Below are positions 1-64,000 of a DNA stretch of 64,000 nucleotides, piece by piece (position 1 is the stretch's first letter; every line of letters starts with the position of its first letter). A program made the translations under genes and the position numbers. The notes below the pieces were generated by a model that saw only the letters and a list, made by a program, of their open reading frames with translations, was not told the origin of the DNA and did not search any database. The DNA lies in contig JAOAHY010000005.1 in NCBI GenBank assembly GCA_026414995.1, positions 18,547 through 82,546 of the forward strand. The letters run 5' to 3'. This stretch comes from Caldisericia bacterium (GTDB taxonomy: Bacteria; Caldisericota; Caldisericia; B22-G15).

Positions 1-749
1 GCATCTAGAATGTTAAATATATGTGAAAGTTTTAAACAATATTCATAAGATGGAAGAACTAAATTTTTATCAATTAATCTATATGCTTCTATTTCAAAAT
101 AGTTGAATGTTTCTACAAGCATTTCTGTATTAGCTTCTTCAAAAGAATATATACACATCTCTCTTTCTTCAATTAATCTTAAATCTTTATATTTTATAGA
201 TTCATTCCAATTTATTTCAAAGATTGATTCCTTTTTTTGTAAAAAAAGGGCAATTCTTTCAAGACCGTATGTAATTTCTGCTGAAATAGGATCTAAATCA
301 ATTCCACCTGCTTGTTGAAAATAAGTAAATTGAGTAATTTCCATTCCATCACACCAAACTTCCCAACCAACCCCCCATGCTCCAAGAGTTGGTGATTCCC
401 AATTATCTTCTACAAATCTTATATCATGTTCTTCTTCTTTAATTCCTAAACTTTTTAGACTATTTAGATATATTTCTATTATATTTTCAGGAGGGGGTTT
501 TAAAATAACTTGAAATTGATGATGTTTATATAATCTATTTGGATTATCACCATATCTTCCATCTTGTGGTCTTCTTGAAGGTTGTATATATGCTACTCTA
601 TATGGTTTTTTTCCTAAAACTCCAAAAAAAGTCAAAGGACTCATAGTTCCTGCACCAACTTCTATATCAAAACCTTCGCCTATAATACAATTTTCCTTAC
701 TCCAAAATATTCTTAATTCTGTTATAATATCCTGAAAAGTCATATCCAT
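1..749 (-). CDS. glyQ: Glycine--tRNA ligase alpha subunit, partial (C-terminus runs off the window start)
   Basis: Minus-strand translation from the ATG at about 749 (alternative 743) reads [16 protein letters not shown]...[20 protein letters not shown]...[21 protein letters not shown]...[10 protein letters not shown]. This is the highly conserved GlyQ core. It is absent from the ORF track because no stop lies inside the window. Confidence 0.85.
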
Positions 750-873
750 AAAATTTTACCATAAATTAGTATCAATTAAAATAAAATAAATAAAGTTTTA
801 AAAATATAACCTATGTAAAAATTTTTTATAATTTTTTAATAAATTTATAAAATTATTTAATTTTATTTAATAT

Positions 874-2196
874 ATGTTAAAATATATTTATGATTTAAAA
901 AATAAATTTAATGAAGTGGATATGAAAAAACCAGAAGGATTTAAAGGATTTATGATAATGTCTATAGGCCAATTTATTTCAATGGTTGGTTCAAGTATGA
1001 CTCAATTTGGTTTATCAATTTGGATTTGGAAAACAACTGGCAATGCAACTCCATTTAGCATTATAACAACTTTGTTTTTTATACCAAATTTAATATTTTC
1101 ACCTATTGCTGGTGCGCTTATTGATAGATGGCCTTTAAAAAGATCTTTAATCCTTCCAGATCTTGCAGCAGGAATTGTAACTATATTAACATTTATTTTG
1201 TACACTATGAATAAATTAAATCTTCCATTCTTATATTTTGCTTCTTTTGTTTCAGGAATATTTAACTCTTTTCAATGGCCAGCATATTCAGTAACAATAA
1301 GTATTATGTTAAAAAAGGAAGAATACGGAAAAGCAAATGGACTTTTTTCAATGGTTGAAAATGGTCCGGTAATAATATCTCCAATACTTGCTGGTATTTT
1401 TTTACCTATAATAAATCTATCAGGAATAATGATAATAGATATTATAACCTTTTTATTCGCAATTGGATCAGTTTTGTATGTATTTATACCTAAAATTGAA
1501 AGGTTCCATTCAGAAGAAAAATTAAGTATTCTTAAAGATGCTTTATTTGGATTTAAATTTATTCTAACTAAAAAGCATCTACTTGCTCTTTTAACTGTTT
1601 TTTTATTTGTAAATTTTTTTGAAGGTTTTATTAATCCTTTATTTTCTCCTTTAATATTATCAAAAATGAACAATAGCAGTTTAGCATTAGGTATTGTTCA
1701 AACTTTTTTTGGATTAGGAGGATTAGTTGGTGGGTTAGTAATGACATTGTGGGGAGGAACAAAAAAGAAAGTTTATGGTTTAATAGGAGGAATAATGTTT
1801 AGCGGAATAGCACTATTAATATTTGCATTATCAAAATCTCTTTATCTTTTATCTATTTTTGGTTTCATTATCTCTTCTCTTGGAGTTATAACAAATTCTT
1901 CAAGTCAAGCAATTTGGCAGTCCAAAATACCACCTCAACTTCAAGGTAGGGTTTTTTCTGCAAGAAGAGTGATAGCTCAACTTAGTGGAATTATTCCTAT
2001 GATAACTAGTGGTCCAATTATAGATAATGTTATTTCGAAATTTTTTGTGGATAACAATAGATTTTTATCTTTCTTTGGAAAAGGTAAATCAGGAGCAATG
2101 TCCTTTATGGCTTTTCTATCTGGTATTCTTGTTGTAATAGTTGCAATAAGTGCATTTTTAAATAAACTTGTCATGAATGTAGAAAAAATTGAATAA
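874..2196 (+). CDS. Major facilitator superfamily transporter
   Basis: 440 aa, about 12 hydrophobic segments with an MFS-like two-half layout. No SD precedes 874, so the start is uncertain; an alternative ATG lies at about 922. Confidence 0.65.
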   Translation: MLKYIYDLKNKFNEVDMKKPEGFKGFMIMSIGQFISMVGSSMTQFGLSIWIWKTTGNATPFSIITTLFFIPNLIFSPIAGALIDRWPLKRSLILPDLAAGIVTILTFILYTMNKLNLPFLYFASFVSGIFNSFQWPAYSVTISIMLKKEEYGKANGLFSMVENGPVIISPILAGIFLPIINLSGIMIIDIITFLFAIGSVLYVFIPKIERFHSEEKLSILKDALFGFKFILTKKHLLALLTVFLFVNFFEGFINPLFSPLILSKMNNSSLALGIVQTFFGLGGLVGGLVMTLWGGTKKKVYGLIGGIMFSGIALLIFALSKSLYLLSIFGFIISSLGVITNSSSQAIWQSKIPPQLQGRVFSARRVIAQLSGIIPMITSGPIIDNVISKFFVDNNRFLSFFGKGKSGAMSFMAFLSGILVVIVAISAFLNKLVMNVEKIE

Positions 2197-2231
2197 AATA
2201 TTGAAAATAAATTATATATAATTAAAATAAT

Positions 2232-2819
2232 ATGGAAAATTTAATAAAAGATATATGTTTATTAATTATTGATATGCAGTATGATTTTATAAACAAACTA
2301 TCACCATTATATGTAGATGAATGTAAAGATATTATCAAAAATATTAAGGAAATATTAAATATATTCAGAGTTAAAAATTTACCAAGGATTTTTGTTAAAA
2401 GAGAGCATAGAAAATCAGGAATTGATATTGATTTAACAAGACAAGATCTATTTAATGAAAAAGGTGGTTTTTTAATTGAAAAAGAGCATGGATCAGAAAT
2501 TGTTGATGAGTTAAAACCTTTAAATGGAGAAATTATTGTAATAAAAAGAAGATTTTCTGCTTTTTTTGAAACAGAACTTGATCTTATTTTAAGAAGAATG
2601 AAAATTAAAACAATAATTTTGACTGGAATTCAAACTCCAAATTGCATAAGAACAACAGCATTTGATGCGATTTCTTTTGATTATGAAGTTATAGTTGTAT
2701 CTGATGGAACAAAATCAAAAACAGAAGAGATTCAAATTTCTAATTTAAAAGACATGGAAGATGTTGGAATAAAAATTCTTTCAACAAAAAATTTATTAGA
2801 TATGTTAAAATTATTTTAG
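2232..2819 (+). CDS. Isochorismatase-family cysteine hydrolase
   Basis: LLIIDMQYDF at the N-terminus, GIQTPNCIRTT with the catalytic Cys, VSDGT; about 195 aa. Confidence 0.7.
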   Translation: MENLIKDICLLIIDMQYDFINKLSPLYVDECKDIIKNIKEILNIFRVKNLPRIFVKREHRKSGIDIDLTRQDLFNEKGGFLIEKEHGSEIVDELKPLNGEIIVIKRRFSAFFETELDLILRRMKIKTIILTGIQTPNCIRTTAFDAISFDYEVIVVSDGTKSKTEEIQISNLKDMEDVGIKILSTKNLLDMLKLF

Positions 2820-4613
2820 ATGATAAATATCATTAACAAAATAAATGATGAAGAATTAAACAAAAGAAAAAAGAATTTTGAAATATATATAGAAACTTCA
2901 AAAAAATTATTTGAAAATTTTATTGATGATAAAAATCCTTTCACAATATCTCTAATTGATAATAATGGTCTAATTCTGTTAGTTTTTAGTGCTGAAAATA
3001 AACCTTTTATTGAGGAAGGGATGGTAATAGATGAATCATTAGGTGTAACTGCAATATTAAAAACAATTAAAAATAACGAAGAATGTGAAGTTTTAGGAGA
3101 TGAACATACCTTTCATATATTGAAATCTTGGTCATGTGCTGCATCACCCATAAGAGATATAAATGGAAATTTAGTTTGTTTAATTAGTATCTCAAGTGAA
3201 AAAGATAAATATCCTTCATATGGTTTAAAATTGGCAAAATTAATTTCTTATGCAATTGAGAATGAGGTTAATTTAAAATATACATTAAAAGAAATTGAAT
3301 TATCTAAACATTTTGCAGAGGTAGTTGCCGAGGGTAATAAAGATGGAGTTCTTGTTCTTGATAAAAATGCAAATGTTTTATATATTAATCAAGTTGGCGC
3401 AAATATATTAAAAATTGATAGAGAGAAAGCAATTGGCAAAAATGTAACAGAAATAGTCGATTTTACCCCAGTTATATTAAATGTATTTAAAACTCATAAA
3501 GGTTATATAGATAAAGAATATATAATTGAAAGCCCATCAAGAGGTTTACTTCATTTTATTAAAACTGCTGTAGTTTTAAGAGATTCAAATGGTAATTTTA
3601 TAGGAGTTGTAGACTTCTTTAGAGAAATTGAAAGAGTCAGAAAATTTGTTACATCATATATAGGAGCAGAAGCAAAATTTACTTTCGAGGATATAAAGGG
3701 AGAGAGTGAAAAGATTAAAGAAGTTATAAGAATAGCAAAAATTGCAGCTAAATCAAATTCTACAGTCTTAATAACAGGTGAAACTGGAACAGGAAAAGAG
3801 ATGTTTGCCCAAGCAATACACTTTGAAAGTGAAAGATGTAAAGGACCATTTGTTGCTATGAATTGTGGAGCAATTCCTAGGGACCTTGCAGAAAGTGAAT
3901 TTTTTGGTTATGAACCTGGGGCATTTACAGATGCAGATAAAAAAGGAAGACCAGGAAAATTCGAACTCGCAGATGGCGGAACCATTTTTCTAGATGAAAT
4001 AGATGAACTTCCTCCATCTTTGCAAATTAAATTATTAAGAGCAATTGAAGATAAAGTTATTACAAGAATAGGGGGAACAAAATCATTAAAGGTGAATGTC
4101 AGAATAATATCTGCAACAAATAAAAATATACAAGATTTAATAGATAAAGGAATTTTTAGAAAAGATCTATATTATAGATTAAATGTAATACATATTAATA
4201 TTCCACCATTAAGAGATAGAAAAGAAGATATTCCAATATTAATTAATCATTTTATAAATAAATTTAATTTGACATTAAATAAAAATATAAAAGGTTTTGA
4301 TGAGTCATTTATTGAACCTTTGATTTATTATGATTTTCCTGGAAATGTAAGAGAGTTACAAAATATAGTTGAAAGAGCAATAAATATTAGTGAAACAGAA
4401 ATATTAACAAAAGATCATTTACCTAAATATATTTTTGAAAAAAAATTAGATCTAAAAGATTATATAAATCTTGAGGAAATTAAAAAAGATTATATTGTTA
4501 AATTACTAAAAGAAAATGATTATAATATATCAAAAACATCAAAAAAATTAGGAATATCAAGACCTACTTTATATAAAATCATAAAAAAATATAAATTAGA
4601 AAAATTAATATAA
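2820..4613 (+). CDS. Sigma-54-dependent transcriptional activator (AcoR/Fis-family enhancer-binding protein with N-terminal sensory domains)
   Basis: AAA+ sigma-54 interaction domain (GETGTGKE Walker A, GAFTDA motif (sigma-54-contact GAFTGA-type), DEIDEL Walker B), C-terminal Fis-type HTH (ISKTSKKLGISRPTLYKI). Sits immediately upstream of a sigma-54 promoter. Confidence 0.8.
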   Translation: MINIINKINDEELNKRKKNFEIYIETSKKLFENFIDDKNPFTISLIDNNGLILLVFSAENKPFIEEGMVIDESLGVTAILKTIKNNEECEVLGDEHTFHILKSWSCAASPIRDINGNLVCLISISSEKDKYPSYGLKLAKLISYAIENEVNLKYTLKEIELSKHFAEVVAEGNKDGVLVLDKNANVLYINQVGANILKIDREKAIGKNVTEIVDFTPVILNVFKTHKGYIDKEYIIESPSRGLLHFIKTAVVLRDSNGNFIGVVDFFREIERVRKFVTSYIGAEAKFTFEDIKGESEKIKEVIRIAKIAAKSNSTVLITGETGTGKEMFAQAIHFESERCKGPFVAMNCGAIPRDLAESEFFGYEPGAFTDADKKGRPGKFELADGGTIFLDEIDELPPSLQIKLLRAIEDKVITRIGGTKSLKVNVRIISATNKNIQDLIDKGIFRKDLYYRLNVIHINIPPLRDRKEDIPILINHFINKFNLTLNKNIKGFDESFIEPLIYYDFPGNVRELQNIVERAINISETEILTKDHLPKYIFEKKLDLKDYINLEEIKKDYIVKLLKENDYNISKTSKKLGISRPTLYKIIKKYKLEKLI

Positions 4614-4614
4614 T

Positions 4615-4664
4615 TGTAAAAAAATTTAACAAATATTTACATATTTTTGTTAAATATTTTTACA
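4615..4664 (+). promoter_or_regulatory. Two tandem TGT-N11-ACA palindromes (putative enhancer/UAS sites for the upstream sigma-54 activator)
   Basis: TGTaaaaaaatttaACA at about 4615-4631 and TGTtaaatatttttACA at about 4648-4664. They are near-identical as reverse complements and lie 40-90 bp upstream of the -24/-12 element. Confidence 0.5.
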
Positions 4665-4703
4665 TATAATAAAAGAAATTTAAGAATTTTATATCAAATT
4701 TTT

Positions 4704-4719
4704 TGGCACAAAATTTGCT
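4704..4719 (+). promoter_or_regulatory. Sigma-54 (-24/-12) promoter
   Basis: TGGCACaaaatTTGCt matches the TGGCAC-N5-TTGCW consensus exactly, about 35 nt upstream of the E1-alpha start. Confidence 0.75.
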
Positions 4720-4755
4720 TATTATATTTTGATAAATATAAGAAAGGAGGTATTG

Positions 4756-5742
4756 ATGGGTAATTATTCAAAAGAATTTCTACTTTCACTTTATAGAACT
4801 ATGGTAAGAATCAGAACTTTTGAATTAAAAGCAGAGGAACTGTTTCTTCAAGGTAAATTACCTGGATTTATACATTTATATATAGGTGAAGAAGCAATAG
4901 CAACTGGTGCGATGGCAAACTTGCGTAAAGATGATTATATTACATCAACTCATAGAGGTCATGGTCATATGATAGCAAAAGGTGCATCAATGGACAAAAT
5001 GATGGCAGAACTTTATGGTAAAAAAACAGGATACTGCAAAGGAAAAGGTGGCTCAATGCATATAGCAGATGTTTCTATTGGTGTTTTAGGAGCAAATGGT
5101 GAAGTAGGTGGTGGTTTACCAATTGCTGTTGGTGCTGCCATGGGTTTAAAAATGCTTAAAAAAGATTCTGTTGTTATCTCATTTTTTGGAGATGGCGCGT
5201 CAAATAGAGGATCTTTTCATGAATCTTTAAATTGGGCTTCTATATATAATTTACCAGTAATTTTTCTTTGTGAAAATAATCAATTTGCATCAACCGCTAG
5301 AGTTAAAGAAACCACTTCAGTAGAAAACATTTCAGATAGAGCAGTTGGATATAACATGAAAGGTGTAACAATAGATGGTAATGATATCATTCTTGTTTAT
5401 GAAACAGTAAAAGAAGCTGTTGATAGAGCAAGAAATGGTGGTGGACCAACATTAATAGAAGCAAAAACATACAGATTAAAAGGACATTTTGTTGGTGATC
5501 CAATGTTATATAGAGATCAAAAGGAGGTAGAAGAATTTCTTAAGATAGAGCCTATTGGAAAGTATGAAAAATTTCTTTATGAAAATGGTTATTTGACAAA
5601 TTTTGAAAAAGAAAATATTTGGAATGAAGCAAAAATTGAAGTCGAAAGTTCTGTTAGATTTGCTGAGGAAAGTGAATATCCTTATCCAGAAGAGGCATTG
5701 GAAGATTTATTTGAAATTGATGAAGGTTATGACTATTTTTAG
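4756..5742 (+). CDS. TPP-dependent 2-oxo-acid/acetoin dehydrogenase E1 component alpha subunit
   Basis: Classic E1-alpha TPP-binding fold (GDGA...N-containing motif, IFLCENNQFA). ATG at 4756 follows AAGGAGG; the track ORF starts at 4729, so the N-terminus is ambiguous. Confidence 0.8.
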   Translation: MGNYSKEFLLSLYRTMVRIRTFELKAEELFLQGKLPGFIHLYIGEEAIATGAMANLRKDDYITSTHRGHGHMIAKGASMDKMMAELYGKKTGYCKGKGGSMHIADVSIGVLGANGEVGGGLPIAVGAAMGLKMLKKDSVVISFFGDGASNRGSFHESLNWASIYNLPVIFLCENNQFASTARVKETTSVENISDRAVGYNMKGVTIDGNDIILVYETVKEAVDRARNGGGPTLIEAKTYRLKGHFVGDPMLYRDQKEVEEFLKIEPIGKYEKFLYENGYLTNFEKENIWNEAKIEVESSVRFAEESEYPYPEEALEDLFEIDEGYDYF

Positions 5743-5752
5743 GAGGAATTAA

Positions 5753-6727
5753 ATGAGAGAAATAACATTTGCTGAAGCACTCGGAGAGGCAATGCTTGAA
5801 GAAATGGAGAGAGACCCTACTATTTTTACATATGGTGAAGATATAGCAAAACAGGGAGGAATATTTGGCCAATATAAATCTTTATTAGGAAAATTTAAAG
5901 ACAGAGTCATAGATACACCTATATCAGAAGAAGTTATTTATGGCTCAGCATTAGGAGCAGCATTAGTTGGTATGAGACCTGTTGTTGAATTTCATTTTGC
6001 AGATTTTATATTCACTGGGATAACTTCAATAGTTAATCAAATTATGAAATTTAAACATATGACAGGTGGACAAGGAAAAATTAGAGTTGTTTTGAGAGGA
6101 CCAGATGGAATAGCAAAATCTGCAGCAGCACAACATTCTGAATCAATAGAAACAATATTTATGCATATACCTGGAATTTATGTTGTAATTCCTTCAACTC
6201 CATATGATATGAAAGGTTTACTTAAAACTGCTTTAAGATGTGATGATCCAGTAATTATTTTTGAACATAAAATGCTTTATAAAATTAAAGGGCCAGTACC
6301 AGAGGAAGAATATTTTATACCATTTGGAAAGGCAGATATAAAAAGAGAAGGAAAAGATGTAACTGTTGTTGCAACTTCAAGAATGGTACACGAATCATTG
6401 AAGGCAGCTGATGAACTTAAAAAAGATGGAATTGATGTGGAGGTAATAGATCTTAGAACACTCGTTCCTTGGGATAAAGATTGTGTTATAAATTCAGTTA
6501 AAAAAACACACCATTTAGTAATAGCACATGAAACATGGAAAAGGGCTGGATGGGGTGCAGAAATAGCAGCAGTAGTACAAGAAGAAGCATTTGATTATCT
6601 TGATGCTCCAATAACAAGAGTTGGTGCTAAAAATGTTCACATTGCATTTAGCCCACCATTACAAGATTATATAGTACCAGATTATAAAAATGTAATAGAA
6701 GCTGTAAGGAGAGTTTTGAATGTATGA
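5753..6727 (+). CDS. 2-oxo-acid/acetoin dehydrogenase E1 component beta subunit
   Basis: Transketolase-like pyrimidine-binding and C-terminal domains of E1-beta; strong RBS GGAGGAATTAA-ATG. Confidence 0.85.
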   Translation: MREITFAEALGEAMLEEMERDPTIFTYGEDIAKQGGIFGQYKSLLGKFKDRVIDTPISEEVIYGSALGAALVGMRPVVEFHFADFIFTGITSIVNQIMKFKHMTGGQGKIRVVLRGPDGIAKSAAAQHSESIETIFMHIPGIYVVIPSTPYDMKGLLKTALRCDDPVIIFEHKMLYKIKGPVPEEEYFIPFGKADIKREGKDVTVVATSRMVHESLKAADELKKDGIDVEVIDLRTLVPWDKDCVINSVKKTHHLVIAHETWKRAGWGAEIAAVVQEEAFDYLDAPITRVGAKNVHIAFSPPLQDYIVPDYKNVIEAVRRVLNV

Positions 6728-7847
6728 GTTAAGAATGCCAAAATTTGGTTTAACAATGGAAGAGGGTGTTATAACAAAATGGTATAAAAATGAAGGGGAC
6801 TATATAGAAAAAGGAGAAATAGTTTGTGAGATTGAATCAGAAAAGATAATAAATGATTTAGAATCACCTGTTTCTGGGATTCTTAAAAAAATATTAGTAA
6901 GAGAGGGAGAATCAAAAAAAGTAGGGGATGTTATTGCAATTATAACTGAGAAAGATGAAGAAATAAGAGAGGAGGTGATGGAAACAAAAAAAGAAAAAGA
7001 GGAAAAAGAAATTCTTGCCTCTCCTTCAGCAAAAAGATTAGCAAAAGAAAAAGGAATAGATTTAACAAAAATAAAAGGAAGTGGACCTGGTGGTAGAATA
7101 ATTGAAAAAGATATTTTAGATTATATTGAAAAACAAGAAAAATCAGAAGAGGTAATTGAAGAACTATCACCTATTAGAAAAGAGATAATTAAAAATTTAA
7201 CAAAATCTTATGAAAATACAATTCTCGTAACTAATGTAACAAAAGTAAATTTCACATACTTGATGAACATCAAAAAAAGTTTATTAAAAGAAATTTCTAT
7301 CACATCAATAATTTTGAAAATTGTTAGTGAAGTATTGAAAAAACATAAAAAATTTAATGCAAATTTTGATGGTGAAAAATTGATAAAATTTATGGATATA
7401 AATATTGGTATTGCAACAGATACAGAGAGAGGCCTTGTTGTTCCAGTTATAAAAAAAGTAAACGATCTTACAATATTTGAAATTGATAAAAAATTAAAGG
7501 ATTTAACTCAAAAAGCAAAAGAAAATAGGTTAACTATTGAGGAAACAAAAGACTCTCATTTTACAATTTCAAATCTTGGTATGATGAGAACTGATTTCTT
7601 TACTCCAATTTTAAATGTAAATGAAGTTGGAATTCTTGGAATAGGTAGAATAAACAAAGAGGTTCAGATAGATGAAAATGGGAAAATTTATTTAAATGAT
7701 GTATGTTACTTATCATTATCATATGATCATAGGGTTATAGATGGTGCTGATGCTGCAAGATTTCTAGAAGATATTTGCAGCATTATTGAAAATGAAGACA
7801 AATTAAATTATATTTTAAATCTTTATAAAGGAGGTAAAATTTTATGA
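6720..7847 (+). CDS. Dihydrolipoamide acyltransferase E2 component (lipoyl domain, E3-binding domain and catalytic domain)
   Basis: N-terminal lipoyl domain (CEIESEKI with the lipoyl-Lys context), PSAKRLAKEKGIDL peripheral subunit-binding domain, C-terminal SYDHRVIDGA catalytic His motif. Confidence 0.85.
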   Translation: MYELRMPKFGLTMEEGVITKWYKNEGDYIEKGEIVCEIESEKIINDLESPVSGILKKILVREGESKKVGDVIAIITEKDEEIREEVMETKKEKEEKEILASPSAKRLAKEKGIDLTKIKGSGPGGRIIEKDILDYIEKQEKSEEVIEELSPIRKEIIKNLTKSYENTILVTNVTKVNFTYLMNIKKSLLKEISITSIILKIVSEVLKKHKKFNANFDGEKLIKFMDINIGIATDTERGLVVPVIKKVNDLTIFEIDKKLKDLTQKAKENRLTIEETKDSHFTISNLGMMRTDFFTPILNVNEVGILGIGRINKEVQIDENGKIYLNDVCYLSLSYDHRVIDGADAARFLEDICSIIENEDKLNYILNLYKGGKIL

Positions 7848-8923
7848 AAAAATTATTAACAATTATTTTAATCACAACATTAATTTTGGGAGCTTTTATT
7901 TTAAGTGGGTGTAAAAAGGAAGAAAAGGTTGAATTTGTTCCCAAAACTGAATATACAATGCAATTAAATGTAGGACCTGCTTTCGGTTGGGGAATGGGTG
8001 CTCAAAAATGGGCAGATTTAATTAAGATAAAAACTGGTGGAAAGATAAATGTTAAACCATATTTTTCAAGTGCTTTACTACAGGGAAAACAAACTAACTG
8101 GTTCCAGGCTGTTGCAGAAGGAAGTATTGATTTTGCTGTAGAATCAACTATTAACTCTTCACCTGTTGTTAAATCTCATAATCTCTTTTCTTTACCATTT
8201 TTTATTAATACATATGAGAATTTAGATAAAATTGAAAATGGAGAAGCTGGTAAAAAGATTTTTGAAGAAATGGAAAAGTTGGGTGTTGTTCCATTTGCTT
8301 GGGGAGAAAATGGTTTTAGACAGATAACTAATAGTAAAAAGCCAATAAGAACACCTGAAGATATGAAAGGTTTAAAATTTAGAGTTGTTGGATCACCAAT
8401 ATTTATTGAAATATTTACTGCATTAGGTGCTGATGCTGTAAGTATGAACTGGGCAGATGCAGTAACTGCATTCCAACAGGGAGCTGTTGATGGACAAGAA
8501 AATCCATATGGAGTTTTACTTCCTGTTCAAATTTGGCAATATCATAAATATGTCACAAACTGGAATTATGTCATTGATCCACTTATTTTCTGTGTTAGTA
8601 AAAAAACATGGGATACATTTCCTGATGACATAAAACAAGCAATAAAGGAGGCAGCAATTGAAGCTGCAGAATGGGAAAAGGCTTTTGTAAGAAGAGGTCT
8701 TGATGGAGGTGCTTCAATAAAATTACTAAAAGAGAAATATAATTATATTCCTGAGATATCAGATCAAATTGCTTATGTAAAACTTAATGGAATGACAGTT
8801 ATTGATATAACTGAAGAAGATAGACAGAAATTCATTCAAGCAACAAAATCAGTTTTTGATAAATGGGTTGATGTTGTAGGAAAAGATTTAGTTGAATTGG
8901 CCAAAAAGGATATGGGAAAATAA
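7844..8923 (+). CDS. TRAP transporter solute-binding protein (DctP family), lipoprotein
   Basis: Signal peptide with lipobox LSGC; DctP-family fold and length; start overlaps the E2 stop (ATGA). Confidence 0.8.
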   Translation: MKKLLTIILITTLILGAFILSGCKKEEKVEFVPKTEYTMQLNVGPAFGWGMGAQKWADLIKIKTGGKINVKPYFSSALLQGKQTNWFQAVAEGSIDFAVESTINSSPVVKSHNLFSLPFFINTYENLDKIENGEAGKKIFEEMEKLGVVPFAWGENGFRQITNSKKPIRTPEDMKGLKFRVVGSPIFIEIFTALGADAVSMNWADAVTAFQQGAVDGQENPYGVLLPVQIWQYHKYVTNWNYVIDPLIFCVSKKTWDTFPDDIKQAIKEAAIEAAEWEKAFVRRGLDGGASIKLLKEKYNYIPEISDQIAYVKLNGMTVIDITEEDRQKFIQATKSVFDKWVDVVGKDLVELAKKDMGK

Positions 8924-8938
8924 TAATCAACTTTTTAA

Positions 8939-8968
8939 GGGGTGCAACTTTGCACCCCTTTTTATTTT
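8939..8968 (+). terminator. Intrinsic terminator/attenuator hairpin between the TRAP binding-protein and permease genes
   Basis: GGGGTGCAA-ct-TTGCACCCC followed by TTTTTATTTT. Confidence 0.6.
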
Positions 8969-8980
8969 ATGGAGGCTAAA

Positions 8981-9442
8981 ATGAGAAAATATTCGATTGA
9001 AGAGATTTTATCGTCTATAATTCTTGCAATAATGGCTATTATTGCGTTTATAAATGTGTTAAGTAGATATTTATTTAAATTATCTATTGCAGCAACTGAA
9101 GAACTCGAAGTAAATTTTTTTGTTTGGTTAACAGTTATAGGTATAGCATTAGCATTTGAAAAAGATTCGCATCTTAATATGACGATTGTGTTTAACAAAT
9201 TTCCAAAATTGATGAAAAAAATTTCTATTTTAATTTCATCTTTTCTTTCAATGGTTTTATTTGGAATAGTCAACTATTTTGCAATTAGAGAAATTTATAT
9301 GGACTTAACTCTTTTTCATATGAGAAGCGAAGCACTCAATATCCCTAATTGGATATATGTAATTGGTATTCCAATTTTTTCAATATTTGTATTTAAAAAA
9401 ATTATTACATCAACAATTAAAAAAATTAAGGAATTAAAATAG
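8981..9442 (+). CDS. TRAP transporter small permease (DctQ family)
   Basis: About 155 aa with 4 TM segments, immediately upstream of DctM. The track start (GTG 8942) lies inside the terminator hairpin; ATG 8981 is preceded by GGAGG. Confidence 0.7.
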   Translation: MRKYSIEEILSSIILAIMAIIAFINVLSRYLFKLSIAATEELEVNFFVWLTVIGIALAFEKDSHLNMTIVFNKFPKLMKKISILISSFLSMVLFGIVNYFAIREIYMDLTLFHMRSEALNIPNWIYVIGIPIFSIFVFKKIITSTIKKIKELK

Positions 9443-9453
9443 GGAGGAGATAA

Positions 9454-10746
9454 ATGTTTGCTGCATTATTATTATTTGGTATTTTTTTCATTCTAATAAT
9501 TCTTGGTGCTCCTATTGGTACATCAATTGGAATAGCAGGAGTTCTTGGAACAGTTTACTATAAATTAGGTATTACAATGATATCTAGAAATTTTGCTTCT
9601 GGTATTGCTAAATTTCCATTAATTGCAATTCCATTTTTTGTTCTTGCTGGAGTTTTAATGTCAAAAGGAGGACTTGCCAAAAAAATATCAGATTTCATAA
9701 TACTTGTAGTAGGACGTTCTGTTGGAGGTCTTGCTATTGCAGCAGTTGTTACTGCAACTTTTTGGGGTGCAATTTCTGGTTCAGGTCCTGCAACAGCAGC
9801 AGCAATTGGTTTAATTTTTATACCTGCAATGATAAAACAAGGATATGGTGATTTATTTTCAGCAGCAGTTGTTGCCGCAGCAAGTGGTCTTGCAATAATT
9901 ATTCCACCTTCAATTGCATTTATTGTATATGGTAATATAACAGGTGTTTCAGTTGCTGCGATTTTTCTAGGTGGAATTTTACCTGGTTTAGTAGTTTCTG
10001 GAACTTTAATTGTTATAACTTATTTAATTTCAAAAAGAAGAAATTATAGAGGAACAGAAAAAAGAGGAACTACAAAAGAAATTTTAATTGCATTAAAAGA
10101 CGCAATATGGGCAATTTTAGCTCCTGTAATTATTCTTGGATCAATTTATGCTGGTGTTGCAACTCCAACAGAAGCAGCTGTTATTTCTGTCTTTTATTCT
10201 TTGTTTGTGGGTATTTTTGTATACAAATCATTAAATTTAAAAACATTAATTGAATCACTAATAGAAACTTCAATAACATCAGCAGTTGTTATGTTTGTTG
10301 TTACATTCGCAGGAATTTTTTCAATAGCAGAAGCAAGACTAGGTATACTTGATTTAGCTGCAAAAGGTGTAATTAATATTTCAAAAAATCCTATTATATT
10401 TTTATTACTTGTTGATATAGTATTTCTAATAGCTGGTTTCTTTTTAGATGCTATTTCAATTATGTATGTTGTTATGCCAATTTTCTTACCTGTTTTAAAA
10501 TCTTTTGGTGTTGATCCTTTATTTTTTGGAGTAGCAGTAACTGTTGCATGTGCAATAGGCCAAATAACACCTCCAGTTGCAGTTAATCTTTATGTAACTG
10601 CAAATTTAGTAAAAAAACCTTTAGATCAAGTAGCAAAAGAGATATGGCCATTCGTTTTATTTACAATTGTTGGTCTTTTGATTGTCACATATGCTCCAAA
10701 ACTTTCGCTTTTAATACCTATTGCTTCTAAACTTTATGTGCCTTGA
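9454..10746 (+). CDS. TRAP transporter large permease (DctM family)
   Basis: 430 aa, polytopic, typical DctM length and Gly/Ala-rich helices; RBS GGGAGGAG. Confidence 0.85.
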   Translation: MFAALLLFGIFFILIILGAPIGTSIGIAGVLGTVYYKLGITMISRNFASGIAKFPLIAIPFFVLAGVLMSKGGLAKKISDFIILVVGRSVGGLAIAAVVTATFWGAISGSGPATAAAIGLIFIPAMIKQGYGDLFSAAVVAAASGLAIIIPPSIAFIVYGNITGVSVAAIFLGGILPGLVVSGTLIVITYLISKRRNYRGTEKRGTTKEILIALKDAIWAILAPVIILGSIYAGVATPTEAAVISVFYSLFVGIFVYKSLNLKTLIESLIETSITSAVVMFVVTFAGIFSIAEARLGILDLAAKGVINISKNPIIFLLLVDIVFLIAGFFLDAISIMYVVMPIFLPVLKSFGVDPLFFGVAVTVACAIGQITPPVAVNLYVTANLVKKPLDQVAKEIWPFVLFTIVGLLIVTYAPKLSLLIPIASKLYVP

Positions 10747-11369
10747 TATTTTTTAAAATCTTCAATTGCTTTTTGAGTTAATGGATTTTCAAATATTTCA
10801 TCAAAGATATTTTTAGGGATAGTTATTGCATCACTTCCATTTTTAACTACATCCTCTACCTCTTTTGAACTTCTAAAACTTGCAGAAAGTATTTTTATGT
10901 TTAATCCATTTTCTTTTATTATAATTTTTGAATCTTTAACTATACTAATAGGGTCTCCCCCATATCTTCCAATTCTATTTATATATGGAATTAAATAAAG
11001 AGGCTCATATTTTAAAGAGAAAATTATTTGTGAAAGAGAAAAAATTGATGTTATTGAAAATGGAATATTCTCTTTTTTAAATAGGGGCAAACTTTTTAAT
11101 CCTTCTTTGGAAAATGGAATTTTTAATACTAAACCTTCAGGGTAAATTAAATAATATGTTTTTCCTTCTTCATAAATTTTTAGATAATCTTCTTCTAAAG
11201 TTTGTACAAAAACTTTTAAATTTAAATTTTTACATAAATTAATAACTTCTTTTATTGAAATTTTTTCTTTTCCTAATAAAGTTGGATTTGTTGTAACACC
11301 AGAAATAAGTTTAGTCGAGTTTATCTCTTCAATTTCTCGCAAATTAGCGCTATCTAAAAATATTTCCAT
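10734..11369 (-). CDS. Transaldolase-family protein (short Tal / fructose-6-phosphate aldolase type)
   Basis: MEIFLDSAN, GVTTNP, Schiff-base Lys context LVLKIP, ILSASFR; 211 aa, like the short Bacillus-type Tal. Confidence 0.75.
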   Translation of the reverse strand: MEIFLDSANLREIEEINSTKLISGVTTNPTLLGKEKISIKEVINLCKNLNLKVFVQTLEEDYLKIYEEGKTYYLIYPEGLVLKIPFSKEGLKSLPLFKKENIPFSITSIFSLSQIIFSLKYEPLYLIPYINRIGRYGGDPISIVKDSKIIIKENGLNIKILSASFRSSKEVEDVVKNGSDAITIPKNIFDEIFENPLTQKAIEDFKKYQGT

Positions 11370-11411
11370 ATTTGATAAAATTATAATACATTGTCTTAAG
11401 GAGGTAAAGAT

Positions 11412-12350
11412 ATGAAGTTAAAAGATATTTACAAACTGTTTATAGAATTAGGAATTAAATATGACCCAAGAGGTAAAGATGAGGTTTTAAAACTTATTGA
11501 AGAGAGAAAAAAGGAGTTTGAAAAACTTGAAGAAAAAGAAAAAGAGTTTTTTGATTTAGATTCTTTATTTAATCCATATGGAGATACAAGAATTCTTTAT
11601 GGCACAGGTGATGAAGAAATACAAAGTTTAATTGCAGGAATTGATATTGATAGTGCTGAAGTTATGCTTGGTAAAAATTTGAATTTTGATCTTGTTCTTG
11701 CTCATCATCCAAGAGGAATTGGTTTGCTTAATCTTCCAGATGTTATGAGATTACAAGAAGATGCTTTAATTCACCATGGAATTCCAATTAATATTGGACA
11801 AAAATTAATGGCTAAAAGAATTTCTGAGGTTGATAGAGCATTAACCCCACAAAATGCATATAGAGCTATAGATACCGCAAGACTTTTAAACTTACCATTT
11901 ATGTGTGTACATACTCCTTCAGACAATGCTGTTCATTCATATTTAACAAATATATTTGAAAAAGAAAAACCAAAATATTTAAAAGATGTAATAGAGGTTC
12001 TTTTAACAATTCCAGAATATAGAGAGGCAAAAAAACTTGGTTTTGGTCCAAAAATTTTCAGTGGAGACCTTAAGAGTAAGGCAGGTAAAATTGTCGTAGA
12101 TATGACTGGTGGAACAGAAGGTGCTAAAGAACTTATGAAGAAATTTTCTGATGCTGGAATTGGAACAATAATTGGAATGCATTTCTCTGAGGAACATAGA
12201 AAAGAAGCAGAAGAAGCATTAATAAATCTTGTTGTCGCTGGTCATATGTCATCTGATTCTTTAGGTTTAAATCTTCTTCTTGATGAATTAGAGAAAAAGG
12301 GTATTAAAATTGAAACTTTTTCTGGATTAATAAGAGTTAAAAGAATATAA
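11412..12350 (+). CDS. Nif3-like dinuclear metal-centre protein (GTP cyclohydrolase 1 type 2 homologue family), with an N-terminal extension
   Basis: DLVLAHHP (HHP metal motif) and a C-terminal GMHFSEE ... AGHMSSD pair resembling the Nif3 GHxxSE motif. Confidence 0.5.
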   Translation: MKLKDIYKLFIELGIKYDPRGKDEVLKLIEERKKEFEKLEEKEKEFFDLDSLFNPYGDTRILYGTGDEEIQSLIAGIDIDSAEVMLGKNLNFDLVLAHHPRGIGLLNLPDVMRLQEDALIHHGIPINIGQKLMAKRISEVDRALTPQNAYRAIDTARLLNLPFMCVHTPSDNAVHSYLTNIFEKEKPKYLKDVIEVLLTIPEYREAKKLGFGPKIFSGDLKSKAGKIVVDMTGGTEGAKELMKKFSDAGIGTIIGMHFSEEHRKEAEEALINLVVAGHMSSDSLGLNLLLDELEKKGIKIETFSGLIRVKRI

Positions 12351-12355
12351 AAAAA

Positions 12356-12388
12356 GGGGTGCGGTATTTACCGCACCCATAAAATTTT
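12356..12388. terminator. Bidirectional intrinsic terminator between convergent genes
   Basis: AAAAAA-GGGGTGCGGTA-tt-TACCGCACCC-ATAAAATTTT: a perfect 10-bp GC-rich stem flanked by an A-run and a T-run. Confidence 0.65.
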
Positions 12389-12404
12389 CTACTTTATATA
12401 CAAA

Positions 12405-13742
12405 TTAAAATTCAGTTTTTCCAGTAAAATTAAATTCTTTTACTCTAATATAGGGAACAACACTAACATGAGCTCCGCCTTTTTGAACTTTTCTTTCTTT
12501 TGAAATTTCAACTACATTGTTCATTAGTTCAACCATATTTTGTGTGAATCTCATATTTTTAACTGGGGTAGTTATCTTTCCATCTTCAATTAAAAATGTT
12601 CCATCTCTTGTCATTCCAGTTATTATTACTCTTTTTGGATCTAGAGGATTAGTATAATGAAATCTAGAAACAAAAACTCCTTTTTTTACATTTTTTATCA
12701 TGTCTTCAACATTACTTTCTCCTTCTTTCATAAATAGATTTAATGCAAAAGGTCCTATAGAATTTGGTTGAGGGAGAGAGTGTCCTGTATTTTCTTTTCC
12801 ATATTTGAAAGCATGATATGAATCATACACAACTCCTTTTGCTATACCATTTTCTATTAAATTGACTCTTTTTTTAGAAACGCCCTCAAAATCAAAAACA
12901 ATAGGTGCACCAGATGGATCTAAACCATCATCCCAAATTGTAATATTTTCTCCAAAAACTTTTTCACCCAATTTTCCACTCATAAAACTTGTATCTTGAT
13001 GAAATGATTTTGCTCCAAATGAAAGATAAGCAAAAAAGAAAAGTATATCTTCTACTGCATATGGAGTTAGTATTACTTCATACTTATTAGGCTCTAAGTC
13101 AATTGGATTTTTTCCCATTAAAACTCTATAAATTACTTCTTCAGCAAGATCAATTTCATTTAATTCTGAAAATCTCAATGCAAATCTATCTCCATAACCA
13201 GAAGAGTTTTCACTCATTATAACAGTTGAAAATGTTATTGAAGAATAAGGTGAATAAGCTTCAATTCCTCTTGAATTTAAGATAGCATACTCTTCTAAAT
13301 CTAAAGACAAAGCACCTGATGCAATTAAATTATATTTTTCTGAAAGTTTTACAAGATTTGAAACTTTATTTGCAAGATCTTCAGGATTAACTTTTAAATT
13401 TTCTTCATAAAAAGTTTTAATTTCAATATAATTATCTTTTTCAGGTAATTTTACAAAATCTGGGTCTTCTTTCGAGTATTCTGCTATTTCTTCTGCGTCT
13501 TTGACTGCTTTAATTACACCCTCTTCTGTTAGATTGTTTGTTTCAACAAATCCAATTTTTTTATTTTTAATAACTCTTACTCTAATTTGAGAATTTGTTT
13601 CTTTCACATTTTGATGAATTGTATTGTTAGCAAATCTTGTTAAAGTTGACTCTTTGCCAAGATAAAGAAGTTCAATCTCATCTACTTTCGATACATCAAT
13701 TCCCTTTCTTAAAATTTTTATAATTTCATCTTTTCCTCTCAT
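12405..13742 (-). CDS. TldD/PmbA-family metallopeptidase, PmbA (TldE)-like partner
   Basis: 445 aa, TldD/PmbA fold, no HExxxH motif (as in PmbA); translationally coupled (ATGA) to the upstream TldD gene. Confidence 0.7.
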   Translation of the reverse strand: MRGKDEIIKILRKGIDVSKVDEIELLYLGKESTLTRFANNTIHQNVKETNSQIRVRVIKNKKIGFVETNNLTEEGVIKAVKDAEEIAEYSKEDPDFVKLPEKDNYIEIKTFYEENLKVNPEDLANKVSNLVKLSEKYNLIASGALSLDLEEYAILNSRGIEAYSPYSSITFSTVIMSENSSGYGDRFALRFSELNEIDLAEEVIYRVLMGKNPIDLEPNKYEVILTPYAVEDILFFFAYLSFGAKSFHQDTSFMSGKLGEKVFGENITIWDDGLDPSGAPIVFDFEGVSKKRVNLIENGIAKGVVYDSYHAFKYGKENTGHSLPQPNSIGPFALNLFMKEGESNVEDMIKNVKKGVFVSRFHYTNPLDPKRVIITGMTRDGTFLIEDGKITTPVKNMRFTQNMVELMNNVVEISKERKVQKGGAHVSVVPYIRVKEFNFTGKTEF

Positions 13743-15184
13743 CTTATCACCCCTACTCTTACATTTCTAAATCTTGCAGGTGATGTTCCATGAGATACCT
13801 GCATAATTTGAGTGGGTTCACCTTTTCCACAATTTGGTAAACCCCAAACATGCCAAAGGTCTTTGTTTCCAATTCCATCACATGATCTCCAAAATTCATA
13901 AGTTATTCCTGTATATGTTGGATTTTTTATCATTTCGCCAAGTTTACCATCTTTAATTTCCCATCCAATTTCACATCCAAATTGAAAGTTAAGTCTCTTA
14001 TCATCTATCGACCAACTTTTATTAGTCTCAACATAAATTCCTTCTTTGATACCACCAATTAACTCCTCAAAAGAAAGATTACCAGGTTCAAGATTTATTG
14101 AGGTCATTCTAATAAGTGGAATTCTATTCCATCCATCTGCTCTCATGGCACCTATTGGCTTTAGACCAACTTTGTGAGCAGTTTCTCTTGAAGTAAGATA
14201 TCCAACAAAAATACCATCTTTCACAAGATAAACTCTCTGAGCTGGCACTCCTTCATCATCATATTTAAAACCACCAAGTGCGTATGGTGTTGTAGCATCA
14301 GCTGTAATATTAACTATTTTAGAACCATATTGAAATTTTCCTAATTTTTCAGGAGTTAAAAATGAAGTCCCTGCATATGAAGCTTCCATTCCAAAGACTC
14401 TATCAAGTTCAGCAGGATGTCCTAATGATTCGTGAACTTGAAGAGCCATTTGATCTCCACTAATAACAATATCCATATAACCCTGAGGACATGGTTTTGC
14501 ATTAAGTAAATCTACACTTTGTTTCGCAATTCTTTCACTATTTTCAATTAGTTTCAATTCTTCAATAAATTCATAGCCTTTTCTTGAAAAATCACCACCT
14601 AAAGATGCTGGGTAACTCCTTCTTTGGACTTCTCCTGTATCTCCTATTGCATATGCTTCTATGCCTGCACCAGAAACTATTCTTTCTTGAAAAATATATG
14701 AACCCTCTGTTGATGCAAAATATTTATTTTGTTTTAAGAAGTACAAACTCCCCCTTCTTATTTTTACCGCTTTAAATTGAGACATAATTTTGTCACATTC
14801 TAGAAGAAGCGCAAGTTTTTTGTCAAGTGATATAGAAAATGGATCTAGTTTATAATTTTCATGATATTCATCTTCAAAAATGTCAACTGGTGATAGAATA
14901 ACATCTTCTTTTTTTACAATTTGTGAAGCTTTAGCAATACTAATTGCTTCATCTAATACTTTTATCATCTCATATTTATCAATTTTCGATGAAGAAGAAA
15001 AACCCCATGAACCATTAAGTAAAACCCTTATACCAAAACCTTTTGAAATCGATTTACCAATTCCTTGTACTGTTCCATTTTCAGTGTCAATTGTTTCAAC
15101 TTCATCCTCAATCACTCTTACATCTCCATAATTTACCCCTCTTTTTTTAGCCTCTTCCATAATCCATCTTACTTCATCCTTCAT
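13739..15184 (-). CDS. tldD: TldD metalloprotease
   Basis: 481 aa, HESLGHPAELD (HExxxH zinc motif characteristic of TldD); strong RBS AAAGGAGGA. Confidence 0.8.
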   Translation of the reverse strand: MKDEVRWIMEEAKKRGVNYGDVRVIEDEVETIDTENGTVQGIGKSISKGFGIRVLLNGSWGFSSSSKIDKYEMIKVLDEAISIAKASQIVKKEDVILSPVDIFEDEYHENYKLDPFSISLDKKLALLLECDKIMSQFKAVKIRRGSLYFLKQNKYFASTEGSYIFQERIVSGAGIEAYAIGDTGEVQRRSYPASLGGDFSRKGYEFIEELKLIENSERIAKQSVDLLNAKPCPQGYMDIVISGDQMALQVHESLGHPAELDRVFGMEASYAGTSFLTPEKLGKFQYGSKIVNITADATTPYALGGFKYDDEGVPAQRVYLVKDGIFVGYLTSRETAHKVGLKPIGAMRADGWNRIPLIRMTSINLEPGNLSFEELIGGIKEGIYVETNKSWSIDDKRLNFQFGCEIGWEIKDGKLGEMIKNPTYTGITYEFWRSCDGIGNKDLWHVWGLPNCGKGEPTQIMQVSHGTSPARFRNVRVGVIR

Positions 15185-15194
15185 AAATCCTCCT

Positions 15195-16088
15195 TTATTT
15201 AAATGTTAAACTCAATAACCTCTTTATTCTCTCTTCAATCGGTGGATGAGTCGCAAAAAGTTTTTCTCCTGAAAATGGACTCCTTATAAATAGATGAGCT
15301 GTTGCTTCAGAAGGATTTTTCATAGGTTTTTGATATTCGCTTAATTTTTTTAAAGCACTTGCAAGCCCATATGGATTTCTTATTATATATGCACCATCAG
15401 CATCTGCAAGAAACTCTCTCTGTCTTGAAATTGCTGCTCTTATTAATGCAACAAGAATAGGAGATACAATAGCTAAAATTATGGCAATTACCATAAAAAT
15501 TGCATTGCCTCCCTCTTTTTCTCTTTTACGTGTACCTCCTCCAAAGAAAAAGACACTTCTTAAAAAAATATCTCTCAATAAAACAATCAACCCAACAACA
15601 ATTCCAATAACAGTCATTAGTAATATATCATAATTTCTTATATGTGAAATTTCATGTGAAATAACTCCTTGAAGTTCTTCTCTATTCATCATTTCAAGAA
15701 GACCAGTTGTAACGCAAATAGAAGCATTTTGAGGGTTTCTACCAGTTGCAAAAGCATTAGGTTGTTGTTCATTCATAATATATACTTTTGGTTTAGGAAT
15801 TCCTGCAGCAATTGCAACCTCCTCAACTACATTATGAAGAACATAAAACTTATCTCTATCTGCAGGAGTTGCTCCAACAGAAAGAAGAGCTATTTTATCA
15901 GAATTGTAATAAACCACCAAATTGTAAAAGATTATGAATATTGCTATTAAAATTAATCCAGATATTCCCCATTCAAGTGCATAAACAAATAGATATCCTA
16001 TGAGAAATAAAATAATTGAAAATATAATCAAAAAGAAAGTTGTTCTTCTTTTATTCTCTGCTATTAATTCATAAAGAGTTTTTTTCAT
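15195..16088 (-). CDS. HtpX-like M48 zinc metalloprotease (membrane)
   Basis: [10 protein letters not shown] (HExxH), TM helices; immediately downstream of LemA, a conserved LemA/HtpX-like pair. Confidence 0.8.
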
Positions 16089-16091
16089 AAA

Positions 16092-16640
16092 TTAAAAACT
16101 AACTCTTATTGGTCCCCTTTCTTCTTCTGGCACAGGATAATATTCAGCAGGAGTTAAGCCCATGATTCTTGCCACAAATACTGCTGGAATTCTTTCTTGA
16201 GCTGCATTAAAATTCATAACAATATCATTATAGAATTGTCTTGAAAATGCAATTTTGTTTTCTGTATTTGTTAATTCCTCTTGAAGTTTTAAAAAATTTT
16301 CATTTGCTTTAAGTTCTGGGTAATTTTCTGCAACTGCAAATAGAGTTTTTAAAGCTCCAGTCAACTGATTGTTTGCCTCACCTATATCTTTAATTGAACC
16401 TGCACTCATTGCTCTGGTTCTTAAATCAGTTACTCTTTCAAAAACTTCTCTTTCATGTTTAGCATAACCTTTTACTGTTTCAACTAAATTTGGAATTAAA
16501 TCATATCTTCTTTTAAGTTGAACATCTATCTGAGCCCATGCATTTTTAACCCTATTTTTTAAGGTTATAAACATGTTGTAAGTGCCTATGAACCAAAAGA
16601 GAGCAATCAGCACTACTCCTAAAATGATCCATCCAAACAT
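16092..16640 (-). CDS. LemA family protein
   Basis: N-terminal TM segment, LemA-like sequence throughout (AQIDVQLKRRYDLIPNLVETVKGYAKHE...), 182 aa. Confidence 0.8.
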   Translation of the reverse strand: MFGWIILGVVLIALFWFIGTYNMFITLKNRVKNAWAQIDVQLKRRYDLIPNLVETVKGYAKHEREVFERVTDLRTRAMSAGSIKDIGEANNQLTGALKTLFAVAENYPELKANENFLKLQEELTNTENKIAFSRQFYNDIVMNFNAAQERIPAVFVARIMGLTPAEYYPVPEEERGPIRVSF

Positions 16641-16673
16641 TATTCACCTCCAATTTTTTTAATTATACTATTT

Positions 16674-16868
16674 TTAAATATTTTTGTTATAGATAAAAAG
16701 TAAATAAAGTGATACTATTATACCAACTATTGAAAAAATTAAGATAAATAGTGGGAAGGAATTTAATTTTTTATCAATTAAATATCCTAATAAACCTAAC
16801 CCTAAAGTTGTTAATAAAAAAATAAAAATAACTTCAAATACTATTTGTAAAAAACTCTTATTTTTCAT
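16674..16868 (-). CDS. Small membrane protein, AtpZ/AtpI-like (PF09527-type)
   Basis: 64 aa, two TM segments, LGLGLLGYLIDKKLNSFPLF pattern reminiscent of AtpZ-family proteins. No ATP synthase genes are nearby. Confidence 0.4.
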   Translation of the reverse strand: MKNKSFLQIVFEVIFIFLLTTLGLGLLGYLIDKKLNSFPLFILIFSIVGIIVSLYLLFIYNKNI

Positions 16869-16911
16869 CCTTTAGTTAATTATATAAAAATAATGATATA
16901 ATAGTTTAAAG

Positions 16912-17241
16912 ATGAAAGGAAAAAGTTTTATACATAAAAATGCAATTAGAGATATAGCAATTCTTTCTGCTTTAAGATGTTATGGCATTGTTGGTATGGC
17001 ACCTATAAATCTTATTCAGAAAATTGAAAAAGCGCTAGGCTCAAGCGAAGCAACAAGAGGAGTTGAAGTAGAGTTTTTAAATGGAAAATTTGTAATAAAA
17101 TATCATATTGTTGTCTCAAAAGGAATAAATATAAAAGAAGTTATAAATAACTTAATTGAACAAGCAGAGTTTTCTTTTCAAAAAATGATTCATATAAAAC
17201 CTAAAATTAAAGTCATAGTTGAAGAGGTTAAGGAGGAATAA
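16912..17241 (+). CDS. Asp23/Gls24-family alkaline-shock protein
   Basis: 109 aa, Asp23-like sequence; conserved position upstream of a DAK2-domain gene (YloU/YloV-like arrangement). Confidence 0.75.
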   Translation: MKGKSFIHKNAIRDIAILSALRCYGIVGMAPINLIQKIEKALGSSEATRGVEVEFLNGKFVIKYHIVVSKGINIKEVINNLIEQAEFSFQKMIHIKPKIKVIVEEVKEE

Positions 17242-17243
17242 TT

Positions 17244-18806
17244 TTGGACTATCTTGATAAAGATTTTTTTCTTAACTTCTTTTATTTAGGATACAAAGAA
17301 GTTGAGAAAAGAAAAGAAGATATAAATAAATTAAATGTATTTCCAGTTCCTGATGGAGATACAGGAACAAATATGTATATGACTTTACAATCAAGTTGCG
17401 AAGAAATAAATAAAAATAATCCAAAAACCGTAGGAGAAGTGTCTCAATGTATAGCAAGAGGAAGCTTAATGGGGGCAAGAGGAAATTCTGGTGTTATTAT
17501 GTCACAAATTTTTAAGGGAATGAATATTGTTTTAAAAGATAAAGATAAAATTACACCAAAAGATCTTTCGTTATCATTTATCGAAGGAGTTTCAAAGGCA
17601 TATAAAGCAGTAATTAAACCAGTTGAAGGAACAATTTTAACTGTTGCTAAAAGTTTCGCAAAAACTTTATATGAAAAAATAAAAGAAGGTAAAAATTTAG
17701 AAGATGCATTTTTAGATGCAATTATAAAAGGGAGAGAAACTCTTAAAAAAACTCCTGAGATGTTGAGCATTTTGAAAGAAGCAGGTGTTGTTGACGCAGG
17801 AGGACTTGGATTTATTTTTTTTGTTGAAGGTGCATATAAAGCAATTAAAGGAAGAGAAGTTGAATTAGAAAAAATTGAATTAAAAGAACCTAGGAAATTT
17901 GAAAAATTAATTTATCCTTATGATGTTGTTATTCTTCTCTCAACAAATTTAAAAGAAGAATCTATTATGAAAGATTTTAATATAGAGGGAGATTCTTTAA
18001 TTGTTGGAAAAGAAGAAGATTTCTTTAAAATTCATTATCATACCAATAATTTGTTTGATTTAATAAACTATTTCAATCAAAGGGGTACAGTAATAAAAAT
18101 AAATGTTGAAAACATGCAATATGAAGTTGATAAATTAAAAGAAAAGAAAAAAGATGTCGGATTTATAGCAGTATCTCGAGGTAAAGGATTTGAAAAAATT
18201 TTGAAAGAAGCCGGAGTTGATTATATAGTGGAGGGAGGACAATCTTTTAATCCTTCAACAAAAGAGATACTTGAGGGAATAGAAAGTGTAAATGCAGATA
18301 AAATAATTGTTTTTCCAAATAATTCAAATGTTTATTTTTCAGCTCTTCAAACAAAAGAGTTAACTAATAAAAAGATAGAAGTAATACCAACAAAGTCAAT
18401 ACCAGAATGCATCACTTCTCTTACAATGGTAGACAAAAACAAAAGTTTTGAAGAAATAATTGAAGATTTAAAAGAATATATTAAAAATATTAGAACTATT
18501 GAAGTTACGAAATCAATTAGAGATACAGTTTTTAATGGAACAAAAATTAATGAAGGAGACTTTATATCAATTTATGAAGATAGAATAGTTGGAGATAAAG
18601 AATCTCCTGAAAACTCATTAATTAAAATGCTTAAAACAATTGAGATTGAAGATGGAACTCTTATATCAATTTATTATGGAGAAGAAATCAACGAAGAGAA
18701 GGGCAAGCAACTGAAAGAAAAGCTTGAAGAATTATATCCTAATTGTGATATAGAAATTTACTATGGTGGTCAACCACTATATTATTACATAGTAGCATTG
18801 GAGTAA
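17244..18806 (+). CDS. DAK2-domain protein, fatty-acid kinase FakA/YloV-like
   Basis: VPDGDTGTNM (DhaL/Dak2 nucleotide-binding motif), about 520 aa two-domain architecture, followed by a DegV (FakB) gene. TTG start after AGGAGG. Confidence 0.75.
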   Translation: MDYLDKDFFLNFFYLGYKEVEKRKEDINKLNVFPVPDGDTGTNMYMTLQSSCEEINKNNPKTVGEVSQCIARGSLMGARGNSGVIMSQIFKGMNIVLKDKDKITPKDLSLSFIEGVSKAYKAVIKPVEGTILTVAKSFAKTLYEKIKEGKNLEDAFLDAIIKGRETLKKTPEMLSILKEAGVVDAGGLGFIFFVEGAYKAIKGREVELEKIELKEPRKFEKLIYPYDVVILLSTNLKEESIMKDFNIEGDSLIVGKEEDFFKIHYHTNNLFDLINYFNQRGTVIKINVENMQYEVDKLKEKKKDVGFIAVSRGKGFEKILKEAGVDYIVEGGQSFNPSTKEILEGIESVNADKIIVFPNNSNVYFSALQTKELTNKKIEVIPTKSIPECITSLTMVDKNKSFEEIIEDLKEYIKNIRTIEVTKSIRDTVFNGTKINEGDFISIYEDRIVGDKESPENSLIKMLKTIEIEDGTLISIYYGEEINEEKGKQLKEKLEELYPNCDIEIYYGGQPLYYYIVALE

Positions 18807-18808
18807 AT

Positions 18809-19657
18809 ATGATAAAAATAGTCATTGATTCTGGTTGTGATTTACCAGATGATTATTTAAAAGAAAAAGATATAAAGGTTATACCTTTATATTTAAAATT
18901 AAATGATAAATTTTTAAAAGATGGAGTTGATATTAAAGGAAAAGAATTTTTTAATATTTTAAAAGAAAACAAAAATATTAACACTTCGCAACCACCTCTT
19001 GAAGATTTTATAAATGTTTATAAAGATTTAATTGAAAAAGGTAATGAAGTAATTTCAATACATATAACTGGTAAAGGTTCTGGTACAGTTAATACTGCAA
19101 AAATTGCAAAGGAAGAGGTAGACAAAAATAAAATAGATGTTCTTGATTCTAATCATATTTCAGCATCATACGGTTTTATTGTAAAAAGAGTTCAAGAACT
19201 CATTGAAAAGGGTTTTTCAAGAAATGAAATTGTGAAAAAATTTAGTGAATTTATAGAAAAAGTTCAACTCATTTTTACTCTTAATACTCTTGAATATGTA
19301 CACAAAGGAGGTAGAGTTAAAGATATTAAAACTATAGTATCAAATATTCTTGATATCAAACCAATTCTTATTATGAAAGATGGTTTACCTAAGATACACA
19401 AACTTATTAGGGGAAGAAAGAATTCTATAAAAGAATTGATAAAAAATGTTTTGGACCATTTAAAAAATGTTAAAAATTTTGAAATTGCTTTTTTGCATGG
19501 TGATGCTGAAGATGAAATAAATTTTGTAAAGGATGAAATTTTAAAAAATATAAAACCTAGTTTCTCTTTTACAAAACTTATAAGCTCTGCTCTTGGTGTT
19601 CATGCTGGACCTGGTTCTTTGGGAGTCGCAATAAATTTTATTGAGGAGGAGGTATGA
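18809..19657 (+). CDS. DegV-family fatty-acid-binding protein (FakB-like)
   Basis: 282 aa, DegV fold (MIKIVIDSGCDLP ... GPGSLGVA C-terminal motif). Confidence 0.85.
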   Translation: MIKIVIDSGCDLPDDYLKEKDIKVIPLYLKLNDKFLKDGVDIKGKEFFNILKENKNINTSQPPLEDFINVYKDLIEKGNEVISIHITGKGSGTVNTAKIAKEEVDKNKIDVLDSNHISASYGFIVKRVQELIEKGFSRNEIVKKFSEFIEKVQLIFTLNTLEYVHKGGRVKDIKTIVSNILDIKPILIMKDGLPKIHKLIRGRKNSIKELIKNVLDHLKNVKNFEIAFLHGDAEDEINFVKDEILKNIKPSFSFTKLISSALGVHAGPGSLGVAINFIEEEV

Positions 19658-22008
19658 TTGAAAATTATAAATTAAAACCTAATCAATTAAAAAAAGAGTG
19701 TGATCTTTCATTTTTTAAATTTAAAACAACTGAAGAGATTCAACCTATTGAATATTTGATAGGTCAGGAAAGGGCGCTATCAAGTATCAATTTTGCACTT
19801 GATATAAAAGTTGATGGTTATAACCTTTTTGTATCAGGTCCCTCTGGATCAGGAAGAACATCCGCAGTTAGAAGAATTGTAAGTGATAAAGCAAAAGATG
19901 AAAAAACACCTGATGATCTTTGTTATGTTTATAATTTTAAAGATCCTGACAGACCAAACCTTATAAAATTTCCTAGTGGAAAAGGTAATAGTTTTGCAAA
20001 AGATGTTGATGATTTTATTTCAACTATAAGAAAAACAATTCCTAAAGCATTTGAAACAGAAGATTATGAAAGAAGAAGAAATGAAATAGTTAAAAGATTC
20101 CAAATAGAAAAAGAAAATATTCTTCTTGAAATCGAGAATATTGCAAAAGAAAAAGGTTTTTTAATACAGTTAACCCCTACTGGAGTTTTAACAATACCAC
20201 TTAAAGATGGAGCACCATTAAAACCTGAAGATTTTCAGAAATTAACACCAGAAGAACAAAAGAGAATTCAAGAAGAAGGACAAAAACTTCTTGAAGAGTT
20301 AAATGAAGTTGTTTTAAAGATAAAAAAAATAGATAAAAAAATAATTGAAAATTTAAACGAACTTGACATTGAAATTGCTGTTTTTGCAATAGGACATCTC
20401 CTTAAAGACTTAAAAGAAAAATATAATGATGTTCAAGAAGTGAGTGATTATTTAGATGAATTAAAAGAAGATATTATAAATAATTTAAATTTTTTTAAAT
20501 CACCAAAAGAGAATGGTGATGAATTTTTAAGAAGGTATAAAATAAATGTAATTGTTGATAATTCAAAAACAAAAGGGGCACCAGTTATTTATGAAACAAA
20601 TCCAACTTACTTTAATCTTTTCGGTGGAATTGAGTATGAAACAAAAATGGGTGTTATGTATACAGATTTCAATTTAATAAAATCAGGGTCAATTCATAAA
20701 GCAAATGGTGGATATTTAATCATAAACGCATTAGATCTCCTTTTAAATCAATTCTCTTGGGATGCATTAAAAAGAACTCTAAAAAATAAAGAATCTATAA
20801 TTGAAAATCCTCTGGAACAATTAAAAATTGTTCCAACAGTATCTATTAAACCAGAACCAATTCCTATTGATGTTAAGGTAATTTTAATAGGAACTCCTTA
20901 CATATACTATCTTCTCTATTATTACGATGAAGATTTTAAAAAACTTTTCAAAGTTAAGGCTGAATTTGATACTGAAATGGATAGAAATGAAGAAAATATG
21001 AATAAATATGTCAATTTTATTACTAGTTATGTTAAAAAAGAGAATTTAAAGCATCTTACAAAAGAAGCAGTTAAAGAGGTAATTGAATATGGTTCAAGAA
21101 TTGTAGAAGATCAAGAAAAAATAACAACAAGATTTCAACTTATAGGAGATCTAATTACTGAAGCAAATTATTGGGCTCAAAAAGAAAACTCAAATTATAT
21201 AGATGCAATACATATCAAAAGAGCAATAGATGAAAAATATTATAGGTCAAATTTAATTGAGAATAAAATCCATGAATTAATAAAAGATGGAACACTGCTT
21301 ATAGATGTTGATGGAGAAAAAATAGGACAGATAAATGGACTTGCTATAATTTCAATTGGAGATTTTGATTTTGCAAAACCGACAAAAATAACAGCAGATA
21401 TCTCTATGGGTGCAAAGGGTATCATTAACATTGAAAGAGAAGTAAAACTTTCAGGAAGAATTCATGATAAAGGTGTGATGATTTTATCAGGTTATATTGG
21501 AGAAAGATATGCAAAAGATAAACCTCTATCTCTTTCAGCAACCCTTACTTTTGAACAATCATATGAAGAGGTTGAAGGAGACTCTGCCTCAAGCGCAGAA
21601 CTGTATGCATTAATTTCAAGTATAGGAAAATTGCCTATAAAACAATATCTTGCAGTAACAGGATCAGTTAATCAAAAAGGAGAGATTCAACCCATTGGTG
21701 GTGTTAATAGAAAAATTGAAGGATTTTTTGATACTTGTAAAATAAAAGGTTTAACAGGAAAACAAGGAGTAATTATCCCTAAAACAAATGTTAAACATCT
21801 TATGCTTAAAAAGGAGGTTATAGACGCTGTAAAAGATGGTAAATTCCATATTTATGCAATATCAACCATTGAAGAAGGTTTAGAAATTTTAACAGGTATG
21901 AAAATCGAAGAAATAGATAAGAGAGTAAATGAAGAATTATATAAATTAGCAATATCTTATAAGAAATTCGGTGAAGAAAAAAGAGTTAGAGATAAAAACA
22001 AAAAGTAG
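19654..22008 (+). CDS. Lon-like ATP-dependent protease (COG1067/LonB-type: AAA+ domain plus S16 peptidase domain)
   Basis: GPSGSGRT Walker A; C-terminal EGDSASSAELYALISS (Lon S16 catalytic Ser context) and IGGVNRKIEG (catalytic Lys context); 784 aa. Confidence 0.7.
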   Translation: MIENYKLKPNQLKKECDLSFFKFKTTEEIQPIEYLIGQERALSSINFALDIKVDGYNLFVSGPSGSGRTSAVRRIVSDKAKDEKTPDDLCYVYNFKDPDRPNLIKFPSGKGNSFAKDVDDFISTIRKTIPKAFETEDYERRRNEIVKRFQIEKENILLEIENIAKEKGFLIQLTPTGVLTIPLKDGAPLKPEDFQKLTPEEQKRIQEEGQKLLEELNEVVLKIKKIDKKIIENLNELDIEIAVFAIGHLLKDLKEKYNDVQEVSDYLDELKEDIINNLNFFKSPKENGDEFLRRYKINVIVDNSKTKGAPVIYETNPTYFNLFGGIEYETKMGVMYTDFNLIKSGSIHKANGGYLIINALDLLLNQFSWDALKRTLKNKESIIENPLEQLKIVPTVSIKPEPIPIDVKVILIGTPYIYYLLYYYDEDFKKLFKVKAEFDTEMDRNEENMNKYVNFITSYVKKENLKHLTKEAVKEVIEYGSRIVEDQEKITTRFQLIGDLITEANYWAQKENSNYIDAIHIKRAIDEKYYRSNLIENKIHELIKDGTLLIDVDGEKIGQINGLAIISIGDFDFAKPTKITADISMGAKGIINIEREVKLSGRIHDKGVMILSGYIGERYAKDKPLSLSATLTFEQSYEEVEGDSASSAELYALISSIGKLPIKQYLAVTGSVNQKGEIQPIGGVNRKIEGFFDTCKIKGLTGKQGVIIPKTNVKHLMLKKEVIDAVKDGKFHIYAISTIEEGLEILTGMKIEEIDKRVNEELYKLAISYKKFGEEKRVRDKNKK

Positions 22009-22435
22009 TTCTGAAACAATTAATTTTGGAAAAAAATTATCAAATTGTTTAAAAAGGGGTGATTTAATTCTTATTAGAGGCGAACTTGGTGCAGGAAAAT
22101 CAACATTAATAAAGGGTATTGGAAAAGGAATTGGAGTTAATGAAGATGTTAAATCACCCTCTTTTATTATAGTTAATGAACTAAAAGGAAGGGAATTAAT
22201 ATTATATCATATAGATTTGTATAGAATTGAAGGTAATGAAATTTTTGAACTCGGTTTAAATGAATTTTTGAATAACGGAGTAGTCGCAATTGAATGGGCT
22301 GAAAAAGTATATAATTTTTTTGAAGATTTTGATTTAATTGATATAGAAATTAAAATTTTGAGCGAGAATGAGAGAAATATAAAAATTACATTAAAAGGAG
22401 AAGAGATTATTAAAAGATGCTTCATGTTTCTTTAA
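21971..22435 (+). CDS. tsaE: tRNA threonylcarbamoyladenosine biosynthesis protein TsaE
   Basis: GDLILIRGELGAGKSTLIKGI ... VKSPSFIIVNEL, the canonical TsaE/YjeE P-loop. GTG start overlaps the upstream gene by about 38 nt; the exact start is uncertain. Confidence 0.8.
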   Translation: MKKKELEIKTKSSSETINFGKKLSNCLKRGDLILIRGELGAGKSTLIKGIGKGIGVNEDVKSPSFIIVNELKGRELILYHIDLYRIEGNEIFELGLNEFLNNGVVAIEWAEKVYNFFEDFDLIDIEIKILSENERNIKITLKGEEIIKRCFMFL

Positions 22436-23028
22436 ATACAGCAATTGAACCATATAGCATATCTCTTTTAGAAGATGAAAAGTTCTTATCTGGATACTCT
22501 TGGATTTTTTCTAATACAGGAAAAAATGAACATTTATTTGGACTTGATTTAATTTTAAAAAATTCTGGAAAACATATCAAAGATTTAAATTTTTTAACAA
22601 TTTTATCAGGTCCTGGTTCATTTACAGGTTTAAGAATAGGTTTTACATTTGCAAAAACAATTAATTATATTTTTAAAATACCAGTTGTATCAATTGATGT
22701 ATTTGAAGTTATAAAAGAAAGTATTAATATAAAAAATTATGTTATTGTTATTAATGCAGGAATTAAGGAACTCATCACTTTTGATGGAGAGAATATTAAA
22801 ATAATAAAAATTGATGAATTATTAAATGTCTCAAAAGATAAAATAATAATTTTTCCAGAGTATTATCTGTTTAGCGAATTCAAAATAGGTATTTATCTAA
22901 ATATAGATACTTATATGCTTGGAAAAATTGGATTAAATAAATTTAAAATGGGAGAAGTTTTTAACTATAAAAATTTAAATCCATTTTATCTTAAAGATGC
23001 TGAATCAATTTTTAAAAAATTTAAATAA
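22417..23028 (+). CDS. tsaB: tRNA threonylcarbamoyladenosine biosynthesis protein TsaB
   Basis: LSGPGSFTGLRIG signature of TsaB/YeaZ; 203 aa. Confidence 0.85.
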   Translation: MLHVSLNTAIEPYSISLLEDEKFLSGYSWIFSNTGKNEHLFGLDLILKNSGKHIKDLNFLTILSGPGSFTGLRIGFTFAKTINYIFKIPVVSIDVFEVIKESINIKNYVIVINAGIKELITFDGENIKIIKIDELLNVSKDKIIIFPEYYLFSEFKIGIYLNIDTYMLGKIGLNKFKMGEVFNYKNLNPFYLKDAESIFKKFK

Positions 23029-23042
23029 ATTGGAGGAAATTA

Positions 23043-23966
23043 ATGGATAGAAAAAGTTTAATTAGAGAGATAGAAAAAATAAGAAATTCTAAACTTCTTG
23101 TTTACTTTCTTGGACCAAATTCAAATATTGCCCAAGATGCAGTTGAAGTTTTATATAATCATTTAAGAGTTTTAGGAAAGGTAGATAACTTAGATCTATT
23201 TTTACATACCTTTGGTGGAATTCTTGAAATCCCTCCAAAGATAGTTTCAATTATGAGAGAATTTTCAAAACATTTTTCTGTTTTAATTCCATATAGAGCA
23301 CACTCTGCAGGAACTTTAATAGCAATTGGTGCTGATGAAATAATAATGGGAAAAATGTCAGAATTAACACCAGTAGATCCGCAAACAAGATCACCACTTA
23401 ATCCTAAAGATCCAAAAGGTGAAATTACTTTTGTTGCAGTTCAAGATTTAATATCATTTTTTAAATTTGTAGATAAAGTAGGAATTGAAAAAAAAGAGGA
23501 AATTTTTAAAAGTTTACTCGAAAATCTTCACCCACTTGTTATTGGAACAGTAAATAGATCTTGGTCTTTGATAAAACATATCATGAATAGATTATTATCT
23601 CATAGTAATTATAATGATAAAGAGAAAGAAGAAATTATAGAACTTTTATCAGGAGGTCTTCCATCGCACAATTATTTAATTACAAGAAAGGAAGCAAAAG
23701 AAATATTAAAAGATAAGGTTATATTTGCATCAGAGGAGCTTGAAACATTAATGTGGGATTTATATGTTCAATATATGATTCTCTTTAATCCAAATGTCCC
23801 TTATGTGTTTGATCCTCTATTTAACAGAGAAGTTAAAAAAGTAAATATTGCAGCAATTGAAACCTTAAATACTAATTCTTTGTTTATCCAAGTATTTGAT
23901 AAAAAGGTAGAGGATGGAAAAATTATTGAAATACCGATTATCGGTAGATGGGTTGATGTTAAGTAA
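23043..23966 (+). CDS. ClpP/crotonase-fold serine protease, S49/SDH-like family
   Basis: LFLHTFGG ... YRAHSAGTLIAIGADEIIMGKMSELTPVDPQ resembles the S49/serine dehydrogenase proteinase core; RBS GGAGG. Confidence 0.55.
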   Translation: MDRKSLIREIEKIRNSKLLVYFLGPNSNIAQDAVEVLYNHLRVLGKVDNLDLFLHTFGGILEIPPKIVSIMREFSKHFSVLIPYRAHSAGTLIAIGADEIIMGKMSELTPVDPQTRSPLNPKDPKGEITFVAVQDLISFFKFVDKVGIEKKEEIFKSLLENLHPLVIGTVNRSWSLIKHIMNRLLSHSNYNDKEKEEIIELLSGGLPSHNYLITRKEAKEILKDKVIFASEELETLMWDLYVQYMILFNPNVPYVFDPLFNREVKKVNIAAIETLNTNSLFIQVFDKKVEDGKIIEIPIIGRWVDVK

Positions 23967-24651
23967 ATTCTTTTTTTAAATATCTAAATAGATACATTGA
24001 AATAGGAACACAAAGAACAATTGCAACAATCGCTTCTGGAATTCCATGAATTATTCCAACACTGATTGCTTGTTGTAAATTTATAACTTTAAAAATTACA
24101 CCTAATCCAAGGGTTATTATAGTATTTGTTATACTTCCTATAAAAGAAGCTAAAGTTAAGGAAACAATTAAAGGTTTCCCTTTTGATATATAAAGATAAA
24201 ATAAAACTGCAGGAACAAAAGAAATTGCAGCAGAAATATAATAAATTTTAATATACTGTTGAATAATCCAAAAAATAATTAAAAATAAAATAATGCTTAC
24301 AATTAAATGTATAATTATAGAATTTAGCTTTTTTTCTTGTTTTAAAATTTTATATAGTGAATAAAAAACAAATGCTGAAAAGACTCCAATTAAAGGTCTT
24401 GCAGGAAATAAAACCCAAATTGGAAACATTGATCCAAAAGCATATACAACTGAAATTCCAAAAATAGTTCCAACAAGTGCTCCATATTTTGCACCTAAAA
24501 CAATACCAGTTATAATAACTGGTATATGCATAATTGTTGCAGCACCTGCTGGAGTTGGAAGTGGTATGTACCCCCATTGTGTAAATCCTAAAATAATTGT
24601 TATTGCTCCTAAAACACCAACGAGAGTTATCTCTCTAATCTTTGTGTTCAT
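23959..24651 (-). CDS. Polytopic membrane protein, possibly an ECF-transporter S component
   Basis: 230 aa, 5-6 TM segments, N-terminal pattern ITLVGVLGAIT...GYIPLPTPAGAATIMHIPVIITG typical of ECF substrate-capture components. Substrate unknown; no riboswitch space upstream. Confidence 0.4.
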   Translation of the reverse strand: MNTKIREITLVGVLGAITIILGFTQWGYIPLPTPAGAATIMHIPVIITGIVLGAKYGALVGTIFGISVVYAFGSMFPIWVLFPARPLIGVFSAFVFYSLYKILKQEKKLNSIIIHLIVSIILFLIIFWIIQQYIKIYYISAAISFVPAVLFYLYISKGKPLIVSLTLASFIGSITNTIITLGLGVIFKVINLQQAISVGIIHGIPEAIVAIVLCVPISMYLFRYLKKEFT

Positions 24652-24701
24652 GATTCCCTCCTATAAAATTCCCCTTATAAGATATTAAAATTAAATTAAT
24701 T

Positions 24702-25115
24702 ATGTTTAAAACATACATTTTAATTTTAAAACTAAAAAGAAATATATCAATACCTGTTGGTATTTTAAAAACTATAAATTTTAAAAAGGGATATTATGCA
24801 TATATTGGAAGTGGAAAGAGGAAAATTATTTCAAGAATATCAAGACACATTAAAGAAAAAAAGAAAATATTTTGGCATATTGATTATTTAACAACAAATA
24901 ATAATTTTAAAATTCAAGAAATTTATTTAATTAAAAATCTTTCAGAATGTGAATTATCAAAAATGTTTTATTCAAAAAACATAAGTTTCATTGAAAAATT
25001 TGGATCATCAGATTGTTTTTGTAATTCACATTTATATTATTTTAGAAATTTAAAAGATATTAAATCTTTATTAAAATCTATTACTATTAGGAGGTTTTAT
25101 GAGCACTCTTTTTAA
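24702..25115 (+). CDS. Small GIY-YIG-like/DUF123-type protein (hypothetical)
   Basis: GYYAYIGSGK ... RISRHI ... IFWHIDYL pattern recalls DUF123 (GIY-YIG superfamily). No SD, so the start is uncertain. Confidence 0.35.
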   Translation: MFKTYILILKLKRNISIPVGILKTINFKKGYYAYIGSGKRKIISRISRHIKEKKKIFWHIDYLTTNNNFKIQEIYLIKNLSECELSKMFYSKNISFIEKFGSSDCFCNSHLYYFRNLKDIKSLLKSITIRRFYEHSF

Positions 25116-26136
25116 TGAGTTAAACATTGGTAACATGACAATTAAAAACAGGATTATTATGCCACCACTTGCAGTAAAAAACCCTGAAACAACTGGCTTT
25201 GTTAATGATGTAGTACTAAATTATTATGTTGATATGTCAAAACTTGGAATGGGTCTAATAATAACTGAAAATGTTTTTCCATCAAAGGAATCAAGAGTTA
25301 TGCCAAATCAACTTTTATTATCAGATGATATTTTTATTGAAGGACATAAAAAACTCGTTGATGAGGTTCATAAAAATGGAGTAAAAATTGCTATTGAAAT
25401 AAATCATTCAGGGTCAAATTTATATGAAATACCGGAATTAAAAAATATGCTTAAAAATAAAGAAGAAAGCGATTTTGTCTTTGAAGATGATGAAGATACA
25501 AGAAAACCTCTTAAATCAATAAACGAAGAAGATTTATCAAAAGAAAAAATTAGAGAAATAATTTTATCATTTGGAGAAGCAGGAAGAAGAGCAAAAGAAG
25601 CTGGATATGATATGATTGAAATTCATGCAGGCCATGGATTTTTAATTAATCAATTTTTATCACCAATGATAAACAAAAGGAAAGATGAATATGGAGGAAC
25701 TCCATTAAATAGAGCAAGAATTCTTTTTGAAATTATAGATGAAGTTAAATCTAAAATAAAAGATAAATTAATTTCAGTTAGATTGCCATTAAGTGATAAT
25801 CCTCCACAATTTAAATTTTTTGAAAATGGATTAACACTTGAAGATGGTTTATTAATTGGAAAAGAAGTATCATTAAAAGTTGATATGATTGATGTTACTG
25901 GTGGATATTCTGGAAGTAGACCTAAGGAAATATGGGGTTATGAAGGATATTTTAAAGAATATAGTAAAAAATTAAAAGAAATAGTAAAGATTCCAATTAA
26001 TTTAACAGGTGGTATTAAAACACCAACTTTTGCTAATTATCTTATTGAAAATGGATATTGTGATACTGTTGGAATTGGAAGAGCTCTTCTATCTGATAAA
26101 AATTGGATAGAGAAAGCAAAAGTTGTATTAAGATAA
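25099..26136 (+). CDS. NADH:flavin oxidoreductase, Old Yellow Enzyme family
   Basis: IIMPPLAV..., HAGHGFLINQFLSP, DEYGG motifs of OYE TIM-barrel flavoproteins; RBS AGGAGG. Confidence 0.8.
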   Translation: MSTLFNELNIGNMTIKNRIIMPPLAVKNPETTGFVNDVVLNYYVDMSKLGMGLIITENVFPSKESRVMPNQLLLSDDIFIEGHKKLVDEVHKNGVKIAIEINHSGSNLYEIPELKNMLKNKEESDFVFEDDEDTRKPLKSINEEDLSKEKIREIILSFGEAGRRAKEAGYDMIEIHAGHGFLINQFLSPMINKRKDEYGGTPLNRARILFEIIDEVKSKIKDKLISVRLPLSDNPPQFKFFENGLTLEDGLLIGKEVSLKVDMIDVTGGYSGSRPKEIWGYEGYFKEYSKKLKEIVKIPINLTGGIKTPTFANYLIENGYCDTVGIGRALLSDKNWIEKAKVVLR

Positions 26137-27075
26137 GTATTCTATAAACTCTTTTAGATAAAATTCAACAGTACCAATTTCTTTTATATTAAATCTTAAT
26201 TTATCTAATATTGAAAATTTATCAATTTTAATCTTTATTTTTTCATTAACTTTCCATATAAAGGGATAATTTTTATCTATAACAATCCTTTTTTCATCAA
26301 TTTTAATATTTTCAATAGTGAAATCTGTTAAAGAATTTACTAAAGTCAAAACAATTTCATTTTCTCTATAAAAACTCTCCTCTTTAACAATAAGTTTTAA
26401 TAAATATTGAATGTATTTATTTTCTATCTTTTTTTTATTTTTAAATCTTTCTGGAAAATCGGTTATAACTCCTAAAGGATTATATAGTTTTATCAATTCT
26501 ATTTCATTATCTTCATTAACAACCCATGGGATTATTCTATCATAATAATTTTTATAATCACTTACTAAATAATTTATATTTGGTTTTAAATAATTAACTT
26601 CATTTAGATATTCTTTTATACTTTTTGGAACATGAACATATAGATATGCAAACTTAATATCTTTATAAATTTTTTTAAATTCATAAATCTCTTTATGATA
26701 AAAAGAGGATACAATTAAATTTTCATAATTAAATTTTTTAATTAAATCAAGTACAAACCTAAAATCTTCTCTATTTTTTATTTCAATATCAACAAATTTA
26801 TTTTTATCCCTAACAAGTTGTAAAACTTCTTCAAGAGTTGGAATTTTATCTTTTAAATTATTCTTATTCAATGAATTAAAATCATTTTTTCTTATATCAA
26901 AATCTATTCCAAAAACTCTTTTTAAATTAATATCATGTGAAATTACTAATTTATCATCTAATGTTTTCTGTATATCTACTTCTATACCATCTGCACCTAA
27001 TTCAAATGCTTTGAGATAACTTTTTATTGTATTTTCTGTTTCATAAAAACAACCTCTATGTCCAATTATTATCAT
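26128..27075 (-). CDS. Glycerophosphodiester phosphodiesterase family protein (GDPD domain plus C-terminal extension)
   Basis: IIGHRGCFYETENT ... GADGIEVDIQ ... ISHD: GDPD catalytic His/Glu/Asp motifs. Confidence 0.75.
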   Translation of the reverse strand: MIIIGHRGCFYETENTIKSYLKAFELGADGIEVDIQKTLDDKLVISHDINLKRVFGIDFDIRKNDFNSLNKNNLKDKIPTLEEVLQLVRDKNKFVDIEIKNREDFRFVLDLIKKFNYENLIVSSFYHKEIYEFKKIYKDIKFAYLYVHVPKSIKEYLNEVNYLKPNINYLVSDYKNYYDRIIPWVVNEDNEIELIKLYNPLGVITDFPERFKNKKKIENKYIQYLLKLIVKEESFYRENEIVLTLVNSLTDFTIENIKIDEKRIVIDKNYPFIWKVNEKIKIKIDKFSILDKLRFNIKEIGTVEFYLKEFIEYLS

Positions 27076-27557
27076 CTATTAATTAATTTCTTTACTGCAT
27101 TTTCTATTCCATGATATCCTGTGCATCTACATAAATTACTCTCAAGATATTCTCTTATTGTTTCATCATCAGGCTTTTCATATTTTTTAAGTAATGAATA
27201 TACATTAACAATGAATCCTGAAGTACAGAAACCACATTGAAAACCTTCTTCTTCAATGAATGCCTCTTTAATTCTATTATCATTAATTCCTTCAATGGTA
27301 GTTATTTTGTCTTCGTCATCCAATTCTATAGCTAATATCATGCATGATTTGAACGGAATATCATTTATCAAAACAGTACATGCACCACAATCTCCATTTT
27401 CACAACCAATTTTTGTTCCTGTTAATCCAATTTTTTCTCTTATCACCCTTAATAATGTTTCATTTGTTTTTATTAAAATTCTTTTCTTTTCTCCATTAAT
27501 ATTAAAATTTTTCTCTATAAAACCTTCATAAATTTTCATAATTTTAACTCCTCCCAA
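27072..27557 (-). CDS. Molybdenum hydroxylase (xanthine dehydrogenase/aldehyde oxidoreductase family) [2Fe-2S] subunit
   Basis: GCENGDCGACTV, CGFCTSG, LCRCTGY cysteine motifs. The likely true start is the internal ATG (MKIYEG, about 27539) preceded by GGGAGGAG; the track uses an upstream TTG. Confidence 0.85.
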   Translation of the reverse strand: MGGVKIMKIYEGFIEKNFNINGEKKRILIKTNETLLRVIREKIGLTGTKIGCENGDCGACTVLINDIPFKSCMILAIELDDEDKITTIEGINDNRIKEAFIEEEGFQCGFCTSGFIVNVYSLLKKYEKPDDETIREYLESNLCRCTGYHGIENAVKKLINR

Positions 27558-28377
27558 AATATCTCAAAGCATCATCTAAGATAAGTTTAAAAAGCTCTAT
27601 TCTATATTCTTTGGATGCTCTAAAATCTGATTTGAATAAAGGTAAAAGATACTCAACAATTTTATCAATTTTATTTTTTGAATTCATGTCACTATTATTT
27701 AATATTTCTTCTACCTTTTTATCTCTTAACGGAAAGTTAAATGCACCAGTAATTGCAAATTTTAAATTTTCATTTTCATTCAAAAAAAGAGTAGATATTA
27801 TTGGGTAATCAACTCTTGAATAGAAAACCTTTCTATCATAATAATAATCAAGATTTAGTTTCTCTTTATTGATTACAAATTGAACTAAAATATCTCCTTT
27901 TTCTATTTTTAAATTTTTGTCAAATATTTCATTTATACTTATCTCTTTTAATCCCTCAAGTCCAAAAAATCTTATTTTCGCATCAAAAATGAGCATTGGC
28001 AAAACTGCTTCTCTATATGGAAGTTGACCTAAAATATTTCCACCAATTGTTATTTTATTTCTTGTGGTTCTATCAGCTACATATTTTATTGATTTTGAAA
28101 TTATATTTGAAAAATTAGCCTCTATTAATTTATTTAAAGAAACAGTTGAACCAATTATTAGATTTCCATTATCAAAATAAATCTCAATACATTCTCTAAT
28201 TTTTTTTAAATCAATTAAAACATCAGGATTTATAAGCCTTCTCCTAGTAAAAGTGATAATTTCAGTACCACCACTATAATAATAAGGATTTAGACCCTTT
28301 CCTTTATAATTTATATATATTTCATAAGCTTCTTTTAAATTATCTGGTTTAATATAAATTAAGTCTTTTGAAATCAT
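27544..28377 (-). CDS. Molybdenum hydroxylase FAD-binding subunit (CoxM/XdhB-like)
   Basis: 277 aa, FAD-binding PCMH-type domain (YYYSGGTEI...), positioned between the Mo and Fe-S subunits. Confidence 0.7.
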   Translation of the reverse strand: MISKDLIYIKPDNLKEAYEIYINYKGKGLNPYYYSGGTEIITFTRRRLINPDVLIDLKKIRECIEIYFDNGNLIIGSTVSLNKLIEANFSNIISKSIKYVADRTTRNKITIGGNILGQLPYREAVLPMLIFDAKIRFFGLEGLKEISINEIFDKNLKIEKGDILVQFVINKEKLNLDYYYDRKVFYSRVDYPIISTLFLNENENLKFAITGAFNFPLRDKKVEEILNNSDMNSKNKIDKIVEYLLPLFKSDFRASKEYRIELFKLILDDALRYFGRS

Positions 28378-30701
28378 TTTTCCTCCTTTATTTTATTAAA
28401 AACTTTCTCAAATGTTATTGGTAATCTTTTAATTTCTTTACCAATCGCTCTTGATATTGCATTTGAAAGTGCTCCTGGAATTCCTAAAATTGCCTCTTCT
28501 CCTATTCCTCTTGCTCCATAAGGCCCATCATGTTGTGTGGTTTCAACAAAATCAACTAAATATTCTGGATGTTCTCCAAATCTTGGAATTTTAAAATCTC
28601 TTAATGAATAATTTAAGACTCTTGCTCTTGAATCAAAAATAAAACCTTCGGTTGTTGTAAAACCTATTGCCATTTGAATTCCACCTATAAATTGATGTTT
28701 TGCAAGTTTTTTATTTATTACTTTACCAGCATCAATAACACATACAGCTTTTAAAATTTTATAATTTCCATCTTTTAAATTAACCTCAACTTCAACTGCT
28801 TCAGCACCCATTGTATATTCAAGTGAAGGATCACCTCTTCCTGTTTCTTTATCTATATCCGTTAAAAATCTTGATATATATTTACCTCTTCCAATTATTG
28901 GACCTCCTATAGCATTTCCATTTGGATAAACATAACCTAAAGCTATATCTTTAATTTCCAAAAACTTATGCTCTGCTCCCAATACATAAACTTTCCCATC
29001 TTTTATATCTAAATCCTCTTTTGGACATCTTAAAACCTGAGATGCAACTTCTTTAATTTGATTTATCGCATCATCACAAGCATCAATTACTGCTCTTCCA
29101 GCCATAACAAGAGATCTACTCGCTGCTGTAGTCCAATCATGAGGAGATCGATCTGTTATAACTTCAGATACAACATTTATCTTTGAAATATCTAATTTAA
29201 ATTTTGATGCTACAATTTGTGCTAAACCAGTTTGAGTTCCAGAACCAATTTCTACAACTCCAACATTAACATTTATAGATCCATTTTCATTAAAAGATAT
29301 AATTGCTCCAGCATCTGTATTTGGAGGTATCATTGGGGGTTTCCAAAAACATGCAAAACCTTTTGCTTTAACCTTATTATCATCAATTTTTAAATAACTT
29401 CCCTCATTCCACTTAATTAATTCTTTCGCTTTCTCAATACATTTCCTTAAATCTCCAGTTGAATCATCCATTAACTGATTTGTTGGAGTTGTGTCTCCCT
29501 TCTTTATTACATTTATATACCTTAACTCAATTGGGTCTATATTTAGTTTTTTACTTAAAATGTCCATCGCTCTTTCAATTGCAAAAGAAAGTTCAATATG
29601 TCCAAATCCTCTATATGCAGTAGCAAATGGATGATTCGTGTAAACACATAATGAATCACATCTCACATTTGGAACATTGTATGGTCCAGTACAAGAAACC
29701 GCAGCACCTCTTGAAATATTTACTGCATAATCTGCATATGCGCCTGAGTCAAATATATATAATATGTCCATTGCTACTAATTTTCCATCTTTTTTTGCAC
29801 CAATTTTAATCTTTCCATACATTCCTATTCTTCCAGGAGATGAAATCAAATCTTCTTCTCTTTTATTAACAAGTTTTACTTTTCTTCCATTAACACTCTT
29901 TGAAAGAATTAATGCTAAACCCTCAAGTTGAATTCCTGCTTTTCCACCAAAACCACCACCAACTTTTGGAGCAATAACTCTTATTTTTTCATGTGGAATT
30001 CCAAAAAATTTACTCAATAAATTTCTAACAACAAAAGGTGCTTGAGTTGAAGAGTAAATAATAACCATACCATCAGGCAAAATTTCTGCTATAACAGCTC
30101 TTGGCTCCATTGCAACATGATCGCCTGGTGGAAGACAAAACTCTTCTTCAATTACTACATCTGACTCCTTGAAACCTTTTTCTATATCACCCTTTCTAAT
30201 TTTTGTTCTATTTGCAATATTTGTACCTGGTTCTGGATGAATACTTGATATATGAGAGTATTTTTCCATTTCTTCATGTATAATTGGTGCATTATCTTTT
30301 AATGCATCAAGAGGATTTCCCACAAAAGGAAGTGGTTCATATTCTACTTTTATTAATTTAATTGCTCTTTCTGCAATCTCCTCACTATCTGCAACAACTG
30401 CTGCAACCGGTTCTCCAAAATATCTTACTTTATCTATTGCAAGAGGTGGTTTATCTCCTAAATATATTCCAAAGAGTATTGGGTAATCTTTACCTAATAA
30501 TATAGACCTTACACCTTCTATCTTTTTTGCTTCTTCTATATCTATTGATTTTATTTTTGCGTGAGAAAGTGGGCTTATTAATATCCTTGCGTAAAGAAGA
30601 TCTGGAAAATAAAGATCATTAGTATAAGTTGCCTTTCCAGAAACTTTTAAAATCCCATCTAACCTATTAATTTCTTTACCTATATAATTGTATTCACTCA
30701 T
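28374..30701 (-). CDS. Molybdenum hydroxylase large (molybdopterin-binding) subunit, xanthine dehydrogenase/aldehyde oxidoreductase family
   Basis: 775 aa, Ald_Xan_dh hammerhead plus MoCo-binding domains (GGGFGGK, ...GEHPEY...); RBS GAGGGAGG. Confidence 0.85.
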   Translation of the reverse strand: MSEYNYIGKEINRLDGILKVSGKATYTNDLYFPDLLYARILISPLSHAKIKSIDIEEAKKIEGVRSILLGKDYPILFGIYLGDKPPLAIDKVRYFGEPVAAVVADSEEIAERAIKLIKVEYEPLPFVGNPLDALKDNAPIIHEEMEKYSHISSIHPEPGTNIANRTKIRKGDIEKGFKESDVVIEEEFCLPPGDHVAMEPRAVIAEILPDGMVIIYSSTQAPFVVRNLLSKFFGIPHEKIRVIAPKVGGGFGGKAGIQLEGLALILSKSVNGRKVKLVNKREEDLISSPGRIGMYGKIKIGAKKDGKLVAMDILYIFDSGAYADYAVNISRGAAVSCTGPYNVPNVRCDSLCVYTNHPFATAYRGFGHIELSFAIERAMDILSKKLNIDPIELRYINVIKKGDTTPTNQLMDDSTGDLRKCIEKAKELIKWNEGSYLKIDDNKVKAKGFACFWKPPMIPPNTDAGAIISFNENGSINVNVGVVEIGSGTQTGLAQIVASKFKLDISKINVVSEVITDRSPHDWTTAASRSLVMAGRAVIDACDDAINQIKEVASQVLRCPKEDLDIKDGKVYVLGAEHKFLEIKDIALGYVYPNGNAIGGPIIGRGKYISRFLTDIDKETGRGDPSLEYTMGAEAVEVEVNLKDGNYKILKAVCVIDAGKVINKKLAKHQFIGGIQMAIGFTTTEGFIFDSRARVLNYSLRDFKIPRFGEHPEYLVDFVETTQHDGPYGARGIGEEAILGIPGALSNAISRAIGKEIKRLPITFEKVFNKIKEEK

Positions 30702-31170
30702 AAAACCTCCCTCATATTTTTATTTTAAATTCAATTTTGTATTTATTCAATTGTATATTATGGAAAAACCTTCATCTTCTTTAAGTGAAGAGGAGATAAA
30801 GATGAATTTTTTTTGAAAATGAAGAAGGTTTTGGTTTATCAGATAAACCTAAGACTAAAGAGTCTTTTTCTTCAATTAATATTTCATAAATTTCTCTTGT
30901 TATCATTATTTCTTCTTCAAGAAGTAAATTTATTAAAGTTTAATCATTTAAAAAATCCATTCTTTTAATAGTTGATTCAAATTCTTTAAATCTAAATTCT
31001 ATAAATGATGTTTGATCATTATTTTTACTTTGAAAAAACAATTTTTAAAACATCCAAAAAAGCGATTTTTTATTATTCTTAACTAAAATTTCTTCTAAAA
31101 ATTTTAATTTATTATTTTGAAAAACTGAATCAAATTCATAAATAAATTTCACAAATTGAGAATATCTTAA

Positions 31171-32040
31171 TTAAATTTTTTTAAAAAATACAACCCCTTT
31201 TTTTATTTCAATTTCAACTTCCCCAATATCTTTCATTTCATTAAGTAAAGATAAAATTGAACTTTTTATTAAATTTGCAACAATGTAAGAATTTACATTT
31301 AGATTCAATAGATAAATAATGTTTTCAATTGTTTCATAATCTTTAATAATATCAAGAATTTTCTCTTTAATTGATCTTAGTATTTCAATATTTTCATCAA
31401 TAATTTTTATACTATCATCTTTATTATATAAATCTCCATGAGAAGGAATTACAAAATCAAAATCTATCTCTTTGATCTCCTCCATTCTTTTTATAAATTT
31501 ATAATATGAATGAAAATATGGAACAATGTATTTTTCTAAAACTTGTTTAGAAAAAAATGAATCAGATGAAAATAAAATTTTATCTATTAAAATTCCTATC
31601 ATACCTATTGAATGGCCTGAAAGATCAATTATTTTAAAATTTTCATTTTTTAGAGAAAAAATATCTTCATCTATTATAACTCCCTCAGACAATACCCATT
31701 TATTTAGAAACTCTTTAGGTGGATTACCACCTAAATTTAGGTAAATTGGTTCTAAAATAGGGTTTTCTATAAAAATTTTTTCAGAAGATGTAGAAAAAGT
31801 TTTTAATTTTAATGCTTCTTTTAAATATTTACCACCCCCTGTATGATCAGCATGATGGTGTGTCAGAATCAAATTTTTGATGTTGAAATTATTTTCTTCA
31901 ATTATTCTTTTAACCTTCTTTGCTTTATCTTTATCTATTGGTGCATCAATAAGATAAAAAGAAGAACCTGCCTCAAACAGAGGCAGGTTAGTTGTATCTT
32001 TTATAAAAAATATTCCTTCTTTAATCCTTACTAATTCCAA
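31171..32040 (-). CDS. MBL-fold metallo-hydrolase
   Basis: LTHHHADHTGG (HxHxDH metallo-beta-lactamase motif), later H/D ligands; 289 aa. Confidence 0.75.
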   Translation of the reverse strand: MELVRIKEGIFFIKDTTNLPLFEAGSSFYLIDAPIDKDKAKKVKRIIEENNFNIKNLILTHHHADHTGGGKYLKEALKLKTFSTSSEKIFIENPILEPIYLNLGGNPPKEFLNKWVLSEGVIIDEDIFSLKNENFKIIDLSGHSIGMIGILIDKILFSSDSFFSKQVLEKYIVPYFHSYYKFIKRMEEIKEIDFDFVIPSHGDLYNKDDSIKIIDENIEILRSIKEKILDIIKDYETIENIIYLLNLNVNSYIVANLIKSSILSLLNEMKDIGEVEIEIKKGVVFFKKI

Positions 32041-32049
32041 ATAATTACC

Positions 32050-33549
32050 TCAATTAACTTTAATTTCTTTCTCTAACCTCTCCTCTCTCTCCTTTTTTCT
32101 TTTTAAAATTTCGTCATATCTTTTTCTTTTCTCAAGTGCTTCTTTATTTAATCTTTCCTTTTTTGCTTCTATAGCTTTTCTAGCTGCTTCTCTAAGCTTT
32201 TCAAAAACTGGTTCATTCATCCAAACTTCATTCATCATTTTTGCAACTTCTTTTGAGTATCTATCTAAATCATTCATTAGTTTTTCATCTGTTGCAATTA
32301 AATCAGCATCAAGATCAGTTGCTTGTGGTTTTGTTTTATTATAAATGTATCTGAATACCTTTGGCTCATCTATAATTTCACATGGCATAAGTAAATTTTT
32401 ATTAAAAGGTTGAAACTTTCTAATATATGTAAATAGAGGAGATTTTAAAATTTCAATTAAACTCTTTTCTTTTATATTTCCCCCTGAGAAGTGTAAGAAA
32501 ATACAGGGTTCAACTTCACCTTTATGGTTTATATGGATATACCTTCTTCCACCAGCAATACAACCTGTTACAAATGGAGCATCATTCCAGAAATCCATTG
32601 GCCAAATTGGTTTATTTTCTCTTGCCCATCTTATAAATTCTCCTAACTTTTTTCTTTGTTCGGGTGTTGCCATTAATTCTACTGAAGGTTCTCTTCCAAC
32701 TGGCATATAAAGGAAATACCAACCCCAAAAGGCTCCTTTTTCTATTAACATATCAAGAAAATCTTCACTTGTTACAGTATCTGCATTTAATTTTGTATAT
32801 GTTGTTGAGTAACCAAAAAGAATGCCATTTTCTCTTAATAGATCCATTGCATCCATAAGCTTTTTGAAAACACCTTTTCCTCTTCTTTCATCTGTATCTT
32901 TTTCAAATCCTTCAATACTTAAAACAGGCATTACATTTCCAACTTCCTTTATTTTTTTAACCATTTCTTCATCAAGAAGTGTCCCATTTGTAAAAACTTG
33001 AAAAGCGCAATCAGAGTGTTTTTTATAAATCTCAAACATATCTTCTCTGATGAAAGGTTCTCCTCCAAGAATAGTATACATATAGGTCCCAAGTTGTTTA
33101 CCTTCTGTTATTATCTTATCAACTATTTCAATAGGAAGGTCATCTTTTTTAGTATATTCACCAGCATAACACCCAATACATTTTAAATTACATCTCATAG
33201 TAGGACTTATTAAAATTGTAAAAAGACCTGGCACTCCATATTTCTTTTCAGCTTCGTTATTTTTTTGAACTCCAATAAGAAGTGTGTTTACAAAGAAGTT
33301 GTAACCTAATTTGGTCAACATCTTTTCATCAACTCTTTTAATTACTCCTGTAATTAGTTTCCAGTAATTATCCTTGTGAATATTTTTCTTTGCTGCTTCA
33401 ATTTGTTCTCTGTAAGTTTTTATTGGGGTTATTGCTTTCATAAAATCTAAAATTTTATCTAAATTTTTTTCTGGATCTTTTTTAGTATATAAAAGAGTTT
33501 TTTTAACAAGATACCCAGCAACAATTTGCTTAATACTCATTTTTATCAC
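32050..33549 (-). CDS. Radical SAM enzyme with partial SPASM/Twitch-like C-terminal region and a charged coiled-coil tail; function unknown
   Basis: CNLKCIGCYA (CxxxCxxC) about 120 aa from the N-terminus; later GCIAGGRRYIHINHKGEVEPCIF (SPASM/Twitch-type G...dG.v.PC motif). Only 7 Cys in total. Lys/Glu-rich C-terminal 60 aa. Confidence 0.75.
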   Translation of the reverse strand: MIKMSIKQIVAGYLVKKTLLYTKKDPEKNLDKILDFMKAITPIKTYREQIEAAKKNIHKDNYWKLITGVIKRVDEKMLTKLGYNFFVNTLLIGVQKNNEAEKKYGVPGLFTILISPTMRCNLKCIGCYAGEYTKKDDLPIEIVDKIITEGKQLGTYMYTILGGEPFIREDMFEIYKKHSDCAFQVFTNGTLLDEEMVKKIKEVGNVMPVLSIEGFEKDTDERRGKGVFKKLMDAMDLLRENGILFGYSTTYTKLNADTVTSEDFLDMLIEKGAFWGWYFLYMPVGREPSVELMATPEQRKKLGEFIRWARENKPIWPMDFWNDAPFVTGCIAGGRRYIHINHKGEVEPCIFLHFSGGNIKEKSLIEILKSPLFTYIRKFQPFNKNLLMPCEIIDEPKVFRYIYNKTKPQATDLDADLIATDEKLMNDLDRYSKEVAKMMNEVWMNEPVFEKLREAARKAIEAKKERLNKEALEKRKRYDEILKRKKEREERLEKEIKVN

Positions 33550-34204
33550 CTCCGCTCAAATAACCAATGAGTAAATTTACAATTTCTTCTCTCTCTTCAT
33601 CCTTTAAATTTATAAAATTAAGTTTTATGTCTTCCCAATCTGCTTCAAATCCTTTAAAATCATCAAAAAATTTTGTAAGTAAGAAAAATAAATATGATGC
33701 AAAACTTAAAAAAAGAATTTTTGAAGTTGAGGAGAGTAAAAGAAATTCCTTCAAAGTTTCAAACTCTTTTGTATTAGAAAAAAGTGTTGAAATAATCAAA
33801 AAGCCTAACACAATATAAATTAAAGGTTTAATAGTTTTTGATGCTAAAATTTTTAATTTTTCCTTTATAAAATCATTAAGTTTTCCATCAATTTTAGCTT
33901 TTTCAAACTCTTCTAAAAATTTTTTATACTCATCTAATTTTTTTGATCCATAAAGAAATATTTTACCTTGAGTTGTTAATGTATAATAATATTTCGGTCT
34001 TCCTTTCCCCTTTTTAATAAACTCAATTCTTAAAATTCCTTTCTCTTTTAAATTTCTCAAATGTTCATATGCTGTTATAAGATTTATATCAAGTTTTTTT
34101 GAAATTATATAAGGATTAATCCATTTGTTTTTTTTAAAGTATTCAGTTAAAAAGTAAATTAAATCTTTTTGTCTTTCAGTTAATTTAATATCTAAATTAT
34201 TCAT
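33530..34204 (-). CDS. Membrane-anchored winged-helix (PadR/TrmB-like) DNA-binding protein
   Basis: N-terminal wHTH-like region (LTERQKDLIYFL ... GKGRPKYYYTLTTQG) and two C-terminal hydrophobic helices; overlaps the rSAM start by 20 nt. Confidence 0.45.
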   Translation of the reverse strand: MNNLDIKLTERQKDLIYFLTEYFKKNKWINPYIISKKLDINLITAYEHLRNLKEKGILRIEFIKKGKGRPKYYYTLTTQGKIFLYGSKKLDEYKKFLEEFEKAKIDGKLNDFIKEKLKILASKTIKPLIYIVLGFLIISTLFSNTKEFETLKEFLLLSSTSKILFLSFASYLFFLLTKFFDDFKGFEADWEDIKLNFINLKDEEREEIVNLLIGYLSGGDKNEY

Positions 34205-34375
34205 ATCAATTCTATTTTATTAGTTTTTTTTACTTTTGTCAACTATATTTAAAATAAGACTAAATTAGTATAAAGGAATAATATAACCTAATATAACAAT
34301 AATGTATTGTTTTAAAAAACTTTGAATTTCTATTTTTTTAAAAAATCGCTTTTTTAAAATAATTTTTAATACCTC

Positions 34376-34420
34376 TTGACAAATTTTAAAAATTTATTAT
34401 ACTTTGTATTACAAAGTAAA
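34376..34420 (+). promoter_or_regulatory. Near-consensus sigma-70 promoter with an overlapping perfect palindrome (putative autoregulatory operator)
   Basis: TTGACA-16/17 nt-TATACT. The -10 runs into ACTTTGTA-t-TACAAAGT (8-1-8 inverted repeat) ending 4 nt before the ATG at 34421. Confidence 0.55.
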
Positions 34421-34723
34421 ATGAATGACAAAGTTTTTGAATTTGATGATGTAATACATGAGAAAACAAGATTGATGATATTAGGACTCCTTTTAAAGGA
34501 AGGTGAAATGAGCTTTACAGATTTAAAAGAATCGCTTAATTTAACAGATGGTAATTTAACATCACATTTAAGAATATTAGAAAGTAATGGAGTTATTGAA
34601 GTAAGAAAAACATTCGTTGGAAGAAGACCTAAAACATTTTATAAATTTACAAAAGAAGGCAAAGAGAGATTTATTAAATATTTAGATAACATTGAAAATT
34701 TTTTGAAAAATTTACTTACTTAA
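34421..34723 (+). CDS. ArsR-type winged-helix transcriptional regulator
   Basis: HEKTRLMILGLL ... MSFTDLKESLNLTDGNLTSHLRILESNGVIEV matches the ArsR/SmtB-type HTH. The track start (TTG 34376) is the -35 box itself, so the ATG at 34421 is more likely. Confidence 0.6.
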   Translation: MNDKVFEFDDVIHEKTRLMILGLLLKEGEMSFTDLKESLNLTDGNLTSHLRILESNGVIEVRKTFVGRRPKTFYKFTKEGKERFIKYLDNIENFLKNLLT

Positions 34724-34736
34724 AAGGAGGTTAATT

Positions 34737-35483
34737 GTGATTAATAAAGAAGAAATCAAAAAAGTTCTTGAAACAATTGATGCTTTTAAATTAATTTCTT
34801 TAAAAGCAGAAAAAGAAAAAAGTGAGTTTACAAGATATATGGCTATTTGGGGATTAATTTTGACTATAACCTTTGCCTATTATGGATTTGGTTTTAAATT
34901 TTTAGGAGATCTATTTTGGTTATACATTTTTTTATTTGGTGCTTTTTTATCGACTTTAAAGGTATCAAATTATTTAATTTCTGGAGTTTCTTGGGCATTA
35001 ACAGGTTTGATTACATCAATTGTTTATAATACTTTTAAAAATTATATTCTTATGCAAATGACATTTGTAGTTTTAATTTTTATAAGTTATTCAATTAACT
35101 ATTATTATCAAGAGAGATTTAAAAAAGAAGATTATATTCCTATAAAACTTTCTGTTTCTTCAAAAATTGGTATAACATGGGGAATTATTTTTTCTGGTAT
35201 GGGTTTCACTTTGATATCATTAATAAAATATTTATTGAAACTAAATACAAATTATGACTATAGATTTATTTTTACTCTTCTGTTTGGATTTACTACAGGA
35301 GTTGGGATTTTTATTAGTGGTTTAATTGATACTTTATTTTTCATCTTTGGTTTATTTGGAATTTTTGGAGTACCAATTTGTTCAATAATAAATAAAAATT
35401 TAGGAATATTAGTTGCATCTTTAGTTCCTCTATTAACATCAATTTATAGTGGATTTATATATTTTAAAAGGAGTAAAAAATGA
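34737..35483 (+). CDS. Polytopic membrane protein (hypothetical), first gene after the regulator in an ABC-2 operon
   Basis: 248 aa, about 6 TM segments; GTG start after AAGGAGG; translationally coupled to the ABC ATPase. Confidence 0.45.
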   Translation: MINKEEIKKVLETIDAFKLISLKAEKEKSEFTRYMAIWGLILTITFAYYGFGFKFLGDLFWLYIFLFGAFLSTLKVSNYLISGVSWALTGLITSIVYNTFKNYILMQMTFVVLIFISYSINYYYQERFKKEDYIPIKLSVSSKIGITWGIIFSGMGFTLISLIKYLLKLNTNYDYRFIFTLLFGFTTGVGIFISGLIDTLFFIFGLFGIFGVPICSIINKNLGILVASLVPLLTSIYSGFIYFKRSKK

Positions 35484-36397
35484 AAATAATTGAGGTGAAT
35501 GATTTAAAAAAGTATTATGGAGTGATTAAAGCAGTCGATGGATTGAGTTTTTATGTTTTTAAAGGTGAAGTTTTTGGAATGGTTGGACCAAATGGTGTAG
35601 GAAAAACAACGACAATTGAATGTGTAGAAGGACTAAGAAAACCAACTTCTGGAGAAATTAAAGTTCTTGGAATGAATCCATATAAAAATAGAGAGAATCT
35701 TTACAAAAAAATTAGTGTTCAACTTCAAGAAACAAGATATCAAGATAAAATAAAAGTTTGGGAAATATTAAAACTTTTCTCTTCTTTTTATGAAAAAGGA
35801 GTAAATTATGAAGAGCTTTTAGAAAAATTTGACCTTAAAAATTTTAAAAATAGTTTTGTTTCAGATCTTTCTGGTGGACAAAGACAAAAATTATCAATAA
35901 TACTAGCACTTATTCCTGATCCTGAAATTGTCTTTCTTGATGAACTCACAACAGGTCTAGATCCGAAAGCAAGAAGAGATATGTGGAAATTTATTTTAGA
36001 TTTAAAAAAAGTAGGAAAAACAATTTTTCTAACTACACACTATATGGAGGAAGCAGAAGTCTTATGCGATAGAGTTGCAATAATTGATAAAGGAAAAATT
36101 ATAGCCCTTGATACACCATCAAACTTAATTAAAATGAGTAATCTTGATGAAGTTATTAAATTTGAGGGAGATGTTTTTGATTTAGAAAAATTTTATCAAA
36201 TTAAAGGAATAACAAAGGTTCTTTTACAAAATGGTGAGATAACTCTTATGGGTAAAGGTGAGGATTTTTTAAAAAATGTTGTTGATTTTTTGTATACAAA
36301 TAAAGTTAATTTTAAAAATTTAAAAACAAAAAAACCAAATTTAGAAGACACTTACCTTTCTTTAACAGGAAAGATTTATGAGGAGGTAAAACAATGA
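35480..36397 (+). CDS. ABC transporter ATP-binding protein
   Basis: GPNGVGKTT Walker A, LSGGQRQKL signature, FLDELTTGLD Walker B. Confidence 0.85.
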   Translation: MKIIEVNDLKKYYGVIKAVDGLSFYVFKGEVFGMVGPNGVGKTTTIECVEGLRKPTSGEIKVLGMNPYKNRENLYKKISVQLQETRYQDKIKVWEILKLFSSFYEKGVNYEELLEKFDLKNFKNSFVSDLSGGQRQKLSIILALIPDPEIVFLDELTTGLDPKARRDMWKFILDLKKVGKTIFLTTHYMEEAEVLCDRVAIIDKGKIIALDTPSNLIKMSNLDEVIKFEGDVFDLEKFYQIKGITKVLLQNGEITLMGKGEDFLKNVVDFLYTNKVNFKNLKTKKPNLEDTYLSLTGKIYEEVKQ

Positions 36398-37161
36398 AAA
36401 CTCTTTATGAATTAATTAAAGTTGATTTTAAACTTCTTTTAAGAGAATTTATAGTTGTTTTCTTTGCGATTATATTTCCAGTTGCTATAGTTTTAATGAT
36501 GGGTGGAATTTATGGAAACAAACCAACACCCTATTTTGGTGGTTTTGGTTCAGTAGATGTTTTAGTTCCTTCATATCTTGGAGTTATACTTGCAGTAAAT
36601 GGTATTATGAGTTTGCCTTTGACTCTTGTTGAATATAGAGATAAAAAAATTTTAAAAAGATATATGGCAACTCCTTTAAAGCCAATTTATATAATAATTT
36701 CTCAAATAGTTGTTAATTTTATTTTAACCTTAATAGGTTTTATTCTTTTATATTTAGTTGCAAAAATTGTTTTTGATTTAAAGTTTTATGGAAATGTATT
36801 TATTTTTTCTTTATCATTTGTTTTATCTACCTTATCTTTATTTTCAATTGGTTTTATAATTGCAAGTTTAATATCAAATCCGAGAACAGCAAGCACATTC
36901 GCATATATAATTTATTTTCCAATGCTTTTTCTATCTGGATCAACAATACCAATTGAAAATTTTCCAAAATTTATGCTCACTTTATCAAAATTTTTCCCTT
37001 TAACCTATATAGTAGATCTTTTTAAAAGAACTTGGCTCAAAAGTGATATTTCCTGGGTAAAACTCAATTTAAATTTAAAAATAGATTTAATAGTAATAAT
37101 TTTAATGATGGTTATTTGCTTTATAATTTCTATTCTGACATTTAAATGGTATTATGATTAA
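36394..37161 (+). CDS. ABC-2 family transporter permease
   Basis: 255 aa, 6 TM segments, ABC-2 type layout, coupled to the ATPase (start overlaps its stop). Confidence 0.75.
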   Translation: MKTLYELIKVDFKLLLREFIVVFFAIIFPVAIVLMMGGIYGNKPTPYFGGFGSVDVLVPSYLGVILAVNGIMSLPLTLVEYRDKKILKRYMATPLKPIYIIISQIVVNFILTLIGFILLYLVAKIVFDLKFYGNVFIFSLSFVLSTLSLFSIGFIIASLISNPRTASTFAYIIYFPMLFLSGSTIPIENFPKFMLTLSKFFPLTYIVDLFKRTWLKSDISWVKLNLNLKIDLIVIILMMVICFIISILTFKWYYD

Positions 37162-37477
37162 TTACATAAGTGACATTATCACCTGTAATAATTAAAAGAT
37201 ATGCTTATAGATTATGCGAAGATAAAATTTTTATGAAGAGTTGATTAATTTTAAAAGTTGAAGAAAAATAAAAAATATTATAGTGCTTATTTAAATAATT
37301 GCAATAGATTGATTAAAAGATTTTGAGACATTGAAAAAGTTGTCGAGAAAGGTGAAAATATAATTAGTTTAAATTAGATTAAAAATATTAGATTTAAGGT
37401 ATATTATATTGTGAGTCAAGTAAATTTGATTATAAATTGAAATTGTAATAAATCAAAAGGAGAAAGGAGGATAAGAA

Positions 37478-37708
37478 TTGTTTGGTTTAATTTTGGTTGC
37501 ATTGGGTGTTCTTTTTTTGCTTAAAAATTTAGGAATAATTTCAGGCGATGTTTGGGAAATTTTTTGGCCAATTTTACTAATAATTCTTGGATTATGGATA
37601 ATTATTGGCTCTTTCACAAAAAGAAAATTTTTCAGAAATTTTTTTAGTTGTAGAAGAGATTTTCATGAAGATTTCCCTTTTGAGAAGAAAGATAAAGAAG
37701 AAGAGTGA
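37478..37708 (+). CDS. Small membrane protein with LiaI/LiaF-like TM region (DUF5668-type)
   Basis: MFGLILVALGVLFLLKNLGIISGDVWEIFWPILLIILGLWIIIG matches the GxxLIxxGxxxLLxNLGI pattern. Strong RBS AAAGGAGG and TTG start; charged tail. Confidence 0.45.
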   Translation: MFGLILVALGVLFLLKNLGIISGDVWEIFWPILLIILGLWIIIGSFTKRKFFRNFFSCRRDFHEDFPFEKKDKEEE

Positions 37709-37711
37709 TTC

Positions 37712-38785
37712 TTATTTAATCTCTATCGCGTGTTCTGGGCATCTTAGATAACATTCAAAACAAGAAATACATCTTTTAATGTCAATTGAGTGATTTGATA
37801 AATCAATACATGATGTCGGACAAATTTCAGTACAAATTTCACAATCTGTGCATAAATCTTTATTTATTTGAAAAGAAGTTTTACTGAAAATAGAAGATTT
37901 TCTTTTTGTTGGTAGTTTTGCTTTTTGAATTAAAATATCAAATTTGTCTCCTTTTATTTCAATATTAGTTAATTTGTTTTCACCTAAATTTCTTAATGAT
38001 ATTGAATTAAATATTGGATTATCTTTTGGTCTTAAACCAACTAAAACAGAACCAACAGAATCTATTGATAATATGTCATTTGAAGATAAAAGGACATTTA
38101 ACTCTTTTTTGTTTCCTCTAATTTCATCACCTTCAAAAATTGAAAGTCCATCAAGGAAAACAAGCTTTATTTTTTCATTTATGATTGAAATGATCTCTGA
38201 AAGTGCCTCACCAAGTATAGTTAAATTTGCGCCATAAAAAAGAGTCTCAACTTTTGTATATGATGGGGTTAAAGATAAAATACCAATTGTTGCGCCTTCA
38301 AAAATATAAAATGGGTGAAGTTTGATTTTAGATATTGAAATTAGTGAATTTGCCCAAAAATATGATTGTGGTAAATATAATTTGCTTAAAACTCTTCTAT
38401 GGGTATGTTCTGTTCCTCTTCTTACTGGTCCTATTGTGATCTTTTTGTGTTGAACTTTAACAAAACCTTCTCTCATAAATGAAATAATTTCAACAGGATA
38501 AGATTTTAATATTGAGTATAATTTTTCATCAAGATATTCAACAACAGGAACACCAATTCTTAATTGAACTCCAAAATTTATAAGTTTTTCAATTAATTCT
38601 TTTATTAAATTCTCGTCTGGATAAGTTGAAAAAGTAGTTTTTTTATCATAAAAGCCATCAAAATAAACTAAAACTCTTTCACCTTCAAGGAATGGTTTAT
38701 CTTTAAAAATATTAAATGTTTCTTCCAAAAAATTTGAAATTGTTGATGTGATAACTTTTTTTAAAAAAACCTTTGTCTTTTCCAT
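37712..38785 (-). CDS. DUF362-domain protein with C-terminal 2x[4Fe-4S] ferredoxin domain
   Basis: C-terminal CTDCEICTEICP and CISCFECYLRCP motifs; N-terminal region of DUF362 type. Confidence 0.6.
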   Translation of the reverse strand: MEKTKVFLKKVITSTISNFLEETFNIFKDKPFLEGERVLVYFDGFYDKKTTFSTYPDENLIKELIEKLINFGVQLRIGVPVVEYLDEKLYSILKSYPVEIISFMREGFVKVQHKKITIGPVRRGTEHTHRRVLSKLYLPQSYFWANSLISISKIKLHPFYIFEGATIGILSLTPSYTKVETLFYGANLTILGEALSEIISIINEKIKLVFLDGLSIFEGDEIRGNKKELNVLLSSNDILSIDSVGSVLVGLRPKDNPIFNSISLRNLGENKLTNIEIKGDKFDILIQKAKLPTKRKSSIFSKTSFQINKDLCTDCEICTEICPTSCIDLSNHSIDIKRCISCFECYLRCPEHAIEIK

Positions 38786-38851
38786 GTTTTAATTATATAA
38801 TGTAACAAATGATTTTAAAATGAATCTATTAATTATAAAAAGGAGGAGATT

Positions 38852-39745
38852 ATGGAAAAGATAGGTTTAATAGTTGATACTGCAGGGGATATACCAAGAG
38901 AAATAGTTCAAGAATATAACATAGTAGAAGTTCCATTTTATCTTTATTTTGAAGGAGAAGAAAATTTAGTTTATAAAGAAAATGTTACTTTAAAACCAGA
39001 GGATTTCTTTAAGATAATGAGAGAAAAAAAGAAACACCCAAGAACATCACAGCCAAATATGGAAGATTATCTTAAACCAATGGAAGATCTTGTTAATCAA
39101 GGTTATAATAATATACTTGTTATGACCTTATCAGCAAAATTTAGTGGGAGTAATCAATCTGCTCAACTTGCAAAAGATGAGTTGAATAAAAAATATCCCA
39201 ATGTAAGGGTTGAAATTTTTGACACAAAATCTGCAACTCTAGGAGAAGGAATTCAACAAATAGTTGCTGCAAAAATGATAAAAAAAGGCTCTCTTTCTTT
39301 TAATGATATATTAAAAAAATTGTGGATAATAAGAGATAAAACTTTTGTATTCTTTACAGTTGAAGACCTATATTTCTTTTATCTTGGTGGAAGACTAGGT
39401 AAAGGAACTGCATTTTTAGGAAATATAATGAATTTAAAACCAATAATGCAAGTAAAAGACGGAGAAGTTGAACCACTTGAAAGGGTCAGGGGAAGAAAAA
39501 AATCTTTAATGAGAATTGCAGAATTAGCAAAAGAAAACATTAAAAGTTTGGAACATCTATATGTTGGCTCTCCTCATGCTGATTGTCTTGAAGATCAACT
39601 TTTCTTAATTGAATATTTCAGAGAGATAACAGGTTTCAAAGGGGAAATAATAACTAGAATTATGGGAACAACAATTGGTGCTCACCCAGGTCCAGGAACA
39701 ACTGGGCTTTGTTTCTTTGAAGAAAATTTAGAAGGAGTTATTTAA
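38852..39745 (+). CDS. DegV-family fatty-acid-binding protein (second copy)
   Basis: 297 aa DegV fold, C-terminal GAHPGPGTTGL; RBS AAGGAGG. Confidence 0.85.
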   Translation: MEKIGLIVDTAGDIPREIVQEYNIVEVPFYLYFEGEENLVYKENVTLKPEDFFKIMREKKKHPRTSQPNMEDYLKPMEDLVNQGYNNILVMTLSAKFSGSNQSAQLAKDELNKKYPNVRVEIFDTKSATLGEGIQQIVAAKMIKKGSLSFNDILKKLWIIRDKTFVFFTVEDLYFFYLGGRLGKGTAFLGNIMNLKPIMQVKDGEVEPLERVRGRKKSLMRIAELAKENIKSLEHLYVGSPHADCLEDQLFLIEYFREITGFKGEIITRIMGTTIGAHPGPGTTGLCFFEENLEGVI

Positions 39746-39769
39746 AAAATTTTCTTTTATAATTAATAT

Positions 39770-41155
39770 GTGAAAAAAATAATCTCACTAATTTATCAAG
39801 GTTATATTTATTCCTTTTCAAGAAAAGGAAAAGATGATATTTTATTAGAAAAATTAAAAAGGGTAAATAGAAATTACTTTACACCAAAAATTTACGAAAT
39901 TTTTGGTAATCTTTTAATTAAGAATGGTGATTTTTCTTTAGGAGAAGAAATTTTAAAAGAGGGAATAGAAAAATTTAAAAAGGGGAGAGGAATTTATAGA
40001 ACTTTATCTCAACTCTATTTAAGAAAAGGTGAGATTGATAAAGCAATAGAGGTAATAAAAAAGGCAAAGGAAAACAATAGAGAAACTTACTGGTATAATC
40101 TTGTTCTTGGAGATTTATATTATTATGAGAAGAAAGATTTAGATAGTGCTTTGAAAGAATATGAGGAACTTCTAAAAAAAGAAAATGTACCACTTAACGA
40201 AGATATTAAATCTCCCGCAAGATATCTTTTTAAAAGGTTATCTAGAATTTATTTTGAGAAAAAGGAATATGAGAAAGCAAAAGAATTTTATGAGAAATTT
40301 TATAATTTAAAGCCATCAAATTTTTATGAAAAAGATTTTTTATATTATGGTGAAACACTCTATAATTTGGGAAAAATTGATGATGCAATAAAAATATGGA
40401 AAGAAGGTATTCAAAGAAGAAGAGGAAACATAATTAAAAATGGAGTTAAAATATATGGAATCGATTTAGGAGAGGTAGAAAAAATTGAGATTAAAGATAG
40501 TGCTCTAAGAATACCTATTAAAACATCACTTATTACTGAAAGAAGTGATATTTTTGAAGAAATTAGAGAAAAAACAAAAGGAATTTTAAAAGATGGTGAC
40601 ATTATAACAATTGCATCAGCAGTTGCTGCAATTGCTGATGGAAGGGTTTTTTCTGTTGAGACAATTAATCCTTCAATATTTGCGAAAGTTTTATCTTCCT
40701 TTGTTTCAAGAAACAAAAATAATCCTTTTGCAACAACAGCTCCTCTTTCAAATCCTTATGCAATGCAAATTGCAATTGAAGAAGTAGGCCTTTTAAGAAT
40801 TTTAATTGCTTCTTTTTTTGGTTTTTTAGGTAAAATTTTTAAAAAAAGAGGTATATTTTACATTATTGCCGGAAAAATTGTAACTCAAATTGATGATATG
40901 CCTGCTTCAATGCCTCCATATGATTATTATGTGATTTCTGGAGTTCATGACTCTAAAAAATTTTTAAATAAAGTTAAAGAAATTACAGGATGCGAAGCTT
41001 GTATTGTTGATGCAAATGATCTTGGAATTGCATGGGTTGTTGATTCAACAGATGGAGTTGATAAAAATTATGTTGAGAAAGTTTTATCTGATAATCCTCA
41101 AGGAAATGAAGATTTTCAAACACCAATTGTTATAATCAGAAAGAATATTGAGTAA
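39770..41155 (+). CDS. TPR-repeat protein fused to a C-terminal CofE-like (F420-0:gamma-glutamyl ligase-type, PF01996-like) domain
   Basis: N-terminal TPR-like repeats. C-terminal DGDIITIASAVAAIADGRV ... IVDANDLG resembles CofE family motifs. GTG start without a clear SD. Confidence 0.45.
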   Translation: MKKIISLIYQGYIYSFSRKGKDDILLEKLKRVNRNYFTPKIYEIFGNLLIKNGDFSLGEEILKEGIEKFKKGRGIYRTLSQLYLRKGEIDKAIEVIKKAKENNRETYWYNLVLGDLYYYEKKDLDSALKEYEELLKKENVPLNEDIKSPARYLFKRLSRIYFEKKEYEKAKEFYEKFYNLKPSNFYEKDFLYYGETLYNLGKIDDAIKIWKEGIQRRRGNIIKNGVKIYGIDLGEVEKIEIKDSALRIPIKTSLITERSDIFEEIREKTKGILKDGDIITIASAVAAIADGRVFSVETINPSIFAKVLSSFVSRNKNNPFATTAPLSNPYAMQIAIEEVGLLRILIASFFGFLGKIFKKRGIFYIIAGKIVTQIDDMPASMPPYDYYVISGVHDSKKFLNKVKEITGCEACIVDANDLGIAWVVDSTDGVDKNYVEKVLSDNPQGNEDFQTPIVIIRKNIE

Positions 41156-41771
41156 TTCTATCTTTTACAATTTCAAATATTTCATTTGATAGACTAATTT
41201 TATCTTTTTCTCCATCAAATATAACATATCTATTTTTATAAATCTTTGATAAAATTAGATATCCATTTCTAACTCTATCTAAATAATCAATTCCCTTTTT
41301 TTCTATTCTATCAGGATCTCTAACTCTTTTTATTGAAGTTGTAGGTGAAACATCAAGTAGTATTGTTAAATCAGGTTCAAGAATTGTTATTTCTCTATGT
41401 ATTCTTTCAATAAAATTTATTGAAAGCCCCCCACCATATCCTTGATATGCAATTGAAGAATCCTTAAATCTCTCAGAAATTACTACTTTTCCTTTGCTTA
41501 ACTCTTTTATTATTTCTTTTACATGAGCACTTCTATCTGAAGCAAAAAGAAGAAATTCTGTTAATGTATCTATTTCTCCATTAAATTTTAAAAGAATTTC
41601 TCTTACCATTTTACCAATCTCTGTTCCACCTGGTTCTTTTGTCCAATAAACTTCAATTCCTAAAGAGTTTAGATTTTCCACAAGAAGGCGGGCTTGTGTT
41701 GATTTACCACAACCATCAATTCCTTCAAATGTTATAAAAAAACCACCTATTTTGGAAAGATAATTACGCAT
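41136..41771 (-). CDS. tmk: Thymidylate kinase
   Basis: FITFEGIDGCGKSTQ P-loop, DRY-like motif region, 211 aa. Confidence 0.85.
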   Translation of the reverse strand: MRNYLSKIGGFFITFEGIDGCGKSTQARLLVENLNSLGIEVYWTKEPGGTEIGKMVREILLKFNGEIDTLTEFLLFASDRSAHVKEIIKELSKGKVVISERFKDSSIAYQGYGGGLSINFIERIHREITILEPDLTILLDVSPTTSIKRVRDPDRIEKKGIDYLDRVRNGYLILSKIYKNRYVIFDGEKDKISLSNEIFEIVKDRITQYSF

Positions 41772-43240
41772 CTAAAAGGCTCCTCTCCTTGACTTTCAGA
41801 TTTCAAACCAAACTCTCTAATTATTTTATGTTGAATTTTTCTAATGTGGCTTGGTGCTGGATATAATGGATATGGTTTTCCAGTAGATAAAACTTCTTTT
41901 ACACCTTCTTCAATTTCTTTAAGATAATCTCTTTTTTTATCAATAAAAGCATTTCTTAATTCAAGACAAACTTTCCTTATGTTCGATTTAGTATTTGATT
42001 TTACTTTAAAAACTTCAACTCCTCTTTTTTTTGCTTCATTTAAAATTCTTCCACTTTTTTTCTCTTGAGTTTTGGCAATTATTAAAACTTCAGCATCTTC
42101 AATTGAATCAACAAATTCCCAATCAAGACCAACTGACCTTAAACCTTGTTCTAAGAAATCTCTTGATACTCCATATGTAAATATTCTTAATGGAGTATAA
42201 GTTGGTAATTTTTCTGCTTCACTTTCCTTTTTAATTTCAAATTTTCCATTAACTGTTCTTCTTCTGATTTCAGGGTTTAAAGGATATCCTCTTAAATATT
42301 TATCAACAACTTCAGCAACATCATAATAGACTGAAAGTGTATCTCTATCTCTTATTTCAATCAAAATGTCGAATGATGGAGGAGAAGATCTTTCTAAAAC
42401 AGTTTTTTGAGTTCCTCTTCTTTGTGCTTCTTCGTCTCCTAAAATAACAGTGGTTATTCCACCAAGTAAATCAGAGAGAACAGGATTTATTAATAAATTA
42501 TCAAGTGTGTTTCCATGTGCTGTTGCAATTAATTGCACTCCTCTTTCTGCAATTGTTCTACATGCTTCTGCTTCATCTTTTCTTCCTATTTCGTCAATTA
42601 TAATTACCTCGGGATTGTGATTTTCAACTGCTTCAATCATAACATCAGCTTGGCTTCTTCCATATGGAACTTGCATTCTTCTAGCAGAACCAATTGCTGG
42701 ATGAGGGATATCACCATCTCCTCCTATTTCATTAGAAGTATCAACTACAACCACTCTTTTTCCTAACTCCTCTGATAAAACTCTCGCTGCTTCTCTTAAA
42801 AGAGTTGTTTTGCCAACACCAGGTCTACCAAGGAGAAGAATGCTTTTTCCTGTTTCAAAAAGATCTCTAACAATATCTATAGTTCCATAAACTGCTCTTC
42901 CAACTCTTAAAGTTAATCCAACAATATTTCCCATTCTATTCTTAATACATGAAATTCTATGAAGGGTTCTCTCAATACCAGCTCTGTTATCTCTATCAAA
43001 ATCACCAATTCTATTTTTTACATATTCAATATCTTCTCTTGTAATTATTTCATTTGAAAGATAAACTTTACCATCTATAAATCTTGCCTCAGGTTTTCTT
43101 CCAAGATCAAGAACAACTTCAATTAAATCATCCCATCTATCAAGTTTTTTAAGTTCATTTTTAACAAAAGGAGGCAAAACTGAAAAAAATGCCTCCATTT
43201 CATATTCTTTTAATTTATAAAGTTCTGTCTCTTTTAACAT
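41747..43240 (-). CDS. R3H-domain AAA-type ATPase (SpoIIIAA/Ycf45-like)
   Basis: LLGRPGVGKTTLLRE Walker A, DEIG Walker B, C-terminal R3H motif (HIRKIQHKIIREFGL...). Confidence 0.6.
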   Translation of the reverse strand: MLKETELYKLKEYEMEAFFSVLPPFVKNELKKLDRWDDLIEVVLDLGRKPEARFIDGKVYLSNEIITREDIEYVKNRIGDFDRDNRAGIERTLHRISCIKNRMGNIVGLTLRVGRAVYGTIDIVRDLFETGKSILLLGRPGVGKTTLLREAARVLSEELGKRVVVVDTSNEIGGDGDIPHPAIGSARRMQVPYGRSQADVMIEAVENHNPEVIIIDEIGRKDEAEACRTIAERGVQLIATAHGNTLDNLLINPVLSDLLGGITTVILGDEEAQRRGTQKTVLERSSPPSFDILIEIRDRDTLSVYYDVAEVVDKYLRGYPLNPEIRRRTVNGKFEIKKESEAEKLPTYTPLRIFTYGVSRDFLEQGLRSVGLDWEFVDSIEDAEVLIIAKTQEKKSGRILNEAKKRGVEVFKVKSNTKSNIRKVCLELRNAFIDKKRDYLKEIEEGVKEVLSTGKPYPLYPAPSHIRKIQHKIIREFGLKSESQGEEPFRCVIIFPK

Positions 43241-43850
43241 AACGCTTTGCCTCCCAAAAATAGTTTTCTATCTCAGAAATATATTTATCTAAATTAAGAA
43301 ACATATTATAAATATCTATATTTGTTGTATCAAATCTATAAACAGGTGATAAGTTATAATTTTTTATCCAATCTTCATATGCTTTTTCAAGTTTCTTAAG
43401 ATATCCTCTTTTAATATTTTTTTCATAATCTCTTCCTCTCATCTCTATTCTTTTAAGCAATATATCAACTGGTGCATACATATATATAAGTAAATTTGGA
43501 TTTGGAAAATTCCTTTTAACAAGATTATAAATTTCTTTATACAAATTATATTCCTCCTTTGAAAGAAGAAGTTTTGCAAAAATCTCTGCATCTTCATAAA
43601 TTGTTCTATCTATTATAATAGAATCTTCTCTTTTTTCAATCTCTTCAAAAATTTTTAACCTTTGAACAAGAAAAAACAGTTGAGAGTGAAGCGCCCATCT
43701 TTTTGGGTCAGAATAAAAATCTTTTAGAAAAGGGTTTTTGTCTTGTGGTTCAGAGAGTATTACAAATCCCCACTTTTTTGCTAAAATCTTTGCAAGTGTT
43801 GATTTTCCCACCCCTATATTTCCACATATTGCAACTATAAATTTTCCCAT
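43215..43850 (-). CDS. Deoxynucleoside kinase (dCK/dGK family)
   Basis: ICGNIGVGKSTLAKIL P-loop, EPQDKNPFL ... ALHSQLFFL dNK motifs. Confidence 0.75.
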   Translation of the reverse strand: MGKFIVAICGNIGVGKSTLAKILAKKWGFVILSEPQDKNPFLKDFYSDPKRWALHSQLFFLVQRLKIFEEIEKREDSIIIDRTIYEDAEIFAKLLLSKEEYNLYKEIYNLVKRNFPNPNLLIYMYAPVDILLKRIEMRGRDYEKNIKRGYLKKLEKAYEDWIKNYNLSPVYRFDTTNIDIYNMFLNLDKYISEIENYFWEAKRYVKRDRTL

Positions 43851-43887
43851 GTATTAATTTTATCATTTTATTAAAATGGTTTTTTAA

Positions 43888-44397
43888 TTAATATTTTTCA
43901 AAAGAAATTATATCTTCAAGTTTTTTTCTTCTCTTTTCAGGAATTTTATCTTGAAGAGGATATCCAAGTGTCATTAGTGCTGCAACTCTTATATTATCAG
44001 GTATTTCGAGCACTTCTTTTACTAATTTCTCATCAAAATCACCAATCCAACAGGTTCCAAGACCAAGATGTGTTGCTTGAAGAGCAATGTGTTCCATTGC
44101 AATTCCAATATCTAAAATTGAACTGTCATACCACCCTCCCATTTTAAAACTTGGTTCAGTGACACAACCAACAATTAAAACTGGTGCATCTTTTATAAAT
44201 TTAGCCCATGTTGTCGGCTCTCCAATTTTTCTTCTTTTTTCAGGATCTCTTACAACAATAAATTTCCATGGCTGTTTGTTATTAGCTGATGGAGCTAAAC
44301 GAGCTGCTTCAAGACATTCAAGTATTAATTCTTGTGGAACATCTTTACTTTGATATTTTCTCACACTATACCTTTCTAAAATCTCTTTTAAAATCAT
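43888..44397 (-). CDS. Nitroreductase-family protein
   Basis: 169 aa, RKYQSK ... APSANNKQPW motif typical of the NADH oxidase/nitroreductase fold. Confidence 0.75.
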   Translation of the reverse strand: MILKEILERYSVRKYQSKDVPQELILECLEAARLAPSANNKQPWKFIVVRDPEKRRKIGEPTTWAKFIKDAPVLIVGCVTEPSFKMGGWYDSSILDIGIAMEHIALQATHLGLGTCWIGDFDEKLVKEVLEIPDNIRVAALMTLGYPLQDKIPEKRRKKLEDIISFEKY

Positions 44398-44401
44398 AAA
44401 T

Positions 44402-44956
44402 TCACTCCTTTAATAAAAATTCTATTGAATTTTTTAAATCATTTTCAAGTGTTGTAGATAGACCTGTTATTGTTAGTGCTATTTTGCCTTCTTTATCAAT
44501 TAAAAAAAATTTTGGAATTCCACTGACACCATATTTTTGTGCAATATTAAAGCCTTTTATTGTTATTGGGTATTCAATTTTACTTTTCTTGATATAATCA
44601 ATAACTTTATCAAAATCACTTTCATCATCAAGATTCATACCAATTACAACAAAACCTCTATCTTTATATTTATTGTATAAAGAAACAATAATAGGAGTTG
44701 ATTTTTTACATGGACCACACCACTCAGCCCAAAAATCAAGCAAAACTACTTTACCTTTAAATTCATTTAAAGTTAAATAACCGCCATCAATAGTTGATAA
44801 ACCAAAGTTATGTGCTACTTCTCTTTTTTCTTTCACTATAAAATCATTAGGAAGATTTGAAGTTGAAACATTTGAATTATCAACTTTTTTTGAGCATGAA
44901 GATAAAGAAATAAAAAAAATTAATATTATTAATATAAAAATTGAAAAAAATTTCAT
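44402..44956 (-). CDS. Thioredoxin-fold thiol-disulfide oxidoreductase lipoprotein (TlpA/ResA-like)
   Basis: Signal peptide with LSSC lipobox; WAEWCGPCKK active site. Confidence 0.75.
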   Translation of the reverse strand: MKFFSIFILIILIFFISLSSCSKKVDNSNVSTSNLPNDFIVKEKREVAHNFGLSTIDGGYLTLNEFKGKVVLLDFWAEWCGPCKKSTPIIVSLYNKYKDRGFVVIGMNLDDESDFDKVIDYIKKSKIEYPITIKGFNIAQKYGVSGIPKFFLIDKEGKIALTITGLSTTLENDLKNSIEFLLKE

Positions 44957-45987
44957 TTCTTTTTCTTCACCTCTTTTCTTTTTGAAAGTATACTTTTAGC
45001 CCATTTTTTTGACTTAAAGAAAACATACCAAAATGGAATTATTATTGCAGATATATACAAAGCACCAGTTATTATATTTAAAACTCTTAAGGGTGTTTGG
45101 GAAATATTTATTTTATTTAATATAGGTAAAAGAAATCTTAAATCAACTGTGTGTTCAAGAATTATTCCTATCAAAATTAAAATAAGTCCATATAAAGAAT
45201 ATGGAATTGTCTCATTTATTTTTGATACAAAATATTGTGTAGGTCTTATATCTTTATAAACTTTTAACTCATTTGTGATTAAAGAAAAGAAATGATTACC
45301 AATTGAAAAAAGGTAAACTATTACAACAATTAAAAGAGGACCTCTAAATGAAAATAGTTTAACTTCATTATAAATTGGTCTTACTATAAAGAATAAAAGA
45401 ATAAGATTTGGAAGAAGATTAAATATTATAAATGTGATAATTTTTAATGTTAAAGGTTTTAACTTTGGAAATTTATCTTTTAAAATTCTGTAAATAAAAG
45501 TTGTAAAAGAGAGTAGGATTGTTAATCCAAGAGCAAGAGATAAGAAAAATCCAAAAGAGACAAGAAGTGTATGTGGTATAGAGGATAAGAAGAGAGCAAA
45601 ACCTTTATACTCACCTTTTGGAATATTTAAAACTGATATTGTTCCAGTTCTTAAAAATATAAATGATAAATAATTTATATATTCAATTAAAAGAAAGACA
45701 AGAAAAATTAAAGGAAATCCTATCCATGATAGAAATATATTTCCAAAATAAAATATAACTCCAATTAAAAGTGAGAAAATTAAATATAAAATAGGTGAGG
45801 TTATTTGAGAGAGGAAATTTTGATATAGATTTTTTAAGTTTAAATTTAAAAAGAGATCAAGATTTGGATTAAGTGTAGGAGCAATAAATGAAATTACTAG
45901 TAAAAAAATAATAAAATTAACTACAAATAAAAAGTTGTGAGAATCGCGATTTACTTTAAGAATGAACTCCTCTAATCTTTTCTTCAT
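44953..45987 (-). CDS. Polytopic membrane protein (hypothetical; no Cys, so not CcdA)
   Basis: 344 aa, many TM segments, coupled to the downstream thioredoxin-like gene. Confidence 0.4.
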   Translation of the reverse strand: MKKRLEEFILKVNRDSHNFLFVVNFIIFLLVISFIAPTLNPNLDLFLNLNLKNLYQNFLSQITSPILYLIFSLLIGVIFYFGNIFLSWIGFPLIFLVFLLIEYINYLSFIFLRTGTISVLNIPKGEYKGFALFLSSIPHTLLVSFGFFLSLALGLTILLSFTTFIYRILKDKFPKLKPLTLKIITFIIFNLLPNLILLFFIVRPIYNEVKLFSFRGPLLIVVIVYLFSIGNHFFSLITNELKVYKDIRPTQYFVSKINETIPYSLYGLILILIGIILEHTVDLRFLLPILNKINISQTPLRVLNIITGALYISAIIIPFWYVFFKSKKWAKSILSKRKEVKKKK

Positions 45988-46047
45988 TATTCACTCCTCC
46001 TTGAGTTTCAAGCATTATAATTAAAATTATACCACTTTTATTGTATA

Positions 46048-46605
46048 ATGGAAAAAATGAGAGCTTTTCTTGCTTTACCAATTGATAATGAAACAAAAAA
46101 AGAGATAAATATATTAATTGAAAAATTTAAAAAAGAGATTAAAGGGAAAGTCAAGTGGGTTGAAGAAGAAAATCTACACTTCACAATTTTTTTCTTTGGC
46201 GAAATAGATAATAATAAAGCACAAAAAATAATAAACACAGTTGATATTTATAAAACGAAATTTAGTAAATTTAAAGTAGAAATTAAAAAAATTTCTTTTT
46301 TTCCAAATGAAAAAAGCCCTAGAGTAATTTTTTTAGATATAACACAAGGAACAGATGAAATGAAAAAAATATATGAAATACTTTTTCCAGATTTAAACAA
46401 AATATTACATTTAAAGAAAGAAAATTTTGTTCCTCATCTAACAATTGGAAGGGTAAAAGATATCCTTTTTGAAGAAGATATTAAAAAACTTTTAAATGAA
46501 AAAATTGAAATAAACCCTTTTTATTTAAATAAAATAACTCTTTTTGAATCAAAATTAACACCAGAGGGGCCAATTTATAAATCAATCAAAGATTTTCTAT
46601 TCTAA
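46048..46605 (+). CDS. thpR: RNA 2',3'-cyclic phosphodiesterase (2H phosphoesterase, LigT/ThpR)
   Basis: Two H-x-T/S-x motifs: HFTIFFFG and HLTIGR; 185 aa. Confidence 0.8.
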   Translation: MEKMRAFLALPIDNETKKEINILIEKFKKEIKGKVKWVEEENLHFTIFFFGEIDNNKAQKIINTVDIYKTKFSKFKVEIKKISFFPNEKSPRVIFLDITQGTDEMKKIYEILFPDLNKILHLKKENFVPHLTIGRVKDILFEEDIKKLLNEKIEINPFYLNKITLFESKLTPEGPIYKSIKDFLF

Positions 46606-46618
46606 TCTGGAGGTACAT

Positions 46619-47167
46619 ATGAAAGTTTTAAAAGAAGAAAGTTTTAACGAAAAAACAATTCAAGTTGTTATGGGTGATATAACAGAAGAGGAAACAGATG
46701 CAATTGTAAATGCTGCAAATAGACATCTATCTCATGGAGGAGGGGTTGCAGGTGCAATTGTAAAAAAAGGTGGATTAGTTATTCAAGAAGAAAGTAATAA
46801 AATAATTGAAGCAAGAGGGCCACTTAAAACAGGTGAAGCAGTAATAACAACTGCAGGAAACTTGCCATGTAAATATGTAATTCACACTGTTGGACCAGTT
46901 TGGGGAGAAGGAGACGAAGAGGAGAAATTAAAGAAAGCAATTGAATCTGCACTCCAAGTTGCAACAGAAAATTTAATTAGTTCAATATCAATTCCAGCAA
47001 TAAGTTGTGGAATATTTGGATTTCCAAAAAAGAGAGGCACAGAAATAATTTATAAAACTGTTAAAGATTATTTAAAAAAAAGACAAACAACTATAAAACT
47101 TGTGCGTCTTATTGGAATTGGTGATGAAATTCCTAACCTATTTAAAGAGGCAATGGAAGAAGGTTAA
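46619..47167 (+). CDS. Macro-domain protein (ADP-ribose/Appr-1''-p binding or processing)
   Basis: VVMGDITEEETDAIVNAAN ... GGGVAGAI ... GIFGFP macro-domain motifs; RBS GGAGG. Confidence 0.85.
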   Translation: MKVLKEESFNEKTIQVVMGDITEEETDAIVNAANRHLSHGGGVAGAIVKKGGLVIQEESNKIIEARGPLKTGEAVITTAGNLPCKYVIHTVGPVWGEGDEEEKLKKAIESALQVATENLISSISIPAISCGIFGFPKKRGTEIIYKTVKDYLKKRQTTIKLVRLIGIGDEIPNLFKEAMEEG

Positions 47168-47170
47168 ATA

Positions 47171-48067
47171 TTAATGTTTCTTTTTTATTAAATCTTTTTC
47201 ACAACACCCATTATATTCAATTTGTATAGTTGAATGATTAATGTTAAATTTATCTTTTAAAATAAATTCTATCTTTTCTCTAATTTCATCTCCTTTGCTA
47301 ATAGGATAATCTTTTTTAAGTTTTATATGACCTTCAAAAAGATAGTTTTTATCATCTAATTGCCATATATGAACATGGTGAAGGTTTGAAACCCCCTCAA
47401 TTTTTTCTAATTCAATTTTTAATTTATCAAAATCGAAACCATAAGGAGAAGCCTCAAGAAGAATTTTTATTGATTTTTTAAAAATTTCAAAACCCTCTTT
47501 TATAATATAAAAAACAATTAAAAATGTTAATATTGGATCAATCCAATAAATTTTAAACAACATCATTAAAACTCCACCAACAATAACAGCAACAGAAGAT
47601 AATGTATCCATTAAAAGATGAAGATATGAAGATTTTATATTTAAATTTTCTTTTGAAAAACTCTTTAAAAGTATTACTGAAACTCCATTTAAAATAAAAC
47701 CAATAATTGCAATCATTAACATTAAATTTAAATTTATTATTTGAGGCTTAAAAATTCTTGAAAAGGCTTCTTTTATTAAAAAAAATGAAATAAAAAAAAG
47801 AAAAATCGAGTTTATGAGAGAAGCTAGAATTTCTGCTCTTTTACCTCCAAATGTAAATTCATAAGAGTTTTCTTTTTTCGAAAACCTTATTGCAATAAGA
47901 GAAATAATTATTGATAAAGTATCTGATAAATTATGAAATGAATCTGAGAGAAGTGATAAACTTTTTGAAAAAATTCCTCCTAAAAATTCAGAAATAAAAA
48001 TAAATAAATTTAAACTTATAACGATTAATAAATTTCTCTCTTTTAAATCTCTATGTTGTTCAGACAT
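47171..48067 (-). CDS. Cation diffusion facilitator family transporter (CzcD/ZitB-like)
   Basis: SDSFHNLSDTLS (TM2 HxxxD) and HLLMDTLSS (TM5 HxxxD), C-terminal cytoplasmic domain; 298 aa. Confidence 0.8.
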   Translation of the reverse strand: MSEQHRDLKERNLLIVISLNLFIFISEFLGGIFSKSLSLLSDSFHNLSDTLSIIISLIAIRFSKKENSYEFTFGGKRAEILASLINSIFLFFISFFLIKEAFSRIFKPQIINLNLMLMIAIIGFILNGVSVILLKSFSKENLNIKSSYLHLLMDTLSSVAVIVGGVLMMLFKIYWIDPILTFLIVFYIIKEGFEIFKKSIKILLEASPYGFDFDKLKIELEKIEGVSNLHHVHIWQLDDKNYLFEGHIKLKKDYPISKGDEIREKIEFILKDKFNINHSTIQIEYNGCCEKDLIKKKH

Positions 48068-48073
48068 AACTAT

Positions 48074-49951
48074 TTATGATATCTTTGCTCCTGTATCAAT
48101 GTCTTTATCAACAGTTAATAGGGATAGCTTTCCATTTTTTGATGCAGCAAGAAGCATTCCTTCACTTAAAATTCCTTTGAGTTTTTTAGGTTCAAGATTT
48201 TTTAAAACAATAATTTTTTTACCAATTAACTCATTATCTGAATAATGTTCTCCAATTCCAGCAACAATAGTTCTTACTTCATTTTCAATCTTAATTTTTA
48301 TTTCAATAAGCTTCTTTGAATCTTTCACTCTTTTTGCCTCTATTACTTCTGCAACTCTTAAATCAAGTTTTTGAAAATCCTCTATTGTTATATAATTCTC
48401 TTTAATTTCAACTTTTTCTTTATCACCCTCAATTCTTGGAAATATTGGAGATACTTCTCTTAAATTAAATTCACGCTTCCATGGGAAAATTTTTTCTTTT
48501 ATTAACGTGCCTTCCTCCTCTTTGCCTAATGCATATAAAAATCTCCTAGATGATGTAATTAATATTGGAGAAAGTAAATTAATAATTGTATAAATTCCAT
48601 GAAAAACGGTTGATAAAACTTTTTCACATTCCTCTTTATTATCTTTATAAAGATTCCATGGTGCTTTTGTATCAATATATTTATTCAAAATATTTGCTAA
48701 ATTATTTATTTTAATAGGAACATCAGAAAGTTTTAAATTTTCATAAAGATTAACAGTCTCATCAAACTCTTTATCAAATATTTGATAAATTTCATCATCA
48801 AAATTTCCGTTGAGTTTTCCATTGAAATATTTAAAACCCATATTTAGAGTCCTATATAGGAGATTTCCAAGGTCATTTGCAAGTTCACTATTGTATCTTG
48901 TAATATATGAATCATAAGAAAAGTTTCCATCTTCTCCAAAAGTCATGTCTCTTAAGATGTAATATCTAAATACGTCTACTGCAATATCTTTATCAACATT
49001 TGCTTTTTCCATAAACCAATTAATAACTTCATCTGGTTTAATGAAATTTCCTTTTGATTTACTCATTTTTTCACCGTGTGAAAGCCAAAAACCATGTGCA
49101 TAAATTTTTTGTGGTAATGGAATACCAACTCCCATTAACATTGCAGGCCAAATAATTGTATGAAATCTAGTAATATCTTTACCTATTAAATGAAGGTCTG
49201 CTGGCCAATATTTTTTGAAATTTTCTTCATCTTCTAAAAAACCACTAACTGTTACATAATTTATTAATGCATCAAACCAAACATATATTGTTGAGTTTTC
49301 TTCTCCTGGAACAGGAATTCCCCAACCTATTCCTTTTCTTGTTATTGAAATATCTTTTAATCCACTTTTTATCAATGATAGCATCTCATTATATCTTGAT
49401 TCAGGTTCAACAAATTTTGGATTATTTAAATAGTGTTTTAGAAGTTCATCTTGAAATTTTGATAAAGCAAAGAAATAATCTTCTTCTTTTATAAATTCAA
49501 CAGGTCTATTACAAACAGGACAAATATTTCCTTCTTTTAATTCATCTTGAGAGAAAAATGTCTCATCGAAAATGCAATACCAACCTTCATAAATTCCTTT
49601 ATAAATATATCCATTTTCTTTTAATTTATTGAAAAAATATTGAACAACCTTCTCGTGTCTTTTTTCAGTTGTTCTTATAAAAATATCATATGATATATTA
49701 AATTCATTAAATACTTTTTTAAAACTTTCTGAAAGAATATCAACAAATTGTTTTGTATCTATTCCTTTTTCTTGAGCAACCTTTTTCACTTTACTAGCAT
49801 TTTCATCTGTACCAGTTGAAAAAAGCACATCAAATCCTAATTTTCTTTTTTCTCTTGCTATTATATCTGCAATTGTTGTTGTATAAACATGGCCTATATG
49901 AGGTTCATCATTTACATAGTAAATTGGAGTAGTGATGTAAAATTTCTTCAT
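48074..49951 (-). CDS. metG: Methionine--tRNA ligase with C-terminal tRNA-binding (EMAP/Trbp111-like) domain
   Basis: HIGHVYT (HIGH), KMSKS present, zinc knuckle CPVCN, C-terminal tRNA-binding domain (GILSEGMLLAA). Confidence 0.9.
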   Translation of the reverse strand: MKKFYITTPIYYVNDEPHIGHVYTTTIADIIAREKRKLGFDVLFSTGTDENASKVKKVAQEKGIDTKQFVDILSESFKKVFNEFNISYDIFIRTTEKRHEKVVQYFFNKLKENGYIYKGIYEGWYCIFDETFFSQDELKEGNICPVCNRPVEFIKEEDYFFALSKFQDELLKHYLNNPKFVEPESRYNEMLSLIKSGLKDISITRKGIGWGIPVPGEENSTIYVWFDALINYVTVSGFLEDEENFKKYWPADLHLIGKDITRFHTIIWPAMLMGVGIPLPQKIYAHGFWLSHGEKMSKSKGNFIKPDEVINWFMEKANVDKDIAVDVFRYYILRDMTFGEDGNFSYDSYITRYNSELANDLGNLLYRTLNMGFKYFNGKLNGNFDDEIYQIFDKEFDETVNLYENLKLSDVPIKINNLANILNKYIDTKAPWNLYKDNKEECEKVLSTVFHGIYTIINLLSPILITSSRRFLYALGKEEEGTLIKEKIFPWKREFNLREVSPIFPRIEGDKEKVEIKENYITIEDFQKLDLRVAEVIEAKRVKDSKKLIEIKIKIENEVRTIVAGIGEHYSDNELIGKKIIVLKNLEPKKLKGILSEGMLLAASKNGKLSLLTVDKDIDTGAKIS

Positions 49952-50187
49952 TCTAAATCCTCCTTTTCAAATCTTTATGAGTAAATTTTATAAATTTACA
50001 ACCCCAATTTCAAGTATTAATTTATTTTTTAGTTTAAATTAATGTTTCATAACTTCTATTTATAATTCACATAATCTTAAATTAATTCTTTTTTTCTATA
50101 TCTTTTAAATTTTTAAAAAATTCTTGTTTTTTATAAAAATTTATTTTAAAATTAAAAACTGTTTTTTAAGGGGTAAAAATATTATTA

Positions 50188-50994
50188 TTAATCTTCATAT
50201 AATTTTCTTTTTAAAATATTTTTTATTCCTTTATATTTTTTAGTCATAAATTTCAAAATATCCTCTTTTGAAAAACTTAGATTTTTTAAAATTTCAAAAT
50301 CTTTTTCCCATTCTTTTCTTTCAATACCCTCAATTAATATAACATATTCTCCCTTAATTTCACTTTTTTCTATTTCATAAAAAACTTCTTTTAATTTGCC
50401 TCTATAAACCTTCTCGTTTATTTTAGTTAATTCTTTTATAATTGATATATTTCTTTCAGGAAATTTCTCTTTTAAAATTTTAAGAGTTTTTAAAATTCTA
50501 TGTGGAGATTCATAGAAAATAATTGTTCCATTTATAAAAAAATATTTATTTATTAAATCTTCAATTTCACCTTTTTTTCTTGGAAAAAATCCTAAAAATA
50601 TAAAAGGTGTGGTTTTTAAACCAGATATAATAAGAGAGCTAATAATTGAAGATGGACCTGGAATAACTTCAATTAAAATTCCATGTTTAATTGCTTCTTT
50701 AACAATTACTTCTCCTGGATCTGAAACACATGGAGTTCCAGCATCAGAAACAAGTGCAACATTTTTACCTTTTTTCAATAAATCTATAATTTCATCTTTT
50801 CTTTTTGCTTCATTTCCTTCAAAATATGAGATAAGTTTTTTATTTTTAATTCTGTATCTATTCAAAAGTTTAATTGTTACTCTTGTATCTTCACATAAAA
50901 TTATTTCCACTTCTCTTAAAATTTTTAAAGCCCTTATAGTAATGTCAGAAAGATTTCCTATTGGTGTAGATACAATATAAAGTTTGCCAAACAA
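50188..50994 (-). CDS. rsmI: 16S rRNA (cytidine1402-2'-O)-methyltransferase RsmI
   Basis: LYIVSTPIGNLSDITIRAL ... tetrapyrrole-methylase fold, TTG start; conserved neighbour of metG in Firmicutes-like genomes. Confidence 0.85.
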   Translation of the reverse strand: MFGKLYIVSTPIGNLSDITIRALKILREVEIILCEDTRVTIKLLNRYRIKNKKLISYFEGNEAKRKDEIIDLLKKGKNVALVSDAGTPCVSDPGEVIVKEAIKHGILIEVIPGPSSIISSLIISGLKTTPFIFLGFFPRKKGEIEDLINKYFFINGTIIFYESPHRILKTLKILKEKFPERNISIIKELTKINEKVYRGKLKEVFYEIEKSEIKGEYVILIEGIERKEWEKDFEILKNLSFSKEDILKFMTKKYKGIKNILKRKLYED

Positions 50995-50995
50995 T

Positions 50996-51337
50996 TTAAA
51001 ATTCTTTTAATTTATTTATGACCTTATTAAGAGAATATTTTATTGTTCCAAGATTTCCTGCTTTGGTTGTTATTATAATTAAAATACTTTCATCAAATTT
51101 ATTAATGATTAATCTTCCTCTTTTCATCTCAACAATTACTTCCTCAAGTTCTCCCATATACATTGAATTTGAAATATCAGTAAGTAAACCTACTAAGGAA
51201 ATACCTAACCCTCCTAAAATCTCTCCTTCAAAATCAGAAGATAGCTCTGAAATTGTTTCTCTTTTTTGAGCATTTACATAAACATAACCCAAAACCCCGC
51301 TTGTTTTTAAAATTTCAGATAAAATATCTTTTATCAT
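50996..51337 (-). CDS. Roadblock/LC7 (MglB-like) domain protein
   Basis: 113 aa, alpha-beta-beta-alpha roadblock-like pattern (GVLGYVYVN ... LISLVG...); no cognate small GTPase in the window. Confidence 0.5.
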   Translation of the reverse strand: MIKDILSEILKTSGVLGYVYVNAQKRETISELSSDFEGEILGGLGISLVGLLTDISNSMYMGELEEVIVEMKRGRLIINKFDESILIIITTKAGNLGTIKYSLNKVINKLKEF

Positions 51338-52479
51338 TTTCTCTCCTTTGATAAATTAAGTGCCTTTGTAAACATCTCAATTGCTTCTTTATACATACCT
51401 TTCTTTAAATATTCATCTCCTAATTTTTTGTAATATTCTTTATCTTTAATCTCTTCTACCTCTTGCTTAGTTTGTAATTTTACCTCTTCTTTTTCAACAA
51501 TTTCTTCTTTAATTAACTCTTCTTCAGAAATCTTTGTCTCTTCTTTAATCTCTTCTAACTCTTCTTCTTTTATTTCTTCAACTTCTATTTGAGGAATTTC
51601 AATTTTTTTCTCTTCAATTTTTTCAATAATATATTCCTTTTCTTTTACAAAAGTTTTATATATTTTTTCATATAGTTTATCTTTTAAAGATACCAACTCT
51701 TCAAAATCTCTTTTATCAAAATGATAATTTTCATATCCTTGAGAAAATGCTTTAATAAAATCTTTTAAAGGATCTACTTCATAACACTTTTCCCAATATT
51801 CATCTTTTTTTCTTCTATTACCAGCCATTTCTTGAAATTTTCCTAAAATAAAAAGAGCCTTAGGATAATATGGATGATAAATTAAAATTCTTTCCAACTC
51901 TTCAATCGCTTCCATTAATCTATCTTCATTTCTTAAAGTATATGCATAAAGAACCTCATATGGCTTTTTATTTCCATTTTCTTCTTTAATTTTTTTCATC
52001 TCATTACTTGAGATAAAACCATTATAAACCTTTGTTTCAGTGTCTTTAAATTTTGATATATCAGGAAGTTCTTCATTTGTTATTAAAGAATATAATTTTC
52101 TTATAAAAACATTTTTTGGATTATAATCAAACCCTTCTTTAAGATATTTTATTGCAATATCATTTACTCCTAGAATGTAATATATTAATCCGAGTAAAAA
52201 ATAAACACAATCATTTTCAGGATCTATTTTTAGAGCTTGTTTTAATTCAATTTCACTCGATTTAAAATCATTTTTCATAAGATATGATATTGATAAATCT
52301 ATTTGAGATCTTATAAAAGATGGTAAAACAAGTAAACTTTTTAAACTTATTAATGTTGCTTCATCATAATTTCCATTTAATATAAGATATTCAGATAAAA
52401 CTGCATGTGAAGATAACAGTTGTGGATTTCTCTCAACTTTCTTTCTATAAAATTCAATTAAAGGTATTAATTCTTCCAT
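51334..52479 (-). CDS. TPR-repeat protein with Glu/Lys-rich repetitive C-terminus
   Basis: Multiple 34-aa TPR-like repeats; C-terminal EEIKEEELEEIKEE low-complexity region. Confidence 0.55.
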   Translation of the reverse strand: MEELIPLIEFYRKKVERNPQLLSSHAVLSEYLILNGNYDEATLISLKSLLVLPSFIRSQIDLSISYLMKNDFKSSEIELKQALKIDPENDCVYFLLGLIYYILGVNDIAIKYLKEGFDYNPKNVFIRKLYSLITNEELPDISKFKDTETKVYNGFISSNEMKKIKEENGNKKPYEVLYAYTLRNEDRLMEAIEELERILIYHPYYPKALFILGKFQEMAGNRRKKDEYWEKCYEVDPLKDFIKAFSQGYENYHFDKRDFEELVSLKDKLYEKIYKTFVKEKEYIIEKIEEKKIEIPQIEVEEIKEEELEEIKEETKISEEELIKEEIVEKEEVKLQTKQEVEEIKDKEYYKKLGDEYLKKGMYKEAIEMFTKALNLSKERK

Positions 52480-52488
52480 GATCCCCTT

Positions 52489-52564
52489 TGGTGCGCCCGA
52501 GAGGATTTGAACCCCTATCCGTAGCTCCGGATGCTACTGCTCTATCCACTTAAGCTACGGGCGC
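52489..52564 (-). tRNA. tRNA-Arg (anticodon CCG), CCA encoded
   Basis: Minus-strand GCGCCCGTAGCTTAAGTGGATAGAGCAGTAGCATCCGGAGCTACGGATAGGGGTTCAAATCCTCTCGGGCGCACCA. It has a 7-bp acceptor stem, D-arm, anticodon loop AUCCGGA (C34-C35-G36), T-arm GGTTCAAAT and 3' CCA. Confidence 0.8.
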
Positions 52565-52611
52565 TTTAAATTATTGTATAATAAATAAAAGAATTGTTCA
52601 AGGAGGAAGTG

Positions 52612-54066
52612 ATGGAGATAAGAAGAGAACAATTAAAGAAGGTTTCAAATACAAAGTATATGATTGAGGTTGGAACAATTCCTGGAATGAATGTACCAGG
52701 AATTATTTATGCATCTGATAAAATGATTCCAAAAATTTTAATGGATAAATCACCAATACAAGTTGCAAATGTTGCAACACTTCCAGGAATTCTTAAAGCA
52801 TCCATGGCAATGCCAGATATTCATTGGGGCTATGGATTTCCAATTGGAGGAGTTGCTGGTTTTGATGTCGAAAAAGGAGTTATTTCACCTGGCGGTGTAG
52901 GATATGATATAAATTGTGGAGTTAGACTTTTAAGAACAAATTTTAAAAAAGAAGAAATACAAGGAAAATTAGAAGAACTTTTGAATAAATTATTTGTAAA
53001 TATTCCTTCTGGAGTAGGTTCAAGTGGAAAACTTCGCTTAGGTCCAAGAGACCTTGATGATGTAATGTTAAAAGGAGTTAAATGGGCAATTGAAAAAGGT
53101 TATGGAAGGCCAGAAGATCTTGAAACAATTGAAGAGCATGGAAGTATGCAAGGTGCAGATCCTGGTGCAGTTTCAAGTAGAGCCAAAGAAAGAGGTGGAC
53201 CTCAACTTGGAACACTTGGTGCAGGAAACCACTTTCTTGAGATTCAAGTTGTTGAAGAAGTTTATAATGAAGAAATTGCAAAAGTTTTAGGTTTATTTAA
53301 AGGACAAATAACAGTTTTAATTCATACAGGAAGCAGAGGACTTGGACATCAAGTAGCATCAGATTATATAGAAGTTATGTTAAATGCAGCAAGAAAATAT
53401 GGAATTAAACTTGTTGATAAACAACTTGCAGCAGCACCATTTACATCTCCTGAAGCAAAAAGATATTTCGCAGCAATGGTTGCAGCAGCAAATTATGCAT
53501 GGGTAAATAGACAACTAATAACTCACTGGACAAGAGAAACATTTAAAGAAGTTTTTAAAAAACCTGATAGAGAGATGGGTCTAGAGATAATTTATGATGT
53601 TGCACACAATATCGCAAAGGTCGAAGAGCACACCATAAATGGAAAGAAAATTAAAGTTGTTGTTCATAGAAAAGGTGCAACTAGAGCATTTCCACCAAAT
53701 CACCCTGAAGTTCCTCCTCAATATAAATCAATAGGACAACCTGTTTTGGTACCAGGGGATATGGGAAGATACTCTTTTGTCCTTGTTGGAACTAATAAAG
53801 CAATGCAAGAAACATTTGGTTCAACCTGTCATGGAGCAGGAAGAGTTATGAGTAGAACTGAAGCATTAAGAGAAGAAGATGCAAATGAGATTATAGATAC
53901 ACTTGGGAAAAGAGGTATAAAAGTTAAAGCAAAAAGTAAAGAAACATTAGTTGAAGAATCACCAGAAGCATATAAAGATGTTCAAGATGTTGTTGATGTT
54001 TTACACGAGGAGGGAATATCAATAAAAGTTGCAAAATTAAAACCAATTGCAGTTATGAAAGGATAA
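52612..54066 (+). CDS. rtcB: RNA-splicing ligase RtcB (3'-phosphate/5'-hydroxyl RNA ligase)
   Basis: DIHWGYGFPIGGV, GAGNHFLEIQ, HNIA ... and other hallmark RtcB metal/GMP-binding motifs. The track start 52594 overlaps the SD AGGAGG; ATG 52612 is more likely. Confidence 0.9.
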   Translation: MEIRREQLKKVSNTKYMIEVGTIPGMNVPGIIYASDKMIPKILMDKSPIQVANVATLPGILKASMAMPDIHWGYGFPIGGVAGFDVEKGVISPGGVGYDINCGVRLLRTNFKKEEIQGKLEELLNKLFVNIPSGVGSSGKLRLGPRDLDDVMLKGVKWAIEKGYGRPEDLETIEEHGSMQGADPGAVSSRAKERGGPQLGTLGAGNHFLEIQVVEEVYNEEIAKVLGLFKGQITVLIHTGSRGLGHQVASDYIEVMLNAARKYGIKLVDKQLAAAPFTSPEAKRYFAAMVAAANYAWVNRQLITHWTRETFKEVFKKPDREMGLEIIYDVAHNIAKVEEHTINGKKIKVVVHRKGATRAFPPNHPEVPPQYKSIGQPVLVPGDMGRYSFVLVGTNKAMQETFGSTCHGAGRVMSRTEALREEDANEIIDTLGKRGIKVKAKSKETLVEESPEAYKDVQDVVDVLHEEGISIKVAKLKPIAVMKG

Positions 54067-54077
54067 AAAAAGGAATT

Positions 54078-55661
54078 TTGGGAGGAGTTATCTTACTTTT
54101 GCTCCTCCCCTTCTTTTTTTCTTGTAATAATAATCCAAAGATAAACTTTAGTTTTGTTTTCCCCCAAGATGGAGATTATGTAACAAAAGGAGAACTTATA
54201 ATTGTTGAATTTTCAGATCTAAAAGATATAAAAGACTTAAAAATAACTCTTTTTGGTGAAAATTTAACAAAAAATTTAGAATATGAAATAAAAGAAAATA
54301 GATTATACTCTTCTTTTCCACAAGAGATTTCTGATGGAGAATATAAATTAATAACAACTTTTTATATAAAAGAGATCTTATTTAAAAAGGAAATAAATGT
54401 AATATTAAACTCTGAAATTCCAATTTGGGAAAATATAATATACCCAATTTATATAAGATCTGGGAGAGAAATAACAATAGAATCTATATCTTCAACTCCA
54501 TTAAAAGAGATAAAAGCTATTTTTGATGATGGAACAGTTTTAAATTTAAATTATTCAAAAGAAAAAGATATCTGGCAAGAAAAATACACAATTTCAAACT
54601 TCGTAAGCGAAGGAAGCCACATTATTAAGTTTGAAGGAATTGATCTAAAAGGAGATAAATTGGAAGATACAAAAATTTTTTATGTTATAAATTCAGATCC
54701 TGTTATATATTCTCCTCTTGATGGCCTTGAAACAACTTCAAATGAAATTTCTCTTTTTGGATTTTATGAAGAAGATAAAAACATAGTTATATATTTAAAC
54801 AATAAACCATATAGAGAAATTAAGGTTGATCCTGATGGAAATTTTTTTACAAATTTAATTCTTTTACCTGGAATTTATACAATTTTTGCAAAAGATCCAG
54901 AATCAAAATTTCTGGGGTCATCTTCACTTCAAGAAATAAAAATAAAGATATTTAATGAAGGATTAACTGTATTATGCTATCACAATGTAAGTAATAAAGG
55001 TGGAAATATATATACAATTACTCCTGAGGAGTTTGAAAATCAGATAAAATATATAAAAGAAAAAGGTTATAAATCTATTTCAATTGAAGAACTTTATGAT
55101 TATTATATTAATGAAAAAGAGATTCCTAAAAAAAGCATATTAATAACATTCGATGATGGCTTAAAAGGTGTTTATGAGTTTGCATATCCAATTTTAAAAA
55201 AATATGGTTTTAAAGCCACATTTTTTGTAATTGTAGGAAGAGTAGGGAGAGTAAATAATTATGTAACATGGGAAAATTTAAAAGAAATGTATGAAAGTGG
55301 TGTTTTTTCAATCGGTTCTCACACATTTGATTCCCACAAAACACATTCAAGTGAAGGAAAATTTATATCAATTATTTCAAAAAATGGCGACAATGAGGGC
55401 TTTGAAAGTTTTAAAAATAGAGTTCTAGAAGACTTTAAAAAATCAAAAGAAGAAATAGAAAAAAATGTTAAAAATAAAGTAATTTCATTTGCATATCCCT
55501 ATGGAGAATATTCTAATGATACAATTCAATTTTTAAAAGAAAGTGGCTTTATATTTGGATTTACAGTTTATAAAGGAATAAATTTAAAAAGAACATCAAA
55601 ATTTGAATTAAAAAGATATTCTATTTATAGAAGCACAGATATTAAACAAATAATAAACTAG
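54078..55661 (+). CDS. Polysaccharide deacetylase (NodB-homology domain) with N-terminal Ig-like/beta-rich region
   Basis: C-terminal ILITFDDGLKG (TFDDG motif) and HTFDSH. The TTG start and the first 14 codons coincide with the hairpin above, so the start is uncertain. Confidence 0.65.
   Translation: MGGVILLLLLPFFFSCNNNPKINFSFVFPQDGDYVTKGELIIVEFSDLKDIKDLKITLFGENLTKNLEYEIKENRLYSSFPQEISDGEYKLITTFYIKEILFKKEINVILNSEIPIWENIIYPIYIRSGREITIESISSTPLKEIKAIFDDGTVLNLNYSKEKDIWQEKYTISNFVSEGSHIIKFEGIDLKGDKLEDTKIFYVINSDPVIYSPLDGLETTSNEISLFGFYEEDKNIVIYLNNKPYREIKVDPDGNFFTNLILLPGIYTIFAKDPESKFLGSSSLQEIKIKIFNEGLTVLCYHNVSNKGGNIYTITPEEFENQIKYIKEKGYKSISIEELYDYYINEKEIPKKSILITFDDGLKGVYEFAYPILKKYGFKATFFVIVGRVGRVNNYVTWENLKEMYESGVFSIGSHTFDSHKTHSSEGKFISIISKNGDNEGFESFKNRVLEDFKKSKEEIEKNVKNKVISFAYPYGEYSNDTIQFLKESGFIFGFTVYKGINLKRTSKFELKRYSIYRSTDIKQIIN
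54080..54122 (+). terminator. Terminator-like GC-rich hairpin plus T-run, located inside the 5' end of the next ORF
   Basis: GGGAGGAG-ttatcttacttttg-CTCCTCCC-cttcttttttt: a perfect 8-bp stem, 12 nt after the rtcB stop. Confidence 0.45.
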
Positions 55662-55693
55662 AAAAATTTAAAAATATTGGTAATATTATTAAA

Positions 55694-56305
55694 ATGTTAA
55701 AAAAAATTAATTTTTTTAAAAAATTAAAAAATTGTAAATTAATTTTAATTAGTTCAATCTTTTTACTTATAATTATTATTATACTTCCTTTTTTTACATA
55801 TGAAGGTTATGATTTTATACTTAATACTGTAAGCCGTTTAGGTGCACAAAATACACCTTATTCAATTGTTATTAATACAGCATTTTTTATTTTAGGTATT
55901 AGTATAATTTTAGAAGTTTTTTTAAATGTAAGAATAAAAGTTTATTTGTTTTTTTTAAGTTTGATTGGTATTGGTTTTATTTTAATATCATTTTTTAATG
56001 ATGCTCCTATATTGTCTGGATTAGAATATAATGTTTTAGAAAATCAACTGCACTTAATTTTTGCTTATTCAATTTATTTTGTTTCTGTTTTATTTTTATT
56101 AACTATTACCATATTTGACAAATCAAATATTAAAAAATTATTAAGTTTTATTACAGGAATTAATCTCTCAATTTTTGGAATTGTAATTTATAATTTTCAA
56201 AATTATGCAGGTTTAATTGAAAGATTTATATTATTTTTTTCACTTGTATGGTTAATAATTTTTATTGAAATTCAAAGAAAGGAAAATAGAAAAGCGTTAA
56301 AATAA
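55694..56305 (+). CDS. Polytopic membrane protein (hypothetical)
   Basis: 203 aa, about 6 TM segments, no recognisable motif. Confidence 0.4.
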   Translation: MLKKINFFKKLKNCKLILISSIFLLIIIIILPFFTYEGYDFILNTVSRLGAQNTPYSIVINTAFFILGISIILEVFLNVRIKVYLFFLSLIGIGFILISFFNDAPILSGLEYNVLENQLHLIFAYSIYFVSVLFLLTITIFDKSNIKKLLSFITGINLSIFGIVIYNFQNYAGLIERFILFFSLVWLIIFIEIQRKENRKALK

Positions 56306-56370
56306 TTTTTTCTTTTTTTAAGTTAATATGATAAAATTTAATTCGGTAATTTTTATTATAGGAGGGATTT

Positions 56371-57924
56371 ATGAAAGAGTTTAAAAATGAACCATTAGTT
56401 GACTTCAAAAATGAAGAGAACAGAAAATTAATGGAGGAGGCTATTAAAAAAACTGAGAGCGAGTTTGGAAAAGAGTATGAAATGATTATTGGGGGAAAAA
56501 GGATAAAATCAAATGATAAATTCAAATCAATAAACCCATCAAAGAAAGATGAAGTTATTGGGTTGTTCCAAAAAGGAAATGAAGAACACGCAGAAGAAGC
56601 ATTAAAAGTTGCATGGTGTACATTTAAAACTTGGAAATATGTAAATGCTGAAAAAAGAGCAGAATATTTATTTAAAATTGCAGATACTCTAAGAAAAAGA
56701 AGGTTTGAATTTAATTCATATTTAATTTTAGAAGTTGGAAAAAATTGGTTTGAAGCAGATGCTGATACTGCTGAAGCAATAGATTTTTGTGAATATTATG
56801 CAAGAGAGGCTCTTAAATATGACAAAGGACAACCTGTGACTCAATATGATAATGAAAAAGATGAAATGATTTATATTCCTCTTGGTGCAGGTGCAGTTAT
56901 TCCTCCTTGGAACTTTCCACTTGCTATTCTTGTAGGAATGACAACATCAGCGATTGTTACTGGAAATACTGTTGTTTTAAAACCCTCTAGTGATGCACCA
57001 TTAATTGCAACAAAATTTATGGAAGTTTTAGAAGAGGTAGGAGTTCCAGATGGAGTTGTTAATCTTGTAACAGGTCCAGGCTCAACTGTAGGAGAATATT
57101 TAGTTAAACATCCAAAAACAAGATTTATATCATTTACTGGATCAAAAGAGGTTGGTCTTCGCATTGTTGAAGAAGCAGGAAAACATAGAGAAGGACAAAT
57201 TTGGATTAAAAGAGTTGTTGCAGAAATGGGTGGAAAAAATGGAATAATAGTTGAAGATGATGCAAATATAGACAGTGCAGTTCAAGGATGTCTTCACTCT
57301 GCTTTTGGATTTCAAGGCCAAAAGTGTTCTGCATTATCAAGATTATTCTTACATGAAAAAATTTATGATGAATTTTTAGAGAAATTTGTAAATAAAGTTA
57401 AAGAGATAAAAATTGGACCAACAAAATATTTTGAAAATTATCTTGGACCAGTAATAAATGAATCATCATTTAATAAAATTATGTCATATATAGAAATAGG
57501 AAAAAAGGAAGGGAAATTACTTCTTGGTGGAGAACCATTTGAAAATAGAGAAGGATTTTTCATTAAACCAACTCTTTTTGTAGATGTTGATATTAAAGGA
57601 AGGTTAATGAAAGAAGAAATTTTTGGACCAGTTGTAGGAATTGTTAAATATAAAAATCTTGATGAAGCAATAGATATGTTTAATGATACTGAATATGGAC
57701 TAACTGGTGCAATATATACAAAGGATAAAGAAAAAATAGAAAGAGCAAAAAGAGAAATGCATTGTGGTAATCTTTATATTAATAGAAAATGTACTGGTGC
57801 TCTTGTTGGAGTTCATCCTTTTGGAGGTTTTAATATGTCTGGAACAGATTCCAAAGCAGGAGGACCAGATTACCTCCTTTTATTTTTACAGGCAAAAGCA
57901 ATAGGACATTATTTAGGTGAATAA
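56371..57924 (+). CDS. rocA: 1-pyrroline-5-carboxylate dehydrogenase (L-glutamate gamma-semialdehyde dehydrogenase, ALDH superfamily, RocA-type)
   Basis: NWFEADADTAEAIDF, FQGQKCSA (catalytic Cys), GVHPFGGFNMSGTDSKAGGPDYL. Near-identical motif strings and the 515-aa length match Bacillus-type RocA. Confidence 0.85.
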   Translation: MKEFKNEPLVDFKNEENRKLMEEAIKKTESEFGKEYEMIIGGKRIKSNDKFKSINPSKKDEVIGLFQKGNEEHAEEALKVAWCTFKTWKYVNAEKRAEYLFKIADTLRKRRFEFNSYLILEVGKNWFEADADTAEAIDFCEYYAREALKYDKGQPVTQYDNEKDEMIYIPLGAGAVIPPWNFPLAILVGMTTSAIVTGNTVVLKPSSDAPLIATKFMEVLEEVGVPDGVVNLVTGPGSTVGEYLVKHPKTRFISFTGSKEVGLRIVEEAGKHREGQIWIKRVVAEMGGKNGIIVEDDANIDSAVQGCLHSAFGFQGQKCSALSRLFLHEKIYDEFLEKFVNKVKEIKIGPTKYFENYLGPVINESSFNKIMSYIEIGKKEGKLLLGGEPFENREGFFIKPTLFVDVDIKGRLMKEEIFGPVVGIVKYKNLDEAIDMFNDTEYGLTGAIYTKDKEKIERAKREMHCGNLYINRKCTGALVGVHPFGGFNMSGTDSKAGGPDYLLLFLQAKAIGHYLGE

Positions 57925-57950
57925 AAAAACTTTATTTTTAAGGAGATTTT

Positions 57951-60263
57951 ATGGAAAAAGTTAATTTGGAGGAAGTTCAAAAGTTAGAAGTTGTTAAAGA
58001 TTTAGTAGATCAATTAATTGATTTAATGTTAAATTATAGACAAAGTGGGCATCCTGGTGGATCAAGATCAAAGGTTCACATGTTTGTTTCAACTCTTCTT
58101 TCAAAACATTTAAGATATGACATAAGAGATCCAGCTAAACCTTTTAATGATAGAATAATTCTTGCTGCTGGACATACAATTCCTCTTGTTTATGCAACAC
58201 TTGCAGTTTTTAATGAGGCAATGAGATTAAGATATGAAGAAACAAAAGATTCAAGATATCTTCCAAAAGATATTGAATCAACTCTTTATCCAAAAGATCT
58301 TTTAACATTTAGAAGAAGAGGAGGACTTCCAGGACATGCTGAAATGGGAGGGAAAACTCTTATACTTAAATTTAATACTGGTCCATCTGGACATGGTATA
58401 ACAGCGTCAGTTGGTGAAGCAATTGCACTTAAAAAAATGGGAGCAGATGGAGTTAAAGTTGTAGTTTTTGAAGGAGATGCAGGACTTACTCCAGGTGGCG
58501 CACATGAAACAATGAATTCTGCATGGGCTCTTGGACTTGATAACCTCTTTTTCTTAATCGATTGGAATAATTTCGGAATTGATGATCACCCACTCTCTGA
58601 AACTGTTCCAAATACTCCAAAAGAGTGGTTTGGTTGTCATGGATGGAGAGTTGTTGGAACATTAAATGGAAATGATTTTCCATCTGTTCTTGAAACAATC
58701 GATGATCTTTTTGGAAATATACAAAAAAATATACCAAATGTTGCATATTTTAAAACAAAAAAGGGAAGAGATTATTTAAAGTATGACAACAAATCTCATG
58801 GTGTTCCACATCCAATGAATTCTGAGATATTTTGGCAAACAAAGGCACCTTTTCAAGAAAAATATGGAGTAAAATTTGAAGGTTTTATGGAACCTCCACC
58901 TCCTACTTATGAAGAAAGAATGAAGCAATTTGAAAAAAATATTGATATAGTTATATCAGTTTTAAGAGAAAATAAAGAAGTTTATAGATTTATAGCCGAT
59001 AGATTACTTGAATTGGGAGAAAAAGTTCCAAATCACATTGAAACATTAAGAATTGATAGAGAAAGAAATCCAATTTATGATGATGCAATTTATGATTTCA
59101 GAAACTATCCTCAAGAAATTTGGGCAAAACCCGGTGAAAAACAACCAAATAGAGCTGCTTTAAGAAAATGGGGTGCTTGGATTAATTCATATACTTATAA
59201 AAAATATGGAAGGCCGCTTTTTATTGCAATGTCTGCAGATTTAACTGAATCAACAAATATTGATGGCTTTGGACTTCCTTTTGGAGATTTTCCAGGACTT
59301 GGTTGGTATGACAAAGAAAAAAATATTGATGGAGTTCTTCTTCCTCAAGAAATCACTGAATTTGTAAATTCTGGAATTTGCGTAGGTATTGAAACAGTAA
59401 ATATTGCGAAAGATCCTTATAAAGAATTTTTAGGTTATTATTCTGCTTGTTCAACTTATGGCTCATTTGCCTATTTAAAATATGGAATGATGAGACTATT
59501 TTCTCAACTTGCTCAAGATTGTCCTATAAAAGTAGGAAAAGTTATTTGGGTTGCAGGACATTCTGGACCAGAAACTGCAGATGATTCAAGAACTCACTTC
59601 GGAATTTTTGCAACAGGGGTTACAAAACTCTTTCCAAAGGGTCAAGTTATTAGTTTATATCCATGGGAATATAATGAAGTTCCAGTTTTATTGGGTAGGG
59701 CACTTAAAGAAAATGTACCAATAATTGTTTTACATCTTACAAGACCACCAATTGAAATTCCAGATAGAGAAAAATTAGGAATTCCAAGTCACTTTGAAGC
59801 AGCTCATGGTGCTTATATTTTAAGAGATTATGAGATTGGTAAAGAAAAAATGGGAACAGTAATTGTTCAGGGAACTAGTCCAGTAAATGAAATTATAAAA
59901 ATTTTACCAAAATTCAAAGAAGAAGGAATAAATGTTAAAATTATCGTTGCAAGTTCTTATGAACTTTTTATGTTAGAGAGTGAAGATTATAGAAATAAAG
60001 TACTTCCAAAAGAAGATTGGGCAAACTCAATGGTTATAACAAATGAATGCTTAAAAAATATGAGTGATTGGTTATTCTCAAAAGTTAATGAAGAGTATTC
60101 AATGTCTTCTGATTGGGATAATAGATGGAGAACTGGTGGAACAGTTGAAGATGTCCTTGAAGAGGCTCATCTTACAAAAGAATACATCTTCGAAGGTATT
60201 AAAAAATTCGCAATGGATAAGGAAAAAAGATTAAAGAAAATTAAAGAGTATTTCAATATTTAA
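57951..60263 (+). CDS. Transketolase-family TPP enzyme, atypically long (770 aa) and divergent
   Basis: SGHPGGSRS, LAAGHTIP, FRRRGGLPGHAE, FEGDAGLTPGGAHE ... DWNNFGIDD parallel transketolase N-terminal TPP motifs. It carries insertions and about 100 extra residues. Confidence 0.6.
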   Translation: MEKVNLEEVQKLEVVKDLVDQLIDLMLNYRQSGHPGGSRSKVHMFVSTLLSKHLRYDIRDPAKPFNDRIILAAGHTIPLVYATLAVFNEAMRLRYEETKDSRYLPKDIESTLYPKDLLTFRRRGGLPGHAEMGGKTLILKFNTGPSGHGITASVGEAIALKKMGADGVKVVVFEGDAGLTPGGAHETMNSAWALGLDNLFFLIDWNNFGIDDHPLSETVPNTPKEWFGCHGWRVVGTLNGNDFPSVLETIDDLFGNIQKNIPNVAYFKTKKGRDYLKYDNKSHGVPHPMNSEIFWQTKAPFQEKYGVKFEGFMEPPPPTYEERMKQFEKNIDIVISVLRENKEVYRFIADRLLELGEKVPNHIETLRIDRERNPIYDDAIYDFRNYPQEIWAKPGEKQPNRAALRKWGAWINSYTYKKYGRPLFIAMSADLTESTNIDGFGLPFGDFPGLGWYDKEKNIDGVLLPQEITEFVNSGICVGIETVNIAKDPYKEFLGYYSACSTYGSFAYLKYGMMRLFSQLAQDCPIKVGKVIWVAGHSGPETADDSRTHFGIFATGVTKLFPKGQVISLYPWEYNEVPVLLGRALKENVPIIVLHLTRPPIEIPDREKLGIPSHFEAAHGAYILRDYEIGKEKMGTVIVQGTSPVNEIIKILPKFKEEGINVKIIVASSYELFMLESEDYRNKVLPKEDWANSMVITNECLKNMSDWLFSKVNEEYSMSSDWDNRWRTGGTVEDVLEEAHLTKEYIFEGIKKFAMDKEKRLKKIKEYFNI

Positions 60264-60295
60264 TTTTGAGATTTTTTAGATTAGAAAAATTTTTA

Positions 60296-60323
60296 AGAGG
60301 GAGATAGGCTCTCCCTCTTTTTA
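60296..60323. terminator. Intrinsic terminator hairpin
   Basis: AGAGGGAGA-taggc-TCTCCCTCT followed by TTTTTAATTT. Confidence 0.65.
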
Positions 60324-60333
60324 ATTTATATTG

Positions 60334-61371
60334 TTAAAATTTTATTAGAGATAATTTATTAATATTATCAATAACTTTTGATAAATTTTCATGTGTTAAT
60401 AAAACTTCTTTAATATCCCAAAAAGTTAATAATTTTTTAAAATCTTCTTTTAAATTTTCTGTTTCTTTTTTAATCTCTTCAATCATTTTTGTATTTGAAA
60501 CAGCTATGATTTTTTGAACAGTTGGATTATTTACAGACTTTAATAAATTTAAAATTAAGCTATCTATTGACCCCTTTTTATGAACTTCGAAAATATAAGT
60601 CACCATTCCTAAATTACCTATCTTTGCTCTCCATACAACATCTACTTTTGCTCCTTTTGCAATTAATTCCTCTATAGATGTTTCAAAACCTAACCAATCC
60701 CCTATTTCCTTTATCTTGTCTCTAATTTCGTCATGATCAAACTCAAAATCTTCTTCTACATAATTTTCTTCGGAATAAACAGAAATTTCATATAAAAAAT
60801 GGTCAACTCCAAGCATATCTAAATAAGGATAATTTATTTCTTTTAATATTTCAAGGAGCTCTCTGTATAACTTTATAAGATCTAAATATTCTTTACCATT
60901 AATGTAATATTTTTTGATTATTTGGTTCTCAATTTTTAATTTTGATAAACCTTTTCTTGCTTTATCATTCCATATAATATAATTTTGAGGGTCAAAAAAA
61001 CATAATATTTCAGTAATTGAAGCTGGACCTATATATTTAACTTCTTTTCTAAATCTATCAAATCTAATATCAATATTTTCTTTACCATATAATAATTGAA
61101 TTAATTCATTTTTAATCTTTGTGATTCCATTTGCATCAATAATATTTTTAATTTGATAATCTTTGTTTGTCCAAAATTCAGTTGCCCAAAGGTTTGAAAT
61201 TATCTCTTTAAATTTAAATTCATCTAATGAATCTAGCTCTTCTTGTTTAAGATAAAATAAGATTTTTTCTCTGTTTTTTAATTTCAATTCATAATCTAAT
61301 TTAAAATTTTTTAAATTTTTTATTTTCTTATAATAGTCCTTGATTAAACTTTTTGTTTCTTCTTTTATCAT
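60334..61371 (-). CDS. Hypothetical protein with C-terminal PD-(D/E)xK-like nuclease motifs
   Basis: C-terminal GFETSIEE ... KVDVVW ... FEVHKKG fits the E / hD / ExK order of restriction-endonuclease-fold nucleases. The N-terminal 200 aa is unassigned. RBS AGGAGG, 23 nt after the xdh-like large-subunit stop. Confidence 0.4.
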   Translation of the reverse strand: MIKEETKSLIKDYYKKIKNLKNFKLDYELKLKNREKILFYLKQEELDSLDEFKFKEIISNLWATEFWTNKDYQIKNIIDANGITKIKNELIQLLYGKENIDIRFDRFRKEVKYIGPASITEILCFFDPQNYIIWNDKARKGLSKLKIENQIIKKYYINGKEYLDLIKLYRELLEILKEINYPYLDMLGVDHFLYEISVYSEENYVEEDFEFDHDEIRDKIKEIGDWLGFETSIEELIAKGAKVDVVWRAKIGNLGMVTYIFEVHKKGSIDSLILNLLKSVNNPTVQKIIAVSNTKMIEEIKKETENLKEDFKKLLTFWDIKEVLLTHENLSKVIDNINKLSLIKF

Positions 61372-61394
61372 TTATATAAACCTCCTATAATAAT

Positions 61395-63725
61395 TTACCC
61401 CTTTAAAGCTCTCCATACTTTTTCTGGAGTAAATGGGAGAAAATTTAGTTTTATTCCTGTAGCATCTAAGAAAGCATTTCTAATTGCTGGGGCAGGTCCA
61501 TTTATGTTAATTTCTGCTACAGATTTTACTCCAAAAGGACCTGTTGGTTCATATGTTTCTACAAATTTTACAATAATTTCTGGAATATCAAGTGCAGTTA
61601 AAACTTTATAATCAAGGAAATTTGCATTTAATGGCACACCTCTATTTGAATAAATCAACTCTTCAGTTAAGGCATAACCTAATCCTTGAACAATTGAGCC
61701 AATTGCTTGACCTTTTGCAAGATTTGGATGAACAATAGTTCCTATATCATTTATTGCAACATATTTTATTGGAATAATTTTGCCAGTTTCTAAATCAACA
61801 TCTATTAAAACAAAATGTGCTGCAAATGGTGGAGGTGATTTTGGAGAAACAAAGGATGCTGTTGCTTCAATCTGCTCTTGTTCAAAATCATAAAAACTTT
61901 TTTCTCCAATTTCTTTTAAAGAAATTTTATTTCCTGTTAATTTTGATATAACAAAATCGTCCTCTATTTTTAAATCTTCTTGATACTCATTTAAAATTTT
62001 TGAAGCATATTCTAAAATTTTATTCTTAATTAATTTACCTGCCTTTTGTACTGCACCACCTGAAATATAAGTTGTACTTGAAGCATATGCTCCAGTATCA
62101 AAAGGAGTAAAATCTGTATCAGAAGAATAAACTTTTATCTTTTCATAAGGAACACTTAACTCTTCAGCAAGAATTTGTGCAAGAACCGTGTCTGAACCTG
62201 TTCCAATATCTGTTGCACCAACAAAAAGGTGAAATGTTCCATCATCATTGAGTTTTACTCTTGCGCTTGCCATATCAATTAAAGGAATCCCTGAACCTTG
62301 CATCATAATTGCCATTCCTACTCCTCTAACATAACTACCATTTCTTATTCTTTTACCTCTCCACTTTTCCCATTCAATTTCTTTTTTCCCTATTTCAATA
62401 CATTTTTCTAAACCTGAACTTTCAATATATTGAACGACACCTTCTCTTCCTTCTCCTAATTTTTCAAAAACAGGTGAAGTTTCTCCTTCTTTTATGTGAT
62501 TAATTTTTCTCAATTCAATTGGATCAATTCCAATTAATTCTGCAAGATCATCCATTGCACTTTCAAGAGCAAAATAACCATTTGTTGCACCATATCCTCT
62601 AAATGCACCTGATGTAGGTAAATTAGTATAAACAGCATCACCTATAAAAGAAATGCTCTCTGCTTTATTATAGAGTGGAAGTGTTTTACTTCCTGAGTTG
62701 AAAAGCACTGTTGGTCCATGTGTTCCATATCCACCATTATTTAATAAAACTTTAAGTTGAATTGCATTTAATTTTCCTGATTTATCTGCTCCTAAGCTTA
62801 CCCAAACTTTTGAAGGATGCCTTAATCTTGAAGCAATAAATTCCTCTTTTCTTGTGTATTCAATTCTTACTGGTCTTTTTGTTCTTAAAGTCATTAAGGC
62901 ACATACATCTTCTAAAATCATTTCTTGTTTCACTCCAAAACCACCACCAATCCTTGGTTTAATTACTCTTATTTTTTTCATTGGAAATTCAAGAATTTTA
63001 GATAAAATTCTTCTAATATGAAATGGAACTTGTGTACTTGTTCTAACTACAAGGTTTCCATATTCGTCAAAATATGTTATTGTTATATGAGTTTCTATTG
63101 GTGTATGTTGAACTGGTTGGGTTATAAAAAATTCTTTTTCAATTTTATAATGTGATTCATTAAATTCCTTTTCAAAATCTCCAATATTTAATTCAACATG
63201 AGATATTATGTTTCTTCTTTTATCATAAATTCCTTTAGTATCTTCTTCATCATGAATTATTACTTCACCTTTCATCGCTTCATCAGGATCAAGAACAAAA
63301 GGAAGTTCCTTATAATTTACTTTTATTTTTGAAATTGCTTCTTCTGCTGCCTCAAGTGTTTCAGCACAAACAGCACAAACTCTATCACCAACATGCCTTA
63401 CTTTTTTATCAAACATAAAGTGATCATAAGGAGAAGGTTCTGGATAACCTTGACCTGCAGTTGTATGAGGAATTCTTGGTGTGTTTTTATAAGATAAAAT
63501 AAGTTTTACTCCAGGGATTTTAAGTGCTTCACTCTCATCAATGTCAACAATTTCTGCATGAGGATAAGGACTTAATAAAAATTTTCCATGAAGCATATTT
63601 GGTAAAAAAATGTCATCTGTAAAAAGAGGATTCCCCACTGCAAGAGGTAAACCATCATATTTCTCTACATTTTTTCCAATTATTTTCTTTTCAATAAAAA
63701 TTTCTTCCTTTATTATTTTGCTCAT
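61395..63725 (-). CDS. Molybdenum hydroxylase large (molybdopterin-binding) subunit, second paralogue
   Basis: 776 aa, same domain organisation as 28374..30701 (GGGFG, MoCo-binding C-terminal domains) but clearly a different sequence. Confidence 0.85.
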   Translation of the reverse strand: MSKIIKEEIFIEKKIIGKNVEKYDGLPLAVGNPLFTDDIFLPNMLHGKFLLSPYPHAEIVDIDESEALKIPGVKLILSYKNTPRIPHTTAGQGYPEPSPYDHFMFDKKVRHVGDRVCAVCAETLEAAEEAISKIKVNYKELPFVLDPDEAMKGEVIIHDEEDTKGIYDKRRNIISHVELNIGDFEKEFNESHYKIEKEFFITQPVQHTPIETHITITYFDEYGNLVVRTSTQVPFHIRRILSKILEFPMKKIRVIKPRIGGGFGVKQEMILEDVCALMTLRTKRPVRIEYTRKEEFIASRLRHPSKVWVSLGADKSGKLNAIQLKVLLNNGGYGTHGPTVLFNSGSKTLPLYNKAESISFIGDAVYTNLPTSGAFRGYGATNGYFALESAMDDLAELIGIDPIELRKINHIKEGETSPVFEKLGEGREGVVQYIESSGLEKCIEIGKKEIEWEKWRGKRIRNGSYVRGVGMAIMMQGSGIPLIDMASARVKLNDDGTFHLFVGATDIGTGSDTVLAQILAEELSVPYEKIKVYSSDTDFTPFDTGAYASSTTYISGGAVQKAGKLIKNKILEYASKILNEYQEDLKIEDDFVISKLTGNKISLKEIGEKSFYDFEQEQIEATASFVSPKSPPPFAAHFVLIDVDLETGKIIPIKYVAINDIGTIVHPNLAKGQAIGSIVQGLGYALTEELIYSNRGVPLNANFLDYKVLTALDIPEIIVKFVETYEPTGPFGVKSVAEININGPAPAIRNAFLDATGIKLNFLPFTPEKVWRALKG

Positions 63726-64000
63726 TTATCTTTCTCCTTTTAATATTTGAATAACCTTTTTAGTTGCATCTATTTGTTGAACATAACCAGTACATCTACA
63801 AATGTGACTTGAAAGAGCAATTCTTATATCTTCTTCAGTTGGTTTAGGATTTAAATTTAATAAACTATATACTGAAACAATTATCCCTGGAATACAATAA
63901 CCACATTGTATTGCTCCTTCTTCAACAAAAACCTTTTGAATTAAGTGAGGATTATCAAAATCTCCTATACCCTTAACAGTAATTACATTTTTACCGTTAA
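63726..64000 (-). CDS. Molybdenum hydroxylase [2Fe-2S] subunit, partial (N-terminus beyond window end)
   Basis: Minus-strand translation ends ...QCGYCIPGIIVSVYSLL ... ICRCTGY ... ILKGER-stop; the stop is immediately followed by the large-subunit ATG. Confidence 0.8.
   Translation of the reverse strand, partial: NGKNVITVKGIGDFDNPHLIQKVFVEEGAIQCGYCIPGIIVSVYSLLNLNPKPTEEDIRIALSSHICRCTGYVQQIDATKKVIQILKGER

What the first reader, a model, noticed from the sequence alone, without database searches (positions are those of the whole stretch)
60334..63725. Orphan PD-(D/E)xK-like gene sitting in operon position directly downstream of a molybdenum hydroxylase large-subunit gene
The 345-aa protein at 60334..61371 starts 23 nt after the xdh-like large subunit stop with its own AGGAGG. 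No terminator intervenes, so it appears co-transcribed with a redox enzyme. Its C-terminus has residues in the order and spacing of restriction-endonuclease-fold nucleases (E ... hD ... ExK: GFETSIEE, KVDVVW, FEVHKKG). The N-terminal 200 aa matches nothing I recognise and is not XdhC-like, since it lacks the Rossmann GxGxxG. A terminator hairpin follows the gene.

It could be a stand-alone defence or type-IV-restriction-like nuclease parked here. Alternatively it could be a novel accessory factor of the Mo-enzyme that merely mimics the motif.
Basis: partly seen in the sequence, partly recalled or inferred. Interest (0 to 1): 0.5.

Follow-up and report, generated by a model that had tools for sequence, protein, structure and literature searches.

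The report
Modified-DNA-sensing restriction nuclease beside xdh operon
The gene after the xanthine-dehydrogenase-like operon is not a helper of that enzyme but most likely a stand-alone anti-virus nuclease, built from a disabled DNA-repair glycosylase domain (a probable sensor of unusual bases) joined to a restriction-enzyme cutting domain, a type first described in 2025.

The parts
60334..61371 (-). Complete gene for the 345-aa two-domain protein (END-type nuclease candidate)
   Evidence: The ORF is listed. It is 100% identical to a Caldisericia MAG hypothetical protein and has 611 homologues. The AlphaFold model has mean pLDDT 91.7.
60772..61371 (-). N-terminal all-helical domain (aa 1-200): Ogg-like helix-hairpin-helix (HhH) fold, predicted to be catalytically dead and to act as a sensor of non-canonical bases
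60994..61074 (-). HhH motif (aa 100-126, ...VKYIGPASITEIL...). Ala117 (61021..61023) stands where MjOgg has the catalytic Lys129.
   Evidence: The alignment is. Position 117 is A 162, S 43, G 5, V 1 of 211 and never K. K129 is the residue mutated in the 3KNT trapping construct.
60967..60969 (-). Asn135 codon, at the position of the catalytic Asp147 of MjOgg
   Evidence: The alignment is. The position is N 205 and T 6 of 211, never D. The neighbouring residue 136 is variable.
60337..60756 (-). C-terminal PD-(D/E)xK (restriction-endonuclease-fold) domain, aa 206-345. Candidate active-site residues are D244 (60640..60642), E262 (60586..60588) and H264 (60580..60582), together with H213, E215, E234, N275, K278 and K287.
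61372..61394 (-). 23-nt spacer between the xdhL stop and the ATG, with the Shine-Dalgarno sequence AGGAGG (reverse complement of 61382..61387)
   Evidence: Read directly from the sequence. No terminator-like site was found here.
61395..63725 (-). Mo-hydroxylase (xanthine-dehydrogenase-like) large-subunit gene. It is the conserved upstream boundary of the variable slot, not a functional partner.
   Evidence: Pfam domains are. Its orthologues are followed by different cargo or none.
60295..60319 (.). Two-way GC-rich hairpin (10-bp stem) between the convergent stops of the nuclease gene and the transketolase gene
   Evidence: Found by the scan. The same hairpin is kept in L093, which lacks the nuclease gene.
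57951..60263 (+). Convergent transketolase gene, the conserved downstream boundary of the slot
   Evidence: ORF. Synteny is shown.

Best explanation
The gene encodes a single-protein, modification-dependent (type-IV-like) restriction nuclease of the END type.

Proposed mechanism:
- The N-terminal domain descends from an archaeal-type 8-oxoguanine glycosylase (Ogg2, helix-hairpin-helix fold). It keeps the DNA-binding hairpin and pocket but has lost both catalytic residues. It is therefore inferred to probe DNA and bind non-canonical, probably modified purine, bases of invading phage DNA without excising them.
- The C-terminal NucS/Mrr-like PD-(D/E)xK domain, with a D244...E262-x-H/Q264 metal site, then cuts that DNA.
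- Host DNA lacks the modification, so no methyltransferase partner is needed.

The position after the xdh-like operon is a lineage-specific cargo slot for defence genes in Caldisericia. The gene may be read through from the xdh promoter, but it has no functional tie to the Mo-enzyme.

Shown here: the two folds, the loss of the glycosylase residues, the conservation of the nuclease acidic residues, the defence and restriction-modification (R-M) neighbourhoods, the variable slot, and the sensor's fusion to McrB-type GTPases in other proteins.

Inferred: base sensing, the identity of the target modification, DNA cleavage, and antiviral function.
For: 1. Structure. The AlphaFold model has pLDDT 91.7.
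2. Loss of glycosylase residues. The profile alignment to Ogg2 puts A117 at MjOgg K129 and N135 at D147. In 211 family sequences these positions are never K and never D.
3. Nuclease site conservation:
   - D244 in 210 of 211.
   - E262, H213 and N275 in 211 of 211.
   - K or R at 278 in 211 of 211.
4. Neighbourhoods of homologues.
   - P0062 lies directly after a DruE-like helicase in an SNF2 plus IIG-methylase cluster.
   - P0021 is next to a type I hsdRSM cluster.
   - P0054 is in an island with MjaI, TIR, DUF6602 and Schlafen genes.
   - The commonest neighbour gene clusters within four genes are type I R-M subunits, D12 methylases and AlwI; the commonest Pfam families among directly adjacent genes are ResIII, N6_Mtase/Eco57I and HSDR_N.
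   - At least 12 of 55 dereplicated loci have such a gene within four genes.
5. The slot. Close xdhL orthologues are followed by one of the following:
   - this gene (L095, L096);
   - this gene in disrupted form (L091);
   - a type IIG R-M plus AbiEi/AbiEii (L098);
   - a DUF4143 fragment (L099, L100);
   - unrelated decayed ORFs (L093, the closest at 91% xdhL identity);
   - nothing (L101).
6. Sensor modularity. The same N-domain is fused to McrB-like AAA_5 GTPases, alongside EVE or MrcB_N readers in two of them.
7. Literature. PMC12191111 reports that an inactivated EndoIII/Ogg sensor (PF21790) fused to a PLD nuclease, or to a 'NucS-like PD-DExK' nuclease (END-Mag), restricts phages with hypermodified DNA. 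END-Mag acted specifically on phages with modified G.
8. Distribution. It is patchy across many bacterial and archaeal phyla at 35-55% identity and includes four plasmids.
Against: - No biochemical or phage data exist for this protein or for any confirmed member of its sequence family.
- The END-Mag sequence (MDV2503288.1) could not be obtained, so the tie to the one tested PD-DExK END nuclease rests on architecture and shared structural neighbours, not on direct alignment.
- The canonical Lys of the nuclease motif is His or Gln, so activity is assumed by analogy with E-x-Q and E-x-E enzymes.
- The Ogg2 residue mapping rests on a weak profile-profile score (hhalign E 0.0035, probability 9%). 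It is, however, anchored on the GxG hairpin and is gap-free to N135.
- In Caldisericia the gene has kept one position through divergence down to about 60% identity, which is unusually stable for a defence gene.
- Most neighbourhoods (about 75%) show no recognisable defence gene.
- PADLOC 2023 has no model that matches it.
Confidence: 0.7

Rival explanations
1. It is a DNA-repair endonuclease. The Ogg-like domain would recognise a damaged base (8-oxoG, deaminated or alkylated purine) in the cell's own DNA, and the NucS-like domain would nick or cut next to it, giving an alternative excision-repair route for thermophiles and anaerobes.
For: Its closest structural relatives are repair enzymes: Ogg2 glycosylases and NucS/EndoMS. 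Many carriers are thermophiles such as Thermococcus, Thermotoga, Caldisericia, Archaeoglobaceae and Caldarchaeales. The position is stable within Caldisericia.
Against: The gene is present or absent among very close relatives, and one copy is disrupted. Its scatter across phyla looks like horizontal transfer rather than lineage-wide conservation. It recurs beside restriction-modification and other defence genes. The sensor also replaces or joins known modified-DNA readers on McrB GTPases. END-Mag, of the same architecture, behaves as a phage-restriction enzyme (PMC12191111).
Confidence: 0.12
2. It is an active defence glycosylase-nuclease. The helix-hairpin-helix (HhH) domain would still excise a modified base, as the Dag or Brig-type defence glycosylases do, using non-canonical catalytic residues. 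The nuclease domain would then cut at the abasic site.
For: HhH glycosylases that excise 7-deazaguanines act as defences (bioRxiv 10.1101/2025.10.29.685425). The family has other invariant polar residues in the N-domain (E121, D190, N69, K70) that could in principle form a new active site. The weak hhalign match of 'VDHFLY' to EndoIII 'VDTHIF', which places D190 at D138, is a curiosity.
Against: Both canonical catalytic positions are non-catalytic in all 211 sequences. The D190/D138 match has probability 0.1% and lies 50 residues out of register with the HhH hairpin. The described END sensors are likewise inactive.
Confidence: 0.06
3. It is an accessory or maturation factor of the Mo-hydroxylase (an XdhC-like role) that only mimics a nuclease motif.
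Against: Outside Caldisericia, only one of the 80 genome loci (L043) has an xdh-like gene within 10 kb, and it lies more than 4 kb away on the other strand. None of about 70 more distant xdh loci carries the gene, and close xdhL orthologues lack it (L093, L097-L101). In L098 the same slot holds a type IIG R-M plus AbiE. No Pfam or NCBIfam chaperone match was found. The 2we7 hit is at the level of generic alpha/beta folds such as CheY receivers.
Confidence: 0.02
4. It serves a mobile element or acts as a toxin, for example as a homing or addiction nuclease that promotes its own maintenance at the slot rather than protecting the host.
For: It is a single gene with patchy distribution, occurs on plasmids, lies next to a transposase in L004, and occupies a variable slot.
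Against: No antitoxin- or immunity-like partner is conserved next to it. No repeats or integrase flank it in the window. The modification-reader logic and the McrB fusions fit restriction better.
Confidence: 0.06

Closest known systems
END nucleases, PD-DExK subtype (END-Mag, MDV2503288.1; Yee et al. 2025, bioRxiv 10.1101/2025.03.31.646159 = PMC12191111)
   Same: It is a single polypeptide that joins an inactivated EndoIII/Ogg helix-hairpin-helix (HhH) domain to a 'NucS-like' PD-(D/E)xK nuclease, with no methyltransferase partner. The paper's top structural relatives for END-Mag are SsOgg, MjOgg and TmOgg, and its nuclease is called NucS-like; these are the same relatives found here. The sensor family is also found fused to McrB-like GTPases, as the paper states.
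   Different: The domain order of END-Mag is not stated in the text I could read. This copy is from a thermophilic Caldisericia MAG and has no experimental data. Its target modification is unknown.
END-PaCF1-type END nucleases (PLD nuclease + C-terminal iEndoIII)
   Same: The sensor is of the same Pfam type (PF21790 OGG-like is cited for the END-PaCF1 C-terminal domain, and is matched by 17 of 40 members here). The logic is the same: a dead glycosylase acts as reader of hypermodified DNA.
   Different: The effector there is a PLD/HxK nuclease at the N-terminus. Here it is a PD-(D/E)xK domain at the C-terminus, so the domain order is reversed.
Archaeal-type 8-oxoguanine DNA glycosylases (Ogg2: MjOgg 3FHF/3KNT, TmOgg 3N0U, SsOgg 3FHG)
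   Different: The catalytic Lys129 and Asp147 equivalents are Ala/Ser and Asn/Thr. There is an extra N-terminal pair of helices and a fused nuclease. It is not a member of the enzyme family in the functional sense.
NucS/EndoMS and Mrr-like (AF1548) PD-(D/E)xK nuclease domains; BglII/BamHI-type E-x-Q and E-x-E variants
   Same: It shares the alpha-beta-beta-beta-alpha-beta core, with Asp at the start of strand 2 and Glu at the end of strand 3.
   Different: The canonical Lys is His or Gln; a sister subfamily has FEVEH. No sequence-level match to any solved nuclease was found.
McrBC, Mrr, MspJI and other type IV modification-dependent restriction enzymes
   Same: It has a reader domain plus a PD-(D/E)xK cutter and no cognate methylase. 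MspJI and AspBHI appear among the fold hits. The sensor is interchangeable with EVE and MrcB_N readers on McrB.
   Different: There is no NTPase motor.

Membership tests
END nucleases (Yee et al. 2025) | Sensor domain homologous to EndoIII/Ogg helix-hairpin-helix glycosylases (PF21790-type) | tested here: met
END nucleases (Yee et al. 2025) | Glycosylase catalytic residues lost (inactive sensor) | tested here: met
   MjOgg K129 aligns with A117 and D147 with N135. Across 211 sequences there is no Lys at 117 and no Asp at 135. The caveat is that the profile alignment is weak (E 0.0035).
END nucleases (Yee et al. 2025) | Fusion to a nuclease effector (PLD, or NucS-like PD-DExK) | tested here: met
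END nucleases (Yee et al. 2025) | No cognate methyltransferase; acts alone | tested here: met
   The window neighbours are xdhL and the transketolase gene. No neighbour is conserved across 55 dereplicated loci.
END nucleases (Yee et al. 2025) | Sequence homology to an experimentally tested member (END-Mag MDV2503288.1) | not tested
   The sequence is not held in the paper text or supplements, and accession look-ups did not reveal it.
END nucleases (Yee et al. 2025) | Restricts phages with hypermodified DNA but not unmodified phages | not testable with these tools
   This needs plaque assays or in-vitro cleavage.
PD-(D/E)xK nuclease superfamily | Alpha-beta-beta-beta-alpha-beta core fold | tested here: met
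   DSSP on the model gives H213-226, E230-238, E241-251, E255-263, H269-279 and E285-292. There are many restriction-endonuclease hits.
PD-(D/E)xK nuclease superfamily | Catalytic D ... (D/E)-x-K triad | tested here: inconclusive
   D244 (210 of 211) and E262 (211 of 211) are present. The x+2 position is H or Q and never K. K265 is K or R in 83% of sequences, and K or R at 278 is universal. From general knowledge, this resembles the E-x-Q and E-x-E variants of BglII and BamHI. The 3D placement of a substitute Lys was not checked because no coordinates were available.
HhH-GPD / Ogg2 DNA glycosylases (as enzymes) | Catalytic Lys in the helix-hairpin-helix motif and catalytic Asp about 18 residues downstream | tested here: not met
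   K129 was confirmed as the catalytic residue by the K129Q construct in 3KNT.
XdhC / Mo-cofactor insertion factors | Sequence or fold homology to XdhC and consistent co-occurrence with xdh operons | tested here: not met
Type IV (modification-dependent) restriction enzymes | Cleaves only modified DNA; no cognate methylase | not testable with these tools
   The architecture is consistent: a reader, a nuclease and no methylase. The activity is untested.

The most novel reading that the evidence does not exclude
This very widespread archaeal and bacterial family might be a lineage of Ogg-derived sensor nucleases separate from the tested END-Mag. It could recognise a class of DNA modification or lesion not yet tied to defence, for example modifications of archaeal or thermophile viruses. 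In Caldisericia the gene might have been fixed in a read-through position behind a purine/nucleoside-catabolic operon (PfkB-FAD-Fer2-xdhL), so that restriction is co-expressed with salvage of the released purines.
Probability: 0.1. Interest if true: 0.6.

Novelty: new member of a known kind. Interest (0 to 1): 0.35.

Why it matters
- The analysis gives a likely function to a large family that public annotation still calls 'hypothetical protein'. The family has more than 600 sequences and about 240-400 clusters at 50% identity, spread over many bacterial and archaeal phyla.
- It extends the recently proposed END-nuclease idea (a dead glycosylase as reader of hypermodified DNA) to thermophiles and archaea.
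- If these enzymes are active, their wide spread implies that viruses with modified purines are common in these little-studied hosts. Thermostable members could also serve as reagents for detecting modified DNA.
- It shows that tight 'operon position' after a metabolic gene can simply mark a defence-gene insertion hotspot.

Tried and rejected
- Direct sequence searches of the protein found nothing significant:
  - Pfam, NCBIfam and PADLOC;
  - PDB sequences, with the single protein and with the family profile; the ephrin and glyoxalase hits are noise.
- Exact-sequence contig look-ups failed for the window protein and for Thermococcus CL1_1074.
- The afdb50 fold library was unavailable.
- Attempts to obtain END-Mag (MDV2503288.1) failed through paper supplements, full-text search and cluster accession lists. 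Direct homology therefore remains untested.
- hhalign against E. coli EndoIII alone gave only a meaningless 18-column match, D190 to D138 at probability 0.1%. I rejected it as the catalytic register in favour of the Ogg2 profile alignment, which is anchored on the helix-hairpin-helix hairpin.
- I looked for a remnant of the gene in the 'empty' L093 slot and found none.
- Base composition gives no clear sign of recent acquisition: GC is 22% against 31-32% in the flanks, but GC3 is similar.
- Promoter-like hits are no more frequent than in shuffled sequence, so an internal promoter can be neither shown nor excluded.
- Rfam finds only a tRNA in the window.
- No phage genome in the collection encodes a homologue.
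- The precomputed Pfam label PF27126, attached to three homologues, is not in the local Pfam copy, so its name is unknown.
Full report
**Observation**

The window holds an ATG-started ORF of 345 aa at 60334..61371 on the minus strand. Upstream on the same strand, ORF 61395..63725 is a molybdenum-hydroxylase large subunit with Ald_Xan_dh_C, MoCoBD_1 and MoCoBD_2 domains (E 1e-27 to 1e-76).

The spacer is 23 nt (61372..61394). It carries AGGAGG (reverse complement of 61382..61387) 10 nt before the ATG. A consensus scan finds no terminator-like hairpin between the two genes. The one strong hairpin (60295..60319, 10-bp stem) lies between the converging stops of this gene and the transketolase gene 57951..60263. 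Promoter-like matches are no more frequent than in shuffles. Co-transcription with xdhL is therefore plausible but unproven.

**Not an isolated sequence**

The protein is 100% identical to a hypothetical protein of a Caldisericia MAG. It has 611 homologues at E<=1e-3, typically 340-370 aa, at 40-65% identity. A scan of one genome per species returned 115 loci (the best 80 were kept). They come from many phyla, including Chloroflexota, Planctomycetota, Bacillota, Bacteroidota, Acidobacteriota, CPR, Methanobacteria, Archaeoglobi, Nitrososphaeria/Caldarchaeales, Brockarchaeota and Aenigmarchaeota. Four copies are on plasmids, all annotated 'hypothetical protein', and no phage carries one. This patchy spread at moderate identity is what is expected of a horizontally moving accessory gene.

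**Structure**

An AlphaFold2 model built on a 40-sequence alignment has mean pLDDT 91.7 and two domains.

- *Residues 1-200* are all-helical.
  - Foldseek gives MjOgg 3knt (probability 0.99), MagIII, SsOgg and MutY.
  - 17 of 40 family members match Pfam PF21790 'OGG-like', with best E 1.1e-7. The window protein itself is sub-threshold at E 0.076.
- *Residues 206-345* have the order helix, three strands, helix, strand.
  - They also match BamHI, BglII, MspJI, HamA and McrC.

**Catalytic residues**

I recalled the MjOgg and E. coli EndoIII sequences from memory and verified both as 100% identical to 3FHF and 2ABK. The 3KNT construct differs from 3FHF only by K129Q, which marks the catalytic lysine.

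A profile-profile alignment of the family against three Ogg2 sequences covers 97 columns (E 0.0035). It is weak, but it is anchored on the K-G-h-G hairpin and is gap-free from there to the catalytic Asp position. It places MjOgg K129 opposite A117 and D147 opposite N135.

Conservation across 211 distinct family sequences:

| Position | Residues observed |
|---|---|
| 117 | A 162, S 43, G 5, V 1 |
| 135 | N 205, T 6 |
| 136 | variable |
| D244 | 210 of 211 |
| E262, H213, N275 | 211 of 211 each |
| 264 (canonical Lys slot) | H 143, Q 68 |
| K265 | K or R in 175 of 211 |
| 278 | always K or R |

No sequence keeps either glycosylase catalytic residue. The N-domain is thus an inactivated glycosylase. 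The C-domain keeps a metal-binding acidic pair in a D...E-x-H/Q variant. From general knowledge this resembles BglII (E-x-Q) and BamHI (E-x-E).

**Neighbourhoods**

Outside Caldisericia the gene is never next to xdh. One locus of the 80 has an xdh-like gene, but it lies more than 4 kb away on the other strand.

Examples of other contexts:
- One copy lies directly after a 1743-aa DruE-like helicase, in a cluster with an SNF2 protein and a type IIG-like methylase. A transposase and BrxC/D-like genes follow.
- One copy is divergent from a type I hsdR-S-M cluster.
- One copy sits in an island with an MjaI R-M, TIR, DUF6602 and Schlafen genes.

Across the loci, the most recurrent neighbour gene clusters within four genes are HsdM/N6_Mtase, HsdS, HsdR, D12 methylases and AlwI. 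Among directly adjacent genes at 55 dereplicated loci, the commonest Pfam families are ResIII, N6_Mtase/Eco57I and HSDR_N, and the commonest PADLOC models are type IIG, type I and PglX/DrmMI-like. At least 12 of the 55 loci have such a gene within four genes. No single partner is conserved, so the protein acts alone.

**The xdh slot**

In Caldisericia relatives the gene does sit right after xdhL. This holds in L001 (81% identical protein), L006 and L092 (about 60%), L091, L095 and L096, and probably L094, whose contig ends 36 aa into the gene. L002 carries the same protein as L001 on a short contig that shows only the end of the upstream gene. However, a scan for close xdhL orthologues shows that the interval between xdhL and the convergent transketolase gene is variable:

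| Locus | xdhL identity | Content of the slot |
|---|---|---|
| L093 | 91% (TKT 95%) | unrelated decayed ORFs; no remnant of the gene |
| L099, L100 | 80% | a DUF4143/PDC-S01 fragment |
| L098 | 80% | 1316-aa type IIG restriction-methylase, then AbiEi/AbiEii, starting 12 nt after xdhL |
| L097 | 81% | unrelated genes |
| L101 | 68% | xdhL abuts the transketolase gene |
| L091 | 91% | the gene, broken by a deletion/frameshift |

None of about 70 more distant xdh loci has the gene. The nuclease also diverges much faster than its flanks (67-81% identity against 91-95%). The slot is therefore a cargo site, largely for defence genes, bounded by conserved core genes. It is not an operon with a functional logic.

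**Sensor modularity**

I searched 1.84 billion cluster representatives with the N-domain alone. This gave 396 clusters at E<=1e-3 and 239 at E<=1e-10.

- Of the 82 full-length hits among the 150 listed, 43 carry the same nuclease domain.
- About 39 carry a divergent restriction-endonuclease-like domain with an 'iDv.W...FEVEH' motif.
- Five are fused to McrB-type AAA_5 GTPases. One has three sensor stretches. One also has an EVE domain, and one an MrcB_N domain. The latter two domains are known readers of modified DNA in type IV systems.

**Comparison with the literature**

Yee et al. (bioRxiv 2025; PMC12191111) define 'END nucleases'. These are defence nucleases whose specificity domain is a catalytically inactive EndoIII/Ogg domain; they cite PF21790.

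- The prototype fuses this sensor to a PLD nuclease.
- They showed that one PD-DExK form from a sediment metagenome (END-Mag, MDV2503288.1) restricts phages with modified guanine but not phages with modified T or C or unmodified phages. Its top HHpred hits are SsOgg, MjOgg and TmOgg.

The architecture, the structural neighbours and the alternative fusions I find are the same. I could not obtain the END-Mag sequence, so direct family membership is likely but untested. A second preprint shows that active helix-hairpin-helix glycosylases can themselves be defences against 7-deazaguanine phages. The loss of both catalytic residues argues against that mode here.

**Mechanism proposed**

The Ogg-derived domain scans DNA and captures a non-canonical, probably modified purine, base without excising it. 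This licenses or positions the PD-(D/E)xK domain to cut. Host DNA lacks the mark, so no methylase is needed.

- Shown: the folds, the residue patterns, the gene contexts and the sensor modularity.
- Inferred: base sensing, cleavage, the target chemistry and the antiviral role.

Rivals, in order of weight, are a damage-specific repair nuclease, an active glycosylase-nuclease, a selfish nuclease, and a Mo-enzyme accessory factor (essentially refuted).

**Verdict**

This is a new, uncharacterised member of a kind first described in 2025. Interest is moderate. Its value lies in annotating a large 'hypothetical' family across archaea and thermophiles and in showing a defence hotspot behind a metabolic operon.

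Noticed in passing
L098:8358-13790 (sibling Caldisericia contig; same slot as window 60264..61394): In place of the nuclease gene, the slot after xdhL holds a 1316-aa type IIG restriction-methylase (Eco57I/MmeI-like) followed by an AbiEi/AbiEii pair. L099 and L100 carry a DUF4143 (PDC-S01) fragment there. The xdhL/transketolase interval therefore behaves as a defence-gene hotspot.
   Followed up: partly
L091:9865-10852: The copy in this relative is split into a 38-aa ORF and a 283-aa ORF by a deletion/frameshift that removes about residues 40-58. It is either a pseudogene or an assembly error. A small SAM-methyltransferase gene lies next to it on the other strand.
   Followed up: partly
Proteins P0170, P0199, P0239, P0241, P0274 (representative-library hits): The same Ogg-like sensor domain is fused to McrB-type AAA_5 GTPases. 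In P0170 it gives three matched stretches, which suggests tandem copies. In P0199 it accompanies an EVE domain and in P0239 an MrcB_N reader domain.
   Followed up: partly
Proteins P0148, P0149 and about 37 others (385-415 aa): A sister subfamily has the same sensor but a longer, divergent C-terminal domain with an 'iDv.W ... FEVEH' motif (E-x-E, BamHI-like). The nuclease-domain HMM does not detect it.
   Followed up: partly
L004:295-11071, L005 and L042: The homologue is directly adjacent, on the same strand, to a DruE-like 1743-aa helicase (DEAD/Helicase_C/MZB). The cluster also has an SNF2 protein and a type IIG-like methylase. This may be a composite Druantia/DISARM-like island in which the nuclease is a regular passenger.
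   Followed up: no
window 26128..30701 (-): There is a second Mo-hydroxylase cluster (ORFs of 315, 161, 277 and 775 aa). Its large subunit is 33% identical to the one at 61395..63725, so the genome carries at least two xdh/aldehyde-oxidoreductase-type enzymes.
   Followed up: no
L006:3451-4083, L091:3271-3896, L092:79-711: A PemK-toxin/RHH-antitoxin pair is conserved a few kb upstream of the xdh operon in the relatives. The surrounding genes are for nucleoside uptake and salvage (Bmp, ABC transporter, IU_nuc_hydro, PfkB). The window ends before this region.
   Followed up: no
window 60295..60319: This two-way terminator-like hairpin (AAGAGGGAGA...TCTCCCTCTT) is shared by the convergent genes. 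The same stem is conserved in L093 (about 9187..9210) although the nuclease gene is absent there, so it belongs to the transketolase side of the slot.
   Followed up: partly
L173 (Methanothermobacter tenebrarum plasmid pRMAS01, 22 kb) 5857-6975: A homologue sits on a small archaeal plasmid near a 2.9-kb N-6 DNA methylase gene and a NERD-type nuclease gene. RefSeq calls it a hypothetical protein.
   Followed up: no
table (P0018, P0023, P0050): Three homologues carry a precomputed label PF27126, a Pfam model newer than the local copy. Pfam may already have defined a family for part of this protein, but its name could not be read.
   Followed up: no
window 52492..52564 (-): This is the only Rfam match in the window, a tRNA gene of 57.8 bits.
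   Followed up: no
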